Below are positions 1 to 64,000 of a stretch of 64,000 nucleotides of DNA, in pieces. Positions within the stretch are counted from its first letter, which is position 1; the number at the start of each line of letters is the position of its first letter. The translations under genes were made by a program, and so were the position numbers. The stretch lies in assembly GCA_034780895.1 (NCBI GenBank), contig JAUZTB010000033.1, positions 26,713,051 through 26,777,050 on the forward strand. Direction: 5' to 3'. The notes beneath the pieces are model-generated. The model searched no databases, was not told where the DNA came from, and saw only the letters and a list, made by a program, of their open reading frames with translations. This DNA is from Rhynchobatus australiae (taxonomy: Eukaryota).

Positions 1-94
1 CTTACCTGCATCAACCTATCACCATCTTGTGCCCACCCCGCCTCCCCTCTTTTGTCCACCTGTCACTGCTCTGCTTTTCCCTCTTCTATATTGG

Positions 95-238
95 ACTTAA
101 GGTTAGGAAGTCGTGGGCATGCTATGTTGGCGCTGGAAGTGTGGCGACTCTGGGGGGCTGTTCCAAGAACACTCTATGCAAAAAGATGCATTTCACTGTT
201 CGTTTCAATGTACATGTGACTAATAAAGATACCTTATC
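95..238 (+). mobile_element. SINE 3' part (tail type B) nested in a Penelope-derived repeat
   Basis: Near-identical to the reverse complement of 25406-25550, which is attached to a V-SINE core. Confidence 0.75.
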
Positions 239-860
239 TTCAGTCCTAAAGAAGGATCCTGACCCGAAACGTTGACCACTTGCTTTTCTCCACGGATGCT
301 GCCTGGCCTGCTGAGTTCCTCCAGCATCATAGTGTTTTTCATCTCGATTCCAGCATCTGCAGTCCTTTATTTCTCTACTTTCAGAATCAGTTTGAGATAT
401 TTGACCATTTTTGTGCATTCTAACTGATCTGCAGAATTCTTTCCATTTATCCACAGATTTAAAGATGTCCTGCCTGAGTTTATGATGCTTTCAAAGTCTT
501 TTTTCTTTTCAAGAATACTTTGAAGTAAACTCGAGATTGACTTCCCAAATCTTTGCTAAGTTTTGCATTTAAATGATTGCCAACTTTTTTCCATGAACTG
601 GCTGAGATGATACTTGTAATCAACATGTTTTGTTATAACAGCCATGGTTTCATAGATAGAGTTTTTCTATAATTTAAAACACTAATAATTCAATACAAAC
701 CTCACCCTTCTGAAGTATTTTCAAGGGTTTTATGGCCATAAAATAATGCACAAAGGGGCAATCTGCTTGCTTTGTGACATTTATGTTCAAAAAAATATTG
801 ACAACCTCAACTCACTAATACAGCACTCAATTACTTACATCAGAATTATTAAAACAAGTT

Positions 861-1663
861 AGAACATAGAACAGTACAGCACAGGAACAGGCCCTTTGGC
901 CCACGATGTTGTGCTGAACCAATTAAACTAATAATTAAATGCCTAACTAAACTAATCCCTTCTGCCTGCACAATGTCCATACCTCTTCATTTTCTGCACA
1001 TCCACGTGCCTATCTACGAGCCTCTTAATCTCCTCCATCGCATTTGCCTCCACTACCACCCCTGGCAGTGCCTTCCAGGCACCCACCATTCTCTGTGAAA
1101 AAAACTTGCCCCACACATCTCCTTTGAACTTACCCCCTCTCATCTTAAATGCATGCCCTCCAATATTAGATATTTTGGCCCTGGTAAAAAGATACTGGCT
1201 GTCCACTCTATCTCTCTCATATTCTTATAAACTTCTATCAGGTCTCCCTCAGCNNNNNNNNNNNNNNNNNNNNNNNNNNNNNNNNNNNNNNNNNNNNNNN
1301 NNNNNNNNNNNNNNNNNNNNNNNNNNNNNNNNNNNNNNNNNNNNTTCTGCGTCCTTTCCAAAGCCTCCATATCCTTCCTATAATGGGGCAACTAGAATTG
1401 AATGCAATACTCTAGATGCAGTCTAACTAGAGTTTTATAAAGCTGCAACTTCCCAACTCTTGAACTCAATGCCTTGACTAATAAAGGCAAGCATGCCATA
1501 TTCCTTTACTGTATAGTGTACTTTACTGTACAGTGCAACACCTCACATTTGGCTGGATTAAACTTGATCTGCCATTTATCTACAATTAATCTACATCCTA
1601 CTATGTCCTTTGGCACTCTTCTATACTATCCACAACACATCAATCTTTGTATCATCTGCAAAG
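861..1663 (-). mobile_element. CR1/HER1-type LINE 3' fragment
   Basis: Minus-strand ORF remnants (RKDMEALER, GDLIEVYK, FFSQRMVGAWKALP), an FADDTK-like motif near 1650, and a (TTCTATG)-type tail at 861. Confidence 0.85.
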
Positions 1664-1950
1664 TTGATGAATGTGGTTGTGGAAATACTGCCACATCCTC
1701 CAAAACTGCCATATCACTTAAATTCTGTTGAATCCAAATTCCATCATGTCCTACCTCCCAAAATGTCCACAGGCACGTCCTCCAATACACAAAATTCCAC
1801 CACTGTGTCCACAAATCTCTACCACATCATCCCAGGGTTCCCTAATCTCATGTTTGCCCCAATGCTAAATTATCACTTTCAGGCCATGGCTCTGAATGTA
1901 CACTGATTTTATAAGGGTGGATATGATGGCTTTGAGTAAATTTCCACATA

Positions 1951-2062
1951 TGGAACTCTATTTGTGCTGTTTAAACTACAAGAACTATAATTGCCAGTGC
2001 ACAGTTTGGAACTCTATTTGTGCTGTTTAAACTACAAGAACTATAATTGCCAGTGCACAGTT
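1951..2062. repeat. Perfect 56 bp tandem duplication
   Basis: TGGAACTCTATTTGTGCTG...GCCAGTGCACAGTT at 1951-2006 and 2007-2062. Confidence 0.95.
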
Positions 2063-2298
2063 GACAAATATAGAATGCCTAAAAACCACAAGACCTAAAA
2101 CAGAGATCCTACCACAGTTCAGAAATATTGCAAGGGGGAACCTGTGAAGCCTGAAAATCTTCAGACTTCTTTATGCTGCAACCTCCAACAATACTGTTGA
2201 CACACAGGCCAATCATATTCAGGTTTTCCAAGAGCACTTGATCAAAAGCTACGCCTCCAAATGCAAAACTACTTTCCTTAATCCCCTACAATCTAGAA

Positions 2299-2400
2299 TT
2301 TCAAAGTCAAAGTCGAGTTTATTGTCATATGCACAAGTACATGTATGCACAGGTGCAACAGAAAACTTATTTGCAACAGCATCACAGGCACATAGCAGCA
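2299..2400 (-). mobile_element. LINE 3' tail (Rex1/Babar- or L2-like)
   Basis: Reverse complement ends GTACTTGTGCATATGACAATAAA(CTTTGA)n. Confidence 0.55.
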
Positions 2401-2643
2401 GAATGCACTCAAGTGTTATTCTACCCAATTCTACAGATTCTTCACCAACAGTAATAACACTTAGCATCCTCTGGCCAGACCATATTCAAATAACTTCCCA
2501 GCACTCTGAGATCCATCACAATCAATAATGCCAAACACAAAAAAAGCCCCTCCCAAAATTACACACCTTGCCTCCCCATCCTAGACTATCTTTTCATTAC
2601 TACCATCTGATAACAATCCCCTCTCACAGAGTCCAACTCCTTT

Positions 2644-4377
2644 GTGATTTTTATAAATGACTTGGATGAGGAAGTGGAAGAGTGGGTTGGTAAGTTTGCA
2701 GATGACACAAAAGTTGGTGGTGTAGTAGATAGTGAAGGAAGTTGTCATAGGTTGCAATGGGATTTAGACAGGATACAGAGCTGGGCAGAGAAGTGGCAGA
2801 TGGAGTTCAATCTGGAGAAGTGTGAAGTGATACACTNNNNNNNNNNNNNNNNNNNNNNNNNNNNNNNNNNNNNNNNNNNNNNNNNNNNNNNNNNNNNNNN
2901 NNNNNNNNNNNNNNNNNNNNNNNNNNNNNNNNNNNNNNNNNNNNNNNNNNNNNNNNNNNNNNNNNNNNNNNNNNNNNNNNNNNNNNNNNNNNNNNNNNNN
3001 NNNNNNNNNNNNNNNNNNNNNNNNNNNNNNNNNNNNNNNNNNNNNNNNNNNNNNNNNNNNNNNNNNNNNNNNNNNNNNNNNNNNNNNNNNNNNNNNNNNN
3101 NNNNNNNNNNNNNNNNNNNNNNNNNNNNNNNNNNNNNNNNNNNNNNNNNNNNNNNNNNNNNNNNNNNNNNNNNNNNNNNNNNNNNNNNNNNNNNNNNNNN
3201 NNNNNNNNNNNNNNNNNNNNNNNNNNNNNNNNNNNNNNNNNNNNNNNNNNNNNNNNNNNNNNNNNNNNNNNNNNNNNNNNNNNNNNNNNNNNNNNNNNNN
3301 NNNNNNNNNNNNNNNNNNNNNNNNNNNNNNNNNNNNNNNNNNNNNNNNNNNNNNNNNNNNNNNNNNNNNNNNNNNNNNNNNNNNNNNNNNNNNNNNNNNN
3401 NNNNNNNNNNNNNNNNNNNNNNNNNNNNNNNNNNNNNNNNNNNNNNNNNNNNNNNNNNNNNNNNNNNNNNNNNNNNNNNNNNNNNNNNNNNNNNNNNNNN
3501 NNNNNNNNNNNNNNNNNNNNNNNNNNNNNNNNNNNNNNNNNNNNNNNNNNNNNNNNNNNNNNNNNNNNNNNNNNNCAGATGGAGTTCAATCTGGAGAAGT
3601 GTGAAGTGATACACTTTGGAAGAATGAACTTGAAGGCAGAGTACATGGTTAAGGTAGGATTCTTAGCAGTGTGGGGTCCAAGTACAACGATCCCTCAAAG
3701 TTGCTGCACAAGTAAATAGGGTAGTTAAGAAGGCGTATGGTATGCCGGCCTTCATTAGCTGGGGGATTGAGTTCAAGAGCTGAGAGGTAATATTACAGCT
3801 CTATAAGACTCTAGTTAGACCACACTTAAGAGTACTGTGTTCCATTTCTGGTCACCACATTAAAGGAAGCACATGGAAGCTTTGGAGAGGGTGCAGAGGA
3901 GATTTACAAGGATGTTACCTGGGTTGGAGAGAATGTCTTATGAGGAGAGGCTGAGAGATTTAGGGCTTTTCTCTTTGGAACGACAGAGGATGAGAGGAGA
4001 TGATAGAGGTTTATAAGATTATGAGAGGCATACACAGAGTGGACAGCCAGCATCTTTTCCTCAAGGTGGCAATGGCCAGTACTAGAGGTTACTCATTTAA
4101 GGTGTGTGGAGGAAAGTTCAGGGGAAATGTCCGAGGTAGGTTTTATTTTACACAGAGAGTGGGGGTGCCTGGAATGCACTGCCAGGGGTGGTGGTAGAGG
4201 CCTATACGATTGGGTCATTTAAGAGACTATAATGGATAGGCACATGGACGAAAGAAAAATAAAGGGTTATGGGAGGTGAAAAAGAGTGGAGCATGGATTG
4301 AACGGGGATAAGGCTTATATAGGTCGGCACAACGTTGTGGGCTGAAGGGCCCGTACTGTGCTGTACTGTTCTATGTA
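2644..4377 (+). mobile_element. CR1/HER1-type LINE 3' portion (RT and tail), spanning an N gap
   Basis: IFINDLD...KFADDTK...WAEKWQMEFN.EKCEV; MIEVYKIMRG; 3' tail GGGCTGAAGGGCC...GTGCTGTACTGTTCTATG. Confidence 0.9.
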
Positions 4378-4792
4378 TCCCAACCTGTTTGAGTTAGAGG
4401 ATTATCAAGCCTTTTGGCCCACCATGTCCAAGCCGATTCTCATATGCCCTCTTGTTCTAGGTACCTCTGCTATGGGGAAAAAGTTTCTGACTAACAATCC
4501 CCTTCATAGTTCTGTACACCTCTATCAAGTACCCCTCAGCCTCCACTGCTCCAAGGAAAACAAACCTGACCCACGTGCCAGCACTACCACGTGACTTGCC
4601 CTCTACCACTTTGCCATTTATCTCATATTTTTAAAAAGCAATATTCAGTGAACAGGTGAACAAATATTAAAGCTGGATCACTAGCTTAATTANNNNNNNN
4701 NNNNNNNNNNNNNNNNNNNNNNNNNNNNNNNNNNNNNNNNNNNNNNNNNNNNNNNNNNNNNNNNNNNNNNNNNNNNNNNNNNNNNNNNNNNN

Positions 4793-5317
4793 TAGTTCAG
4801 GTATCGCCCTGGTTGAAATGGACTGCTAATGCGCGAACACATACGTTTAATTCTTAAATGTTTAGTAATTTATTACATTACTTCACCTTCATAGGGCGAC
4901 GGGTGGTTCTGTTAGGGTAGCGGGTCGAGGTGTCATCTTGGAAAAAGTAGAGAAAACGCTGTTTACTCCTGCAGCCTGTCTCTCTGTTCAGACTGTTCAG
5001 GACCCGCCCTTACTCTGCTCTGATTGGCTAAAACTGCAACTCTGGTTCTTTTTATTGGTTGAAAGCAGCATCAGTCAAATCCAGCCGGATAGAAGTCCCC
5101 GAAACACACGTTTTTTTCTCCTCCTCACCTTTAGTAAATCCGCAGCGGAGACGAAGAACTTAAATCCGTTCTGCCTGACAAAATTCAAGACCCTTGAGTG
5201 ACGTTTTCAAGACTAACTTCCACATTATTCATAAATTCAATACTTTTCAAGGCCCTTAATTTTGCAAAAATGAGTATAAGACTTTTCAAGACTTTTCAAG
5301 ACCCCGCGGACACCCTG
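4793..5317. mobile_element. End of a DNA transposon (hAT-like CAGGG terminus with subterminal repeats)
   Basis: The minus strand starts CAGGGTGTCCGCGGGGTCTTGAAAAGTCTTGAAAAGTCTT. TTCAAGAC-type units at 5184, 5204, 5236, 5244, 5283 and 5293. CpG-rich. The other end is missing (gap 4693-4792). Confidence 0.6.
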
Positions 5318-6092
5318 TTTTAGCTTAACCATATCTGCTTTTGCTACCTTTAGCTAGTCTTTTGCTTCTCTTTGCTGAGTGTTTTGCTACTTTGAGTTCT
5401 AGCAAGCCTTGTTCTTTTAGCTTCTAGCTGGGCTTTATTACTTGTAGTCAGCCTTTTGTCACTTTTAAGCTCTTCACAGCTTTTTGATATTTTAACTATA
5501 ACATTATGATAACATGATAACATAACTAAAGTTCATTTATTTGGCATAAATTACTCAGCCTAATTACTATGTATTCATGCACATGCCATGTCAAATACTT
5601 CTTTTAAAAGTCTACTTCTTGTTCAGAATTAATTAAAGATGCATTTATTCTACCACACTGCATTAAAATTATTTCATCCCACAGAACTGAGTCTGAGCCC
5701 TAACTTACATTTTCTCAATGTACTAAAAACAGCAAGTAATACGAAGTTCCATTGCTTTGAAGAGAGCTTAAGCATTTTAAAACAATCTTCCTAACATCAA
5801 AATAACAAGTTTTTGCTTCTGGTCTATGGAAGATTAAATCCTAAAATGTCATGTGCTTCAGCAGAGTATTCCTATTTCACAACATCTCCAGCCCAGTCTA
5901 TGGGTTGAACCTGCAGCCTGTTGACATGTAATAAAGTCAGGTGATCAAGTTCATGAAGAGTAATGAGAGATGAATCTACCAATAGCTTTGCTGGCAAATT
6001 CCTAAACAAGGAATTAGTCTGAGGGATTGTGCTACCTCTGCCTGTAAAGAGGAAAGGGCTGGGCACACAGTCAGCCATGCCAAGGGAAACCG

Positions 6093-6250
6093 GTGAGGAG
6101 TTTGTATGTTCTTCCGTGTCTGTGTGGGTTTCCTCCGGGTGGTCCGGTTTCCTCCCACATTCCAAAGACATACGGGTACGTTAACATGGGTTTAAAATGG
6201 GCGGCGTGGACTCACTGGACCAGAAGGGCCTGTTACCACGCTGTAAATAA
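6093..6250 (+). mobile_element. 5'-truncated V-SINE (HE1-like, tail type A)
   Basis: Core GGAGTTTGTATGTTCT..GTGGGTTTCCTCCGGGTG..CCGGTTTCCTCCCACA followed by a CR1-like tail. Confidence 0.85.
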
Positions 6251-8039
6251 TTTTTTTTTAAATCTTAAAAAATTTAGCAAAAGGAAAATCATTCTGAAGC
6301 CCCAAAAGATCAGATGAACAGCCATGATTAGGTAAAGGCTTTAAAAACTGTAGTGTGAGTCCATCCTTAATGTTTTGGGACAAACCAGTGCATGCACATC
6401 CATTGCCTCAAACAAATTTTTCACTGGGGAAGTCTTAAGCCTGCTTGCCCCTGACTTGTATATGCCTCGGGGTTTGTGTTAATGTTAACAAAGACAAGAT
6501 TTGACTTTGGCTATTACTTTGCTCACTATTTGTAATACAAAGCAACCTAACAATTTAACGTCAGCCTTTAGAAAGTTTTAGAAACACAGGGGCAGCTATG
6601 AATAACTGAGCTTCCAGGGAAGAGTACAAGGAAGTCCCTTCTTAAATACACAGGTTTGCAAAACTGCATAATGAGATATTTCACAATACTGGGACAATGC
6701 TGATCACATGAATGTTTAAACAATTGTCTGTGTGATTAACATATCACTTAATCTGCAATTTTTAGTTGATCTTCTAAAAATGTTAACCTGAATTATTTTA
6801 TTTCCATTATATTAACTAGAGAAATCTGGTAAAAACAAAATGATGCAAATTATTTTGCATAGATTTTTTTGGCAGTTCTTTTGAAAAACTGATCAGACCT
6901 TAATCATTTAAAAAGGGAAGGAAAGGAAATTCCCTATCATTCTGCATGCAGAAATTTACTTTTGAATGCATTTCCTGGTTTTCTATTTTCATTTTAATCT
7001 CTACTCTCAAGAGTTTCCTTTAAAAGACTAAATGGTAATTAGGTGGTTTAAATCAAAATACTGAAATCCATCATCTAAAGTTGCAAACTACTCTCATTTT
7101 TCATTAAAAGAGTGAAATGTTTCATCCAACAATCCAAACAGAAAGCTAGCACCACTGAAATCCAAGCACACTTCAAACAAAACCCAAGTGTCTCCACTTA
7201 AACAATAAACTGTAAATCATACAGCCAGATTGCATGCTTTCTGGGTATTATCTGGTGTCAACACTAGTGGCTCCATTGATAAGACCCTCCCAGGGTGCAT
7301 ATACATGCTTTCATAACAGCTAATCTCACTTCCTGATAACACTGAAGTAACAGTACAAGGAACAGCAGACCACAATCCACTTCTCACTACCTCAAGTGAC
7401 CAGAGTTTTAGATGATGTCTGCTACTTCCTCAATGTTCATATATTTATAGCAAAGACAAAAATTCTTTAAAATTTTTTGCATTCACAGAATTAGCAGCAG
7501 AAATGCTTGTGTATTTCCTGAGAACACATAATGGAGCAGTGGACCAAAAACAGTTCACACGCTCAGTCACTTACTGGGTAAAGAAAAAGCTTAAAGTAGT
7601 CAACTCCTGAAATATATTTAAAAGAAATGATGCAATAAGAGACATATCCTAGCACACATATGGTCCTCCAAATAGCTCAGGTGGTTACAACTCTATAAAG
7701 ACAATGAGATTTCAGGATGAGTCCAATGAGACTGGAAGGACAGTGACATTGGCCTCACCTCCCCTGCATTAGGGAAGGGAAAGAAAAAAAGGAAATTTCT
7801 TGTTCTTGACTTCAAGTTTGCTGAAAGGTCACAAGTGTCAATGCTGTTGTGTGAGTGGAACAAATCAGCAGTGATGTTTCTACCTCCAGTCAGAAATCAG
7901 GCGATACTTATGATTCAGGCTTATACACAATGAATGAGCATGGTGAAGAGCAACTAGTGCTCAACAAGACATTGATGGGAAAGTGGACATTAATGGGAAG
8001 ATTAATGGAAAAGGAAGGAGAAGGGGATGGTGGAAACAG

Positions 8040-9700
8040 AATTGGTCAGGGCCCTCAATAGGGAAACAGATAGGCCCAAGGGAGAAAGGTTTCCGCATGC
8101 TGTGAAGAAGGGATGGGGGAATGCGACTGATGGGATCCAGTAACAGATCATGCGGGCTGAATGGCCTCCTTCTGGGTGACGATGATGTAAATTTAGTCAG
8201 AGGGTGGTAGGTATATGGAAATGAACTGCCAGAGGAAGTGGTAGAGGTGGGTACAATTACAATGTTTAAAAGGCATTTAGACAGGTACATGGACAGGAAA
8301 GGTTAAGGGGAAAATGGGACTAGCTCAGTTAGGCAACATGGTTGACATGGACGAGTTAGGCAGAAGGGCTTATTTCTGTGTTCTGTAGCTCTAAATGCTC
8401 ATGAAACTAATGGTAGTTTATTCTTCCAATAAATGGGAATATCTAGTACACTTAATGATGCATTTTTTGTGCAATATCATCACCCATGGCATCTTCAAAA
8501 AGAGGCAATGTAACAAAATGGGATTGTTGGCTTTTCAGTGTCTAAGCCAAACAGGGAGATAAATGTTGCCTGTCTGCCAGGAGCCACAGCAAATAATTTG
8601 AAAAACTAATCGTTTATTGGTTGGGGAATCGGTGGGAGATTATGTTTTAATTACAGAAAGCATTAGTAAAACCACATTTGGAGCAATGTGTGGTGTATTG
8701 GTCTCCTTATTTAAAGACATATGTTAATAAATTGAAAGCAGTTCAGAGAAGGTTTACTAGACTACTAGCTGGAATGGGTTGGTTTGTCTTATGGGGAAAT
8801 AATGGACAGTCTAGGCTTGTATCTGCTGGAGTTTAGAAAGGCAAGTGGGGACTTGATTAAAACATTTAAGATCCGGAGGGTTGTTGACAGTGTGGATGTG
8901 GAGAGGATGGTTCCTTTTGTGGGAAAATCCCTACACCTTAACTTCCCTCAAAGCTACAAACGTGTTCAACTTTCCTTCTCTCCAGCTCTTGTAAAGCATT
9001 GGTGTCTTCTCTTCACAACTAACAGAGGTCATGTTTAAGGATAAGAGATGACCTATTTAAAACAGAGAGGAGGAGAAACTTATTCTCTCCGAGGGCCTTG
9101 AGTCTTTGGGATTCCGACAGCAGAAACAGAGCCTTTGAATTTTTTTTAAGGAAGAGAGATATGGGATGAAAGGTTACCATGGAAAGACAGGAAATGTAGA
9201 GCTCAGATTACATCAGGTCAGCCACAATCTTATGAAATGGTAGAGCGGACACGAGGGGCCGAGTGGCCTATTCCTGCTATTTATTCATATATTTGTAATT
9301 ATGCCAGCATCAAAAAAGGTCATCATGACAGTCAGTGACTTTTTCCTGATGAAGTACCTAGGTCAAAGACTCTTATGTACTGTGATGACTTAAAAGAGGT
9401 TGATATTTTTACTTTAGGAAATCAAAGACCTTAAATAGATTTGATTGAGGTCTTTAAAATTATGGAAAAATCAGAATTACTCCATTTTGATTTTTTTTTA
9501 ATTAGATGGGTTACAAAACATAGCATTTAAATAGGTTAAGGGTCAAACGATATTCTTTTTCCAAGAGAGTATTTGGTCTTTATAAGTTATTCCTGGCATG
9601 ATGTGAATGGAGATTTACTGCAAACATTTAAAAAAAAGTAGTCAAATTGCTGATTGTAGGTGGCATCACTATGTGCAAAGGTCACTGTGGTCTCCTGGGT
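8040..9700 (+). mobile_element. Cluster of CR1 3' fragments
   Basis: MSYGE..SLGLYLLEFRKASGDLIKTFKI remnant and several CR1 tails (GGGCTGAATGGCCTCCTTCTG, GGGCCGAGTGGCCTATTCCTGCT). Confidence 0.75.
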
Positions 9701-11131
9701 GATGGGATTGGGACTTGCTGAGGAATTTGAGGGAGCCTAAAGTAATACCATACTCATGACTCAATCTGGTTTTTTCCTCTCCCCATTGGTCAAAATGAAA
9801 ATCCTTAATAAACCATATAGTCACATATGACTATGCAGATCCAAAGAAATATCCTGTGAACACTTTTCCACTAATCATTACTTTTAGTCAAGAAATGCGT
9901 GGGAGTGAGGTTGGAAAAGAATTCCTGAAATTACTGATGCATTACTCTTTATCGCCTGTTCACAAATGGCAAGATAACACCATTTGCAATTAAGATAGAA
10001 ATGCTTACCAAAACACAAATCTCACAGAAAAGGCAGCAAATCAATCAGTTGGTTCAGCAGTAGTTTTATTCTCCCCACATTCCCTATCAATTTCCCACAG
10101 ATTCCATCATTCACCTACATACTACAGAATATTTTATAGAACATTTAAATTATGCTATTAAATTGTATCTGTGGAGTGTATTGCCTCAGTAATTATCATT
10201 CTTCCTTTCATTACATATCACACAGTGCACTGCAGATTACTGTTCCAACAGAGTGACTTGATTGCTTTGGTTTCACAGGGCCTGCTGCTGGTGAGCAGGG
10301 TATCCGGGATTGGGTAACCGGATGATGTGACCCAGGAGCATCCAGGAGGGAGCCAGAGGGCTCTGGGAGCAGCCAAGCAAGGTCAGAGAAGGCAGGGTAG
10401 GTCAGGCAATCTGATTCATTGCAGTAGAGGCCTTGTATCTCATTTTAAGTCCAGCATTAACTATAAATGTAATCAGTTTTAAAATAGCTTAGTAATATTT
10501 TGCAGTCCTGGTAAACTTGTTTGTCTTTTGGAATTGTCATCAAGGACATGAAACTGACATTGTTAAACTGTGTAACAGTGTATTTATTTATCACTGTGTT
10601 TGGTATTCACTTATTATAAGATTTAGCAAAATTCAAAGTAAATATTATTATTGATTTTCTCCAAATTTACTATTTTTAAGGTTCTATTGATCCCAGTGGT
10701 GTTGTCCCAATTATTGATGCCAAAATGAAACGAAAAATGCAGAAAATATCAACAACTTGACTCGTATCACTTAACATTTTACTTATTCTGAATAAGTTCA
10801 TCTTGCTTATGGGAATTTGACAGGGCATTTTGTAAGTCAATATGCAAGAACATCAAAGTGAAAATGGGTAAGGAAATTAGTATGGAGCAGTTAAGATGCT
10901 GCGTAGACCAATTTATTCCATGCTGACAATTTTCTTTCTCCACAATGGTGCAAAGTATAAATAAAGTGTAATTCTTAAACTTTATCATGATGTTACAACA
11001 GAACACAATTTTCTTCATTGTTAACTCAGTTTTCTNNNACTTATTAGTTCCCATCTGGACCACATTCCCTCCGTCACCAAGAAGATGACATAGAAAGCTA
11101 GATCAGCCAATGCAAGTCAAAACAACTATAT

Positions 11132-12551
11132 TTCTCTGCTCAAAAGTAGTCAACAAAGAATAGGGACTGAATGGAGAGATCAGGGTGGGCTCTCTGCCAG
11201 TTAGGAAACACAAGATATTGAATGCCAGGAACAAATTTAACCTAGTAGATGCTATTGAGCTCTGTGATTTCCACATAACATCCCTCTACAGGAACAGCTG
11301 AGATCATAAACTCTACATTCCATCAATCCACTGGTGCTTCACAAATGACCACTAAAACCTTGAAAGAAATATGCTGTTAATCCCTATGGACACAATGGTT
11401 TTATTCACTAAGAATAGAGTGCCACTGTAAGTTAACTTTCAACAAAAATACTTCCTTTGCACATTTTTCTACATTCATTTCTCTGGGTATTTCACTTTGA
11501 AAGACAGAATAATTTGGGTGAAGGAGCCTATGGTAAATAGAGGGGATACAATGGGCATCAGGATTGGCCTATGATTTCTTTTAGTCATGAATATTGCTCT
11601 TACCTGTTTCATCACATCGAGGATGAGTTCACAGTAAACTTCATTGATTGCCATTGACAATGTTTGTCTGTTCATGCCCTTCGAGTACAACCCTGAGCCA
11701 ACCAGTTTGATGAATTCCCAAACAGAAAGGCCAAGTTGAGCTCTGTAATCTTCAAAGTGCTCCTGCTGCCAATTAATTCCCATTGCCTCGGTCAGCTTCC
11801 GGAGGAAATACTCAATCTGAGCAGTCAGATCAAAAACATTGTATTAGCACATTGATGTCCACAAAAATTCTAATTTCATGACTTAATCTAATATTCAAAC
11901 AGAATATGCAAATTAAATAACTACTTCTATATTTAAAATAATCAATTAATCTGTTTTGATGTTACTCATGGGGAATTCAGGACCTGGAGGATTTTCTTAG
12001 GTCAAGAGGGAGGGCAGGGAGATAGCCAAATCAAGGCAGGAGCACAATTGACAGGAAAGGGAAAAACAGAAAAAAGTGGGAAAGAGGGAAAAGCAGACAT
12101 TACTGGGGGTGGGGGGGAACGGTGAGAGAAAGGGAGGGGGTAGGGGCAAAAGAAGAGATTTACAATTCAGGTTTCTATTCCAATTTTTAAGTCATAGTAT
12201 GCCATTAATGCCTTATTAGTGCATCCCTAAGTCATTTCCATACTTCTAGTCCTTGAATATAATGTAAAATAGTAGAGAATTGCTGGAGTTGGAGCCAGTT
12301 ACTATGGAGAAGACCAATGTCAGCAAACCTTTCTAATCCTGCATGTCAATTCCAACATCAAGACCGCAAAACAAAAGGCTCCAAACAAGTTGGGTCAGCC
12401 AGTATTCAGCTCTGACGTGCATTTCTGCACCATTATCCAGAAGCAAATGCAAGCCAACATTGACAATACTTCTCTCCTCAAAAGAAGTCAACAAAGAATA
12501 GAGACTTAATGGAGAGATCAGGGTGGGCTCTCTGCCAGTGAGGAAGCACAA
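11132..12551. repeat. 82 bp direct repeat pair flanking SWAP70 exon 4
   Basis: 11132-11213 versus 12470-12551, 6 mismatches counted by eye. Confidence 0.9.
11604..11816 (-). CDS. SWAP70: SWAP70 coding exon 4 (gene continues left of the window)
   Basis: [42 protein letters not shown]...[16 protein letters not shown]; CAG| acceptor, |GTAAGA donor; 213 nt. No PH-domain exon was found in 1-11603. Confidence 0.95.
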
Positions 12552-13231
12552 TCCAGCACATCTCATGGGCTGGATCTAGTCCTTGTACAATGCAAATAAA
12601 AGCACATCCCCTTAGGAAGGAAATATGTTTATAACGTTTTCAGAAAGTCTGTGTGCTCAGAAGTAAGGACCAACTAATTACGCTGAAAATAATTTCTCTC
12701 CAGTTACAAAAATTGAACTTCCTCTGATTTAAATTTATATTTCAGGGAGCCCAGCCCAAACCCAGAAGAATTGTAAGAGCTACGTAAGCGGTATAATCCT
12801 CATGTTTGTAAACAACAGACATAGTACAATTGAATGCATAAATAACTGAAAGTACACTTTCTAAAAAAAATTGAACAATGATCTTTTCTCAGTAATTTTA
12901 TAAACAGAGCTCTTTAACAACCAGAGAGCACTAAAACTAGTGGAACACTGAAGATCTGGGTCACAAGCAGAACCACCGAAATGTTAAAACAGCAGAAAAT
13001 AAAGGCTCTGTATTTGCAGAAAATCATATTCAAAAATTTTTATCAGTAATTTGATCACTTTGTTGGTTAAAAAGGAGAAAAGTATTGTTTTACACATTTC
13101 TTGAAAGACTGTGCAGATCACAGAAAGCATCAGCAGGAAACTTCTAAATAAAATTCTGGCCTTGTGGGCAAAATAACATCCTCCTCGTTTGGGGGTTGAA
13201 TGGAGTCAGGGAGGGGTTTAGGGTGGTGAAG

Positions 13232-13822
13232 ATGTGATTCACTCATCCATCTTCCACTTTAATAAACTGCATTCAGTACTCATAGAGTGTCCGCTTCTAA
13301 AATGGAAAACCAAATACAAACTGAGTGACTACTTTGCGGAACACATATGTTCTGTCCAACCCTGACCTTCCAGTTACCACTCATTTTAGTTCTCCATCCC
13401 ACTCACACCAGTGGCTCAACAAAGCCCAATGTAAGGAAGAGCATCTCATCTTCAGATCAGGAGCATTAGTATCCTCAGGAACCAACAGTGAATTTCACTA
13501 TTTGAGATAACCAGCCTTCGCAGCCAGAATCAGAACTGGCCACTTCCAGTAGTTTTTTCCCTTGCTCTCATTGATCTCTTTCTATTCATGGCTCCTCCAG
13601 ACAGAACATCTGCAATTAACAAGCCTCCAGCACCTCTCACCCTGGCAGCACCACCCTTGATTCTCTTCACTCCATCCACTTCTCTGCAACTTGAAAGTTG
13701 TTTGTTTTCTTAATTTTCCTAATTCTGATGAAAAGTCACTGACAGGAAGCATTAACTCTTCCACCTTCCAAAAATGCTCCTTCACCTGCCGAGTATTTCC
13801 AGTTTTTATTTCAGATTTACAG
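13232..13822 (+). mobile_element. Penelope-like element 3' fragment (GIY-YIG endonuclease end and terminal repeat)
   Basis: Decayed ...FAEH...PDLPVTTHFSSPSHSH...KEEHLIFRSG...GTNSEFHYLR*, followed by the CTGATGA...GAA terminal repeat. Confidence 0.75.
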
Positions 13823-14939
13823 AACGAGTTGATAATCTGAATCTAAAGGGCAAGTTGGGGAAGTGGGAGTAGACACAGACAGAGGCACAAGATACAAGAC
13901 CTAGTCGGGTTGGGTTGTGGTGTTTCGGAAAATTACATGCTGAGATATTGAGTATGGAATTGGCTATGAATGAGAAGTAGGATAATCTGGGAGCGGTGAT
14001 GAGTAGACAGACAACCATTTTGGTGAAGAGGTCAATGTGACAAAGTTGCAGATGGTCTGGCTGTATTGGAGGCTTTGCCAAAGAATAGGGGATGAAATCA
14101 ATGACAAGGGTGCACAGATATGACAAGGGCTGGAGACAATGCCTTTCTAATGTTCAAATGGGGGAAAAAAATGCCTCGACCATGAATCCGATACCACAGG
14201 GCAGTGAACTGGCTGAAAAACATAAAGCTGATCGCATCTGCACGGAAACCCTCTGCTGCAATGATGCCAAAGGGCAGGACACAGCAAAGGAGAAGAAAGC
14301 CAAAATAACACCTTGTGGTACTACTGCTAGTGGATGTGGAGGACAGAAGAAAACCATTTGTTCTGACCATGACCAGATAGATAGTTATCACTGACTGTCA
14401 CCAAAGACTGCAGAAGTTAAGTATGAGGAAGGAGGAATGATTAGTACAAACAAGTGACTTTAAGATCATTGCTATGCCGTGGCAAATTTGGTTTCAGGTT
14501 TGAAAGGTACGGATTTGGGAGGCAACAACACACTCAAGGAATTTGATAAAGAAAACTTCACGAGATGTAGGGCTGAGGTGCAAGATCAAAGGGCGAGTTT
14601 CTAGGCAGAGGATCGTGGTGGTTCCTTTGAAAGGCAGGATAGACAGCACCCCAAGCAGCAATGTCAGGATGACCAGGAGGTCAGAAAGGTCATGATACAG
14701 TTGCAGGTTTTCAATCTTAATAACAAAAAATATGAGCGCTCCTTTTGCAGGCTCAACTCTGACTACCTTTGAACATTGCTTCTGATCATGAATAAGGTAG
14801 TTTGCACTGCCCTGTTGGAATTGTATCAGATAAAATGTGGAGCTCTGTGAAACAACATCATGCTCCAGCAACGAGCTCCACATTGGAATTAATTCAAAAC
14901 TGCAGGACAATAAATAACGTGTTCTAATGAAGCAAAAAA

Positions 14940-15605
14940 AAACATACTGCTGGAGGAACTCAGCAGATCAGGCTGCATCTGTGGAGGGAAATGGACAGTG
15001 GACATTTTGGGTTGAGCCCTTTCGTCTGAACCATCCTAATGAAGCCCAACAGAAGCTCGAGAAACAGCATTTCATCATCCATCTGCGCACATCAAGATTC
15101 AACAGTAATCCAAGCATTTCAGATAACCAGCTTTGCCTGTGTGTGTTAAAAATGGCCAGTTATGATTTAAGATCATCCATCAATGACATTCATTCAGTTT
15201 TTTCCTCTCCACAGATGATACCTGATCTGTTAAGCATTTCCAGCATTCTGGTTTGTTTTTAGATTTCCAACATATTGCTTTTTTCTCTCTAACTGCCTTG
15301 ATTCATCTTGTTCCAGTTCTACTCTTATAGACAGGACAACTGTCATTAACTGGATTCTGTTAGATGGTGCCAAAAACAATTGTGTCATCTGGGCAACCCT
15401 AGTGTCCATCCCATCATAAACGTTCTCCTCATTTTCTTTACCCCTCCCCTTTTCTACAACTTGAAACTTGTTTTCTCCTTTCAGTTCTGATGGAGTCACT
15501 GACAATAAACATTAAATGTGCTCTTCTCTTCAAAGATGCTGCCTCAGCCGCTGAGTGTCTTCAGCATTTATCTTCATTTCAGATTTCCATCATCTGCAAT
15601 TTTTT
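14940..15605 (+). mobile_element. Penelope-like fragment with inverted and tandem terminal-repeat copies
   Basis: Inverted tail copy 14940-15030, NEAQQKLEKQHFII remnant, direct tail copies near 15200-15270 and 15480-15600. Confidence 0.7.
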
Positions 15606-16516
15606 GCTCATCCCTATACAAATTTAACTTCTCATTAGTATAAATACTAATCTTTACATATTCACAATTGCCAAATGAATTACTTAACAAGTGGAATTAA
15701 CTTCTTCTCTCTTGCATTCATGTAGTTGGGTTTCTGTCACACCCAAATCCTCAGAGACTCTTCACCANNNNNNNNNNNNNNNNNNNNNNNNNNNNNNNNN
15801 NNNNNNNNNNNNNNNNNGCAATGAAAAAGGTTCACAATTCAGATCAGTGCAGCTCATTTAATTAGACAGCTAATATACAACTGCTCTCAGTATTCATTCC
15901 CTCCACCAAAAACACACAGTAGATGATGCATGTATTAAGCTATGTGCTATACTGAACAACTTGCTGCCATGTTGACAGCACTTCCCTCCTCACTGTCTTT
16001 ACCGCCAAGAAGGACAAGAGAGTACCGTTACTGGAACACAGTCATCTACAAGCACCCCTCCATTCTGACTTGGACTTTTTTTTCGTGACTAGTGACTCGA
16101 TATCCTGGAACTCCGTACCCAACACCAATGCTGGGACACCATTGTAAAATCTAGTACCATTCATAGGGTACATTACCACCTTCTGAAAGCAACTAGAAAT
16201 TGACAAACTGCCATCATCAATATCTCAGAACAAGGCTTTCTTTAAAAAAATGTTTACTGTTGTGCTGAGGCCTAAATTTCAGAAATACGATTCTAGTCCT
16301 TCTGTACCTCACTAAAGGAGCCATTTCAACTAGACAATAGGTTTCTTTTATTTAGGACACGTAGCAGAGTCATCTCGAATCCTACTTAACACCAGGGTCA
16401 TTTTCAGGCACAGATTGTGAAATAGAGATAAGAAACCAGAACTACTGAAAAATCTTCACCTTACCTAGTAAGGGTGTTGAAATCAAATTGTTGATGTCAA
16501 ACTTTCTCAAGCTTAC

Positions 16517-16693
16517 CTCCTCTGGGACTATGATCAAGGGATACACATCTTCTGAGAGGAAGTTGAAGATACACCACACTTTGAAGGCATCTTCATCACT
16601 GATCAGTAAGTCATTGCAGTTCAGATTTTTCTTAACAGACAAAGTCCAGCACATCCTGTTAAAGTCACATTTATCAAAGCTGTTCGGTTGAAC
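16517..16693 (-). CDS. SWAP70: SWAP70 coding exon 3
   Basis: [24 protein letters not shown]...[25 protein letters not shown]; AAG| acceptor, |GTAAGC donor; 177 nt. Confidence 0.95.
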
Positions 16694-17177
16694 CTTTAAG
16701 AAGATTCGGAGGACAAGGAAAAATAATAAAATACGTCAGGAAAAATGCATAAGAGAAAAAAGACAGTGATAACATTTCTTAGAAATTCTGATATTTCAAT
16801 GGTCAGAGGTTTGCTTTTTCATTCAAAAATCTTCCCCATTTTAGTCACACTTTTGAAAGGTGTTTTCTCTAATGCTTAATACCATGTATTATTACACTCA
16901 AGTACACTCCAAGAATAAGCAAACTCTTAATTCTTTTTGCTGCACAAGATTTACCTCAGAAATCACCCCCTCATTGATAGAGAATAAATGAAAATAATTG
17001 TATGCTGACATTTTATATGTCCAACTAATTAAACTTTTAAACTGTATAACCAAAACATAAAGCTTCCTCAGACACAAACGCATTCATACAACCACAGCCT
17101 GCCACAATACACTTTGGCCGAACTGAAAACCCAAGTAATTAATTTCACCTTTTTAGTTAAAGAATAATCATAAATTA

Positions 17178-17329
17178 GTGTAGCGATTAGCACAACACTA
17201 TTACAGCGCCAGCAATCGGGGGTCGATTCCCGTTGCTGTCTGTAAGGAGCTTGTATGTTCTCCCGTGTCTGCGTGGGTTTCCTCCGGGTGCTCCGGTTTC
17301 CTCCCACATTCTAAAGACGTGCGAGGAGG
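17178..17329 (+). mobile_element. V-SINE (HE1-like), runs into a gap
   Basis: tRNA-like head (GTAGCGATTAGC...GGTCGATTCCC) plus the V-domain core. Confidence 0.85.
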
Positions 17330-17699
17330 NNNNNNNNNNNNNNNNNNNNNNNNNNNNNNNNNNNNNNNNNNNNNNNNNNNNNNNNNNNNNNNNNNNNNNN
17401 NNNNNNNNNNNNNNNNNNNNNNNNNNNNNTAATGAGACTGGTATGAATTGATGTTATAGTAGTTACAGAAGCCATCTACCACATGCATGTCAAGTAAAAT
17501 GGTAAAATGTTTTAACTGTCAGAAAAAAAGGCACATACCCTCAGCATGAGGGTCTAAAGTCAAGAAGTTAAATAAAGCAATTTGAGTAGTGCGATTTCTT
17601 CATGGAAGGAGAGGTTTTCAAAGAAAGAAGCCATGGAGAGGAAGTCTACGCAGTATTGAAGCCACTGAGAACAATGGACAATTAGGCTTAAATAGCATT

Positions 17700-18694
17700 T
17701 ACGCAACCACAAACAATGTTGCAGGAAGAATGACCTCAAGGCAAAAATATAGTTCAGTTGTCAGTGCAATGATATGTCAGGAAATTGGTCAATTATGGAC
17801 AAGAATCCACATCTAAATCAATTCAGTCATTTACTACTGATGATAGTGAATATGTGATGCTGGGAACTGGAGAATAGGAGCTGTGATTCTGGATCCTGTC
17901 AGAAAAGGTTGAATCAAAAATATAAAGGTAGACACATCACCTATTTCAATATCATTGCATGATCAAATATAGAAGATAGAAACAATGCCTGTCAAGATTA
18001 CCTCTTGAGAATTCAGAAAGAGGGGACGAAAATAGTAGAAGATTATTCTCTGGTTACAACAAAGGAGATACCTGAAAAGGTGCAAAAGGATATCATTCAT
18101 GACCTTATTCAATTGCAGAGGAAGCATGAGAGATCAAATGGTCTTTTCCTCCTTCTGTTTCTTTTGTTTCTGCGAAGAAATGAGATTGTACCATAACTGA
18201 AAGTATGAGGACTGACAATACACTGCAGATGGTAGAAATCTGGAACAGCACACAAAATGGCTGGATCACCCGGAATCACCTATCACACGCCAGCTCTCGC
18301 TCCACCCTTCCCCCATCCTTTTATACTGGCTATCTCTCCTCTTTCTTTCCAGTCCTGAAGAAGGGCCTCAACCCGAAAAGTCAACTGTACATTTCCCTCC
18401 ACAGATCTTGCCAATTTTGTGTGTTGCAACTGAAAGGTTGAGTTGTTATCAGAATAATGTTGTTTTAAATGGGGTTCCAGATATGTCCAACCAAAAATTT
18501 TAGCAGACCATCGCTCTGAACATATTGGGATTGTGAGCATGAGTGTGAGCATCACCAGAAGCATTGTTTATTGACCAGGTTTATTTAAAGACCTTGAAGA
18601 GTTCGTGGACAGGTGTCCTATCTGTCAAAATTGCAGACCCAAGCCATTGAAGATACCTTTAATGTGTAGGAGATTGCCAATAACACCTTTCAAC
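17700..18694 (+). mobile_element. Decayed Gypsy/Ty3 LTR-retrotransposon internal region
   Basis: 18485-18694 reads VQPKILADHRSEHIGIVSMSVSITRSIVY*PGLFKDLEEFVDRCPICQNCRPKP (integrase HHCC zinc domain; TGA where W is expected). Weaker RT-like (QKEGTKIVEDY) and knuckle-like (ICQEIGQL) remnants lie upstream. Interrupted by a Penelope-derived repeat at 18222-18430. Confidence 0.7.
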
Positions 18695-18725
18695 TTAAAT
18701 TATTGTGAGAAGTGGATTAATGAGG

Positions 18726-18955
18726 AGGGGCGGCACGGTAGCGTAGCGGTTAGCGCGACGCTATTACAGCACCAGCAATCGAGGTTCCATTGCCTGTAAG
18801 GAGATGTATGTTCTCCCATGTCTGCATGGGTTTCCTCCGGGTGCTCCGGTTTCCTCCCACATTCTAAAGACGTACGGGTAGGTTAACTTGGGGTTTAAAA
18901 TGGGCGATGCGGACTCGTTGGGCCGGAAGGGCCTGTTACCACGCTCTAAATAAAA
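18726..18955 (+). mobile_element. Full-length V-SINE (HE1-like)
   Basis: Head GGGGCGGCACGGTAGCGTAGCGGTTAGC, V core, tail GGGCCGGAAGGGCCTGTTACC, then an AT-rich TAAAAAT repeat. Confidence 0.9.
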
Positions 18956-20699
18956 ATGTAAAAATTTAAAATAAAAATTTAAATTTAAAAATATAAAAAT
19001 TTAAATTTATAGTTTACTTGTTTAGTAATTTCAAATTATATCAACAGTGTTAAACCTTTACAAGTGCTGGAGAAAAAATATTTCTTCCTCATATCTAATT
19101 CTCACTCCAATCATGTAGACTGAAATAACTTTGTTCTCTCTAATTTCATTCTTAATTAAGACTGCAATTTTAAAATCAATTCATTCTCATGATCTTAGTA
19201 AAATACTAAGTATTTTATGTAAAATACATTATGTAAAATACATTTGAAACACTCCCTTTCATAGGCTTATCAGGGTAGCTGCCATAAAAACCTTAAATGG
19301 TCAGAGCATTCTAATGCATCCTATCCGAGACTTTCAAATCCCCCTCATGAAAAGTGCAAGATAAATTTTTATCTGATCTACTTTCATCTGCTTTACATTC
19401 AATCATAATGCACATTAAGCTACATAGTCTTGGCAAACCCAACTTACTCTGCAGGATGTACACTGGTCTAGTGGAACAAATCAGAGCCACAAACTAATGT
19501 GTAAATTCACCAGCTGTATATGTTGATGATATTTTGATGTTAGCAGTTGGTAAACAAAAGAGTAATCTCTGCTATTAAAAGCACAAAGATGACCTTTTAA
19601 GATGCTACTGGATGATCTCAAAAAATACTTGCAAATTTCTTAAATTTCACTTGGTAGCAGTTGCAGTTTTACTACCGACTTCTGAAGGGCCAATTTTCTT
19701 AATTTCACTTCTGTTTGTACAACTTTTCTCCTTGTGGTCCAGAGTGCGTCTTCATCAGCCCAAAATCTGGGTAACATGTTAACTAGTGCAAACGATGGTG
19801 ATTATTTTTACTGTAGTTCTCAATCACTGGTTACATTATGTGCTTTCACAAGATCTTCTCCACTTCAGTGCAAGGTAAAGTGAATAATTCCCAGGTTGAG
19901 GCTATAAAATGATAAAAAAATCTACCATTTCTCCTCAAGGGATCAAAAACACACTTGAATCTGTTGGTCTAAAACATAATAAAAACTGGACATGGTGCCA
20001 GAGTATTAACCATCCTTGAGGTAGCTTGTTATTGAATTTTTACTGTATTTCTGGCCTATCTCTAATGTTTACAATGTACTAAATTTAAACAAAGTAGGCT
20101 GAAAAAAAACTAGAACCAAAGATAATTTAACTGTGAATCTCAAACTTAAAATTCACAAAATAAATACAGAGCCAAAAATAATCAATGCACTACAGATGCT
20201 TGAATTTGAATTAAATGTTTGAGACATCCTGCTTGGTCAACTATTCAGACACCTCTAGCTATCTAAGGGTCCATACATCAGAGCTTTTGTTGGCTTTGGC
20301 CTACTGGTTGCCATGGTTCAGATCCTTCTTTCAGACATATGGATGTATAATCCAGACCAACTCCACTATAGTCACAAGTGCTACACCATTGAGAGTACCA
20401 TTATTCAGGTAATGGAGAAATGGAGACTCCCTCAAAGTGTCTATGTTTATAAAAAGAGCTGGAGATTTTTCCTGGTATCTAACAAATGGTTGACTGTGCT
20501 GTCCATAAATTGGCTGCCACGTTGCACCTTAGTACATTTGAGGTCATGAAAAATGTAATATAACAGCAAGTCCATTCCTTTGATTCAAGTAAGATCAGAT
20601 GGATTTGGCAAGGGATTATGTTTGAAATATGCACTGTAAAACCTTTCACCTTAAACCACCTTTTCACCTTAACTCTTCCAGGGGTACTGCAACATCGTT

Positions 20700-21030
20700 G
20701 TTACCATTAAATCTGGGTTCACCAATTCAAATCCCACCACAGCAGCTGGTAACTTTATAATGCTTAATTCAATAAATCTTGAGAGCAAAGCTAATATTTA
20801 ATGGTGATCAGGAAACTACCAAACTGTCTTAAAAACAAGGTTTAGGGAAGGAAATCTAACATTCTTACTCAATTCAGCTTAGCTGCAACTCCAGTGCAAC
20901 AGTAATGTGGTTCATTCTTAAATGCCTTCTGAATTGGCCCAGCAAGTCAATATATTCAAGGGTATTAGGGCTAGGCAACAAATGGGAGCCCTCACAGTGA
21001 CACCCATGTACCATGACAGAATAAAGAAAA
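20700..21030 (+). mobile_element. Second shark-type SINE family with a CR1-like tail
   Basis: TTCAAATCCCACCACAGCAG head remnant, TTTAGGGAAGGAAATCT core, tail AAGGGTATTAGGGCTAGGCAACAAATG...AATAAAG. Confidence 0.6.
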
Positions 21031-22860
21031 CAATTTCTCTCAGGAAACTCAACTTACATTTAAACGAACCTAACCAAAGAGTTTGAAAAGATCATCACGC
21101 CCAGCTTGCCTGCTCATCCAGATAACAGTGCAACATTCAATGCGGTTAATCCACTCCCTCATCTATTCATTTCCTTTGAATCTTTGAAGTAAGTAAACCT
21201 TATTCTTTGAACATATCCTCAAAAGTAAAATTTGGACATCCTGGCTACCTTCGCTGTACCTTTCCAACAACTAATTTCTTGATTGGTTTTGAATTAGTAC
21301 AGAAGTTATTACTCTGACCCTTATTCTCTTCACTCAACTAAGCTTAAAATACACAGTTACAATTCTCCTGAAGACCCCACAATAATGAAATCAAGACATC
21401 TTGTAACAGTCTTCTACTCTACAGGTTTATTTCCTGCAACAGCAAAACTCCTTCCTCTCAGAACCTTCAGATTTTATAAAATTAAAGTTACCTTAATCCT
21501 CGCTAACATCTTTTGCCCTGATCTTTTCAATCTTAATTGTGCCTCATGACATTGATCACAGCCTTTTAATCTGGATTCTCAATATTAAAAAAAATTTAGA
21601 AATGTGTTTAATCTCAAAGAGTAATCTGTCATTTCAGAAAATATTCACAGTTGCATATCTGAGAATTGCACAGCAACAAATAACATCTGCACATTTTGTT
21701 AGGACTAATCTTTGTTCACTTTAAAAGTGCACTTGAATTCTTGGTGTATAAAGCATGTAAATAAAAACTTTGAACAAATTATTCTGCTCTTGTAAGCAGT
21801 TCCAAAAATTGGGATGTCAACTTAAAAGATTGTTCTGTTTCTTGCATTTTTTTGAGTTCAAAGCAATTGAGTTTATTCATTGTTTTATTAAATTTTAAAT
21901 AGTAGAGTTTCTACATTGTGTCATTTTGTTCGTTTAAAACATCAACTGGTCTTTTTTGCTTGAGCAAATGCAAATGACTTGTTTATCTCAGAAAGCAGTA
22001 AACTGCCTATCCTTTAACAAGGCATTGGTTGTTTGTAGAAGGCAATTGTGGAGTAATGCCCAGACCTACGGTTTCAGCTGGGTGTGTGATAGAAAAGGAA
22101 AAACGTGTTTCCTGAAGTTTACAAAAAAAGTACAAAAATATTCTTGCAGTCATTACAAAACGACTTAGTAAAAAGTAACATGCAGAATAAAAAACGTGAG
22201 TCAAGGAGATGAGGACAGAATGAAAAGGTTGCACAATCTTTGACTAGTGTATTCACTCTCTCGGTTCTCATTGTGCATTTTCAATTGTGAGACACAAAAT
22301 GGGAAATATTGATTCCCAGCTTAGAAATAGGTTTCTTCGGTTTTCTTTTAAAAATTGGGTTTTCTTCATTTGTTGCCATTTTCTTTAGCATCGATGTAAA
22401 GGAATGTAAAGAACTCCGATGAAGGGCCCCGGATCAGAAACATTAATTGTTTTGCTTTCCAGATACTGCCTTACCTGCTGAGTGTTTCCAGCATTTTTTG
22501 CTGCTACTTTAGATTTCCAGTGTCTGCACACTTTTGAGTTCCATCAAGCCACATTGACTTCCCTAACATGTTACAATTTTCTCAGTGCCTGTTACCACAC
22601 ACTTATTAATAAACCCCAAAACAACTGATGTCATGATAACTGGTCTCTTGTTCCCTATTCTTTGACTGGTTAAGAGTTGACAGATTTGCTACTTTCCAAT
22701 CTAATGGAAACATTCCAGAGTCTAGGGAATTGTGGAAGATCATCATTGATTAATTCACTACCTTCTTTTAGAACCGGAGGTTAAGGGCATCATATCCAGG
22801 GGATTTCTCAGCCTATAATCCTATTAATTTTTTAAATTGCTTTTCTTTACCATCCACTCA

Positions 22861-23276
22861 TCTTTCACGACTTCAGGACACCCAATAGCATTTTACAGCC
22901 AGCTAAGTACTTCTGAAGTGCAATCACCGCTTTATTGAAGGAAATATAGCAGACAATGTGTGCTCAGCAATGTCTCACAGGTAGCAATATGATATTACCA
23001 GATAATCCGTTTTTAATTATGTGAACAAAGGGATAACTCCCTGGCTCCCTGGCTCCCTTTTTTTAAAAAGAAGAAATTGTGCCTCAGGATCTCTGACATC
23101 CACCTGGGAGGACAGACAAGGCGTCAGTTTAAAGTCTCACCTGAAAGACACCATTTCTGACAGTGCACTATTCCCCTGGTACTCCTCTGGCGTACCAGAC
23201 TGGATTTTGTACTCTGGGGTGGGAACTGTATGCACAGCATTCTGTCATGGGAAGACAGTGCTACCAACTGAGCTAC
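22861..23276 (-). mobile_element. Deu-domain SINE (SacSINE1/AmnSINE1-related)
   Basis: Minus strand: head TAGCTCAGTTGGTAGCACTG, central GATTATCTGG..ATCATATTGCT, 3' CACTTCAGAAGTACTTAGCTGGCTGTAAAATGCT...TCCTGAAGTCGTGAAAG. Matches the recalled Deu-SINE consensus. Decayed relatives near 20450-20530, 24520-24700 and 34190-34530. Confidence 0.75.
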
Positions 23277-23813
23277 TCAAAAGTCTTCACACCTATTAGA
23301 CTCTTGGATCCCATTATATCTAATGTCTTTATTGTATCTTCCACTGAAGAGAGATAAAAAATGTTTATCTCCCCACTTTGTTTCCCCCACATCCATCATA
23401 TTTTTTCCAGTCTCAACGTCTGTGGGGACCCATGCCACTGATACTTTCCATATACGTGTATAACCTCTTCCTTTGTTTTGTTTTTTCGCCATTTTACACT
23501 TGCATTCTACAGTCTCCCTCTCTGGATTTTGTAGTTACCTTTTGATGCATTTCCAAAACATTATGAATCACCAATCTTATTGCTCTTTCTGGGAATATTA
23601 CAAGCCTTTTCTTTAATTGAGTATTATTCTTAACCTCTTCAGTTAGCTGTGGATGAACTTTTCTTCACTGAAATAATTCTCCTTCAATTAAAAGGCTTTA
23701 ATTTCACTACAAGAGCTGCTTTTCCATTAGACTCCATACAATTTTTAAACTATATGCGTGTAATACACAATGGAGTTTAAGTCAGGTTTCTATATGAACA
23801 TGAAATAAAATAC

Positions 23814-23954
23814 CTTATCCAAGATAAACCTGTTCAAATACGGCATGTATCCTTGGTTGGAAACTGGTCCTTCATCATCATCCTTAAAGTGGTTTTCCAA
23901 AGCCACTGGATTGTGAGGTACTTGCAATACTGTGCACAGACTGTGTGAGAGAAC
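23814..23954 (-). CDS. SWAP70: SWAP70 coding exon 2
   Basis: [47 protein letters not shown]; CAG| acceptor, |GTATTT donor; 141 nt, phase 0. Confidence 0.95.
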
Positions 23955-25405
23955 CTGTTCCAATAAAAAAAGGTGTTTAAGAGCTATATCTTCCGTGTAA
24001 CATAAATGCAGAAAGCAGATATAATCTCTAATCCTTGGAAAGAAAATCCAACTTGGCTAATGACATCAAATTTCAGNNNNNNNNNNNNNNNNNNNNNNNN
24101 NNNNNNNNNNNNNNNNNNNNNNNNNNNNNNNNNNNNNNNNNNNNNNNNNNNNNNNNNNNNNNNNNNNNNNNNNNNNTTCAGAGGACTTAATGTCCATAAA
24201 GAATAATCTGCCTTAACATAGCACCCTTCATGACCCCAGCACTATGCAACAGATTTCTCTCATAGAACAATTAAAATTGTCATGTAGGTAAATTCAAAAA
24301 TTTATGTTTGATCAGACAGTAACTAAATCGCATGAAGTAGCACTGTGCTTGGCCACTTGTGCTAAGTAGATAATATAGTGACAGGTAGTTCCACTGAACT
24401 CAATAAAAGCGAATTTCAAGAGTTGAGTGCTAAGCACTGCTGTGACCATATTACACAATATGGTACCAGTAACTGAGTATAAATTTCCTCCCCAAAGTTT
24501 CTTTATGTTGTATCAGGTAAAGGAGGAATGTGGACCAGGATACTTGGAGAATTCCTTTGTCATTGCTGGATGGCATTGTGTGATCATTTATGATCACCTG
24601 GAAAAGGTAAAGCCTTACTTTAAAATCATACTGATAACTTCATCCACAATATAGCACTCCCTCAGCGCTGAAGCAAGGGACTAGAGTATGTGTTCAATTC
24701 TGTGTTGGAATTTAAACTTGCTAACCAAATTTAATTAGTACATTTAATTAATCTATGAACAAAGTCACTTATTAGTAAAAAAAAAATCATCTTCAACTCA
24801 TTTAAAAACAGGTTATCTGTAACAAACAGCATCAAATTTAAAAATAAACAATGATAATCCTTATGGGAGGTAATTTGTTAAAAAGATCTTATAAGTTTAT
24901 CAATTTGAGAACTAAAATGACAATATGCAGTCACACACACACACACAAAAGAAATGTTTGTTCCATACAGCACTTCTGTGGGTTCTGGGACACTTTCTAT
25001 CTTTATTTTAACTAAAGTGTATTTGTTTATCAAAAAACCTTAAATGTTCAAAAGCCCAGGCTTGGTAAAAGATATAGCCCAAACACTCCCATCCAGCCAC
25101 TCAATCAGATGTCCATCCTACCCGTTCAATTCCATGCATTTACAACTCTCTGCCATCTAATCTGCTTGTGGACTTGGTTCCCCCAGCCCTGGAGCCTGTA
25201 GCAATTTCATGTACATCATCTGACTTCAGTTAATCAACTTCTTTCTTAAGAATCTAATATTTGAAAAGCTCTCAAGCTTTGTCCCCTCATTTGTAAAGAA
25301 AGATTTAAGGGCACATCTTGATTGTTGGGCAAAATTGAGGTTGGCAACTAGAATTTTGTTTGACCCCAGACTTCCACCAGATATTGTTACAGTGAAGCTC
25401 AAGGA

Positions 25406-25604
25406 TAAGATATCTTTATTAGTCACCTGTACATCGAAACACACAGTGAAATGCATCTTTTTGCATAGAGTGTTCTGGGGGCAGCCCAAAAGTGTTGCCA
25501 TGCTTCCGGCACCAACATTGCATGCCCACAACTTCCTAACCCGTAAGTCTTTGGAACGTGGGAGGAAACTGGAGCACCTGGAGCAAACCCACACAGACAC
25601 GGGG
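25406..25604 (-). mobile_element. V-SINE (tail type B)
   Basis: Reverse-complement V core (GTGGGAGGAAACTGGAGCACCTGGAG) joined to the tail shared with 95-238. Confidence 0.85.
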
Positions 25605-26059
25605 NNNNNNNNNNNNNNNNNNNNNNNNNNNNNNNNNNNNNNNNNNNNNNNNNNNNNNNNNNNNNNNNNNNNNNNNNNNNNNNNNNNNNNNNNNNNNNNN
25701 NNNNNNNNNNNNNNNNNNNNNNNNNNNNNNNNNNNNNNNNNNNNNAGATGCTGCCTGACCTGTGAACAGTTCAAGAATGTTTGAGTCAAATTTCAGGTTT
25801 CCAGCACTTGGGTTTTGAATTCTGAAATGAGTTCTGATTGAGAGGGGCTGGGACGAGGGTGTGCAGGCAGGGTGTCAGTGGAGGGCACAAACACTGATAG
25901 CTCGTCCAACACCAAATCCAATATTCATCTTCAAAGGTCATTAGTTGCTTCAAAAATAAGGCAACCACCCACAAGAATTTTTAATAAAAACACAACATGC
26001 TTGAAATACTCAGCAAGTCAAGCAGCATATGCGGAAAGGAAACAGAAGTTTAACATAAC

Positions 26060-26555
26060 AAAGATGATCCGTTGACTGTGGAGGCTGTTGGGGTGGTAAG
26101 TGAGGGAGTGAGAGCAGAGAGTGGAACAGATGTAGTTGAGAGCCCAGTCAGCTCTGGTGGAGAGGAAACCAGTTAAGGAAAAGGAAAAGAGAAAACTGGT
26201 GCGGAAGTTACAGCCATCAGAACATATGCAAGGGAAAACTGGGAGAATGGAATGGAATGGAATGCTCACAAGCAACAGGGATGGAAGAATGCGTAGACAA
26301 GCTACTGTGTGAGTCTGTGGGTCTGTAGTTGTCTCTAACCTGTATCCTGAAATGGGAGTAAACAATTCAAGAAAGGAAAGGGAAGAGTACAGAGATGGTC
26401 CATGTGAAAACGAAAGAAGGGTGGATACTGGCAGCAAAGATGATCAAGTTGTATATGAGAGCGGGAAGCAGCACTGATACATTTGTCAATGTACGGGGAA
26501 AAAAGGGTGCCTGAGAAAAACTGAAGGAAAGAATATTCCACACATAACACTGAGA
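26060..26555 (-). mobile_element. Penelope-like RT remnant
   Basis: Frameshifted VEYSFLQ..PYIDKCISAAS (decayed YIDD), FAASIHPSFVFTWTIS..PFL, SISGYRL, SIPF. Confidence 0.75.
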
Positions 26556-26559
26556 CAAT

Positions 26560-27870
26560 TAGACCAAAGGTACAAGTTTATAATGTTGGCAACGAGAGCA
26601 GTAAGCCTGAAGATCAGAAGCATTTCAGGATTCAGCAAAGGAGGACCACAAAATTGATAAGGGAAAAGAGAGTGGAATATGAGAATAATATAGTGAAAAA
26701 CAGAAAAAAACGTAAAAGTTTCTATAGATATGTGAAAAGGAAAAGATTAGCATGCCAAAAGCCATCTTCACCACCCTGTCTACCTGCAACACCACTTTCA
26801 GGGAACAATGNNNNNNNNNNNNNNNNNNNNNNNNNNNNNNNNNNNNNNNNNNNNNNNNNNNNNNNNNNNNNNNNNNNNNNNNNNNNNNNNNNNNNNNNNN
26901 NNNNNNNNNNNNNNNNNNNNNNNNNNNNNNNNNNNNNNNNNNNNNNNNNNNNNNNNNNNNNNNNNNNNNNNNNNNNNNNNNNNNNNNNNNNNNNNNNNNN
27001 NNNNNNNNNNNNNNNNNNNNNNNNNNNNNNNNNNNNNNNNNNNNNNNNNNNNNNNNNNNNNNNNNNNNNNNNNNNNNNNNNNNNNNNNNNNNNNNNNNNN
27101 NNNNNNNNNNNNNNNNNNNNNNNNNNNNNNNNNNNNNNNNNNNNNNNNNNNNNNNNNNNNNNNNNNNNNNNNNNNNNNNNNNNNNNNNNNNNNNNNNNNN
27201 NNNNNNNNNNNNNNNNNNNNNNNNNNNNNNNNNNNNNNNNNNNNNNNNNNNNNNNNNNNNNNNNNNNNNNNNNNNNNNNNNNNNNNNNNNNNNNNNNNNN
27301 NNNNNNNNNNNNNNNNNNNNNNNNNNNNNNNNNNNNNNNNNNNNNNNNNNNNNNNNNNNNNNNNNNNNNNNNNNNNNNNNNNNNNNNNNNNNNNNNNNNN
27401 NNNNNNNNNNNNNNCCAGCGTGCCAAACGCCTTCTTCACCACCCTGTGACACCACTTTCAGGGAACAATGTATTTGTACTCCTAGATATTTTGTGCCTGC
27501 CTAGAGAGAGTCAGGAGTTGAAAGAAGTTTTTGAAAAAGTAATACTGAAATCTGATAAATCTCCAGGGTCCAATGACCTGCATCCATTTCAAAATAGATA
27601 GCCAAGGACACAGTGGATGCATTGGTTTTCATGTTCCAAAATTCCACAGAATCTAGAACAGTTCCCATAGATTGGCTGGTAGAAAATGTAAGGAAGGAAA
27701 GAGAAAACAGAAGAATAGATCAGTCAGCTTGAAAGCAATAGTAAGGAAATTGTCAGAATCCATTAAAAAGTGTAACTGGGCACTTGGAATAATACTAGGA
27801 TTGGGTAAAGTTAGCATGGATTTATGAAACTCATGAATCACAAATACGTTGGAGTCTTTTTGAGATTGAA
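26560..27870 (+). mobile_element. CR1 fragment with an opposite-strand CR1 piece nested around a gap
   Basis: KSFYRYVKRKR and KSDKSPGSNDLHP remnants; the nested piece reads LKVVLQVDRVVKMAFGML on the minus strand. Confidence 0.7.
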
Positions 27871-28990
27871 GCTATTGGCTGGCCATTGCTACAAGTCTTC
27901 TCAAAGGGAATTTCAGGTTAAATAAGACCGGACAACAAATAAGCACTGAGGCTGCAAAGGCATCAAGAGAGTGGTGTGCAGTGGAACAGGATTTGCCAGT
28001 TGGTCTATGCAATCTGATGTTGTCACTTTGGATGCTGTAAAGAAAAACAGGTATCATTTAGATGAGAAATTGGAGGGCCAAACACTCCAGAGGCAACGGT
28101 GCGGAGGTCTGAGGAGAGAAAGATTCTCCAGCTCAGGAAGGAGTATGGAGTCACACTCTATGTCAATTTGACTTTGATTAGGACCATTTCAATCATGTGT
28201 CCAGTCAGAAACTTGATTAGAGATGTTTAAGCATGGAGTTGTATGAACGGTGAGGACTGATTTGGGATGCGACTTTCTTGGCCCTGAAAGGAAAAGAATG
28301 TTGGAGTCATGTCCATAGATGGCAATGAAAGTAGAGACAAAGGTTTATTTTTAATCAAGGAGGTTATTGATGGTAGATTTGAAAAGGGTAGGGGTGAAAG
28401 AGAGTCAGTGTCCAAGGACATAGTTTTTAACATCAGCTTGCATGGAGATCGGGACAGAGAAGATGGATGGTGTGAGAACAAGGGGCTCAGGGACACAGTG
28501 CTTGGAATGGGAAAGGAAATTAGAGAGAAATGAGAGCGAGAAACAAGAGAAGGATTAGAGTAGGGGAGGAGGAATCCAAGAAGATGGTTAGATTGGACAA
28601 CTTAAGGAAGGGAGGGAAGTAACAGAGCCAGATGAACAATACACTTAATCCTAGGGACTAAATGGCGAATGAGCTCCTTACATGTTGTGGGAAGCATGGT
28701 TAAAGGGGATAGTTTGAGCTGGAGAAAGTAAAGCCAGGCTATGATGCAGCCAGAACTGGTGAGGAATAGATAAACAACCTGCATTATAGAAACAGACAAA
28801 TCTACATCCTTGTAATTTAGGGAGAAGTTGGGGACAGTACCAATAGGAAGAATGAGGATGGGAGAGAATAAAGGTTTACAGGGGATAGTGACGTCAAAGC
28901 TGGAAACAAACATATGATTCAGCAGATGGGAATGTAAACATCCTCCAAAATAACCAATCAAACAAGGTGCCCAAAAGACCCAGCACATCA
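27870..28990 (-). mobile_element. Highly decayed L2-like LINE
   Basis: LLDAFAA (decayed LLDLSAAFD) near 27960 and a pyrimidine-rich minus strand. Similar decayed pieces near 13840-14900 and 42960-43290. Confidence 0.45.
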
Positions 28991-29422
28991 TTTACTTTAG
29001 AAGAGGATCAAAAAAAAAAGGAAATAGGGGAAAAAAAACTTGTTACCCACCCATGTACTGCACTAGTAAACATGCTTGTGGCGTTGTGTTTATAAACAGC
29101 ATTTATCAGAGCATAATGTGAAACTATGTTCAGAGCAACGTAGTTTTACACCATGTTTTTAATAATACAACCAGAAGAGCATTTCTTAACCACATTTCCA
29201 TAAGATGCCATCCCCATTTCTAAAAAGCAGAATTTGTACACTACTGTAAAAATCTGCCATTAANNNNNNNNNNNNNNNNNNNNNNNNNNNNNNNNNNNNN
29301 NNNNNNNNNNNNNNNNNNNNNNNNNNNNNNNNNNNNNNNNNNNNNNNNNNNNNNNNNNNNNNNNNNNNNNNNNNNNNNNNNNNNNNNNNNNNNNNNNNNN
29401 NNNNNNNNNNNNNNNNNNNNNC

Positions 29423-31345
29423 CGTGACCCTCAATTCGTCAATCTTTCAAATATTTATCCATCTTCAACTTAACTATCTATAATGATCAGATCTCCATCA
29501 CCCTTGGGATCAGAGAATTCCACCACACTCTGAGAGAAGAAATTTCTACACACCTGTTTTAAATGACCTGCCCATTATTTTGTATCTGTGTCCCTTGTTC
29601 ATGACTTTCCCACTACTAAATACATCTCAACATCTACCATGTCAAGCCAAACTAGGATTTTATATGTTTGAATAAGGTCACCCCTCATTCTTCTAAACCT
29701 CAAGGAATACAGCCCCAAACTGTAGAGCCTCTCTTGATAGGGCAACCCTCTCATCCTAAGAACTAGCCTGATGAATCTCCTTTGGATTGCCTCAAATGCT
29801 ACTATATCATTTTTTAGTTAAGGGGACTAAAACTGTGAACAGTATGCAAGTGTGGCCTCTCCAACACCCTGTACAACTGTAACAAAACCTCCCTATTCGT
29901 AAACAACAACACCTTGTTGGACCTGCCTGCTAAATTTTCGGATATCCTTGAACTTCACTCATTTGGAGTCTCTCTCCCTTTTGATTCCTTTTACCAAAGT
30001 ACATGACCTCACACTTCCCACATTATACTCCATNNNNNNNNNNTTTTCACCCAGTCACTATCTATATCCCATGGCAGAATCACAACATTCTCATCACAAC
30101 ATGTCCTTCTACCTGTTTTCATATCATTGACAAACTTGGAAACCTTACCCACCTCCAGATCATTATGTAAACAGTAAACAATTGAGGGCCCCAAGAATAG
30201 ATCTCCAGGATACAGCACTGGTTTCATCCTTCCAGCATTCATTCCAACTCTGTTTTCTATGTGATAGCCAGTTTTCAATCCATGCAAACACACTTCTTCC
30301 AATACCTTGGGCTCTTAATTTATGCAGCAGCCTCCCACATGTCACCTTGTCAAATGCCTTTTGGAAATCTAAATACAGCATATCTACAGGATCCCCTCTA
30401 TTAATGCTCACTGTCACATCTTCAAAGAAATCAAACAAATTTATCAAACATAATTCACCATTCATAAATCCATGTTGACTAGGTTTAATTATATTCTATT
30501 TTCCTAAATGATTAGTAATTTCCTCTTTAAGTATTGACTCTAGCATCTTCCCAATAATAGCTGTTAAACTAACTGGCCAAAAGTTCCCCACCTTCAATCT
30601 TCCTCCTTTTCTGAACAAGAGGGTCACATTGGCTGCTTTCCAATCTTCTGGTACCCACCAGAATTTAGCAAGTTTTGAAAATCTTCAACCAATGGGTTCA
30701 CTATTTCTGCAGCCACTTCCTTTAAAACCCCAGTGTGCAGTCCATTGAGTCATGGTGATTTGTTCCCCTTCAGCCCCGTGAGTTTCCCCAATACTTTATC
30801 CCATGTGATTGGCATCTTTACAAGTTCCTCTGTTGTTTGAAATTAGCCCATCTGTTATCTTCGGGATATTTGCAGTTTCCTCCACAGTGAAGGTTGATGC
30901 AAAAAAATTTATTTAACATTTCTGCCATTCCTTTGTTCCTGTTATTAATTTACCAGCCTTGTTCTCTAGAGATCCCATACTTACTTTAGCCACCTTCTTT
31001 CTATTTATGAATCCATAGAAATTCTTACTTTTTGTTTTGCTATGACACACAAGTTTTTTCCCCAAAATCAATTTTCTCCCTTTTTATCAACTTTTTTTGT
31101 CTTTTGTTGCTGGATCCTAAAAACTTCCCAGTCCTCTGGCCTACCACCAGCCCTTGCCACTTTGTATGCCCTACTTTTCAACTTAACATTATCCTTCACC
31201 TCCTTTGTACGCCACAGGTCATGCCTCTTTCTCACGGAATCCGTCTTTCTAATTTGGATAAATTCCTGCTGAGAGTTATGGATCAGCTGTTTGAATATCT
31301 GCCACAAAAGCTGCCTATTAAAGCTTTCCACAATTCTAAATCTAG
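29423..31345 (-). mobile_element. CR1/HER1-type LINE fragment, about 1.9 kb
   Basis: CLINLFDFFEDVT...VDMLYLDFQKAFDKV...WIENWLSHRKQ; YKVARAGGRPEDWEVFRIQQQKTKK. Confidence 0.9.
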
Positions 31346-32349
31346 GCTTTCAAGGCCAGTTTGAAGGACTTTACAAAAAACCTTTATATGAACACCACCA
31401 CAAATACATTTTCAACCTTTCCTCTTATATATTAGCATAATTCAAACATGAAGGCTCATTAAATCCATTTTAATGTTTGACTTTCATCTTTAAGAATTTG
31501 TTTTAAAAAGGTATCACCAGTGCTTATATTCCCGGTGTGTGAATAAGGAAAGATTTATGCTGAAAGCATAAAAAGCCATACACAGCTCCAAATACTGGAC
31601 ATTATAAAATCTTCTCCGATGTTACAGGATTTAGGCCCAATAACAATCAAGGAACAGAAAATATTTCCAAGTCATGACAGTACGTGACTTGGAAAAAGAA
31701 CCAACAGGTGATGAACTTCCCAAGCACCTGGTGCCCTTGTCCTTCCGATGTTGTGGATTTGGATGTCATACCAGCCTAGCTGAATAACTACAATTTATTG
31801 ATGGCACACATTCAGCCATTGTGCACCAGTAGTGGTTGGAATGAACATTTAATTTCACCTAAATTACACTGACATTCAACCTTGCTGATTTATAAATGAA
31901 AAAAAATACCAGCATAACAGAAACAAATCCAGAGGCAGATTTTACACATGCAGTTCTGAATTATGGCTAGACAATGGCAATGGCAATGCATTGAACACTC
32001 ACTTGCTGCACTTGTGCAATAGAGTCATAACTCAGAACCAAAGACACTTATAAAAAAGGCCATGTTGTCTAACAAGTCTGCCAGTTTTTGCAGCACAATG
32101 CAAAACAACAATTTTATTCTCTTCCTCTTATCCATTTTTAAATCTATTTTGTACTTTATACATAAAAGACATCATGATTCTTACTTATCCTATCAAAACA
32201 GTTCTTACAGTTGAAAACAATCAAAACACTTGCAGCTTTTCTTCCAATGGAAATAAGCCTCAACTATCAAGTCTCATCTGATAAATATGGTTTCCTGTCC
32301 TGGCATTGTGCTGGTGAATCAGCTGCAGTACTGCATGCACTTCTAATCA

Positions 32350-32828
32350 CCAAGGTATAAGAAGGATGTGATCATGTCGGAGAGGGTGCAGAGGAGATTC
32401 ACCAGATGTTGCCTGGGATGGAGCAGTTCAATAATAAGGAGATACTGGAAAAGCTGTGTCCCTGGGGCAGAGGAGGTTAAGAGGGGATGTTACTGAGGTA
32501 TATAAAGTCATGAGGGGTATAGTTAAGGCAGACTGCAGGAAACTTTTCCTTGTAGTAGAGGTAGATAAAACTAGAGGACATAGATTTAGGGCAAGAGGGA
32601 AGAGATTTAGAGAGGATGTGAAGGGAATCATCTTACCCAGAGTGTTAAGTACCTGGAATGCAGTGCCTGAGACAGTGGTTGAAGCTAGGTCGCTGACTGC
32701 ATTTAAAAAGTGTCTAGAAGAGCACTTGAATTGCTTGGGCATAGCGGGCTATAGATCAAGTGCTGAGTGATAGGATTAATAAGGAGAGTGCCCATTGGTC
32801 CCAACACTGTACAATTCTATGATTCTAT
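32350..32828 (+). mobile_element. CR1 3' fragment
   Basis: SLGQRRLRGDVTEVYKVMRG...TRGHRF...WNAVPETVVEA..FKKCLEEHL; (ATTCTATG) tail. Confidence 0.85.
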
Positions 32829-32999
32829 ATTACTCGTGGTTTCAAAGTCTTCTATGTAATGGACTTCTGAAATCAACTCTCAGTGACTTAAACACTGTCT
32901 TCCAAAGACTTTCTATTTTGCATTCTATGTCTCTATTTATAAACTAGAGTCAGTCTTGCCCTCACACTTGGAGAATTTATAAGTAACCCCCTTTTTTTA

Positions 33000-33400
33000 A
33001 ACTCAGTTTATACTCCCACACTTTGTTTTATCTTTCTCAAAATATATGATTGACTTTTCCATTTTAGTTTTCATCTTCCACCTGCTTGGCCATTTGACGA
33101 GCTTCTCAACATTTTTTCCTTCACCCAATAAAGCCTCATCTAAGTTGTTATGTCTCCTAAAATATTTTGATAACATTTTCCTGTCCAGGTTCAAATTATC
33201 TATAGATACACAGGCTGAGAATGAAAGGGAAGTCAATATTGTGCCTTTGGGTATTTCACTTGCAATCCTTCTCCAATCTGGAAAAAAACCTACTAGCATT
33301 CTAAACACTTGCCCCTCTCCCTTCCTGTTTTCCATCCATACTATTATATTTGCTCTTAACCCAAGGCAAATTAACTTCAAATAATGCGTGGCTGCACTCT
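33000..33400 (-). mobile_element. Decayed CR1 RT fragment
   Basis: LRANIIVWMENRK...WRRIASEIPKGTIL...LVKWPSRWKM, a decayed GVPQGSVL / WA..WQM region. Confidence 0.6.
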
Positions 33401-34358
33401 CTTAAAATGGAGGCCAAGTAAGGTTCTCGGATACCTTGCATAAAACAGTGTTTCAATGGCTCTAGGATTTATGCTTTTGGCATGCAGGGTCTAGGCTCAC
33501 ACCTGAAATGGTATTTGGATGCAATAGAAGAATGTTCCCATTATTGCAATATCATTCCATACAAAGTATGGATTGGAAGTGCAATGAAAACTACATCTTT
33601 CTGTACACTGTATTTGTGGTTTCTCTTCAACTTAAAAAAAAATGTCATTTGCACCTGTGGGCACAAGAGATAAAATGGCCATCTTATTCTTTTGCACTCA
33701 TAGCCTTCAAATCATTGGGAAGGACGGACAGTGGTTCACAGGGGGAGAATGTGGAAGTGGGAGATGATGGTGAAAAGGTGGAGGAAATGCTCTGGAAGTG
33801 TTGGGGGGGGTGGAAGCATGATTGTTGAAAGGAAAAAGTGATTGGTGGAGCTAAATGCTACATTTTCTGTGTAATTTCAGTCCAAATATTACCTTTTGCA
33901 TCGGGATGCAGGAGAGCTGAAGTCAAAGAAACAGGAAACTGAAAGTGAAGACATGGTATAGCTGCAAAAAAAAGTTAAGGAATGGAATGGCCCTGCAAAG
34001 GTTTGAATATAATTAGAACACTAAACTGAAGGTGTCAGATGTCCTGGACCCAATACAAGGTTGGTAGGGATGGGGTGATGGACAGGATGATGCTGTGCTA
34101 TATATTGGAAGCAGAAGTACACAGAGAATGGAGAATGAAATGGTGGGCAGAAATGCACTTGAATGGTGGAGAAAAAAACCAAAAGCCTGTATTTATGAAG
34201 TGCTGTGGAGACAATAAAGTACTTTTGTTGTTATTACTGTGATTCGGTAATAATGCAGCAGCAAATCTGTATATAGCTAGCTTCCATAAACAATAATAAA
34301 TAAATGGTCAAATCACTTATTTTACATATTTGCTGAGAGAATTCCAATGGTTTTCTTC

Positions 34359-34404
34359 AATGGTACTGAGGGGTTTTCTTAAATGGTACTGAGGGGTTTT
34401 CTTA
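34359..34404. repeat. 23 bp tandem duplication
   Basis: AATGGTACTGAGGGGTTTTCTTA occurs twice. Confidence 0.9.
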
Positions 34405-35439
34405 TGCTTTCTGTGAGTGTAGATAACATCCCATTTCATCTGAGAATTAGCATTTCTGATAGTGATCAACACCTTAATACTGCACAGAAGTGTCACAAAG
34501 CACACTTGAGTCTCAGAAGTCAGAAACGAATCAACCACATTTCCTCCACCTGTCCTCCAAAGTGTTACCGTTATGTCAAGTTGTAATTTAAGTTTTTACA
34601 TGTCAAATAGATTGAGATAGGGGTCAAAGTAGCTGATATCATAAAAGTGAAGTTAGGCTATCAAAACGATGTAGGGACTGATGTTCAACTGGGGGTTGAA
34701 TAAACACTAATGTTGGTAACAATCTGGTGACATAGTGTGTGCATAGGAGTGGAATTGAAAGCCAGAATAAGCTATTACGATGGTGACCAAAAACATTGGT
34801 TCCAATATTTTTGCAGAGAAATTGTAGGGTAAGTTAGGATAGAAAACTCAGACATGTGACGTCCAGCTAAAAATACCCAGCCNNNNNNNNNNNNNNNNNN
34901 NNNNNNNNNNNNNNNNNNNNNNNNNNNNNNNNNNNNNNNNNNNNNNNNNNNNNNNNNNNNNNNNNNNNNNNNNNNNNNNNNNGACACATCTCAGCTAAAC
35001 CCAAACCTCAGCACTGATGTGTGCCTTCTCACAGCTGGAGTCATTGAATACTGGTAGAAAGAAACCTAGCTATTTTTATCCCTTCCCAGTTTGAAAGGTG
35101 TTGATACTGAATGTAGCATTCCGCAAAGAAATTGATATTCATCAAAAAGAAACACAGTCTGAGCCCAAGTTACTTGTTAATGGTTACAACTATTATACAT
35201 CCTAAATGATTCACAAAAATGCTTTTTGGAGGAAGAGATAGGAGGCAGGGTGGGATTATATTGCCCATACTTCACTGTTGCTGAAAGTGGTCTAGAATGT
35301 AAATCAAGGCAAAAGAATGAATATGTCTGAGAAGACCGTGGAATCTTGAAAACCTTCTGAGACTTCCTTTGATACGGTTGGACTTCTGTGGAAGTGTGAT
35401 TGGGAAATTACAACCAAAATTATGCCTATTCATGTGACC

Positions 35440-36030
35440 ATATGGCAACATCTATTTTCAACCAGATTAGCCTTTATTGAAAGAGATGTGGAATACAAAG
35501 TCAGCAAAGTCCTTCTATAACTCCCCCTAAGCTTTGAAGAGGCCTCTCAAGGTGGTTTTAGTCTCCTATTTAAGGAGGGACATACTTAACTTGGAGGTTG
35601 TGCAAAGAAGGTCCTGTTAGATGGAATCCCAGGATGAAGGAAAGATTGAGTAAACTCTGTGTTTTCTGGAGTTTAGAGGAATGGGAGGAGATTTTATGGA
35701 AATATGTAAGATTCTGAGGATCTTGTGAGTTTTCATTGGTAGGGATATGCTGAGTTGTGAAGGCATAGTTGCAGGACAGAGGGAAACCTATTTGAGATAA
35801 AGGAGAAATTCCTACTCAGCTCTGAGTGTTCTGGATGTTAGGGATTCCCTCTTCCAGAGGGTTGTGAATGCTGAGTCATTAAGTATATGAAAGGCTAACA
35901 CAGTGTTTGGACCATGGAAGAAACAGGACAGAAAGTGGGGTCGGCACCAGTGATCAGTTCGACCATAATGCTATTTTATATCAGGGCAGGTTCAAGAGGT
36001 GATGGAGTATTCCTGCTCCCCTTTCTAATG
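35440..36030 (+). mobile_element. Decayed CR1 3' fragment
   Basis: Nucleotide similarity to the other CR1 copies (CTGGAGTTTAGAGGAATGGGAGGAGAT; TATTCCTGCTCC tail). Confidence 0.6.
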
Positions 36031-36199
36031 TTAAATTTCTTTTTATGTTATTAAAAATGAACAAATATGGTTGTGGTCCAAAAAAGCACCGAACATTACG
36101 TAAGTGCCTTAAGTATAACATTATATTTTCAAGCCATCTAACAGAACCTCATCATGAAGCATTTGTGGAAATGGCAATCAGAATAAATATCTAAGCAGA

Positions 36200-37250
36200 G
36201 GAAGTGCAGGCGGTTCGTGTGCGTGGTTGCTAGGAGGCAGAATCACTGTGGTGGGCCACTGTGTGCTCGGGCTCGGGAATCGGTGGATGGTGTCAACGGG
36301 ACCACAAGTTCAACCGTGGCACCGAACCTCTGACACCGCGTATTATTATTTGTCTTGATTACGGAGGTTCCTGGTGTAAACTCAGGGGAAATTTCGCTCC
36401 TACTGGCAGTCTCCGGATTTAACAAAAAAAAGTTTTGTCCAGCCCCCTGTTGGCAACTTAAAGTATCCAGCAACACACGCAGGTTCTCGAAAACTTAAAA
36501 TAAAAACATTAGAGCGGCTCAACAGGTAACTCCCAGAAATACCCGGCAGCCGGCCGTTCCTCAAATCACCGTCCATAACGATGCGAGCACGTAAGCGAGA
36601 GGTCTGACCCCAACTCTAACCAGTTGTATTTTACAGAAACAACCCAGTCGGTGAATCGACAGTGAAAATAACTCGATGTTAACCATTAGTTGCCACATTT
36701 GATTTCGGATCACATTGGATCGGAACTAAAAAGTAATCTTCACCAAGTAAAATCATGTTGAACAATTCGTTGAAGATTTTAATTATTTTCAGTTTCGGAT
36801 CCCCTTTATCCCACTTTCCCACAGGAAGGGTGACTACAGATGGGGCTGAAGCAGTCGGGGTGGATACAGCTGCCCGCCCGGTGGCAGCAGCTGAACTCAC
36901 ACAACACAAACCGAACGGAAAGAGTCGCAAATTCACCTTCAGTTGGGACTTGGACACCTTGCCACATTTGTCGACATCCAGGGCCGTGAACGCATGCCAG
37001 ATAACTTTCAATAGCTCCTCTCGAAGCGCCATCGCTGCCTTGGGTTAGTCCGCTTTCGCTCCTGGTGCCGTGTCCTGCCTCTTCCGCACGTCAGTCAGAG
37101 GCACGGCGCAGCTCGCACATTCCTCCACAAACAGTCGGCGCGACTCACCCCACCCACCGGCAGGCGGACGGAGCCTGAAACTCTTCAACTCTGGAAAAAT
37201 GGGTTCAGAAGGTACGCGGTAGGTGCTGGGTCTTTGTGGCGTAAGCTAGT
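36200..37250 (-). promoter_or_regulatory. SWAP70: SWAP70 CpG island and promoter
   Basis: Raised CpG around exon 1; ETS-like CGGAAG and CRE-half TGACGT on the minus strand near 37080-37093. Confidence 0.7.
36937..37032 (-). CDS. SWAP70: SWAP70 coding exon 1
   Basis: Kozak GCAGCGATGG; [32 protein letters not shown] is the SWAP70/DEF6 N-terminal EF-hand-like region; donor AAG|GTGAAT. Position next to WEE1 favours SWAP70 over DEF6. Confidence 0.94.
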
Positions 37251-37310
37251 GGATGCTTCCCCAATAAGATACTCAAAATAATACTAAAGAATAAAATAAA
37301 AAGCACAGAA

Positions 37311-37437
37311 AATGCCATCAGATTTTTGAACTGACCATGAACACTACCTCGTTATTTCCTTTTTTTTGTACTATTTATCTTTGTAACTTGTAGTAATTTT
37401 GTGTCTTTGCACTACTGCTGCCGCAAAACAACAAATA
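37311..37437 (+). mobile_element. LINE 3' end (Rex1/Babar-like)
   Basis: GCCATCAGATTTTTGAA...TTGCACTACTGCTGCCGCAAAACAACAAAT tail. Confidence 0.5.
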
Positions 37438-39574
37438 NNNNNNNNNNNNNNNNNNNNNNNNNNAAACCGGATTCTGAAATACTCAGACCTCATTTGTGGG
37501 AAGAAAATGAGTTAACGTTTCAGGTGGAAGACCCTTGCTTGACCTTTGTCTCTGTTTTTCTTGCCATGGATGTGGCCTGTTTGAAGGACTTTACAGAAAA
37601 GGTGCTTAATTTGACCACCACCACAAATACGTTTTCAACCTTTACTCTTATTTATTGGCATAATTCAAACATGAAGGCTCATTAAATCCATTTTAATTTT
37701 TGTTGGGTACTTTTTTAAAAACTTTGACTTTAATTTTTAAGAATTTGTTTCAAAAAAGGTGTCACCAGTGCTTATATTCCCTGGTATGTGAATGAGGAAA
37801 GATTTATGTTAAAAGCATAAAAAGCCATACACAGCTCCAAACACTGGGTATTATAAAATCTGCTCCTTTAAGTGCAGCATACAAAGGTAAAGGTTAAGGA
37901 AGTAAATCACAGGAGGTAGAATAAGGTGGAAGGAGGCTTGTGTAGAATATAATCACTAGCAATGGCCTGATGAGTCTGTGTCAGTGATAAACCCTGCCAA
38001 TTTATAATCTTTCCATACAGTTTCCAAATCAGATTCAGGAATCCTCTCTGCTGATTCCTGACCATCATAAAGAGAGAAATAGAAAAGAAAGAGCTTCCAA
38101 TTTCAATATTTTCTTTAAAAAGAATCTGGAAGTACAACTCATTTTAAAATTTCAGTTTAACTTTAGAATGACACATTGGAATCCAGATAAAATGGTTATT
38201 TGGCTCATGACCTAATAACTGTTAACTTCACCGTTCCATGTCTGTTCAAATATCAGTTCACAGTACATTACATCAGATTACAGCATCAAATCAGTTCCCA
38301 AAAACAGTTTCCTTATGATATTTCACTCTATTTCAACCTTCATCCAAAATGAAGATGTTTTTATTTTAAATGTGTGGTATGCATTCAGCATTATCATGAG
38401 ATAGGATGTCTAAATACAATCCTCCTGGATTTTCCGGTTTTATTTTTGATTTCCAGCATCAGCAGTTTTTTTTTCCCATTTAATACAGAAGAATGCCTTA
38501 TCACCAAAATTTACAAACAAGCACCAAGACCTGGCTTGACTAGTGAGAGCGGAAACTCTCCCAGTCAAATCCTTCCTGCCCTCCAGGTGGTTGCAATGCA
38601 TGATCCATTTCATTCGGTAATGCACATTTGCCATAGAGAGATGCAGTGGTCTTTGTCCATGTTCATCCCATACAGCTGCATAACACAGGACTATGTTACA
38701 GGCATACGCTGAGACAAACATCAGCTGCTGCTGGAAGATTATCAGATCAATGATAATCTATGTATTTTGGTCCAACCAAACTTTGCTGGTCTTCCTGTGC
38801 GACAAGCTGTCCGCAACAGAAAGCTGTGGGCTGATTCATTCCAAGATGCAGGAGTGCACATCAAGGGCTGCTCTGAGGTTTGGTGCAGTCAGTGCAAAAA
38901 AACTCAATGGGGAAAGGCCACATTGAAGATCCTTCCCATCACTGCACACTGAGGGGCAAAAACATGTCCAAAAAAATCTCTTGGACTTAATCCTTGAGGA
39001 ATGTATTGAAAATCCTTGAGGAATGTATGAAAAAGAAAAATTGATGTCATGCTCGTAGGCAAATGGAATGGTACAATGAATGGTGACATGAATGTCCTGC
39101 ATTAGACAATAGCAAATTTTATGAATAAAGTATATATTNNNNNNNNNNNNNNNNNNNNNNNNNNNNNNNNNNNNNNNNNNNNNNNNNNNNNNNNNNNNNN
39201 NNNNNNNNNNNNNNNNNNNNNNNNNNNNNNNNNNNNNNAATAGCAAATTTTATGAATAAAGTATATATTTAAAAAAGGTAGTGTGCTATGTTTGAGATAA
39301 CCTGGGCCTTGGTAATGTATGTTTAGATCTGTAGGTAGATACTGTATCTAACAGAACCAATTTATCAGAGAGTAAGAATGCTTAGAATCATAGGAGGAAG
39401 GTGGTCTAAATTGGATGGTGTGCGTGATGCATCATTAACATTCACCCAAACTACCTAGTATGTTCAGTCTAGTATGTTCATTTTAATGATTTCAGTATCC
39501 AAGCCAGTGTGAGCTATGCTATTTCCCCAATCCATCAGAGAGGTACTCTGTTTGTGTGTGTGTGGGTTTGTGCC

Positions 39575-39790
39575 ACAGTCTCAACAGTGGCACAGCTGGT
39601 GGAGTTGCTGCCTCACAGCTCCAGTGACCTGGGTTCAATCCTGACCTCTGCTGTATCTTTGGGTTTGCACATTCTCCTGTGACTGCATAGCTTTCCTCCA
39701 GGTTCTCTGGTTTCTTCGCACATCCCTAACATGTGCAGCTTGGCAGGTTAGACCACTGTAAACTGCCCCAAATGTGTAGGTGAATGGGAT
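39575..39790 (+). mobile_element. Older V-SINE
   Basis: tRNA-like head GTTGCTGCCTCACAGCTCCAGTGACCTGGGTTCAATCCTG plus a degraded V core. Similar decayed copies near 57175-57480 and 59520-59820. Confidence 0.75.
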
Positions 39791-40521
39791 TGGGGGTGGT
39801 GGTTGGGATAAACAAGTGGAAAGTGGGGTGGCAGATACTTCAGAACAAAGGAATGGAGATCATCAGTGATTGAGGTGTTGTATGGGTTCCATCGTGGAAC
39901 ATTTGGATTTTGTAATTACTCTCTATTTTCTCTCTACATTTCCTGTTCAGTCAATGGTGGTTTTGCAGAAGCCTTTGCTCATGTTTCACCTTATGACTTG
40001 CTGAACTGAACTTTGAGAACTATTCCTGGATTTGGAGTTTGGGAATTTGCCACACACACACTTCAAGTTTAGTTTTGGGGGGNNNNNNNNNNAACACTTA
40101 TACATGACTCGGTGTATTTCTTTTGTTGCTGGTAAGTGATAGATCACAGCTGTAGATGTGAACACATGTATCCATATCCTTGGGCCTGACTCAAAGTTCA
40201 ATGACCACATGGTCAAGGGTAACAAACACATCTTCAAATATCATATCCCACCCAATGCGCATTACTACCAATCCCTTTATCTACTAATAACCTGTATCAA
40301 TCAGGTTTGGGATCATTAATATATTTCAATTGCTGTTCACACCCGCAACTCAAACAGCCAGGCACTCAAGCACATCGAGCATGTTGCTTAACATTTGCTA
40401 ACACACTCTGTCTCGCAGGATGTTGGAAAAGAACTGCCATCAGCAGCATGAAGCTAGCAGGGTTAGGAACAGTGTGTCACCATACAAATTATCCCTGTCC
40501 TTCCAGAGGACACTTTTTAAA

Positions 40522-40743
40522 AAAATTTTATTTACAGCCCAACGAGTCCGTGCCACCCATTTTAAACCCCAAATTAACCTACCCGTACATCTTTGGAATG
40601 CGGGAGGAAACCGGAGCACCCGGAGGAAACCCACGCAGACGTGGGAGAACGTACAAACTCCTTACAGGCAGCGGTGGGAATTGAACCCGGGTCGCTGGTG
40701 CTGTAATAGCGCCATGCTAACCACTACGCTACCGTGCTGCCCC
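40522..40743 (-). mobile_element. Full-length V-SINE (HE1-like)
   Basis: Close reverse complement of 18726-18955. Confidence 0.9.
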
Positions 40744-42229
40744 TCTACTGTACCGTACGTGGATTGTTCCAATCCATGGTGTGTAATAGGGCACAAACCA
40801 TAGATGACGCAGGTAAACTTTCCCATATCCCACTTCCTCTTCATCTGCAATCTCATCTGATATACAAGTTGCAAACATAGTCATACACATCTTACATTCA
40901 TTCTCCCTTCTCATCACTCTGCTGTTATTCTTTACTCCTTTTAGATAACCAAGAACAGTTAATCCTGCTTGCAGTTGCAGAACAGGATTTGACACCCACT
41001 GTTACCAGCTCACATATATACACATCCTAGAGTCAGCATTGAAGGAGTTGCACAGGTGACTCACTGTCATGACTGCCTGTCACCTGGAAGGTAGGAAAAC
41101 AATAACCCAACTGGTAATTCTCAAGAAAGAGAGAGCATGTGAGGAACTCAGATGCAGCTTTATGGGTAAACACAATACAATTTTGGCACATCGTTAGTCT
41201 AATGCAAAAGCCATTACAGGCCATGGATGTGTCCAGCACCAACCTTGAACAGTATTCAGCCCAGAGTCCATCCTTTCCAGGTGCAGAAATAGTTGCTCAC
41301 TACATTGCATCACAAGGGCCCAACCATTGCAGCATGTCATGCCCTATGTCTTGGTTTTAATTGCAGTGCAAGCAAAAGCCTCTAGACTTCAATAAAGGAT
41401 ACGACATCTACAGCATGTAGTTTGTCAAGCATTCAAGGAGTTTGTTACGGGATCCAGTTGTTTTTAGGCACAGGCATTCTACTTGAAGTGCAGAATGAGA
41501 AATAAATTTAAAGATTCATTTTTGGCTTTATCTTAGCACAGTCTTCCCAACACACATTCAAGAAAATGTGAAGAAACACATGTTTGCAGTTCAGGTCATG
41601 AAGAACTATCCCTTGATTATGGTACACGAATAGATATCAGACACTATCAAATAAAACAATTCTGTAACAGGCATTTTAAAAATAGAACAACACAGTCGTG
41701 TTTTAAGTAATAGAATTCCAGAGAGAAATGGGANNNNNNNNNNNNNNNNNNNNNNNNNNNNNNNNNNNNNNNNNNNNNNNNNNNNNNNNNNNNNNNNNNN
41801 NNNNNNNNNNNNNNNNNNNNNNNNNNNNNNNNNNNNNNNNNNNNNNNNNNNNNNNNNNNNNNNNNNNNNNNNNNNNNNNNNNNNNNNNNNNNNNNNNNNN
41901 NNNNNNNNNNNNNNNNNNNNNNNNNNNNNNNNNNNNNNNNNNNNNNNNNNNNNNNNNNNNNNNNNNNNNNNNNNNNNNNNNNNNNNNNNNNNNNNNNNNN
42001 NNNNNNNNNNNNNNNNNNNNNNNNNNNNNNNNNNNNNNNNNNNNNNNNNNNNNNNNNNNCCCCACAGATGCTGTTCGACCCGCTGAGTTCCTTCAGAAAA
42101 TTGTTTATCTAGAGGCATGATGGAAATAGCAATGTTATGCTCTACATAGAATTATAGTACATGATTGACTGAATATGGTAATACTATGAAGACCTTGATA
42201 GAATGGACTCGTATGTTTCTTGATGCAAA

Positions 42230-42960
42230 CAGAAAAGACTGCAAGCACTCAACCAGGCAAGTTTAGGTCAAGAACCAGAAAAGTGAGAAAACAAGCATGC
42301 TAAGTTGCAGAACATCAGTGATAGGTGCAGATCAGTTTTCAAGGCACCAAATAATCAAAGTAAGTGTTTTAGGTCAAGAACTGAAAAATGTGAGAAAACA
42401 AGTGTGTTAATTTGCAGAGACATGGAGGGGTGAAGACGAGAGGGCATGTCTGTGATAGGGCACCAATCAAAGTGTCAATTTTGTTTTAAAAAGAGGGTTG
42501 GAGACCAAGGAGATAAAAAATAGAAACAACAGTACAGTTTGTGGACAGAAAAGTGGTTACTTGAATTGTTAAATTCAATACCAAGTCTCAAGTGCTTCAA
42601 CCTACCAGATGAGCGATGAGATGGTGTTCCTTGGGTATCTTTGGAACAATGTAGGAGGCTGATAACAGAGGTCAGAGTGGGCTCAGTTATTGAATTGTGG
42701 ACCAAATGGGGCTGTTGTGCAGTGGTCATCAAATTGGTGTTTGGTTTCTCCAATGTGGAGGAGATCACATCGAGAGCATAGAATGCAAAACACTAAAATA
42801 GGGGATTGCAAGTGAATTACTGCTTCACCTGGAAGGTGAGAAGGGAACAGATTAAGAACAGATGTTGCATCTCCTGTGGTTGCACAAGTGCAGTGCGGTG
42901 AGAATGGGAGTATTTGATGGAGATTAAAATGTGGACCAGGGAGTCATGGAGGGAAAAACT
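42230..42960 (-). mobile_element. Penelope-like GIY-YIG fragment
   Basis: Minus strand reads FQVKQ*FTC..LVFCILCSRCDLLHIGETKHQFDDH...LGIEFNNSS. Includes a ~105 bp imperfect tandem duplication at 42262-42473. Confidence 0.75.
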
Positions 42961-45484
42961 GTAAGGTGTGTTGGGTAGTTGAATTGTTGGATCAAAAAAG
43001 GGTGACAAAATACAGCAAGGGATGATAGGACAGCAGAATAGAGATCAGAGGAAAGTGAAAAGGAGAAGAATCCAAATTAGAATTGCAGAGCTATTGAGGT
43101 TTGCGATCTTTAGTCTGAAAGTGCTTTTTTTTGCTGGTACCCTGAATACAGCAAGGGATAAAGTGAAACCAAGGTCCAAGACAGAGAGATAGTGTGTCAA
43201 CAAGGTCAAGAGTGTGCATGTACTGATGCATGGCATTAGTGTGGATCTCAGGAGGCAACAAGTGCAGTGATTAGAGAAACACTGGATAATTGACACACCT
43301 CTCCCTTGCTATGGCTTTGTTTCAATTTGTTCATTTTTCTTTTCCATCTAATGGGATTCCCCTTTCATAAACCCATGCTGATTTGTCAAATCTTATTAAT
43401 ACTTTAAGTTGTTCTGATATTGCTTTTTAAAACAAGATGGATTAAAGCATTTTCCACACTACTGATGTTAAGCTTACNNNNNNNNNNNNNNNNNNNNNNN
43501 NNNNNNNNNNNNNNNNNNNNNNNNNNNNNNNNNNNNNNNNNNNNNNNNNNNNNNNNNNNNNNNNNNNNNNNNNNNNNNNNNNNNNNNNNNNNNNNNNNNN
43601 NNNNNNNNNNNNNNNNNNNNNNNNNNNNNNNNNNNNNNNNNNNNNNNNNNNNNNNNNNNNNNNNNNNNNNNNNNNNNNNNNNNNNNNNNNNNNNCCTTCA
43701 GTTCTTCTCTTATAATTTAGGTTTTATGTTCCCTGCAAACTTAGTCTCATTCTCCATCTTCCCCTCTTTAAGTATTTTGTCCTCCTTTGCTGAATTCTGA
43801 ACTGCTCCCACTCCTCAAGCCTGCTGGGTTTTTTTTGGCAATTTTATATTCCTCCTCTTTGGATCCTTCATTTCCTCTAAGTCACTGCTAAGCCCTCGTT
43901 CCTGAACCTGAGCCACCTCAGAACCCACAAAACCAATTGGAAGAAAGTCATTCACAATCCTGAGTAAGTGCTTAAGAAAGTTTCAAAAATTGCCTGTACT
44001 GAAGAAATACATAATAAGCAACTACATGTAGTGAATGGTATGCCCATAAAATTGAGAATAAAGGAATATCACCCTTAGTATAAGAACTGCCTCCCAAACA
44101 TTCATGGTAACTATATTAACATGATGAGTGTGTAGCAGTTAAGTGGAAGACATTTTTAAGATGGTACACAGTTTAGCTTGGTCATTTTAACTCACCGATC
44201 TTGAAGAAGTCATTTCCTTTTCATGTGGTACCAAGGTGTTGTACATGCGGTTATTAATGCTTCCTTGCTTGGTAATTTCATTTCATGGGATCCAAAAGAA
44301 TTTTTTGTGAAATTTTCTGCTGTACACACACTTTACACTCTGCACTGTGTGTTAGACCTTTCAAGGTGCTCCAGGTATTTATGATATGAGAATATACAAT
44401 TACCAGCTTTAAAAAGGATTTAACAATGATTGCATCTGGCACAATATTGAGAGGTATGTCATCTGCTGAAGCTGCCCCAAATGGCATGGTCAACAATCTG
44501 AATTGAAAAGGTCATTTGGACAGTTCAGGAGTAGGACCTTGAGCCAAATTGCCAATCACAGACAACTCCACGTAAAATGGCCATAGGAATGAACTTGATT
44601 TGACTCACAAAATGTGCAGTTGTGAGCCAATGGGTTTGAGACTGGTTTACTGTGCCACCTGTAGCTATGAGAATAAATGGCTATTTCTTCCTTCAAAACA
44701 TTTATAAATACAAGCGTACACCAGAAGAACACGAAAGGTCAAGCAGACACTAGTAGTTACATAGCCATCAACTCAAACTTGCTTCTACCTCCTGACCAAT
44801 TCCCTATTGAAGTTGACAGGCTTTTGCTAATGTTTATACAGGATCATGTCAAATAAATGCCTTCTAAAAGTTTACTGCATTCGTTTCCTTAATAGAGCCT
44901 GATTTGTTAGACTTTCTTACCTCTACAGATCTCTGCTGGTGCACTCTAATTAGCCCGATTGAGCAATCGTATCTAATAATAGTTTCCAATAAATTTCCTA
45001 CCAATAATAATATAGAAATATTCTTGTTTCTCTCCCCCTGTACCTTAACAATTGGAGATAGTATTTCACTATCCCAAATTGTTAAATATTTCAACTATGG
45101 AGGGTATATTTTCTGCAAACTTATTTTCCCTTTCACTGCTCGAAAGAGAATTTCACTTCCAACTTGTAATCTTACAATCACTTTCAATTTATTCTCTTCC
45201 TAAGTAAAAGCACTCAAAATATACTGCCATTAAAGCTTAAATTCTTGGCTGCAAAGAAAACTATTTATCTAGTATCTTTGTTTGAGAAATCAAAGCTAGT
45301 ATTATATTTTGAATCTTAGTTGACAAGAAATAAAATTACTGAATTTTCCATCAGTGGCCCCCATTACCTAAATGATTAGATATTCTCCAAAACACTCATA
45401 TTCTGGATCTTTTTAAGACGTCAAATCCATCTGTTCAAGTAATTTTATGTACTCACATTAACTGACTTCACACCAAAAATTTAC

Positions 45485-46197
45485 ATTCACAAATGTACAC
45501 CCAGTTTATTGGACAAGACAGTTAGGTGACAGTCCACAATTTACAGTAAAGTACAGTAAATAGAAACACTTCAAGAAACACAAGGTGCAATGTTTTTCTA
45601 CAATGCACTAGCTTAATAAAACAAAAACTGCTCTTAAACACAAGTAGTAAACAATGAACAACTTATTTACCTTAAATCACATAATTAAAAATATTTTCCA
45701 AAAAAGCCTATTTCTAATACAGCAATGATTGTTTAAAATGCTAATAAATTTTACAGCAAGTGTACAACACTGACTAATATAGCAGCAGTTTTCCCAAGAC
45801 AAGTTCATCCATAGGATCTTGCCATGGATCTCAAATGCCTACAAAGTGCTCCCAGTACAATGTATAACCATGGTTCGAGTACATACTCCCAATGTACAAA
45901 ATATGGGTTTTAAATCTAAACCCAGACAAATTTACAGAATTTATGGTGTATAAGCCACTCAATAAAATATCCCAATATCCTCTTTGATCAATCTTTGCCC
46001 TCTTTATTCAAAAGGCACACTAAAATTGAAAGGTAAAAAAATTAAGACTTCATAGGCAGCAGAAATGCTACATCAACAACATTTTGCAGGTATGAGTATC
46101 CTCAATGGGACCTACAGTTGTATGATAACTAAACTGCCAACGACTTGCAAAAAAAATTCAACTTTTAAAAATAATAGGTTCAACCCAGTGCACAATT
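45485..46197 (-). promoter_or_regulatory. WEE1: WEE1 3'UTR with candidate poly(A) signal
   Basis: AATAAA on the minus strand at 45510-45505 followed by a U/GU-rich tract. A second, proximal AATAAA lies at 46008-46003. The 3' end is inferred. Confidence 0.65.
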
Positions 46198-46351
46198 TCA
46201 GTAAATTGTAAGGCTGACAGAACGGTTTATTTTTTTCCCAATGATCCTAGTATTTCTATTACTTTGCACTGTAGACCTGGTTGTCATTCGGTCCGTGAAC
46301 AACACTCGCTCTTCCGCTGCTGCTTTTGCCATTTGTGCCTTCTTCAGTTCT
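46198..46351 (-). CDS. WEE1: WEE1 coding exon 11 (last coding exon)
   Basis: (K)ELKKAQMAKAAAEERVLFTDRMTTRS...GKKINRSVSLTIY*, ending in the RSVSLT 14-3-3 motif; TGA at 46200-46198; 154 nt. Exon lengths sum to 1866 nt = 621 aa + stop. Confidence 0.96.
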
Positions 46352-47216
46352 CTGAAATGATAAAACAAAATTGTTTGTGGAAAACTAATGTTTTTCTCAA
46401 ATTTTGGACAATAAGCTGGAAGAACAACGTATTCTGAAGAGCAATGAAAAACAGTCACAAAATTTTGCAATTTAACAACAGACAAATATTCCACTCCATT
46501 GCAATTATATTCACTAGTTAGTCACCTCAAAAATCTTAGTTTACATTCCTATAAAGGATCATTCCATATTTATGAACCACAGACCAGGAAGGTCCAAGGA
46601 AAATCTTGAGGTGGGAAAGAGGCAGCGGAGGGCATAAGCAAGCAATGCAAAAATAAAAAAAAATAGGGTGAACAACAGCAATAGAACAGAACTGGCAAAA
46701 GGCAACCAAAAAGCATCAACAATTCAGAAGTTAAGAAAGTCAAATCAACAATTCAGTAGTTAAGGACAAATCTTACTGGCTCAATCCTACTCATGTGTTC
46801 CTACATCCACAATTACATGGTCTAATCTCACTGGCCCTTCACAAATCGAAGAGTGCAGAAGCACAGTCTATTTCAAAAGCACCTCCAGTGGAGCAGAAAA
46901 GAGCCCCTCCCCAAAACAGGCAAAGCTGGTGCAGCTATAAAATCAATTGTTTTTTTTTAAATAATTTAAATCCGATTTCAAGACATTTAAGTTTCAAAAT
47001 TGAAAATAAAATTAAAAATATTAAAGTAAAATTGTCATCATTTTCTCACTAGCCTATTAATCCTTGGCCCAACAATACACACTGAAATCAGAACCTGGAG
47101 ATTCCTCAGCAACCCCATGCTGGAGGATGTACATAAAATCTGCAAATATGCATTACCAAGGGGTTAACAATTATGCTATTTAAACAGTCACAATATCTGC
47201 AATTAACATTAATTTA

Positions 47217-47520
47217 CAGGCAGCCTCAGGTAGCAAACGGGTTCCTGTACACAAATGTCCGTAAGTTGATTTTGTCCATAAGTGGGAAAATAAGCAAGAA
47301 AAAATCCCACTCAGCACAGTAACCATACCTCCACAATATTGTAATGAATAGAGTGAAAAGCACGACTGGTAAGAACAACTACTAAAAGTGGAGAGAACGC
47401 TGGTTCTGACTATCATAGAAACGAATGCACATGATGGACTTTTGAATTTAGTAATATTATGGGAGCTTGTTCTTACACAAATGTCCATAGGTTAGGCATT
47501 CTTAACCTGGGGACGGCCTG
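47217..47520. mobile_element. Tigger/pogo-like MITE with TA target-site duplication
   Basis: TA|CAGGCAGCCTCAGGT ... ACCTGGGGACGGCCTG|TA imperfect terminal inverted repeats; 304 bp, in WEE1 intron 10. Confidence 0.8.
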
Positions 47521-47593
47521 TATTCATACATGAAGGGAATTCAAGTGACATGAAGTGCATGTGATCTAAAGAATAGTTAGCTAATGTGCTTAC

Positions 47594-47739
47594 TTTTGCA
47601 AAAGTGCATTTTTGAATTTTTCTGCATTTAATTCTAACCGAAGTTGATCTGCACTTTTTCTTGCGGTTGGGAGCAGCACTGAATGTCTGATTAAAGCTCC
47701 TGCGGTGGGTCGTTTCTCCGGGTCTGGATGAAGCATTAA
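47594..47739 (-). CDS. WEE1: WEE1 coding exon 10
   Basis: LMLHPDPEKRPTAGALIRHSVLLPTARKSADQLRLELNAEKFKNALLQ; TTTTTTCAG| acceptor, |GTAAGC donor; 146 nt. Confidence 0.96.
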
Positions 47740-47839
47740 CTGAAAAAAGTATTGAAGACATCCATTATTCACAATACAACAAACGTATGTCATATTTGAA
47801 AATCTTCTTAAGAAAGCAAATTTGCTAGTCAAATCTTAC

Positions 47840-48010
47840 TTTCAATAAATCCAAAAACTCCTGAGAGTGTGTCTGAGGAATTGTAGGAAGTTTTCCTTGT
47901 CGAATCTCATGCCATTTTTCCCCATTTCTTGGCAGTGGCTCTGCACCAGCAGCAGATATAACAGTGAGAGCAAGAGCAAAAATATCTGCTTTTAGCAAAT
48001 GTCTGTAATC
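47840..48010 (-). CDS. WEE1: WEE1 coding exon 9
   Basis: DYRHLLKADIFALALTVISAAGAEPLPRNGEKWHEIRQGKLPTIPQTHSQEFLDLLK; TTTCAG| acceptor, |GTAAGA donor; 171 nt. Confidence 0.96.
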
Positions 48011-48927
48011 CTGAAATACAAAACATTTGAAAGAATGTCATTGTGGAAACCATAATTTCTGAGGTTGGGAGAATAGATGGAATAGATCTGCGCAGTTAGA
48101 AACCACAAAAGAAAAATTCAAATGAAATTAACTCAGTTACATTGGTGCAACTCACACACATTTACCTTCTTTTCCAGTAGAAGGTATAGTGACATATCAA
48201 CCTATATAAGACTGAATTGAGATATGGATATGGTAGGGTAGCCTGGCTCAGTGTTGGCCCAGAGCTATCAGGATATGGACACAGTTGGGTCATTTTAAAG
48301 GGCATAACCTGACATGGTCTTTCTTCGAGATTGAAGATTTCTATATTATTCTTTCATTTGGGGACAGAGATTTGTAAAGAAAGAATGACTACTAACTTAC
48401 TTGGAAACTCTATTTATTCAACTGGGAGCAGGATCACTTGCCAACTACTGCATCTCAACACCATGACTACCTACTATGATGAATCAAAAATCAGTAAGTA
48501 TTAGGTAAAAATTCAGGAAGTAGTTCCATTAAGTTAACTTGTACAGCATATTTATAGAGGTGGATTCAAACTGAAACACTCAATTTTACTATGAAATATT
48601 AACACATTATAGAACCAAGCTGCCTGATCCAAGCCTCACAGGAATCCAACTATATAGGGTTTGGGCAAGGTGTCTACCCTGAATAAATATTCTTATTTGG
48701 GTCAAACATCAACCCAGATATTCCACTTCCATCAACACTCAAAGATTAATGTAAATGCTATCATCTACTTGCATCAAAATTGCTACTAGAGTGTAAATCC
48801 ACATCTTAAGTTACAAATCAAACCAGAAGTTTTTTTTTAAAAACTGGGGAGAACTTAGAATTTTAGTATCTGTTTAGATTTGCCTAATTATACACATTCT
48901 ATACACTTACTGCAACAGAAACATTAC

Positions 48928-49013
48928 CTCTTGCAGTACTTCATTGGCCAAGTATCGACTGTCTCCCTCTTCGACATGAGGATTGGATACACGAGTAACG
49001 TGCCCAAGGTCAC
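48928..49013 (-). CDS. WEE1: WEE1 coding exon 8 (DLG motif, activation segment)
   Basis: [29 protein letters not shown]; TAG| acceptor, |GTAATG donor; 86 nt. Confidence 0.96.
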
Positions 49014-49401
49014 CTAATTTTAATAAAATGAGTTATTTACCACATTTAAGTCAAATCTTCTAATATAAAAGGAGGCTATTCAGCCCATCAAGCTCATTTT
49101 GTTTTTTTTTGGGAAAGGTATCCAATTAATCCCATTATTTCAGCAGTCTACAATTTGCTTTCCATTTCAAATATATACACCAAATCCCTCTTGTAAGTTA
49201 TTATTGAATCTACTTCTATCACCTTTTTAAAATCATTCTAACACATGACTTTCTATAGAAAAAGAATTCATTTCCCCTTTGGTAATTTTTCCAATATGAC
49301 CAAATGTTTATTGTGTAATTACTGCCACATCGACAAATAGAAAGCAATTCATATTCACTCCAATCTTAATTTCTCAATGTTAAATATGAAACATATCTTA
49401 C

Positions 49402-49500
49402 CTATTTTGTATACAATATTTGTTGACAATATGCAGTCATCATCATCCATTTCCTCTGCTGTAGAATTAGTTACTAACTTTTTGGATATAAATATGTTAC
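49402..49500 (-). CDS. WEE1: WEE1 coding exon 7
   Basis: SNIFISKKLVTNSTAEEMDDDDCILSTNIVYKI; TTTTTAG| acceptor, |GTAAG donor; 99 nt. Confidence 0.95.
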
Positions 49501-50057
49501 CTAAAAATAAGAGGACCAACAGCAGTTAGGAACAGGCATTGAACTTTAATATTACAGAAATAAACATTACTGTGGGAGTTCTGTACATATAGTCACAATT
49601 GATTTTCCAAGTTAGGAGTTTTTGAAACTCATTTGTTGAAAAAAATAAGGGCAGAAGCCCCCAAATTTAATCTCTGGTCTACTGGATGCTTTCATCTGGG
49701 GCATTATAATTAGCATCAGCACCCTTCAATAGGTTTGACTGGCACTAAGAAAGGGGAAAAAAATTCATAATTATTGAACATGTGTATCAAATGACTTTAG
49801 ATAGAATATAATTTGATAACCTTATTAAGATCATTTGAAATATCAAACAATTAATGAACAGCAAATCTGAGTGAGATTCTGAAAAGCAAAAAACTGTACT
49901 CCAAGCTTTGAGGTGAAATGAAATGAAAAACATTAGTACCACACTCAAATGTTACCAGTTTAAAATACTGGAATGGTTTCCTGGTGCAATTTAGGGCTCA
50001 TATCTATGTTCCACAACTCAACAAGTATATAGTAAAATTTCTGTTCAAAACAAAATA

Positions 50058-50171
50058 CAGGTGCTCCCCAGGTTATGGGTAACCTTACTTAGAAATCTGA
50101 CTTCACACAAATTCTTCCATACATTTTAAAAAGCATATTTCAAGATACTAATAAGAATGTTTGGGGGACTG
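50058..50171. mobile_element. Short decayed Tigger-like MITE
   Basis: TA|CAGGTGCTCCCCAGGTTA ... TTGGGGGACTG|TA. Confidence 0.5.
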
Positions 50172-51254
50172 TATACTTAACAAATAACACCACTAAACTT
50201 CCTCCTTTCTCCTCCAGAAAAGATAATGGATTATGGGGAGTTATGGTGGGTTATTGTTTTAGTTACTGGGAACTTTCCTTTATTGGGGGGATAAGACAGT
50301 GCTGATATACTATTCAAGTGAAGGGACAGAATAACTCTCCACATTTGCTAGGCTGCACCTTAGGATTAAGAATGTCTTGCTTCCAAATGAATCTAGCCAC
50401 ACAACTTATAGCAGAATTACAAAATTAGTCATCCAAACAGATATCCATAGTTAATTCTCCATGCTCCCATTTCCCAAGCAAACGTTGGCAAACTCTTAAG
50501 ACCAACATTAATCCAAATCCTACCCAAGCCACATTGTTCAGAACATCATTAATTCTGTACTCCTGCTGTTGGTATACTTACTTCAAGCAAACAGTCACCT
50601 CAACTGATGACTGGAGCTCACAACATCATAAAACTCAAATTATACCCCAATAATAGTCATTTGCAAAGTATTGGATATCAGTCAAGAGCAAAAGCCTTAA
50701 TGGCAACATACAAATACAGCATGACAAATCAATTCCTTAACCATGAAATAAATAACAGTACTTTTTTTTCCAGTAAATATTTCAGTCCAATTTAATGCAT
50801 ACGTAAAACAAAGTTATGCATTGATAAATGAATACTTCCAACAAGATCAAGTGAAAATATATTTAGATTACTGGGAATCTTTTGAAACAGGAATTTACAC
50901 ATGGTCTGTATAGGTAGTTATGCCGATTTAGTGTTGTGATGTAACCAACTATCTTGGCACAGACTTGAGTGCTCATAAGCATTCTACTAACATGCTCATT
51001 TTCTCTGGATTCAACTGGAACACATCTCTATAGTGACAGCACACACACCATAGCAGATGAAAATTTGTATTTTACTAGATTTCTCAGTGTCTTTGGAGAT
51101 TCAAGCATACCAACAAATGACACTTAAACAATTTTTTTTAATGTAATATGTGCTNNNNNNNNNNNNNNNNNNNNNNNNNNNNNNNNNNNNNNNNNNNNNN
51201 NNNNNNNNNNNNNNNNNNNNNNNNNNNNNNNNNNNNNNNNNNNNNNNNNNNNNN

Positions 51255-52410
51255 GAGGCTCCTATGAATATCCAGTCATTCTCCCTAACGGTTCCACAAC
51301 ATGGCTGCTGAAGCTGCACCCATTTTCAGATATGTTGCTCACATAAGGCCAGCTAAATAGATATAACAATGCTGCAAACGACTGAGCATAAAAGTAGACC
51401 AAATTGGCACTAAGTTTACTGGAGAATAACAATCAACACCTTGTAATGAAGACCGAGTCATTCGGGACAGCGATACGAAAAGTACACAGTCTACTGTCAG
51501 ATATAATTGTCAATGCTTTTCCATCCTTCACTGCACTCTCCGTAACTTCACAGCGCACTTTATGGATCTCAGGAAATAGTTCTCCAAGAATTTAATTTTA
51601 AAATTGCAATGAAACCAGATGTTAACCACGAATTTATAACTTAAATTGGCAACCCGTGTCTGCCTAGGAGTTACATTAATCACCGATCGGATACACCAGT
51701 AAAATTTGGCACTCGACAGGTTTGCATTGGGCTTTCTATCTAGTTCACTGGTTTCGTAGATTTAACCCTCTACTTTCTGCGAAAAGACTCACTCTATACG
51801 ACAAATACAAACGGCACCAGATCGTCATATCTAAAATTGATGAGTAATGCAGTTTCTATTATATGTAGACTTTCCTTTTGGAACATGGTGTTTAATCCTG
51901 AATTCAGAATGTACACATGCATATTTGACAGTAGAAGTAAATGTTTTGGATCAGCTTCCTGATGTAATGGAATGTTACCCTGTGTTCAGAGATATGTGTA
52001 CACAGAAATACAAATTCTGTGTGTGTGACTCTGTTCACACACCACACGAGAGGAATGCAATAGATAATCATAACGTTTAGAGAATTGAAACAGCCACAAT
52101 TCCAACATGTTCGCAATTATTTCATTGCAGGGATCGATGAAGTCAAAAGAAACCGAAGTAAGTACTTTAAAATACTTCAGATGACCAAGAGAAAAATGGG
52201 TATCGTTTTTATGCTGCCGGTACCAGGCGCAACAATCAAATATATATAGAGGGAGAACGATTGGGATTGGGTTTTGATGTCTGTCAGTCAGTCAGAAGTA
52301 CTGGAATAGAAAATTGCGCAGGCTGCCTGTTTGCTATTCATCAGTTGGAAGGTCATCGTCTATATTTATGATTTGATCTTCTGTTGATTAGCTTCATGAA
52401 CATCGTAATA
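51255..52410. other. Compositionally anomalous block of unknown origin (CpG-undepleted, AT-rich) in WEE1 intron 6
   Basis: About 30 CpG in 1.15 kb versus about 3 in the 1.65 kb to its left, at roughly 38-40% GC. No recognisable repeat or protein. Starts right after a 100-N gap. Confidence 0.75.
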
Positions 52411-52706
52411 AATGTCATTTTGAAATTAACAGTAAGGAAATGCTCTTCCCTCCATATATTCCTGATGCACAAGGTATTGCTGCACCAGGGGCTGATATAA
52501 TAAGTCTGTAAAATGGAGATTTCTAAGGATATAGAGCTTAATATAAATGAAAATACACACTGAACATTGTTAACCTGTACCCCAGTTCAACATAGAGACT
52601 ACAGTGAAAAATTCTATTAAAAATTGTATTCAAGTATAATAAGTTAATTGTAGATACAAACTTTAAAAGGGTAAGCATTAAAAACATAATGGATCTACAC
52701 ACTTAC

Positions 52707-52853
52707 TTGGCTTTATATCCATGTGCACAAGGGACATACTGTGAATGTACTTTAGACCCCGTGCAACCTGTAGTAGCAGGTCCCTCAGCTCTGGCTCACT
52801 AAAATATCGTCTATTCCTGTAATTTTCTGCTATTGCATCTGATAGGCTTCCAC
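52707..52853 (-). CDS. WEE1: WEE1 coding exon 6 (catalytic loop)
   Basis: GGSLSDAIAENYR...GLKYIHSMSLVHMDIKP; AAG| acceptor, |GTAAGT donor; 147 nt. Confidence 0.97.
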
Positions 52854-53009
52854 CTTTCCAAACAAAAACAATACACAATATTATTGCTTGGGATGTCCCA
52901 ATTTAACAAACTAATTGTAAGATAAGTTTGCTTGCATTTTAGGAAGTACATTTTCTTCAGAACATGTCACTGATAGCATAAACCATCTAAATTAATTAAA
53001 AAATTTTAC

Positions 53010-53131
53010 CATTGCAGTACTCATTTTGGATGAGCATATGGTCATCTTCCGCCCAGGCCGAATAATAACGAACTACATGCGTGTGTTGTCCTAGGACTGC
53101 ATGTGCATAGACTTCCCTTAGAGCATTCTGC
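53010..53131 (-). CDS. WEE1: WEE1 coding exon 5
   Basis: (E)[40 protein letters not shown]; TAG| acceptor, |GTAAAA donor; 122 nt. Confidence 0.97.
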
Positions 53132-53535
53132 CTATATGTAAAAATGAAATAGGATAGAATCTTTGTCACACCCAGTACTGCAGTAAACATCAGAAGTATT
53201 TTGACTGAGGCAAATACCCTTCATCTACCGAAAGACCAATGTGAATAAATGTTGAATTTAAGCTTGAAAGATGATCTGTTTGTGGGCCATCAGTCATCCT
53301 CTAACTAGGACATAAAATCATTAAAAATTAGGTGGTAAATGAATAAGCCCAATGATCAAAATAGTGATGCAAACTGTTCAATAGCACAATAAGGGGAAAG
53401 AGCGGTATTCTTTCTCTTTCCGTACCCTTTACTTATCCCATTACAAGGGCATTATAAAATCTAATTCTGAGATATGCAAACAGAACTGCCAGGAATTTTA
53501 ACCAACTTGTGTATATATATGTAGAAGCTACTTAC

Positions 53536-53708
53536 TCATCAACTGAACCTGCTAATGGCTTCTTTGAGCGTTTTATGGCATAAATACAACCATCGAGTCT
53601 CTTCACACATTTAAAAACTGAACCAAATTCTCCAGATCCAATCTTCTCCAACTCATGAAACTCTGTTGTATATCGTGATTTCATGTTACTTTCAGTAATT
53701 GGAATTCT
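53536..53708 (-). CDS. WEE1: WEE1 coding exon 4 (kinase N-lobe)
   Basis: [57 protein letters not shown]; TAG| acceptor, |GTAAG donor; 173 nt. Confidence 0.97.
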
Positions 53709-54672
53709 CTATTTCATAAAGTATGGAATAAAAATCAAATTTTAAAAATATTGTATTGACATAGGAAGTAAGAAATGAGCAATAACCAGGTTAAACAACT
53801 GGTTTTATGGTTTACTGTATAAATGAGATGAATAATCAGGTGAAAAATATCAACTAAAGAAAATCTAATCTTCATCCAAATTTAGATGCAGCATACTAAA
53901 AATAAAACAAGTCTAAATGTGGCACTCTAATGCCAACTTAGAAGCTTAATTGAAAAGCAAAAATTTCAGATGATGGAAATTTGAAACAAATAATAATGCT
54001 GGAAATACTCAGCTCAGGCAACATGAAAAGACAAAGAAACAGACTTGTTTCAAGTCAATAATTCTTCATCAGAAGGGCCACTGACCTGAAATGTTAACTC
54101 TGCTTCTCTCTACAAATGCTACTTGACCTTTGAGTTATTCCACCATTATTTTTAAAACAGAACTTAAACATAAATCACAAACAATTGTTAAACCAATTTG
54201 AGAAATTTCCAGAGAACAATTTCAGCAGCAAAATTTACAGCTTTGGCAATTCTAACAAGTTAATTTTTTTTATCAACTCAAAATGCAAAGCCTGTCAACA
54301 ACAATGTCAAAATTAAATTTACACATTTAAATTTAAAGATTCTGCCATTAAGAAATAGAAACAATCATATTAAAGGCTGGTGCTCAAAGTACACTCTCCC
54401 CAAATCCTAACTATACAAACCTGCTCAGCACTCTGACAGGATTTCCATCTATTTCTGATCTATTCAGCCATTCCTCCCCTACCCTCTCTACAACTTGCTT
54501 TCTCTCCCTTTCCCACTTCTCACAAAGGGTTTCCAACCTGAAATGTTAACTAGTTTCCACAGACATTGCTGACCTGAGTGTTTCCAGCACTATTTTTAAT
54601 ACAATATTTCTTACTGTCCTACTTTCCTAACTCCCAGAATCAACTCTAATGCTACAATGCCCGACTCAGGTA

Positions 54673-54846
54673 CAGGCAACCCCCATTTTACAGCTGTTCA
54701 AGTTACAGAGATTTGCCCTTTCAGGATTTGTGAAAAAACAAATAAAACACATTTCTTTCCAACTCTCATTCAATGATGCATGCACAGATGACATGGCTTA
54801 ACATTATGGACTATAACATTATGGACTATAACAAAGAGGTTGCCTG
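54673..54846. mobile_element. Tigger-like MITE
   Basis: TA|CAGGCAACCCC ... GAGGTTGCCTG|TTA inverted ends. Confidence 0.7.
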
Positions 54847-54995
54847 TTATTGAGCTTTAATATACCAACTCTTGCTTGCGGGAACGCAATGAGCTAAGTG
54901 ACCACTATGCCCACACTGTAAATTTACGATTTCATGACACCAATTTTCTCATTGACATACATAGCAATATACTTAACAAGCATTTTTGTTGTTAC

Positions 54996-55065
54996 CTTTG
55001 CTGGCCGGATACTTTCATCATCAAGCTCCCCATCACTTCCATCCATCAGTTCTCTGCATGGAAAC
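54996..55065 (-). CDS. WEE1: WEE1 coding exon 3
   Basis: Acceptor TTTTAG|, (G)FPCRELMDGSDGELDDESIRPAK, donor AAG|GTAAC; 70 nt restores phase 0. Not in the ORF track; read by eye. Confidence 0.9.
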
Positions 55066-58000
55066 CTAAAACAATTAGATTATAATACCAAGCAGCATCC
55101 AAATATTTTATTTGCATTCTATAGTGTAAAATATGAAATGATTTGTTAATTATTTGTAAATAGTATATCAAACATATGATACATCAACATGCAAGCACAG
55201 GCAATTGCATCCATGCAGTTAATAGAAAATGGAAATGGTGTCACAGGAAATATTAGCATTAAACAGACAGAGTATTGCCATTTACTACAAAAAAAATTAA
55301 GAGGTGCTGTAGCATGTACATTGAGTATATGAAAATAAGCTTCAACTATGACAGCAATTTCCTTGACTCTACGCAAAAATGTTGTTAAGCCTCCACCACC
55401 ACTTCACTGCAGTTCATTGATCTCTGGCCAGGTTATCCTGGTAATATGTTAGTTTAATGAAAATTTACTTCTACATGGACAATATTATCAACTTATTAAA
55501 AACTGGCTCAACACAATTTCTCCAATAATTTTGGGATTACTCTTTTGTTGTCAGAGGATCATTTCTGGTTTTCTGATTGTTCTCAGAGTTGGATCCCTCA
55601 ATTTCCTTCTTTTGCTTTGCTACCAGTACCACAATCCTTATCCAATTTGGTCCTATCTGCTCTTGAACTTCACTTCTCAACACCTTTAAAAAGTCAACTG
55701 AAACAGCCCTCGCCAATTAGGTTTTTAATCAACTTTGCCATCATAGCTTGATATCTGCATCTGAAGTATTTTGGTACATTTTCTATGGTAATAGCATATA
55801 AACATTGTTTCATGCAAGTGTATAGATTTATTTCATGCACAAAGTTAAATGTATTTTATCATCCTCTATGTTCTTTATATCACAGAAAAAAAATTACATC
55901 AGCTTCTGCGACCCAGAACATTCTCCCCAGTCCACTTTTCTTCATTATTTTGTATAAGCAAATTGGTTAATGATGCAAGGTATGGTCAAAAAGATGAAGC
56001 ATTCAGAGCCTCACCCAAGTAACCTTTCTTCAAGAAAACCCAGTGAATGTGTTGAGACAGGTTGGGACAAGGAAGGGTAAACAACATTCTATACCAATGC
56101 TGCACCAACTAGCATGAACCATTTCCACCCATGAATGCAACTCCAGAAAGGGTATGATGTTTACACAAAAGGGGCATTTCAAGATGCCACAATTGCAAAA
56201 TACTCCAACATATTGAAAATAAAGTTATTTTGCCAATGAATGGAATGGTTGATAGTGTCAAGAGCAAATGAAACTACAGCTCAATTGCCCATTGCAACAG
56301 AGTGGGGAGGTGGGATGAGGAGGATTTTAGAGAATAGTATTGGGAACAGCTTCAAGACAGTATTGTCCTTAAGACCCAAAGACTGTCAGTTACAGTATTG
56401 AACTACCTCTGATCTATCTTCTTCATAGCCTCTCACCATGTCACAGCTTTCAATTTCCTAACAGTCCCAACCTTCGTTTTCCCTGCACAGCACCAATTAA
56501 TCTCATTTGTTAATATGCAAATGAAACTTTGCATCACAACTGTACAGAGAGTAGTGAAATTGAGTACAGTAGCCTACACACAAAACACCCTTGCATCTAA
56601 ATAGATGGCAGGAAAAGCTTACAGAGCTGTTAAAAGTATTATTTTTTACAAATTGAAGCATATAGTACAAAAGCAAGGAATGATCAACGTGCTGTGCAAT
56701 GAAACAGTCTTTCATCATTTAAAGGCATTCAATGGGTGTCAACATGGCATGGTATATTCAGGGATAAAGTGATGTGCTCTTCTTTTATATACTAAAACAA
56801 GTGAAAATTATTGATAAACCATGGGTCCCGTGCTGGATGAAACACCTGGTCAGAACAAGTCTGCTATAAATCCCCTAAAAGTAAACTCGGGGCAGCTGTC
56901 AATGAAGTGAATGACACACACAATTAGTTTGCTATTGATTTCAAAAAATCCAGGAGCTCAAAACAGGGGAATTTAGATAAAACGAGTGGAGAATCCATTT
57001 CTACCAAGAGTGTTGGGGTAATTAGAGGATGCAAATTTAGGAGATGTCAAAAAAAATTTGGGGTTTTGGTGGGGGTGGGGTGAATGGAAAGAAAGAACTT
57101 TAACTCATCAAATGTTAATCTGGAATGCATTTTTAAAAGGTAGATTCATGTTAATCTCCCAAAAAGAAAACACAATGGCACAGCAGTCAGTGCCGTTGCA
57201 TCAAACAATAAGAAAACCAGGTTCAATCCTGACTCCTTTGTGTGGTATTTGCACAGTCACTGTGACTGAGTTGATATCTGCCTGGTGCATTGATTCTCTT
57301 CCACATCCCAAAGATATGGTATGTTAATTGTCCACCATAAATTAAACCTCAGTTTAAAGTGACAAAAATTCCAAAGAGTGGTGGGCATGTGAGAAAATAA
57401 TTTGCAAGGCTACAGTGGGAATGAAACTGATGGGATTCCTCTGCTGGCATTGACTTGATAGGCTTAATGGCATCTTTCTGTGTCACAACAATTAAGGATT
57501 TACTTAAATAAAAAAATTATGCAGGACTAAAGTGCAAACAGATGGCAAACACAGTGAATAATAGTTTTAAAGATATGCATGGAATAGTAGGCTCAATGTT
57601 ATGCCTTCATTACTGCCACATCAATATTTTAATAAGATAAACAAGTTTCAATATAAAATGGATGAACAGTTAGCATAAAATAGAGAAAAAGAGGAAATAT
57701 GACAGTGTAATGGAAAAAGAAAGTGGAGAAAAACTGAAGTGGGGAAAGAGGAATCAAAAAGAAAACAAGACTTGGGAAAAAAAGTGACATCAGGTGATTT
57801 GAGTGTAACTCAACAATATACTTCAAATTCAATTTGGTAAATGCAACACGTAGCTCAAGTAGTCAAAGACCTGTCAAACAAAGCTGAACAGTCATTGTTA
57901 ACTGTCTGCGCTCGTTTGATTTGTTTTATACATATGCAAGCAATATATCTAAGACAGCTGTTAACAGGTCTTTAAGAGATAACATAGACAGTGGAATATC

Positions 58001-58097
58001 AGAAGGTTATGGCAAGTAAACATTTCAAAATCAAAGCGTTTTGTGCAACCTCAGCAATTTTAAAATTTGCCAAACTGAGAAGTGTCTCAATATTTAC

Positions 58098-58321
58098 CCA
58101 TCCCAATATGTCCTTTTCCTTCTTCGACAATGCACAGATGAAGAAGAGTGGATGTACATGGAGTCTGGTGTAAAAGGGTTAATATTGACATGTGGGGGCT
58201 TATTCTTGTAATCACATGGCATTCTCTCAGATTGCTCAACATTCCTGAAAAGTGCTCCTCCTCGACGTCTTACTGAGCTGGAACTCAAGCAACTTGCAAC
58301 CCTTGCTTTGGATAACAAACT
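58098..58321 (-). CDS. WEE1: WEE1 coding exon 2
   Basis: Acceptor TTTTCAG|, SLLSKAR...VNINPFTPDS...CRRRKRTYWD, donor GG|GTAAAT; 224 nt. Confidence 0.96.
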
Positions 58322-59879
58322 CTGAAAATATACAACAGCAGCCTCATTTTAATAGTGATTAATTAAATAGACCACATTCACATTTTGTTTTAAAACAAGT
58401 TCTAACATTGAGTTTTATATTGGTTCAGTGTTTAAGCAAACTCCAGAGTTAAGAGCCCAAGCCCCAATGAAGTTTTCAGAAATATTAAATGGAAACTTAT
58501 GCCTTCACAATCCTATAGACATAACCAGATAATTGTAGCCTTCTGTCATCCACTAATATTTTGCCGTAACACCAAATGATTATACATGCAATTTAAATAC
58601 AGTAACAGGGACAATTGTATAACAGTCTGCCTCATGTACCTACAAAAGAACTTGTAGTTGAAGAGAATTCCATAGTTTTACAACATCCTGAAGCAAAGTA
58701 AAAGAGCATTAGAGAAGGTTTGAGCAATTCCACAACCAACGGAGGAGATGAAAGCTCCAGTCCTACCACATCCAACACACATAGTGACAAACCATTTCCA
58801 TTAACAAGAAGCTGCTCCAAGAACATTCTCAGCAATAGCTTGCTTAGCACAGAAGTCCAAAAGATAAGGCAAAACTATATGCAACTCTCTTTTGCCAGTA
58901 TGATTCACTTCTGATTCCTCTGGAGTTCCCTACCATTATAAAGCCCGTATTCAGCCAAGTGAACAACTCTGTATCAAAAACAGTGGGCACTAGATACAGC
59001 AAACCTCATAGGAAATTGACACCATCCCAGGTATAGAGCTAAAGATTTGCACTCCAGAACAAGATAAGCTTCTAAATANNNNNNNNNNNNNNNNNNNNNN
59101 NNNNNNNNNNNNNNNNNNNNNNNNNNNNNNNNNNNNNNNNNNNNNNNNNNNNNNNNNNNNNNNNNNCTGACCTGCTGAGTTCCTCCAGCACTTTGTTTTT
59201 TGCTCCAGATTGCAGCATCTAGTCACGTGTCTCCAAACTTCTAAATACACTATTCCAATACAGTCATTGTATTGGAGTCTATTTGGCAAGATGGAAAACT
59301 GCACAAATATATCCTATCCTCAAAAGACAAGACAAATCCAATCCAGCTCACGAACGTATTATGAATACAGGGTACTCATAATTTTAGTAATGAAAGGTGC
59401 AGTCCATCGTCCTACTTGTTCACCAATGCACAGTTTGGATTTCATTAGGAATACAATTTCAGACTTCTTTGGTCCAAATATTAATGAATGATCTTAATAA
59501 CAGAAGTAAGAGCGACTGCCCTTAGCTCAAGGCAAAACAACATCAATCCTGACCTGGGTGCTATCTGTGTGGAATTTTCAGTTCTCTCCGTGTGTGCATG
59601 CAACTCCCCCGAGTACTCCAATTTATGCCACATCCCAAAAATATGCTGGATGGTTTATTAGCTACTATAAATTACCTCGTGTAATGAGTAAAAGAAGGAC
59701 TGGGAGAGTTGATGGGGATGTGAGCAACAACAGGTTACAAGGAAATAAGTGGGCAATAGGACTCAGGGTGTACTCAAAGCTGACATATTTGATGGCTGAA
59801 TGGCCTCCTTATGTCATCAAGAAATATGAAATTAAGGGGAAAAACTCTCCATCATCTTGCACAAAGGGAGGAGATTGTT

Positions 59880-60120
59880 AAAGCACAACTTTTGACCTAA
59901 ATGCCATTCTCCTGCACTATTCCCATATCCTTTAATTCCCTTAACATTCAGAAATCTATCAATCTCCATTCTGAATGATCTCAATAACTGATTCACCACA
60001 GCCCTCTGGGCTAGAGAATTCCATAGATTCACCACTCTCAGATTGAAGAAATTTCTCTTCATCCCATCCTAAAGGACCAACCCCTTTTACAAAAGGTGTT
60101 TAATTTCATTCCCAATTCCT
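59880..60120 (-). mobile_element. CR1 3' fragment
   Basis: MKRNFFNLRVVNLWNSLAQRAV..FRMEIDRFLNVKGIKGYG. Confidence 0.85.
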
Positions 60121-61899
60121 CAGAATGTGAAGCAGTCCATTCATGAGAAATATTATGGAGCCATACAAGAACTCATATCTACATTTGTGTTTCACCTTGA
60201 CAGCTAACATTTGCTACCACTTTCCTGCCATTTCCCTTAACTCAAACTCCTGCAGACTAAAAATCTGTCCAATTTGCTTTGAATATTGTTTATAACTGTC
60301 TTCACAGCTTTTTAGAGTGGGGAATCCCAAAAGCTCAGGGCAAGAAGAAAGTCCTCCTCACTTTCATCTTAAACCCTCATTCTGAAACTATGTCTTTAGT
60401 TCTAACTGATTTATTNNNNNNNNNNNNNNNNNNNNNNNNNNNNNNNNNNNNNNNNNNNNNNNNNNCAATCCATACAGATCAGTTCATCACATCAATGAAT
60501 CAAGATGGTACAAGGGAATCTAAATTCTCCCATGAAGGGTTCACATCCTTTCAGCATCTATCTGCATGAACCTAGATCTGAAACAACACTCAGGAATGGA
60601 CTTCAATGGCAAAAAACATTCACTGTATTGTTACTAAAATTAACACAAATAATATTAGTGAAAAACAATACAAATCAAGAAAAATATTACTAACTCGCTA
60701 TGACCATTAAATCCAGTGCTAAGGAGATAACCAATTTCTTCACAAAGCAAAATTCTCCAAAGAGTACAATCTACCAATATCGATTGGTGTTTAAAACATG
60801 CCTAACATTCATATACTACTTAAAATAAATTTACTTATATTAAACAGTGATTTGAAACTCAAATTCCATCCCTGAATGCCACAATTTAAAAGAAATGGAC
60901 AGTAACATAATACCTGCTTATGCAAGAGCATTCGGCAGTATCTTGGGATGAAACTATGCTATTGGTTCAGTATAAATCCATTCTTCTAGAAGTTTAATAT
61001 TTGTTTTTAACTACCACACCAAATTTTCCCTCTTTACTTTGTGCAGTTAGGGAGAGTTTTTCCAATCCTATTCAAGTTATTACACAATTTCTTCATTCAC
61101 AAAATTCAATGACAACTATTCGCAAGCTATCTGACAAGAAAGCTTGCAGAGAAATCCTACATGCAGTAAAAATCTAAATCCACCACTACAGAGGTATTAG
61201 ATAATCATTACTTTGAACCCTGGGTGGTTCCCTCTATCCTACTGCTGTGACGCTAACAACCGAAGGCACCATTTCTCTAATCAACATTAGCTAATTTAGT
61301 GCAGAATTTACAAATATGGGACATTAATCAGCTAAACTCCTCAGCATTTTATTAATTCATATTCCAAATGAGAGGAGCTAATTTAGTCCGATTTTACTTT
61401 CTGTGAATACAAAATAGGTGTTCAGAAATGGTGCACAGAACAAATTCAAAGTCACAAATAGATCAATAAACTATAAGCAAAACCTATTGAATGTCCAAGG
61501 TTATCCAAGGATTCACAGGTTATCCTGTGGTTTACGTGGAGATATGCAAATTGACAGAAACCCTGATTATTCTTTAATTTTCTGACAACTTTCAACAAAC
61601 TTCTTGATGCTATACATAGTCCCACAAACGAAAAGTAGAGTGACCCCACTGCTTTTGCCACTGGTTACACCAAAACATCGTACCATAATACTGGTTTAGC
61701 ACTAGAAATGATCCATCATCAGTGCCACAGTTCAACTTGGCACATAGACACAGCAATTTGTTAAAATTGAACAATTTGCTCACAAAGATCAGAAATTCCG
61801 AGTCATAAAAAGGTGTAAACAGGCAATAAAACGAGCAAATATTAAAACTCTAATCTTAGAGTCGAGAGATAGACCCCATTCCCTTCTTAGTAGATAAAA

Positions 61900-62990
61900 C
61901 ATCAATTTCAAAACGGAATATCGCGGCTTGGATCGACAGCTGAACATCTGTCAAGAGAGGATCTTTAAATACTGGCAGCATGGGAGAGTTTAACTCTAAA
62001 TCACAGACCCTCTCACCTTAGGGGTGTGCGGTGTGTCGAAGAGCCGGAGCTTCCTCAGGGTTTTGTGAGGCGGGGTGTCGGGACAGTCCGGGATAGGGGA
62101 GCTACATTCCTCCTGGTCGCCGCCCTCTCGGATCGGGGAGCTGCACTCTTCGCGCTCGCCGCTCTCCCGCAGCGGTGAGCTGGAGGACTCCTCCATGTCT
62201 CGGCGGTCCCGGTAGTCACGGCGGCCTTTGAGGGGGGAGGGGCTGCTAATGAACCCGTCCTCCCAGCTCAGATTGACCATCTCCAGCTCCTCGTCCCGCT
62301 GACCGTCGGCGCTCTCGCCGTACTTGCGCTCGGGGTCCGGGGACTCCTGGAAGGCCGAATCCTCGGTGCTGTTACCGCCGTCCTCCTCCTCCTCCTCGTC
62401 GCTACCGGAGAAGTTCAGCTTCTGCACCAAGGAGGTGGATGCCCCGCCGGGGCCGGTACCAGTCTTCAGACACACTTGGCGGAAACTCATGACGACCCAG
62501 ACCCCACCAACTCGGGGAAGGGGCAGAACGGGAGGCAGCGGCCCGAACTTGGGCGGTTGGAGTGGGTCGAAGCCGCGGGCAGAAAGCTGGCCAACCCGGG
62601 ACCGGTCTGGAGTATACAAACAAACAAGCCGCAGATTCAAAGTACCGGCGAACGGTCCGGCTCCGACGACGATTCGCGCCCGCACTCCTCTCGACGGCGG
62701 CGCTGGCCGATCGGTGTGGGCCGGCAGCCCGAACCCCCTACCCGCCGCTGGGCGTCGGTTCCCGCAGTCGGCCGAGCCGCGCACACGCCGCGACCCCGCA
62801 GCTTTCCCGCGACCGTTAGTCACGTGACCACTCCCGGCCAATAGCAGCCGCGCTCCGAGTTTTCAAAAACACTGGTCACAAGACTTGCTGCTCCCCGGCT
62901 GCGTGCGCAGACAGGCAGAAGGCGTCATTTTCGCGCCAAACGTTCTTGACCTCGTTCAACCTTCCTCAAGCGCCGCCTCCCCCCTTCTCC
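61900..62990 (-). promoter_or_regulatory. WEE1: WEE1 CpG island and promoter
   Basis: GC- and CpG-rich block over exon 1. E2F TTTCCCGC 62803-62810, E-box GTCACGTGAC 62819-62828, CCAAT 62838-62842, CHR-like TTTGAA (minus) 62867-62862, double E2F TTTCGCGCCAAA 62929-62940. Confidence 0.85.
62017..62490 (-). CDS. WEE1: WEE1 kinase coding exon 1 (N-terminal regulatory domain)
   Basis: ATG at 62490 (GTCGTCATGA). Translates MSFRQ...FSGSDEEEEEDGGNSTEDSAFQE...SWEDGFISSPSP...PDTPPHKTLRKLRLFDTPHTPK, matching the WEE1 DSAFQE and EGF-SSP degron regions and the Wee box. Donor AAG|GTGAGA; 474 nt, phase 0. Confidence 0.96.
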
Positions 62991-63502
62991 CCTGTTGCTA
63001 TTGTTTTAAACTAATCTTCAGAAACTTTACTCCTGTTGATTGCAACGAATTTTGCAACATTTCAGAAAAGTGAATAAACAATACTGCTCTTTATTAGATC
63101 AAAGTGGAGTCAAGTGTTTGTTTTTACGTTCTATTGTTAAAGTAACTCCCCCGAATAAGAGGAGTTAAACATAATAAATCTAATCAACTATTTGACAAAG
63201 TTTGCCATTTCACATTGTTTGAAAGTTAATCAAATGCAATTTTAAGTGTGATTGTGTTTGCTATTTGTATCCTGTCGCTTCGCTGTCATTATGAAACTGC
63301 AGATTTACAAAGAGACCTTTATTTCCAAATGATGACTCAGTGATACTGAATTGTGTGTATAACTGGATAATCTTGTGCTAAACATTTAGTCAAAACAAAT
63401 GACTAATACAATCCTTGGGCTACTTGATAAACGTTTTACTATAATGGATTTAAAAAAAATAACATAAACTTAATAACTTAATAAATAAACTTAAATAACT
63501 TA

Positions 63503-63801
63503 CAATAAAAGTCTAACAATCCAGGTACCTTCAGGACTTCGGTGGTGCCACACCAGGAGATTTGCTGGACTATTGGATATTATAAAATGTTAGTAAATTT
63601 TCCAGTGAACCTAGTGAGCTTAAAGGGAGTGAGAAATTTTCAAGCACCCTGAACTCAACCCCAATCCAACTGCACCCCGGTTCCCTACCTCAGGCTAAAC
63701 ACCCAGTTTGCAGACTGGACCCCCATTTCACAATCCGGATTAACGATTGAGCCAAGAACCAAATTTCCAAACAATCGGATGCCAGATTATCAGAGTTTTA
63801 G
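63503..63801. mobile_element. Decayed Tc1/pogo-like MITE
   Basis: Left end TACAATAAAAGTCTAACAATCCAG versus right end CCAGATTATCAGAGTTTTAGTA; imperfect inverted repeats. Confidence 0.5.
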
Positions 63802-64000
63802 TACATTGAATCCATACCACAGAAGTATATCAGTGTTTATATTCCACTTGAGTGTCCTCCTAAATATCTCTTTACATAGTTCCTCTATCCCTGTATTTCC
63901 TTCCCTCTTAACAAGCCTCCCCTTAAAATTAGCTTTGGCAATCTTCCAAGATCAATCAGCAATCGAAGATTAATTTGCAGTATTTAATGGTGAAAGGAAC

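Follow-up and report, generated by a model that had tools for sequence, protein, structure and literature searches.

The CpG-rich block that the assembly places inside an intron of WEE1 is, with high confidence, not a real feature of that gene. It is host DNA from C81, another sequence of the same assembly (G000), most likely joined by the assembler to the WEE1 intron at a word of 21 bases that the two places share. Three findings speak for this reading, about which we have little doubt: the junction is crossed by no contig of the three public runs, both of its sides have reproducible other continuations, and the home of the block has a hole. For the annotation of WEE1 this means that the block is to be taken out of the intron and put on C81. 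It is also a warning for the use of this assembly: gap-free joins can be chimeric, so that a jump in composition within a contig should be backed by reads before a foreign origin is claimed. The surroundings of the block's home, a domain of 550 kb on C81, are a by-product of more weight than the finding on WEE1 itself.

The window, i.e. the whole stretch of 64,000 nucleotides that was analysed, carries exons on either side of the block that match consecutive stretches of Wee1-like kinase (PDB), in agreement with the gene context proposed in a preliminary description of this DNA, and the intron is therefore placed at 49501-52706 on the minus strand. Limits of this intron and of the exons were set by splice sites read from the sequence. 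The exon numbers 6 (52707-52853) and 7 (49402-49500) are presumably those of the human gene. The features that matter for the argument are the following.

49402..49500, minus strand: next WEE1 exon, 99 nt, from kinase match and splice sites
49501..51154, minus strand: 3' part that truly belongs to the WEE1 intron, CpG observed/expected (o/e) 0.06
51155..51254, no strand: scaffold gap of 100 N
51255..52460, no strand: very probably displaced block, single-copy host DNA, composition score equal to the median of the C81 domain
52461..52481, no strand: 21-base word that the true WEE1 intron has in common with the locus of the block, probable point of the misjoin
52482..52706, minus strand: true 5' part of the WEE1 intron, free of CpG, covered by an X3 contig (52461-54001) that runs across exons
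52707..52853, minus strand: WEE1 kinase-domain exon, 147 nt, from kinase match and splice sites

The compositional contrast that drew attention to the block is real. Positions 51255-52410 contain 30 CpGs in 1,156 bases at 38.7% GC, which gives an o/e of 0.69 and bears out the earlier figures of about 30 CpGs and roughly 0.7 in AT-rich DNA. Equally accurate were the about three CpGs given for the intron at 49501-51154 (3 in 1,654 bases, o/e 0.06) and the lack of CpG from about 52410 to exon 6, as none occurs between 52404 and 52760, the latter position being already inside that exon. Since the median across the window is 8 CpGs per 1,156 bases (Poisson p = 2e-9), the excess in the block is not due to chance. 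The low background of the window can be understood from pervasive methylation of a cartilaginous-fish genome, as reported for the elephant shark in somatic tissue only (PMC5437953).

As to its content, the block has no match to any repeat of the window in a window-wide comparison, as had been stated before, occurs once in G000 and contains no tandem array; it was thus rejected as a member of a repeat family. Its ends show no convincing terminal repeats, and the target duplication that had been proposed as a check on insertion was not convincingly present either. The earlier impression that there is no convincing open reading frame was upheld by Pfam at the curated cut-off, which gave no family for any of the 15 ORFs or for the 6 read-through frames; with only sub-threshold scores, a coding remnant was rejected. 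An RNA gene was likewise rejected because Rfam had no match anywhere in the window, and the phage and plasmid collections yielded no match to the block. Among the public runs listed as containing the block there is none of RNA, which has no bearing on whether it is expressed.

That the block is host DNA follows from its distribution and depth. It is present in three public runs from three studies, two of organism A (X1 and X2) and one of organism B (X3), where the block contigs have depths of 5.9, 2.7 and 6, respectively. The unique flanking contigs among those listed have depths of 3-8.1 in X1, 2-2.6 in X2, so that the block lies marginally above the range in that run, and 5.5-7.4 in X3. The depth is thus that of a single host copy and is not doubled, and the aberrant depth that might have betrayed an artefact was not seen. 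A contaminant would hardly follow host depth in two organisms. While X1 has no substitutions relative to the block, organism B has one contig of 2,791 letters that spans 51255-52431 and continues 1,639 letters leftward, with 51 substitutions over 1,152 letters and 31 gap letters. In this organism the block is joined to C81-type sequence, so the absence in relatives that was expected of foreign DNA is not what is found. Substitutions and small gaps of organism B are clustered at 51975-52030 and 51385-51435 of the window; the former cluster coincides with a short inverted repeat and could have arisen by a micro-inversion.

The junction was examined by aligning 10 contig pieces of the three public runs to 51060-52530, with at least 31 letters required on both sides. 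None of the ten bridges 52461-52481, and four depart from the window sequence exactly there. The contigs on the block side traverse the 21-base word and then proceed into other letters, on which X1 (with 11 letters) and X2 (with 377) agree; those on the exon side carry the word preceded by other letters, on which X1 (with 192) and X3 (with 11) agree. X1 and X2 accordingly have loose ends after 52481, and X1 and X3 have them before 52461. Two different molecules share the word, which has one copy in G000; the sequence written in the window takes its left half from one of them and its right half from the other. The continuity of the block with exon 6 that had been described thus holds for the assembly, which is gap-free at this place, but not for the public runs, none of whose contigs spans the junction. 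About 1.1 million chance pairs of shared 21-mers are expected in 2.23 Gb with uniform base use. A Markov score that contrasts a C81-domain model with a window model puts the change point at 52425, fewer than 40 bases away from the join.

Both true continuations of the block lead away from WEE1. To the right it continues into an unplaced contig of the same assembly, C55820, which has 757 bases and a CpG o/e of 0.88, and whose first 12 letters are those of window 52470-52481. To the left, the 30 letters preceding the block in organism B have a single place in G000, C81:6810098-6810127 on the minus strand (29/30), next to a gap of 1,208 N (6808885-6810092), and the 5 letters between this match and the gap are the first 5 letters of the block; the link to C81 on this side consists of 30 letters of one organism-B contig and a 5-letter overlap. 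The left neighbour of the block is thus G000:C81:6810093 onward, on the opposite strand. Block and 21-mer occur once in G000, so that the use of the block at WEE1 accounts for its absence from C81. Two points speak against a perfect fit: block and C55820 together need 1,967 letters, more than the 1,208 N, whose number must therefore be an estimate, and the far end of C55820 does not overlap the sequence at the left gap edge. The composition of this region (C81 6.78-6.84 Mb, CpG o/e 0.67, GC 39.5%) is like that of the block, and the Markov score of the block, +16.9, is close to the median of +17 for 269 tiles of the domain, whereas it is negative in 39 of 41 window tiles, the tiles of domain and window both being scored in-sample. 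The CpG level of the block therefore needs no cause at WEE1, as it equals that of its home. About 3 kb from the home gap, inside the domain, lies a lone PRY-SPRY exon (L007:5622-6191, minus strand), which has 29% identity to another SPRY exon on C81.

On the WEE1 side, the flanks of the 100-N gap extend in organism B into unlike letters (209 and 1,639 letters), and the sequences that truly adjoin the two pieces of the WEE1 intron have no match in G000. Part of the real intron is unassembled in G000. The idea of a CpG island within the 100-N gap, with the block as its shoulder, was rejected on the basis of the crossed continuations and the match to C81.

The events that led to this situation can be envisaged as follows. 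An assembler that used words of 21 bases at low depth would have fused two paths, the chimeric contig would then have been placed via its WEE1 part behind a pad of 100 N, and a hole, which is observed, would have been left behind on C81. We infer the graph word size of 21 bases from the shared word. That contigs may fuse sequence of different chromosomes is a well-known problem of assembly, as described in the available text of the RaGOO paper (PMC6816165), and the present case resembles the interchromosomal chimeras of reference-ordered assemblies treated there in that one contig with parts from two scaffolds is placed whole with padding gaps. The RaGOO chimera check discards alignments below 10 kb (PMC6816165), so a piece of 1.2 kb would escape it.

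The fact that the join is gap-free in the assembly would suit a genuine rearrangement present in the assembled animal alone, by which 1.2 kb of the C81 domain was copied or moved via a microhomology of 21 bases, and public-run contigs lose rare alleles and possibly come from other animals than the assembled one. We nevertheless regard such a rearrangement as very unlikely: X1, identical to the block in sequence, displays just the two other continuations, G000 has a single copy of the block and a gap where C81 should contain it, the depth is not doubled, and the orphan contig C55820 begins inside the 21-mer. The CpG o/e of 0.69 in AT-rich DNA and the lack of host repeats in the block itself could suggest DNA of a parasite, microbe or virus, either contaminating or recently inserted, foreign-looking DNA having been the headline of the preliminary description. 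This has become extremely improbable. Host-level depth is seen in all three runs, from two organisms and 3 studies, organism B has an orthologue that differs by 51 substitutions, and the home domain contains host repeats, with a CpG-rich unique part in 49 of its 51 N-free repeat-bearing pieces. Searches of the phage and plasmid collections, Pfam and G000 revealed no non-host homology, no mobile-element genes and no other copies, and the depth that is host-like and shared across samples argues against a contaminant.

Scarcely credible, too, is that the block is an unmethylated regulatory island that truly resides in the WEE1 intron and that the assembly collapsed an insertion between two direct repeats of 21 bases. 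Loose ends to the left and right of the 21-mer would likewise result from a collapsed direct repeat, and fish are known to have AT-rich unmethylated islands, according to the accessible part of PMC3583005. Against this stand the left neighbour of the block in organism B, which is on C81 and not on C33, the letters following 51154, which are unlike those preceding 51255, and the CpG-rich character of both continuations of the block, which resemble C81 (o/e 0.88 in C55820) while the WEE1 intron on both sides does not. The earlier suggestion of a regulatory island of WEE1 is hence abandoned. Taken together, single-copy host depth, the orthologue in organism B and the crossed continuations imply that the block is not foreign, not a contaminant and not an island of WEE1; of the four options offered at the outset, the artefact joined into the contig is the one that agrees with the crossed continuations and the hole on C81.

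With the block returned to C81, its composition becomes a property of a much larger region. All 55 bins of 10 kb in C81:6,310,001-6,860,000 (550 kb) have a CpG o/e of 0.60-0.81 at 35.5-41.9% GC, whereas the bins directly outside have 0.35 and 0.19. An o/e of at least 0.5 is found in 160 of the 162 N-free pieces of at least 1 kb, and among 809 tiles of 500 bases only 1.6% have less than 0.3, as compared to 72% of 111 tiles in the window, where the tile median is 0.20. The right edge of the domain lies inside one N-free piece (6858130-6860250), although the joins of this assembly need care, and 17% of the domain consists of N. With the same library, the repeat content is 4.8% as compared to 22.5% in outside samples, and 93.5% of the domain is without internal repeats. 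The domain is host DNA, since 49 of the 51 repeat-bearing pieces have a CpG-rich unique part; in 29 repeat-bearing pieces a host repeat lies at least 200 bases from both ends.

Genes are nearly absent from what could be scanned. Pfam found one SPRY exon and three LINE fragments in 230 of the 238 long ORFs, a scan that covered long ORFs in the assembled bases. No tRNA was detected in 57 bins of domain and flanks, no Rfam family in 15 bins that were scanned out of the 55 of the domain, and by tblastn no second SPRY, receptor or histone gene. There was no excess of histone stem-loops, recombination signals or B-boxes in the domain. The gap edges share no sequence, the largest group comprising 3 of 436 flanks. 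An excess of ORFs over shuffled sequence was set aside because the shuffle did not keep dinucleotides.

The contrast in CpG between homologous repeat copies suggests that low germline methylation goes with position in the C81 domain. In 89 paired repeat segments, 678 CpGs were counted inside the domain and 508 in the homologous copies outside, with the inside copy higher in 54 pairs, lower in 20 and tied in 15 (p = 2e-5), but this comparison has no control for age and younger copies inside could yield the same signal. The CpG-to-TpG/CpA asymmetry in the pairs was 260 to 183 (p = 3e-4), with 204 to 237 for GpC and 149 to 132 for outside-outside pairs as controls. For the block itself, 15 of 18 CpGs are kept between the two species, and CpG transitions amount to 2/40 against 9/614 (p = 0.14), a small sample in which 40 of the 51 substitutions are visible and two indel clusters are left out. 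The notion that this DNA escaped decay in a methylated germline is likely to be correct for the 550-kb domain on C81, to which it should be transferred, and does not apply to WEE1. Long-standing low germline methylation of the domain would explain why CpG decays slowly there.

Comparison with described systems gives partial likenesses. Zebrafish non-methylated islands combine a high CpG o/e with the GC content of their surroundings, and broad non-methylated islands are gene-sized and lie over genes for transcription factors and developmental genes, according to the available parts of Long et al. (PMC3583005). The C81 domain is like the former in having a high CpG o/e at background GC and unlike the latter in being 550 kb long and uniform, with no gene of these kinds in the 230 of 238 long ORFs. 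In apes, hypomethylated extension domains at centromeres are described, in the portion of the source at hand, as large, non-satellite regions of low germline methylation and CpG-rich sequence (PMC13308097). The C81 domain resembles them in size, CpG richness and a probable position effect on homologous copies, but the ape domains lie beside satellites and contain many recent duplications (PMC13308097), whereas 93.5% of the C81 domain is free of internal repeats. No satellite is seen at the C81 domain, though the assembly would miss satellites. The accessible text on the elephant shark mentions no half-megabase unmethylated domain, in contrast to our reading of C81 (PMC5437953), and neither does that of the skate genome paper, which has methylomes (PMC10115646). 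In the literature searched, mostly without subscription journals, no such domain was described for sharks or rays, which is weak evidence of novelty.

We tentatively propose, with somewhat less than even confidence, that rays have AT-rich domains of half a megabase, with sharp boundaries, few repeats and almost no genes, that have long been unmethylated in the germline and form an undescribed compartment. Such domains would far exceed broad islands in size and would appear to be tied neither to developmental genes nor to visible satellites. They may mark, for example, giant germline small-RNA loci or non-coding loci. If this is true, vertebrate genome-wide methylation would have an unusual exception in a uniform stretch of 550 kb that escapes CpG decay and is rich in neither GC nor genes.

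Other parts of C81 show related compositions. Besides one in the domain, 5 of 20 samples of 10 kb on C81 have an o/e of 0.58-0.69, namely L014 (2.30 Mb), L018 (5.10 Mb), L026 (10.70 Mb), L027 (11.40 Mb) and L030 (13.40 Mb); those at 2.3, 10.7 and 11.4 Mb resemble the domain, and L026 is AT-rich with an ORF for a 7-transmembrane receptor. Genes or ORFs for BTB, GoLoco, histone H2B-like and SPRY proteins are present on C81 at L012:1240-2223, L021:6203-7030, L018:1642-2019 and L013:1449-1787. The BTB and GoLoco genes may correspond to ZBTB12 and GPSM3, which they resemble and which belong to class III of the MHC. Three zinc-knuckle exons, which we take to be RBM4-like, flank the domain at 6.00, 6.86 and 6.90 Mb (L032:1343-2110, L044:4763-5338 and L045:2821-3294).

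Within the window, exact copies astride N gaps (2797-2836 and 3576-3615; 39108-39138 and 39239-39269) are probably untrimmed contig overlaps. One short repeat, with copies 82-92% alike at 6090-6250, 17176-17329, 18725-18953 and 40537-40745, accounts for most of the small CpG-rich patches, and its family also occurs in the C81 domain. A further CpG-rich patch, at 4793-5500 after a gap, has 9 diverged matches elsewhere in G000 (70-90%) and is therefore a repeat rather than a second unique block.
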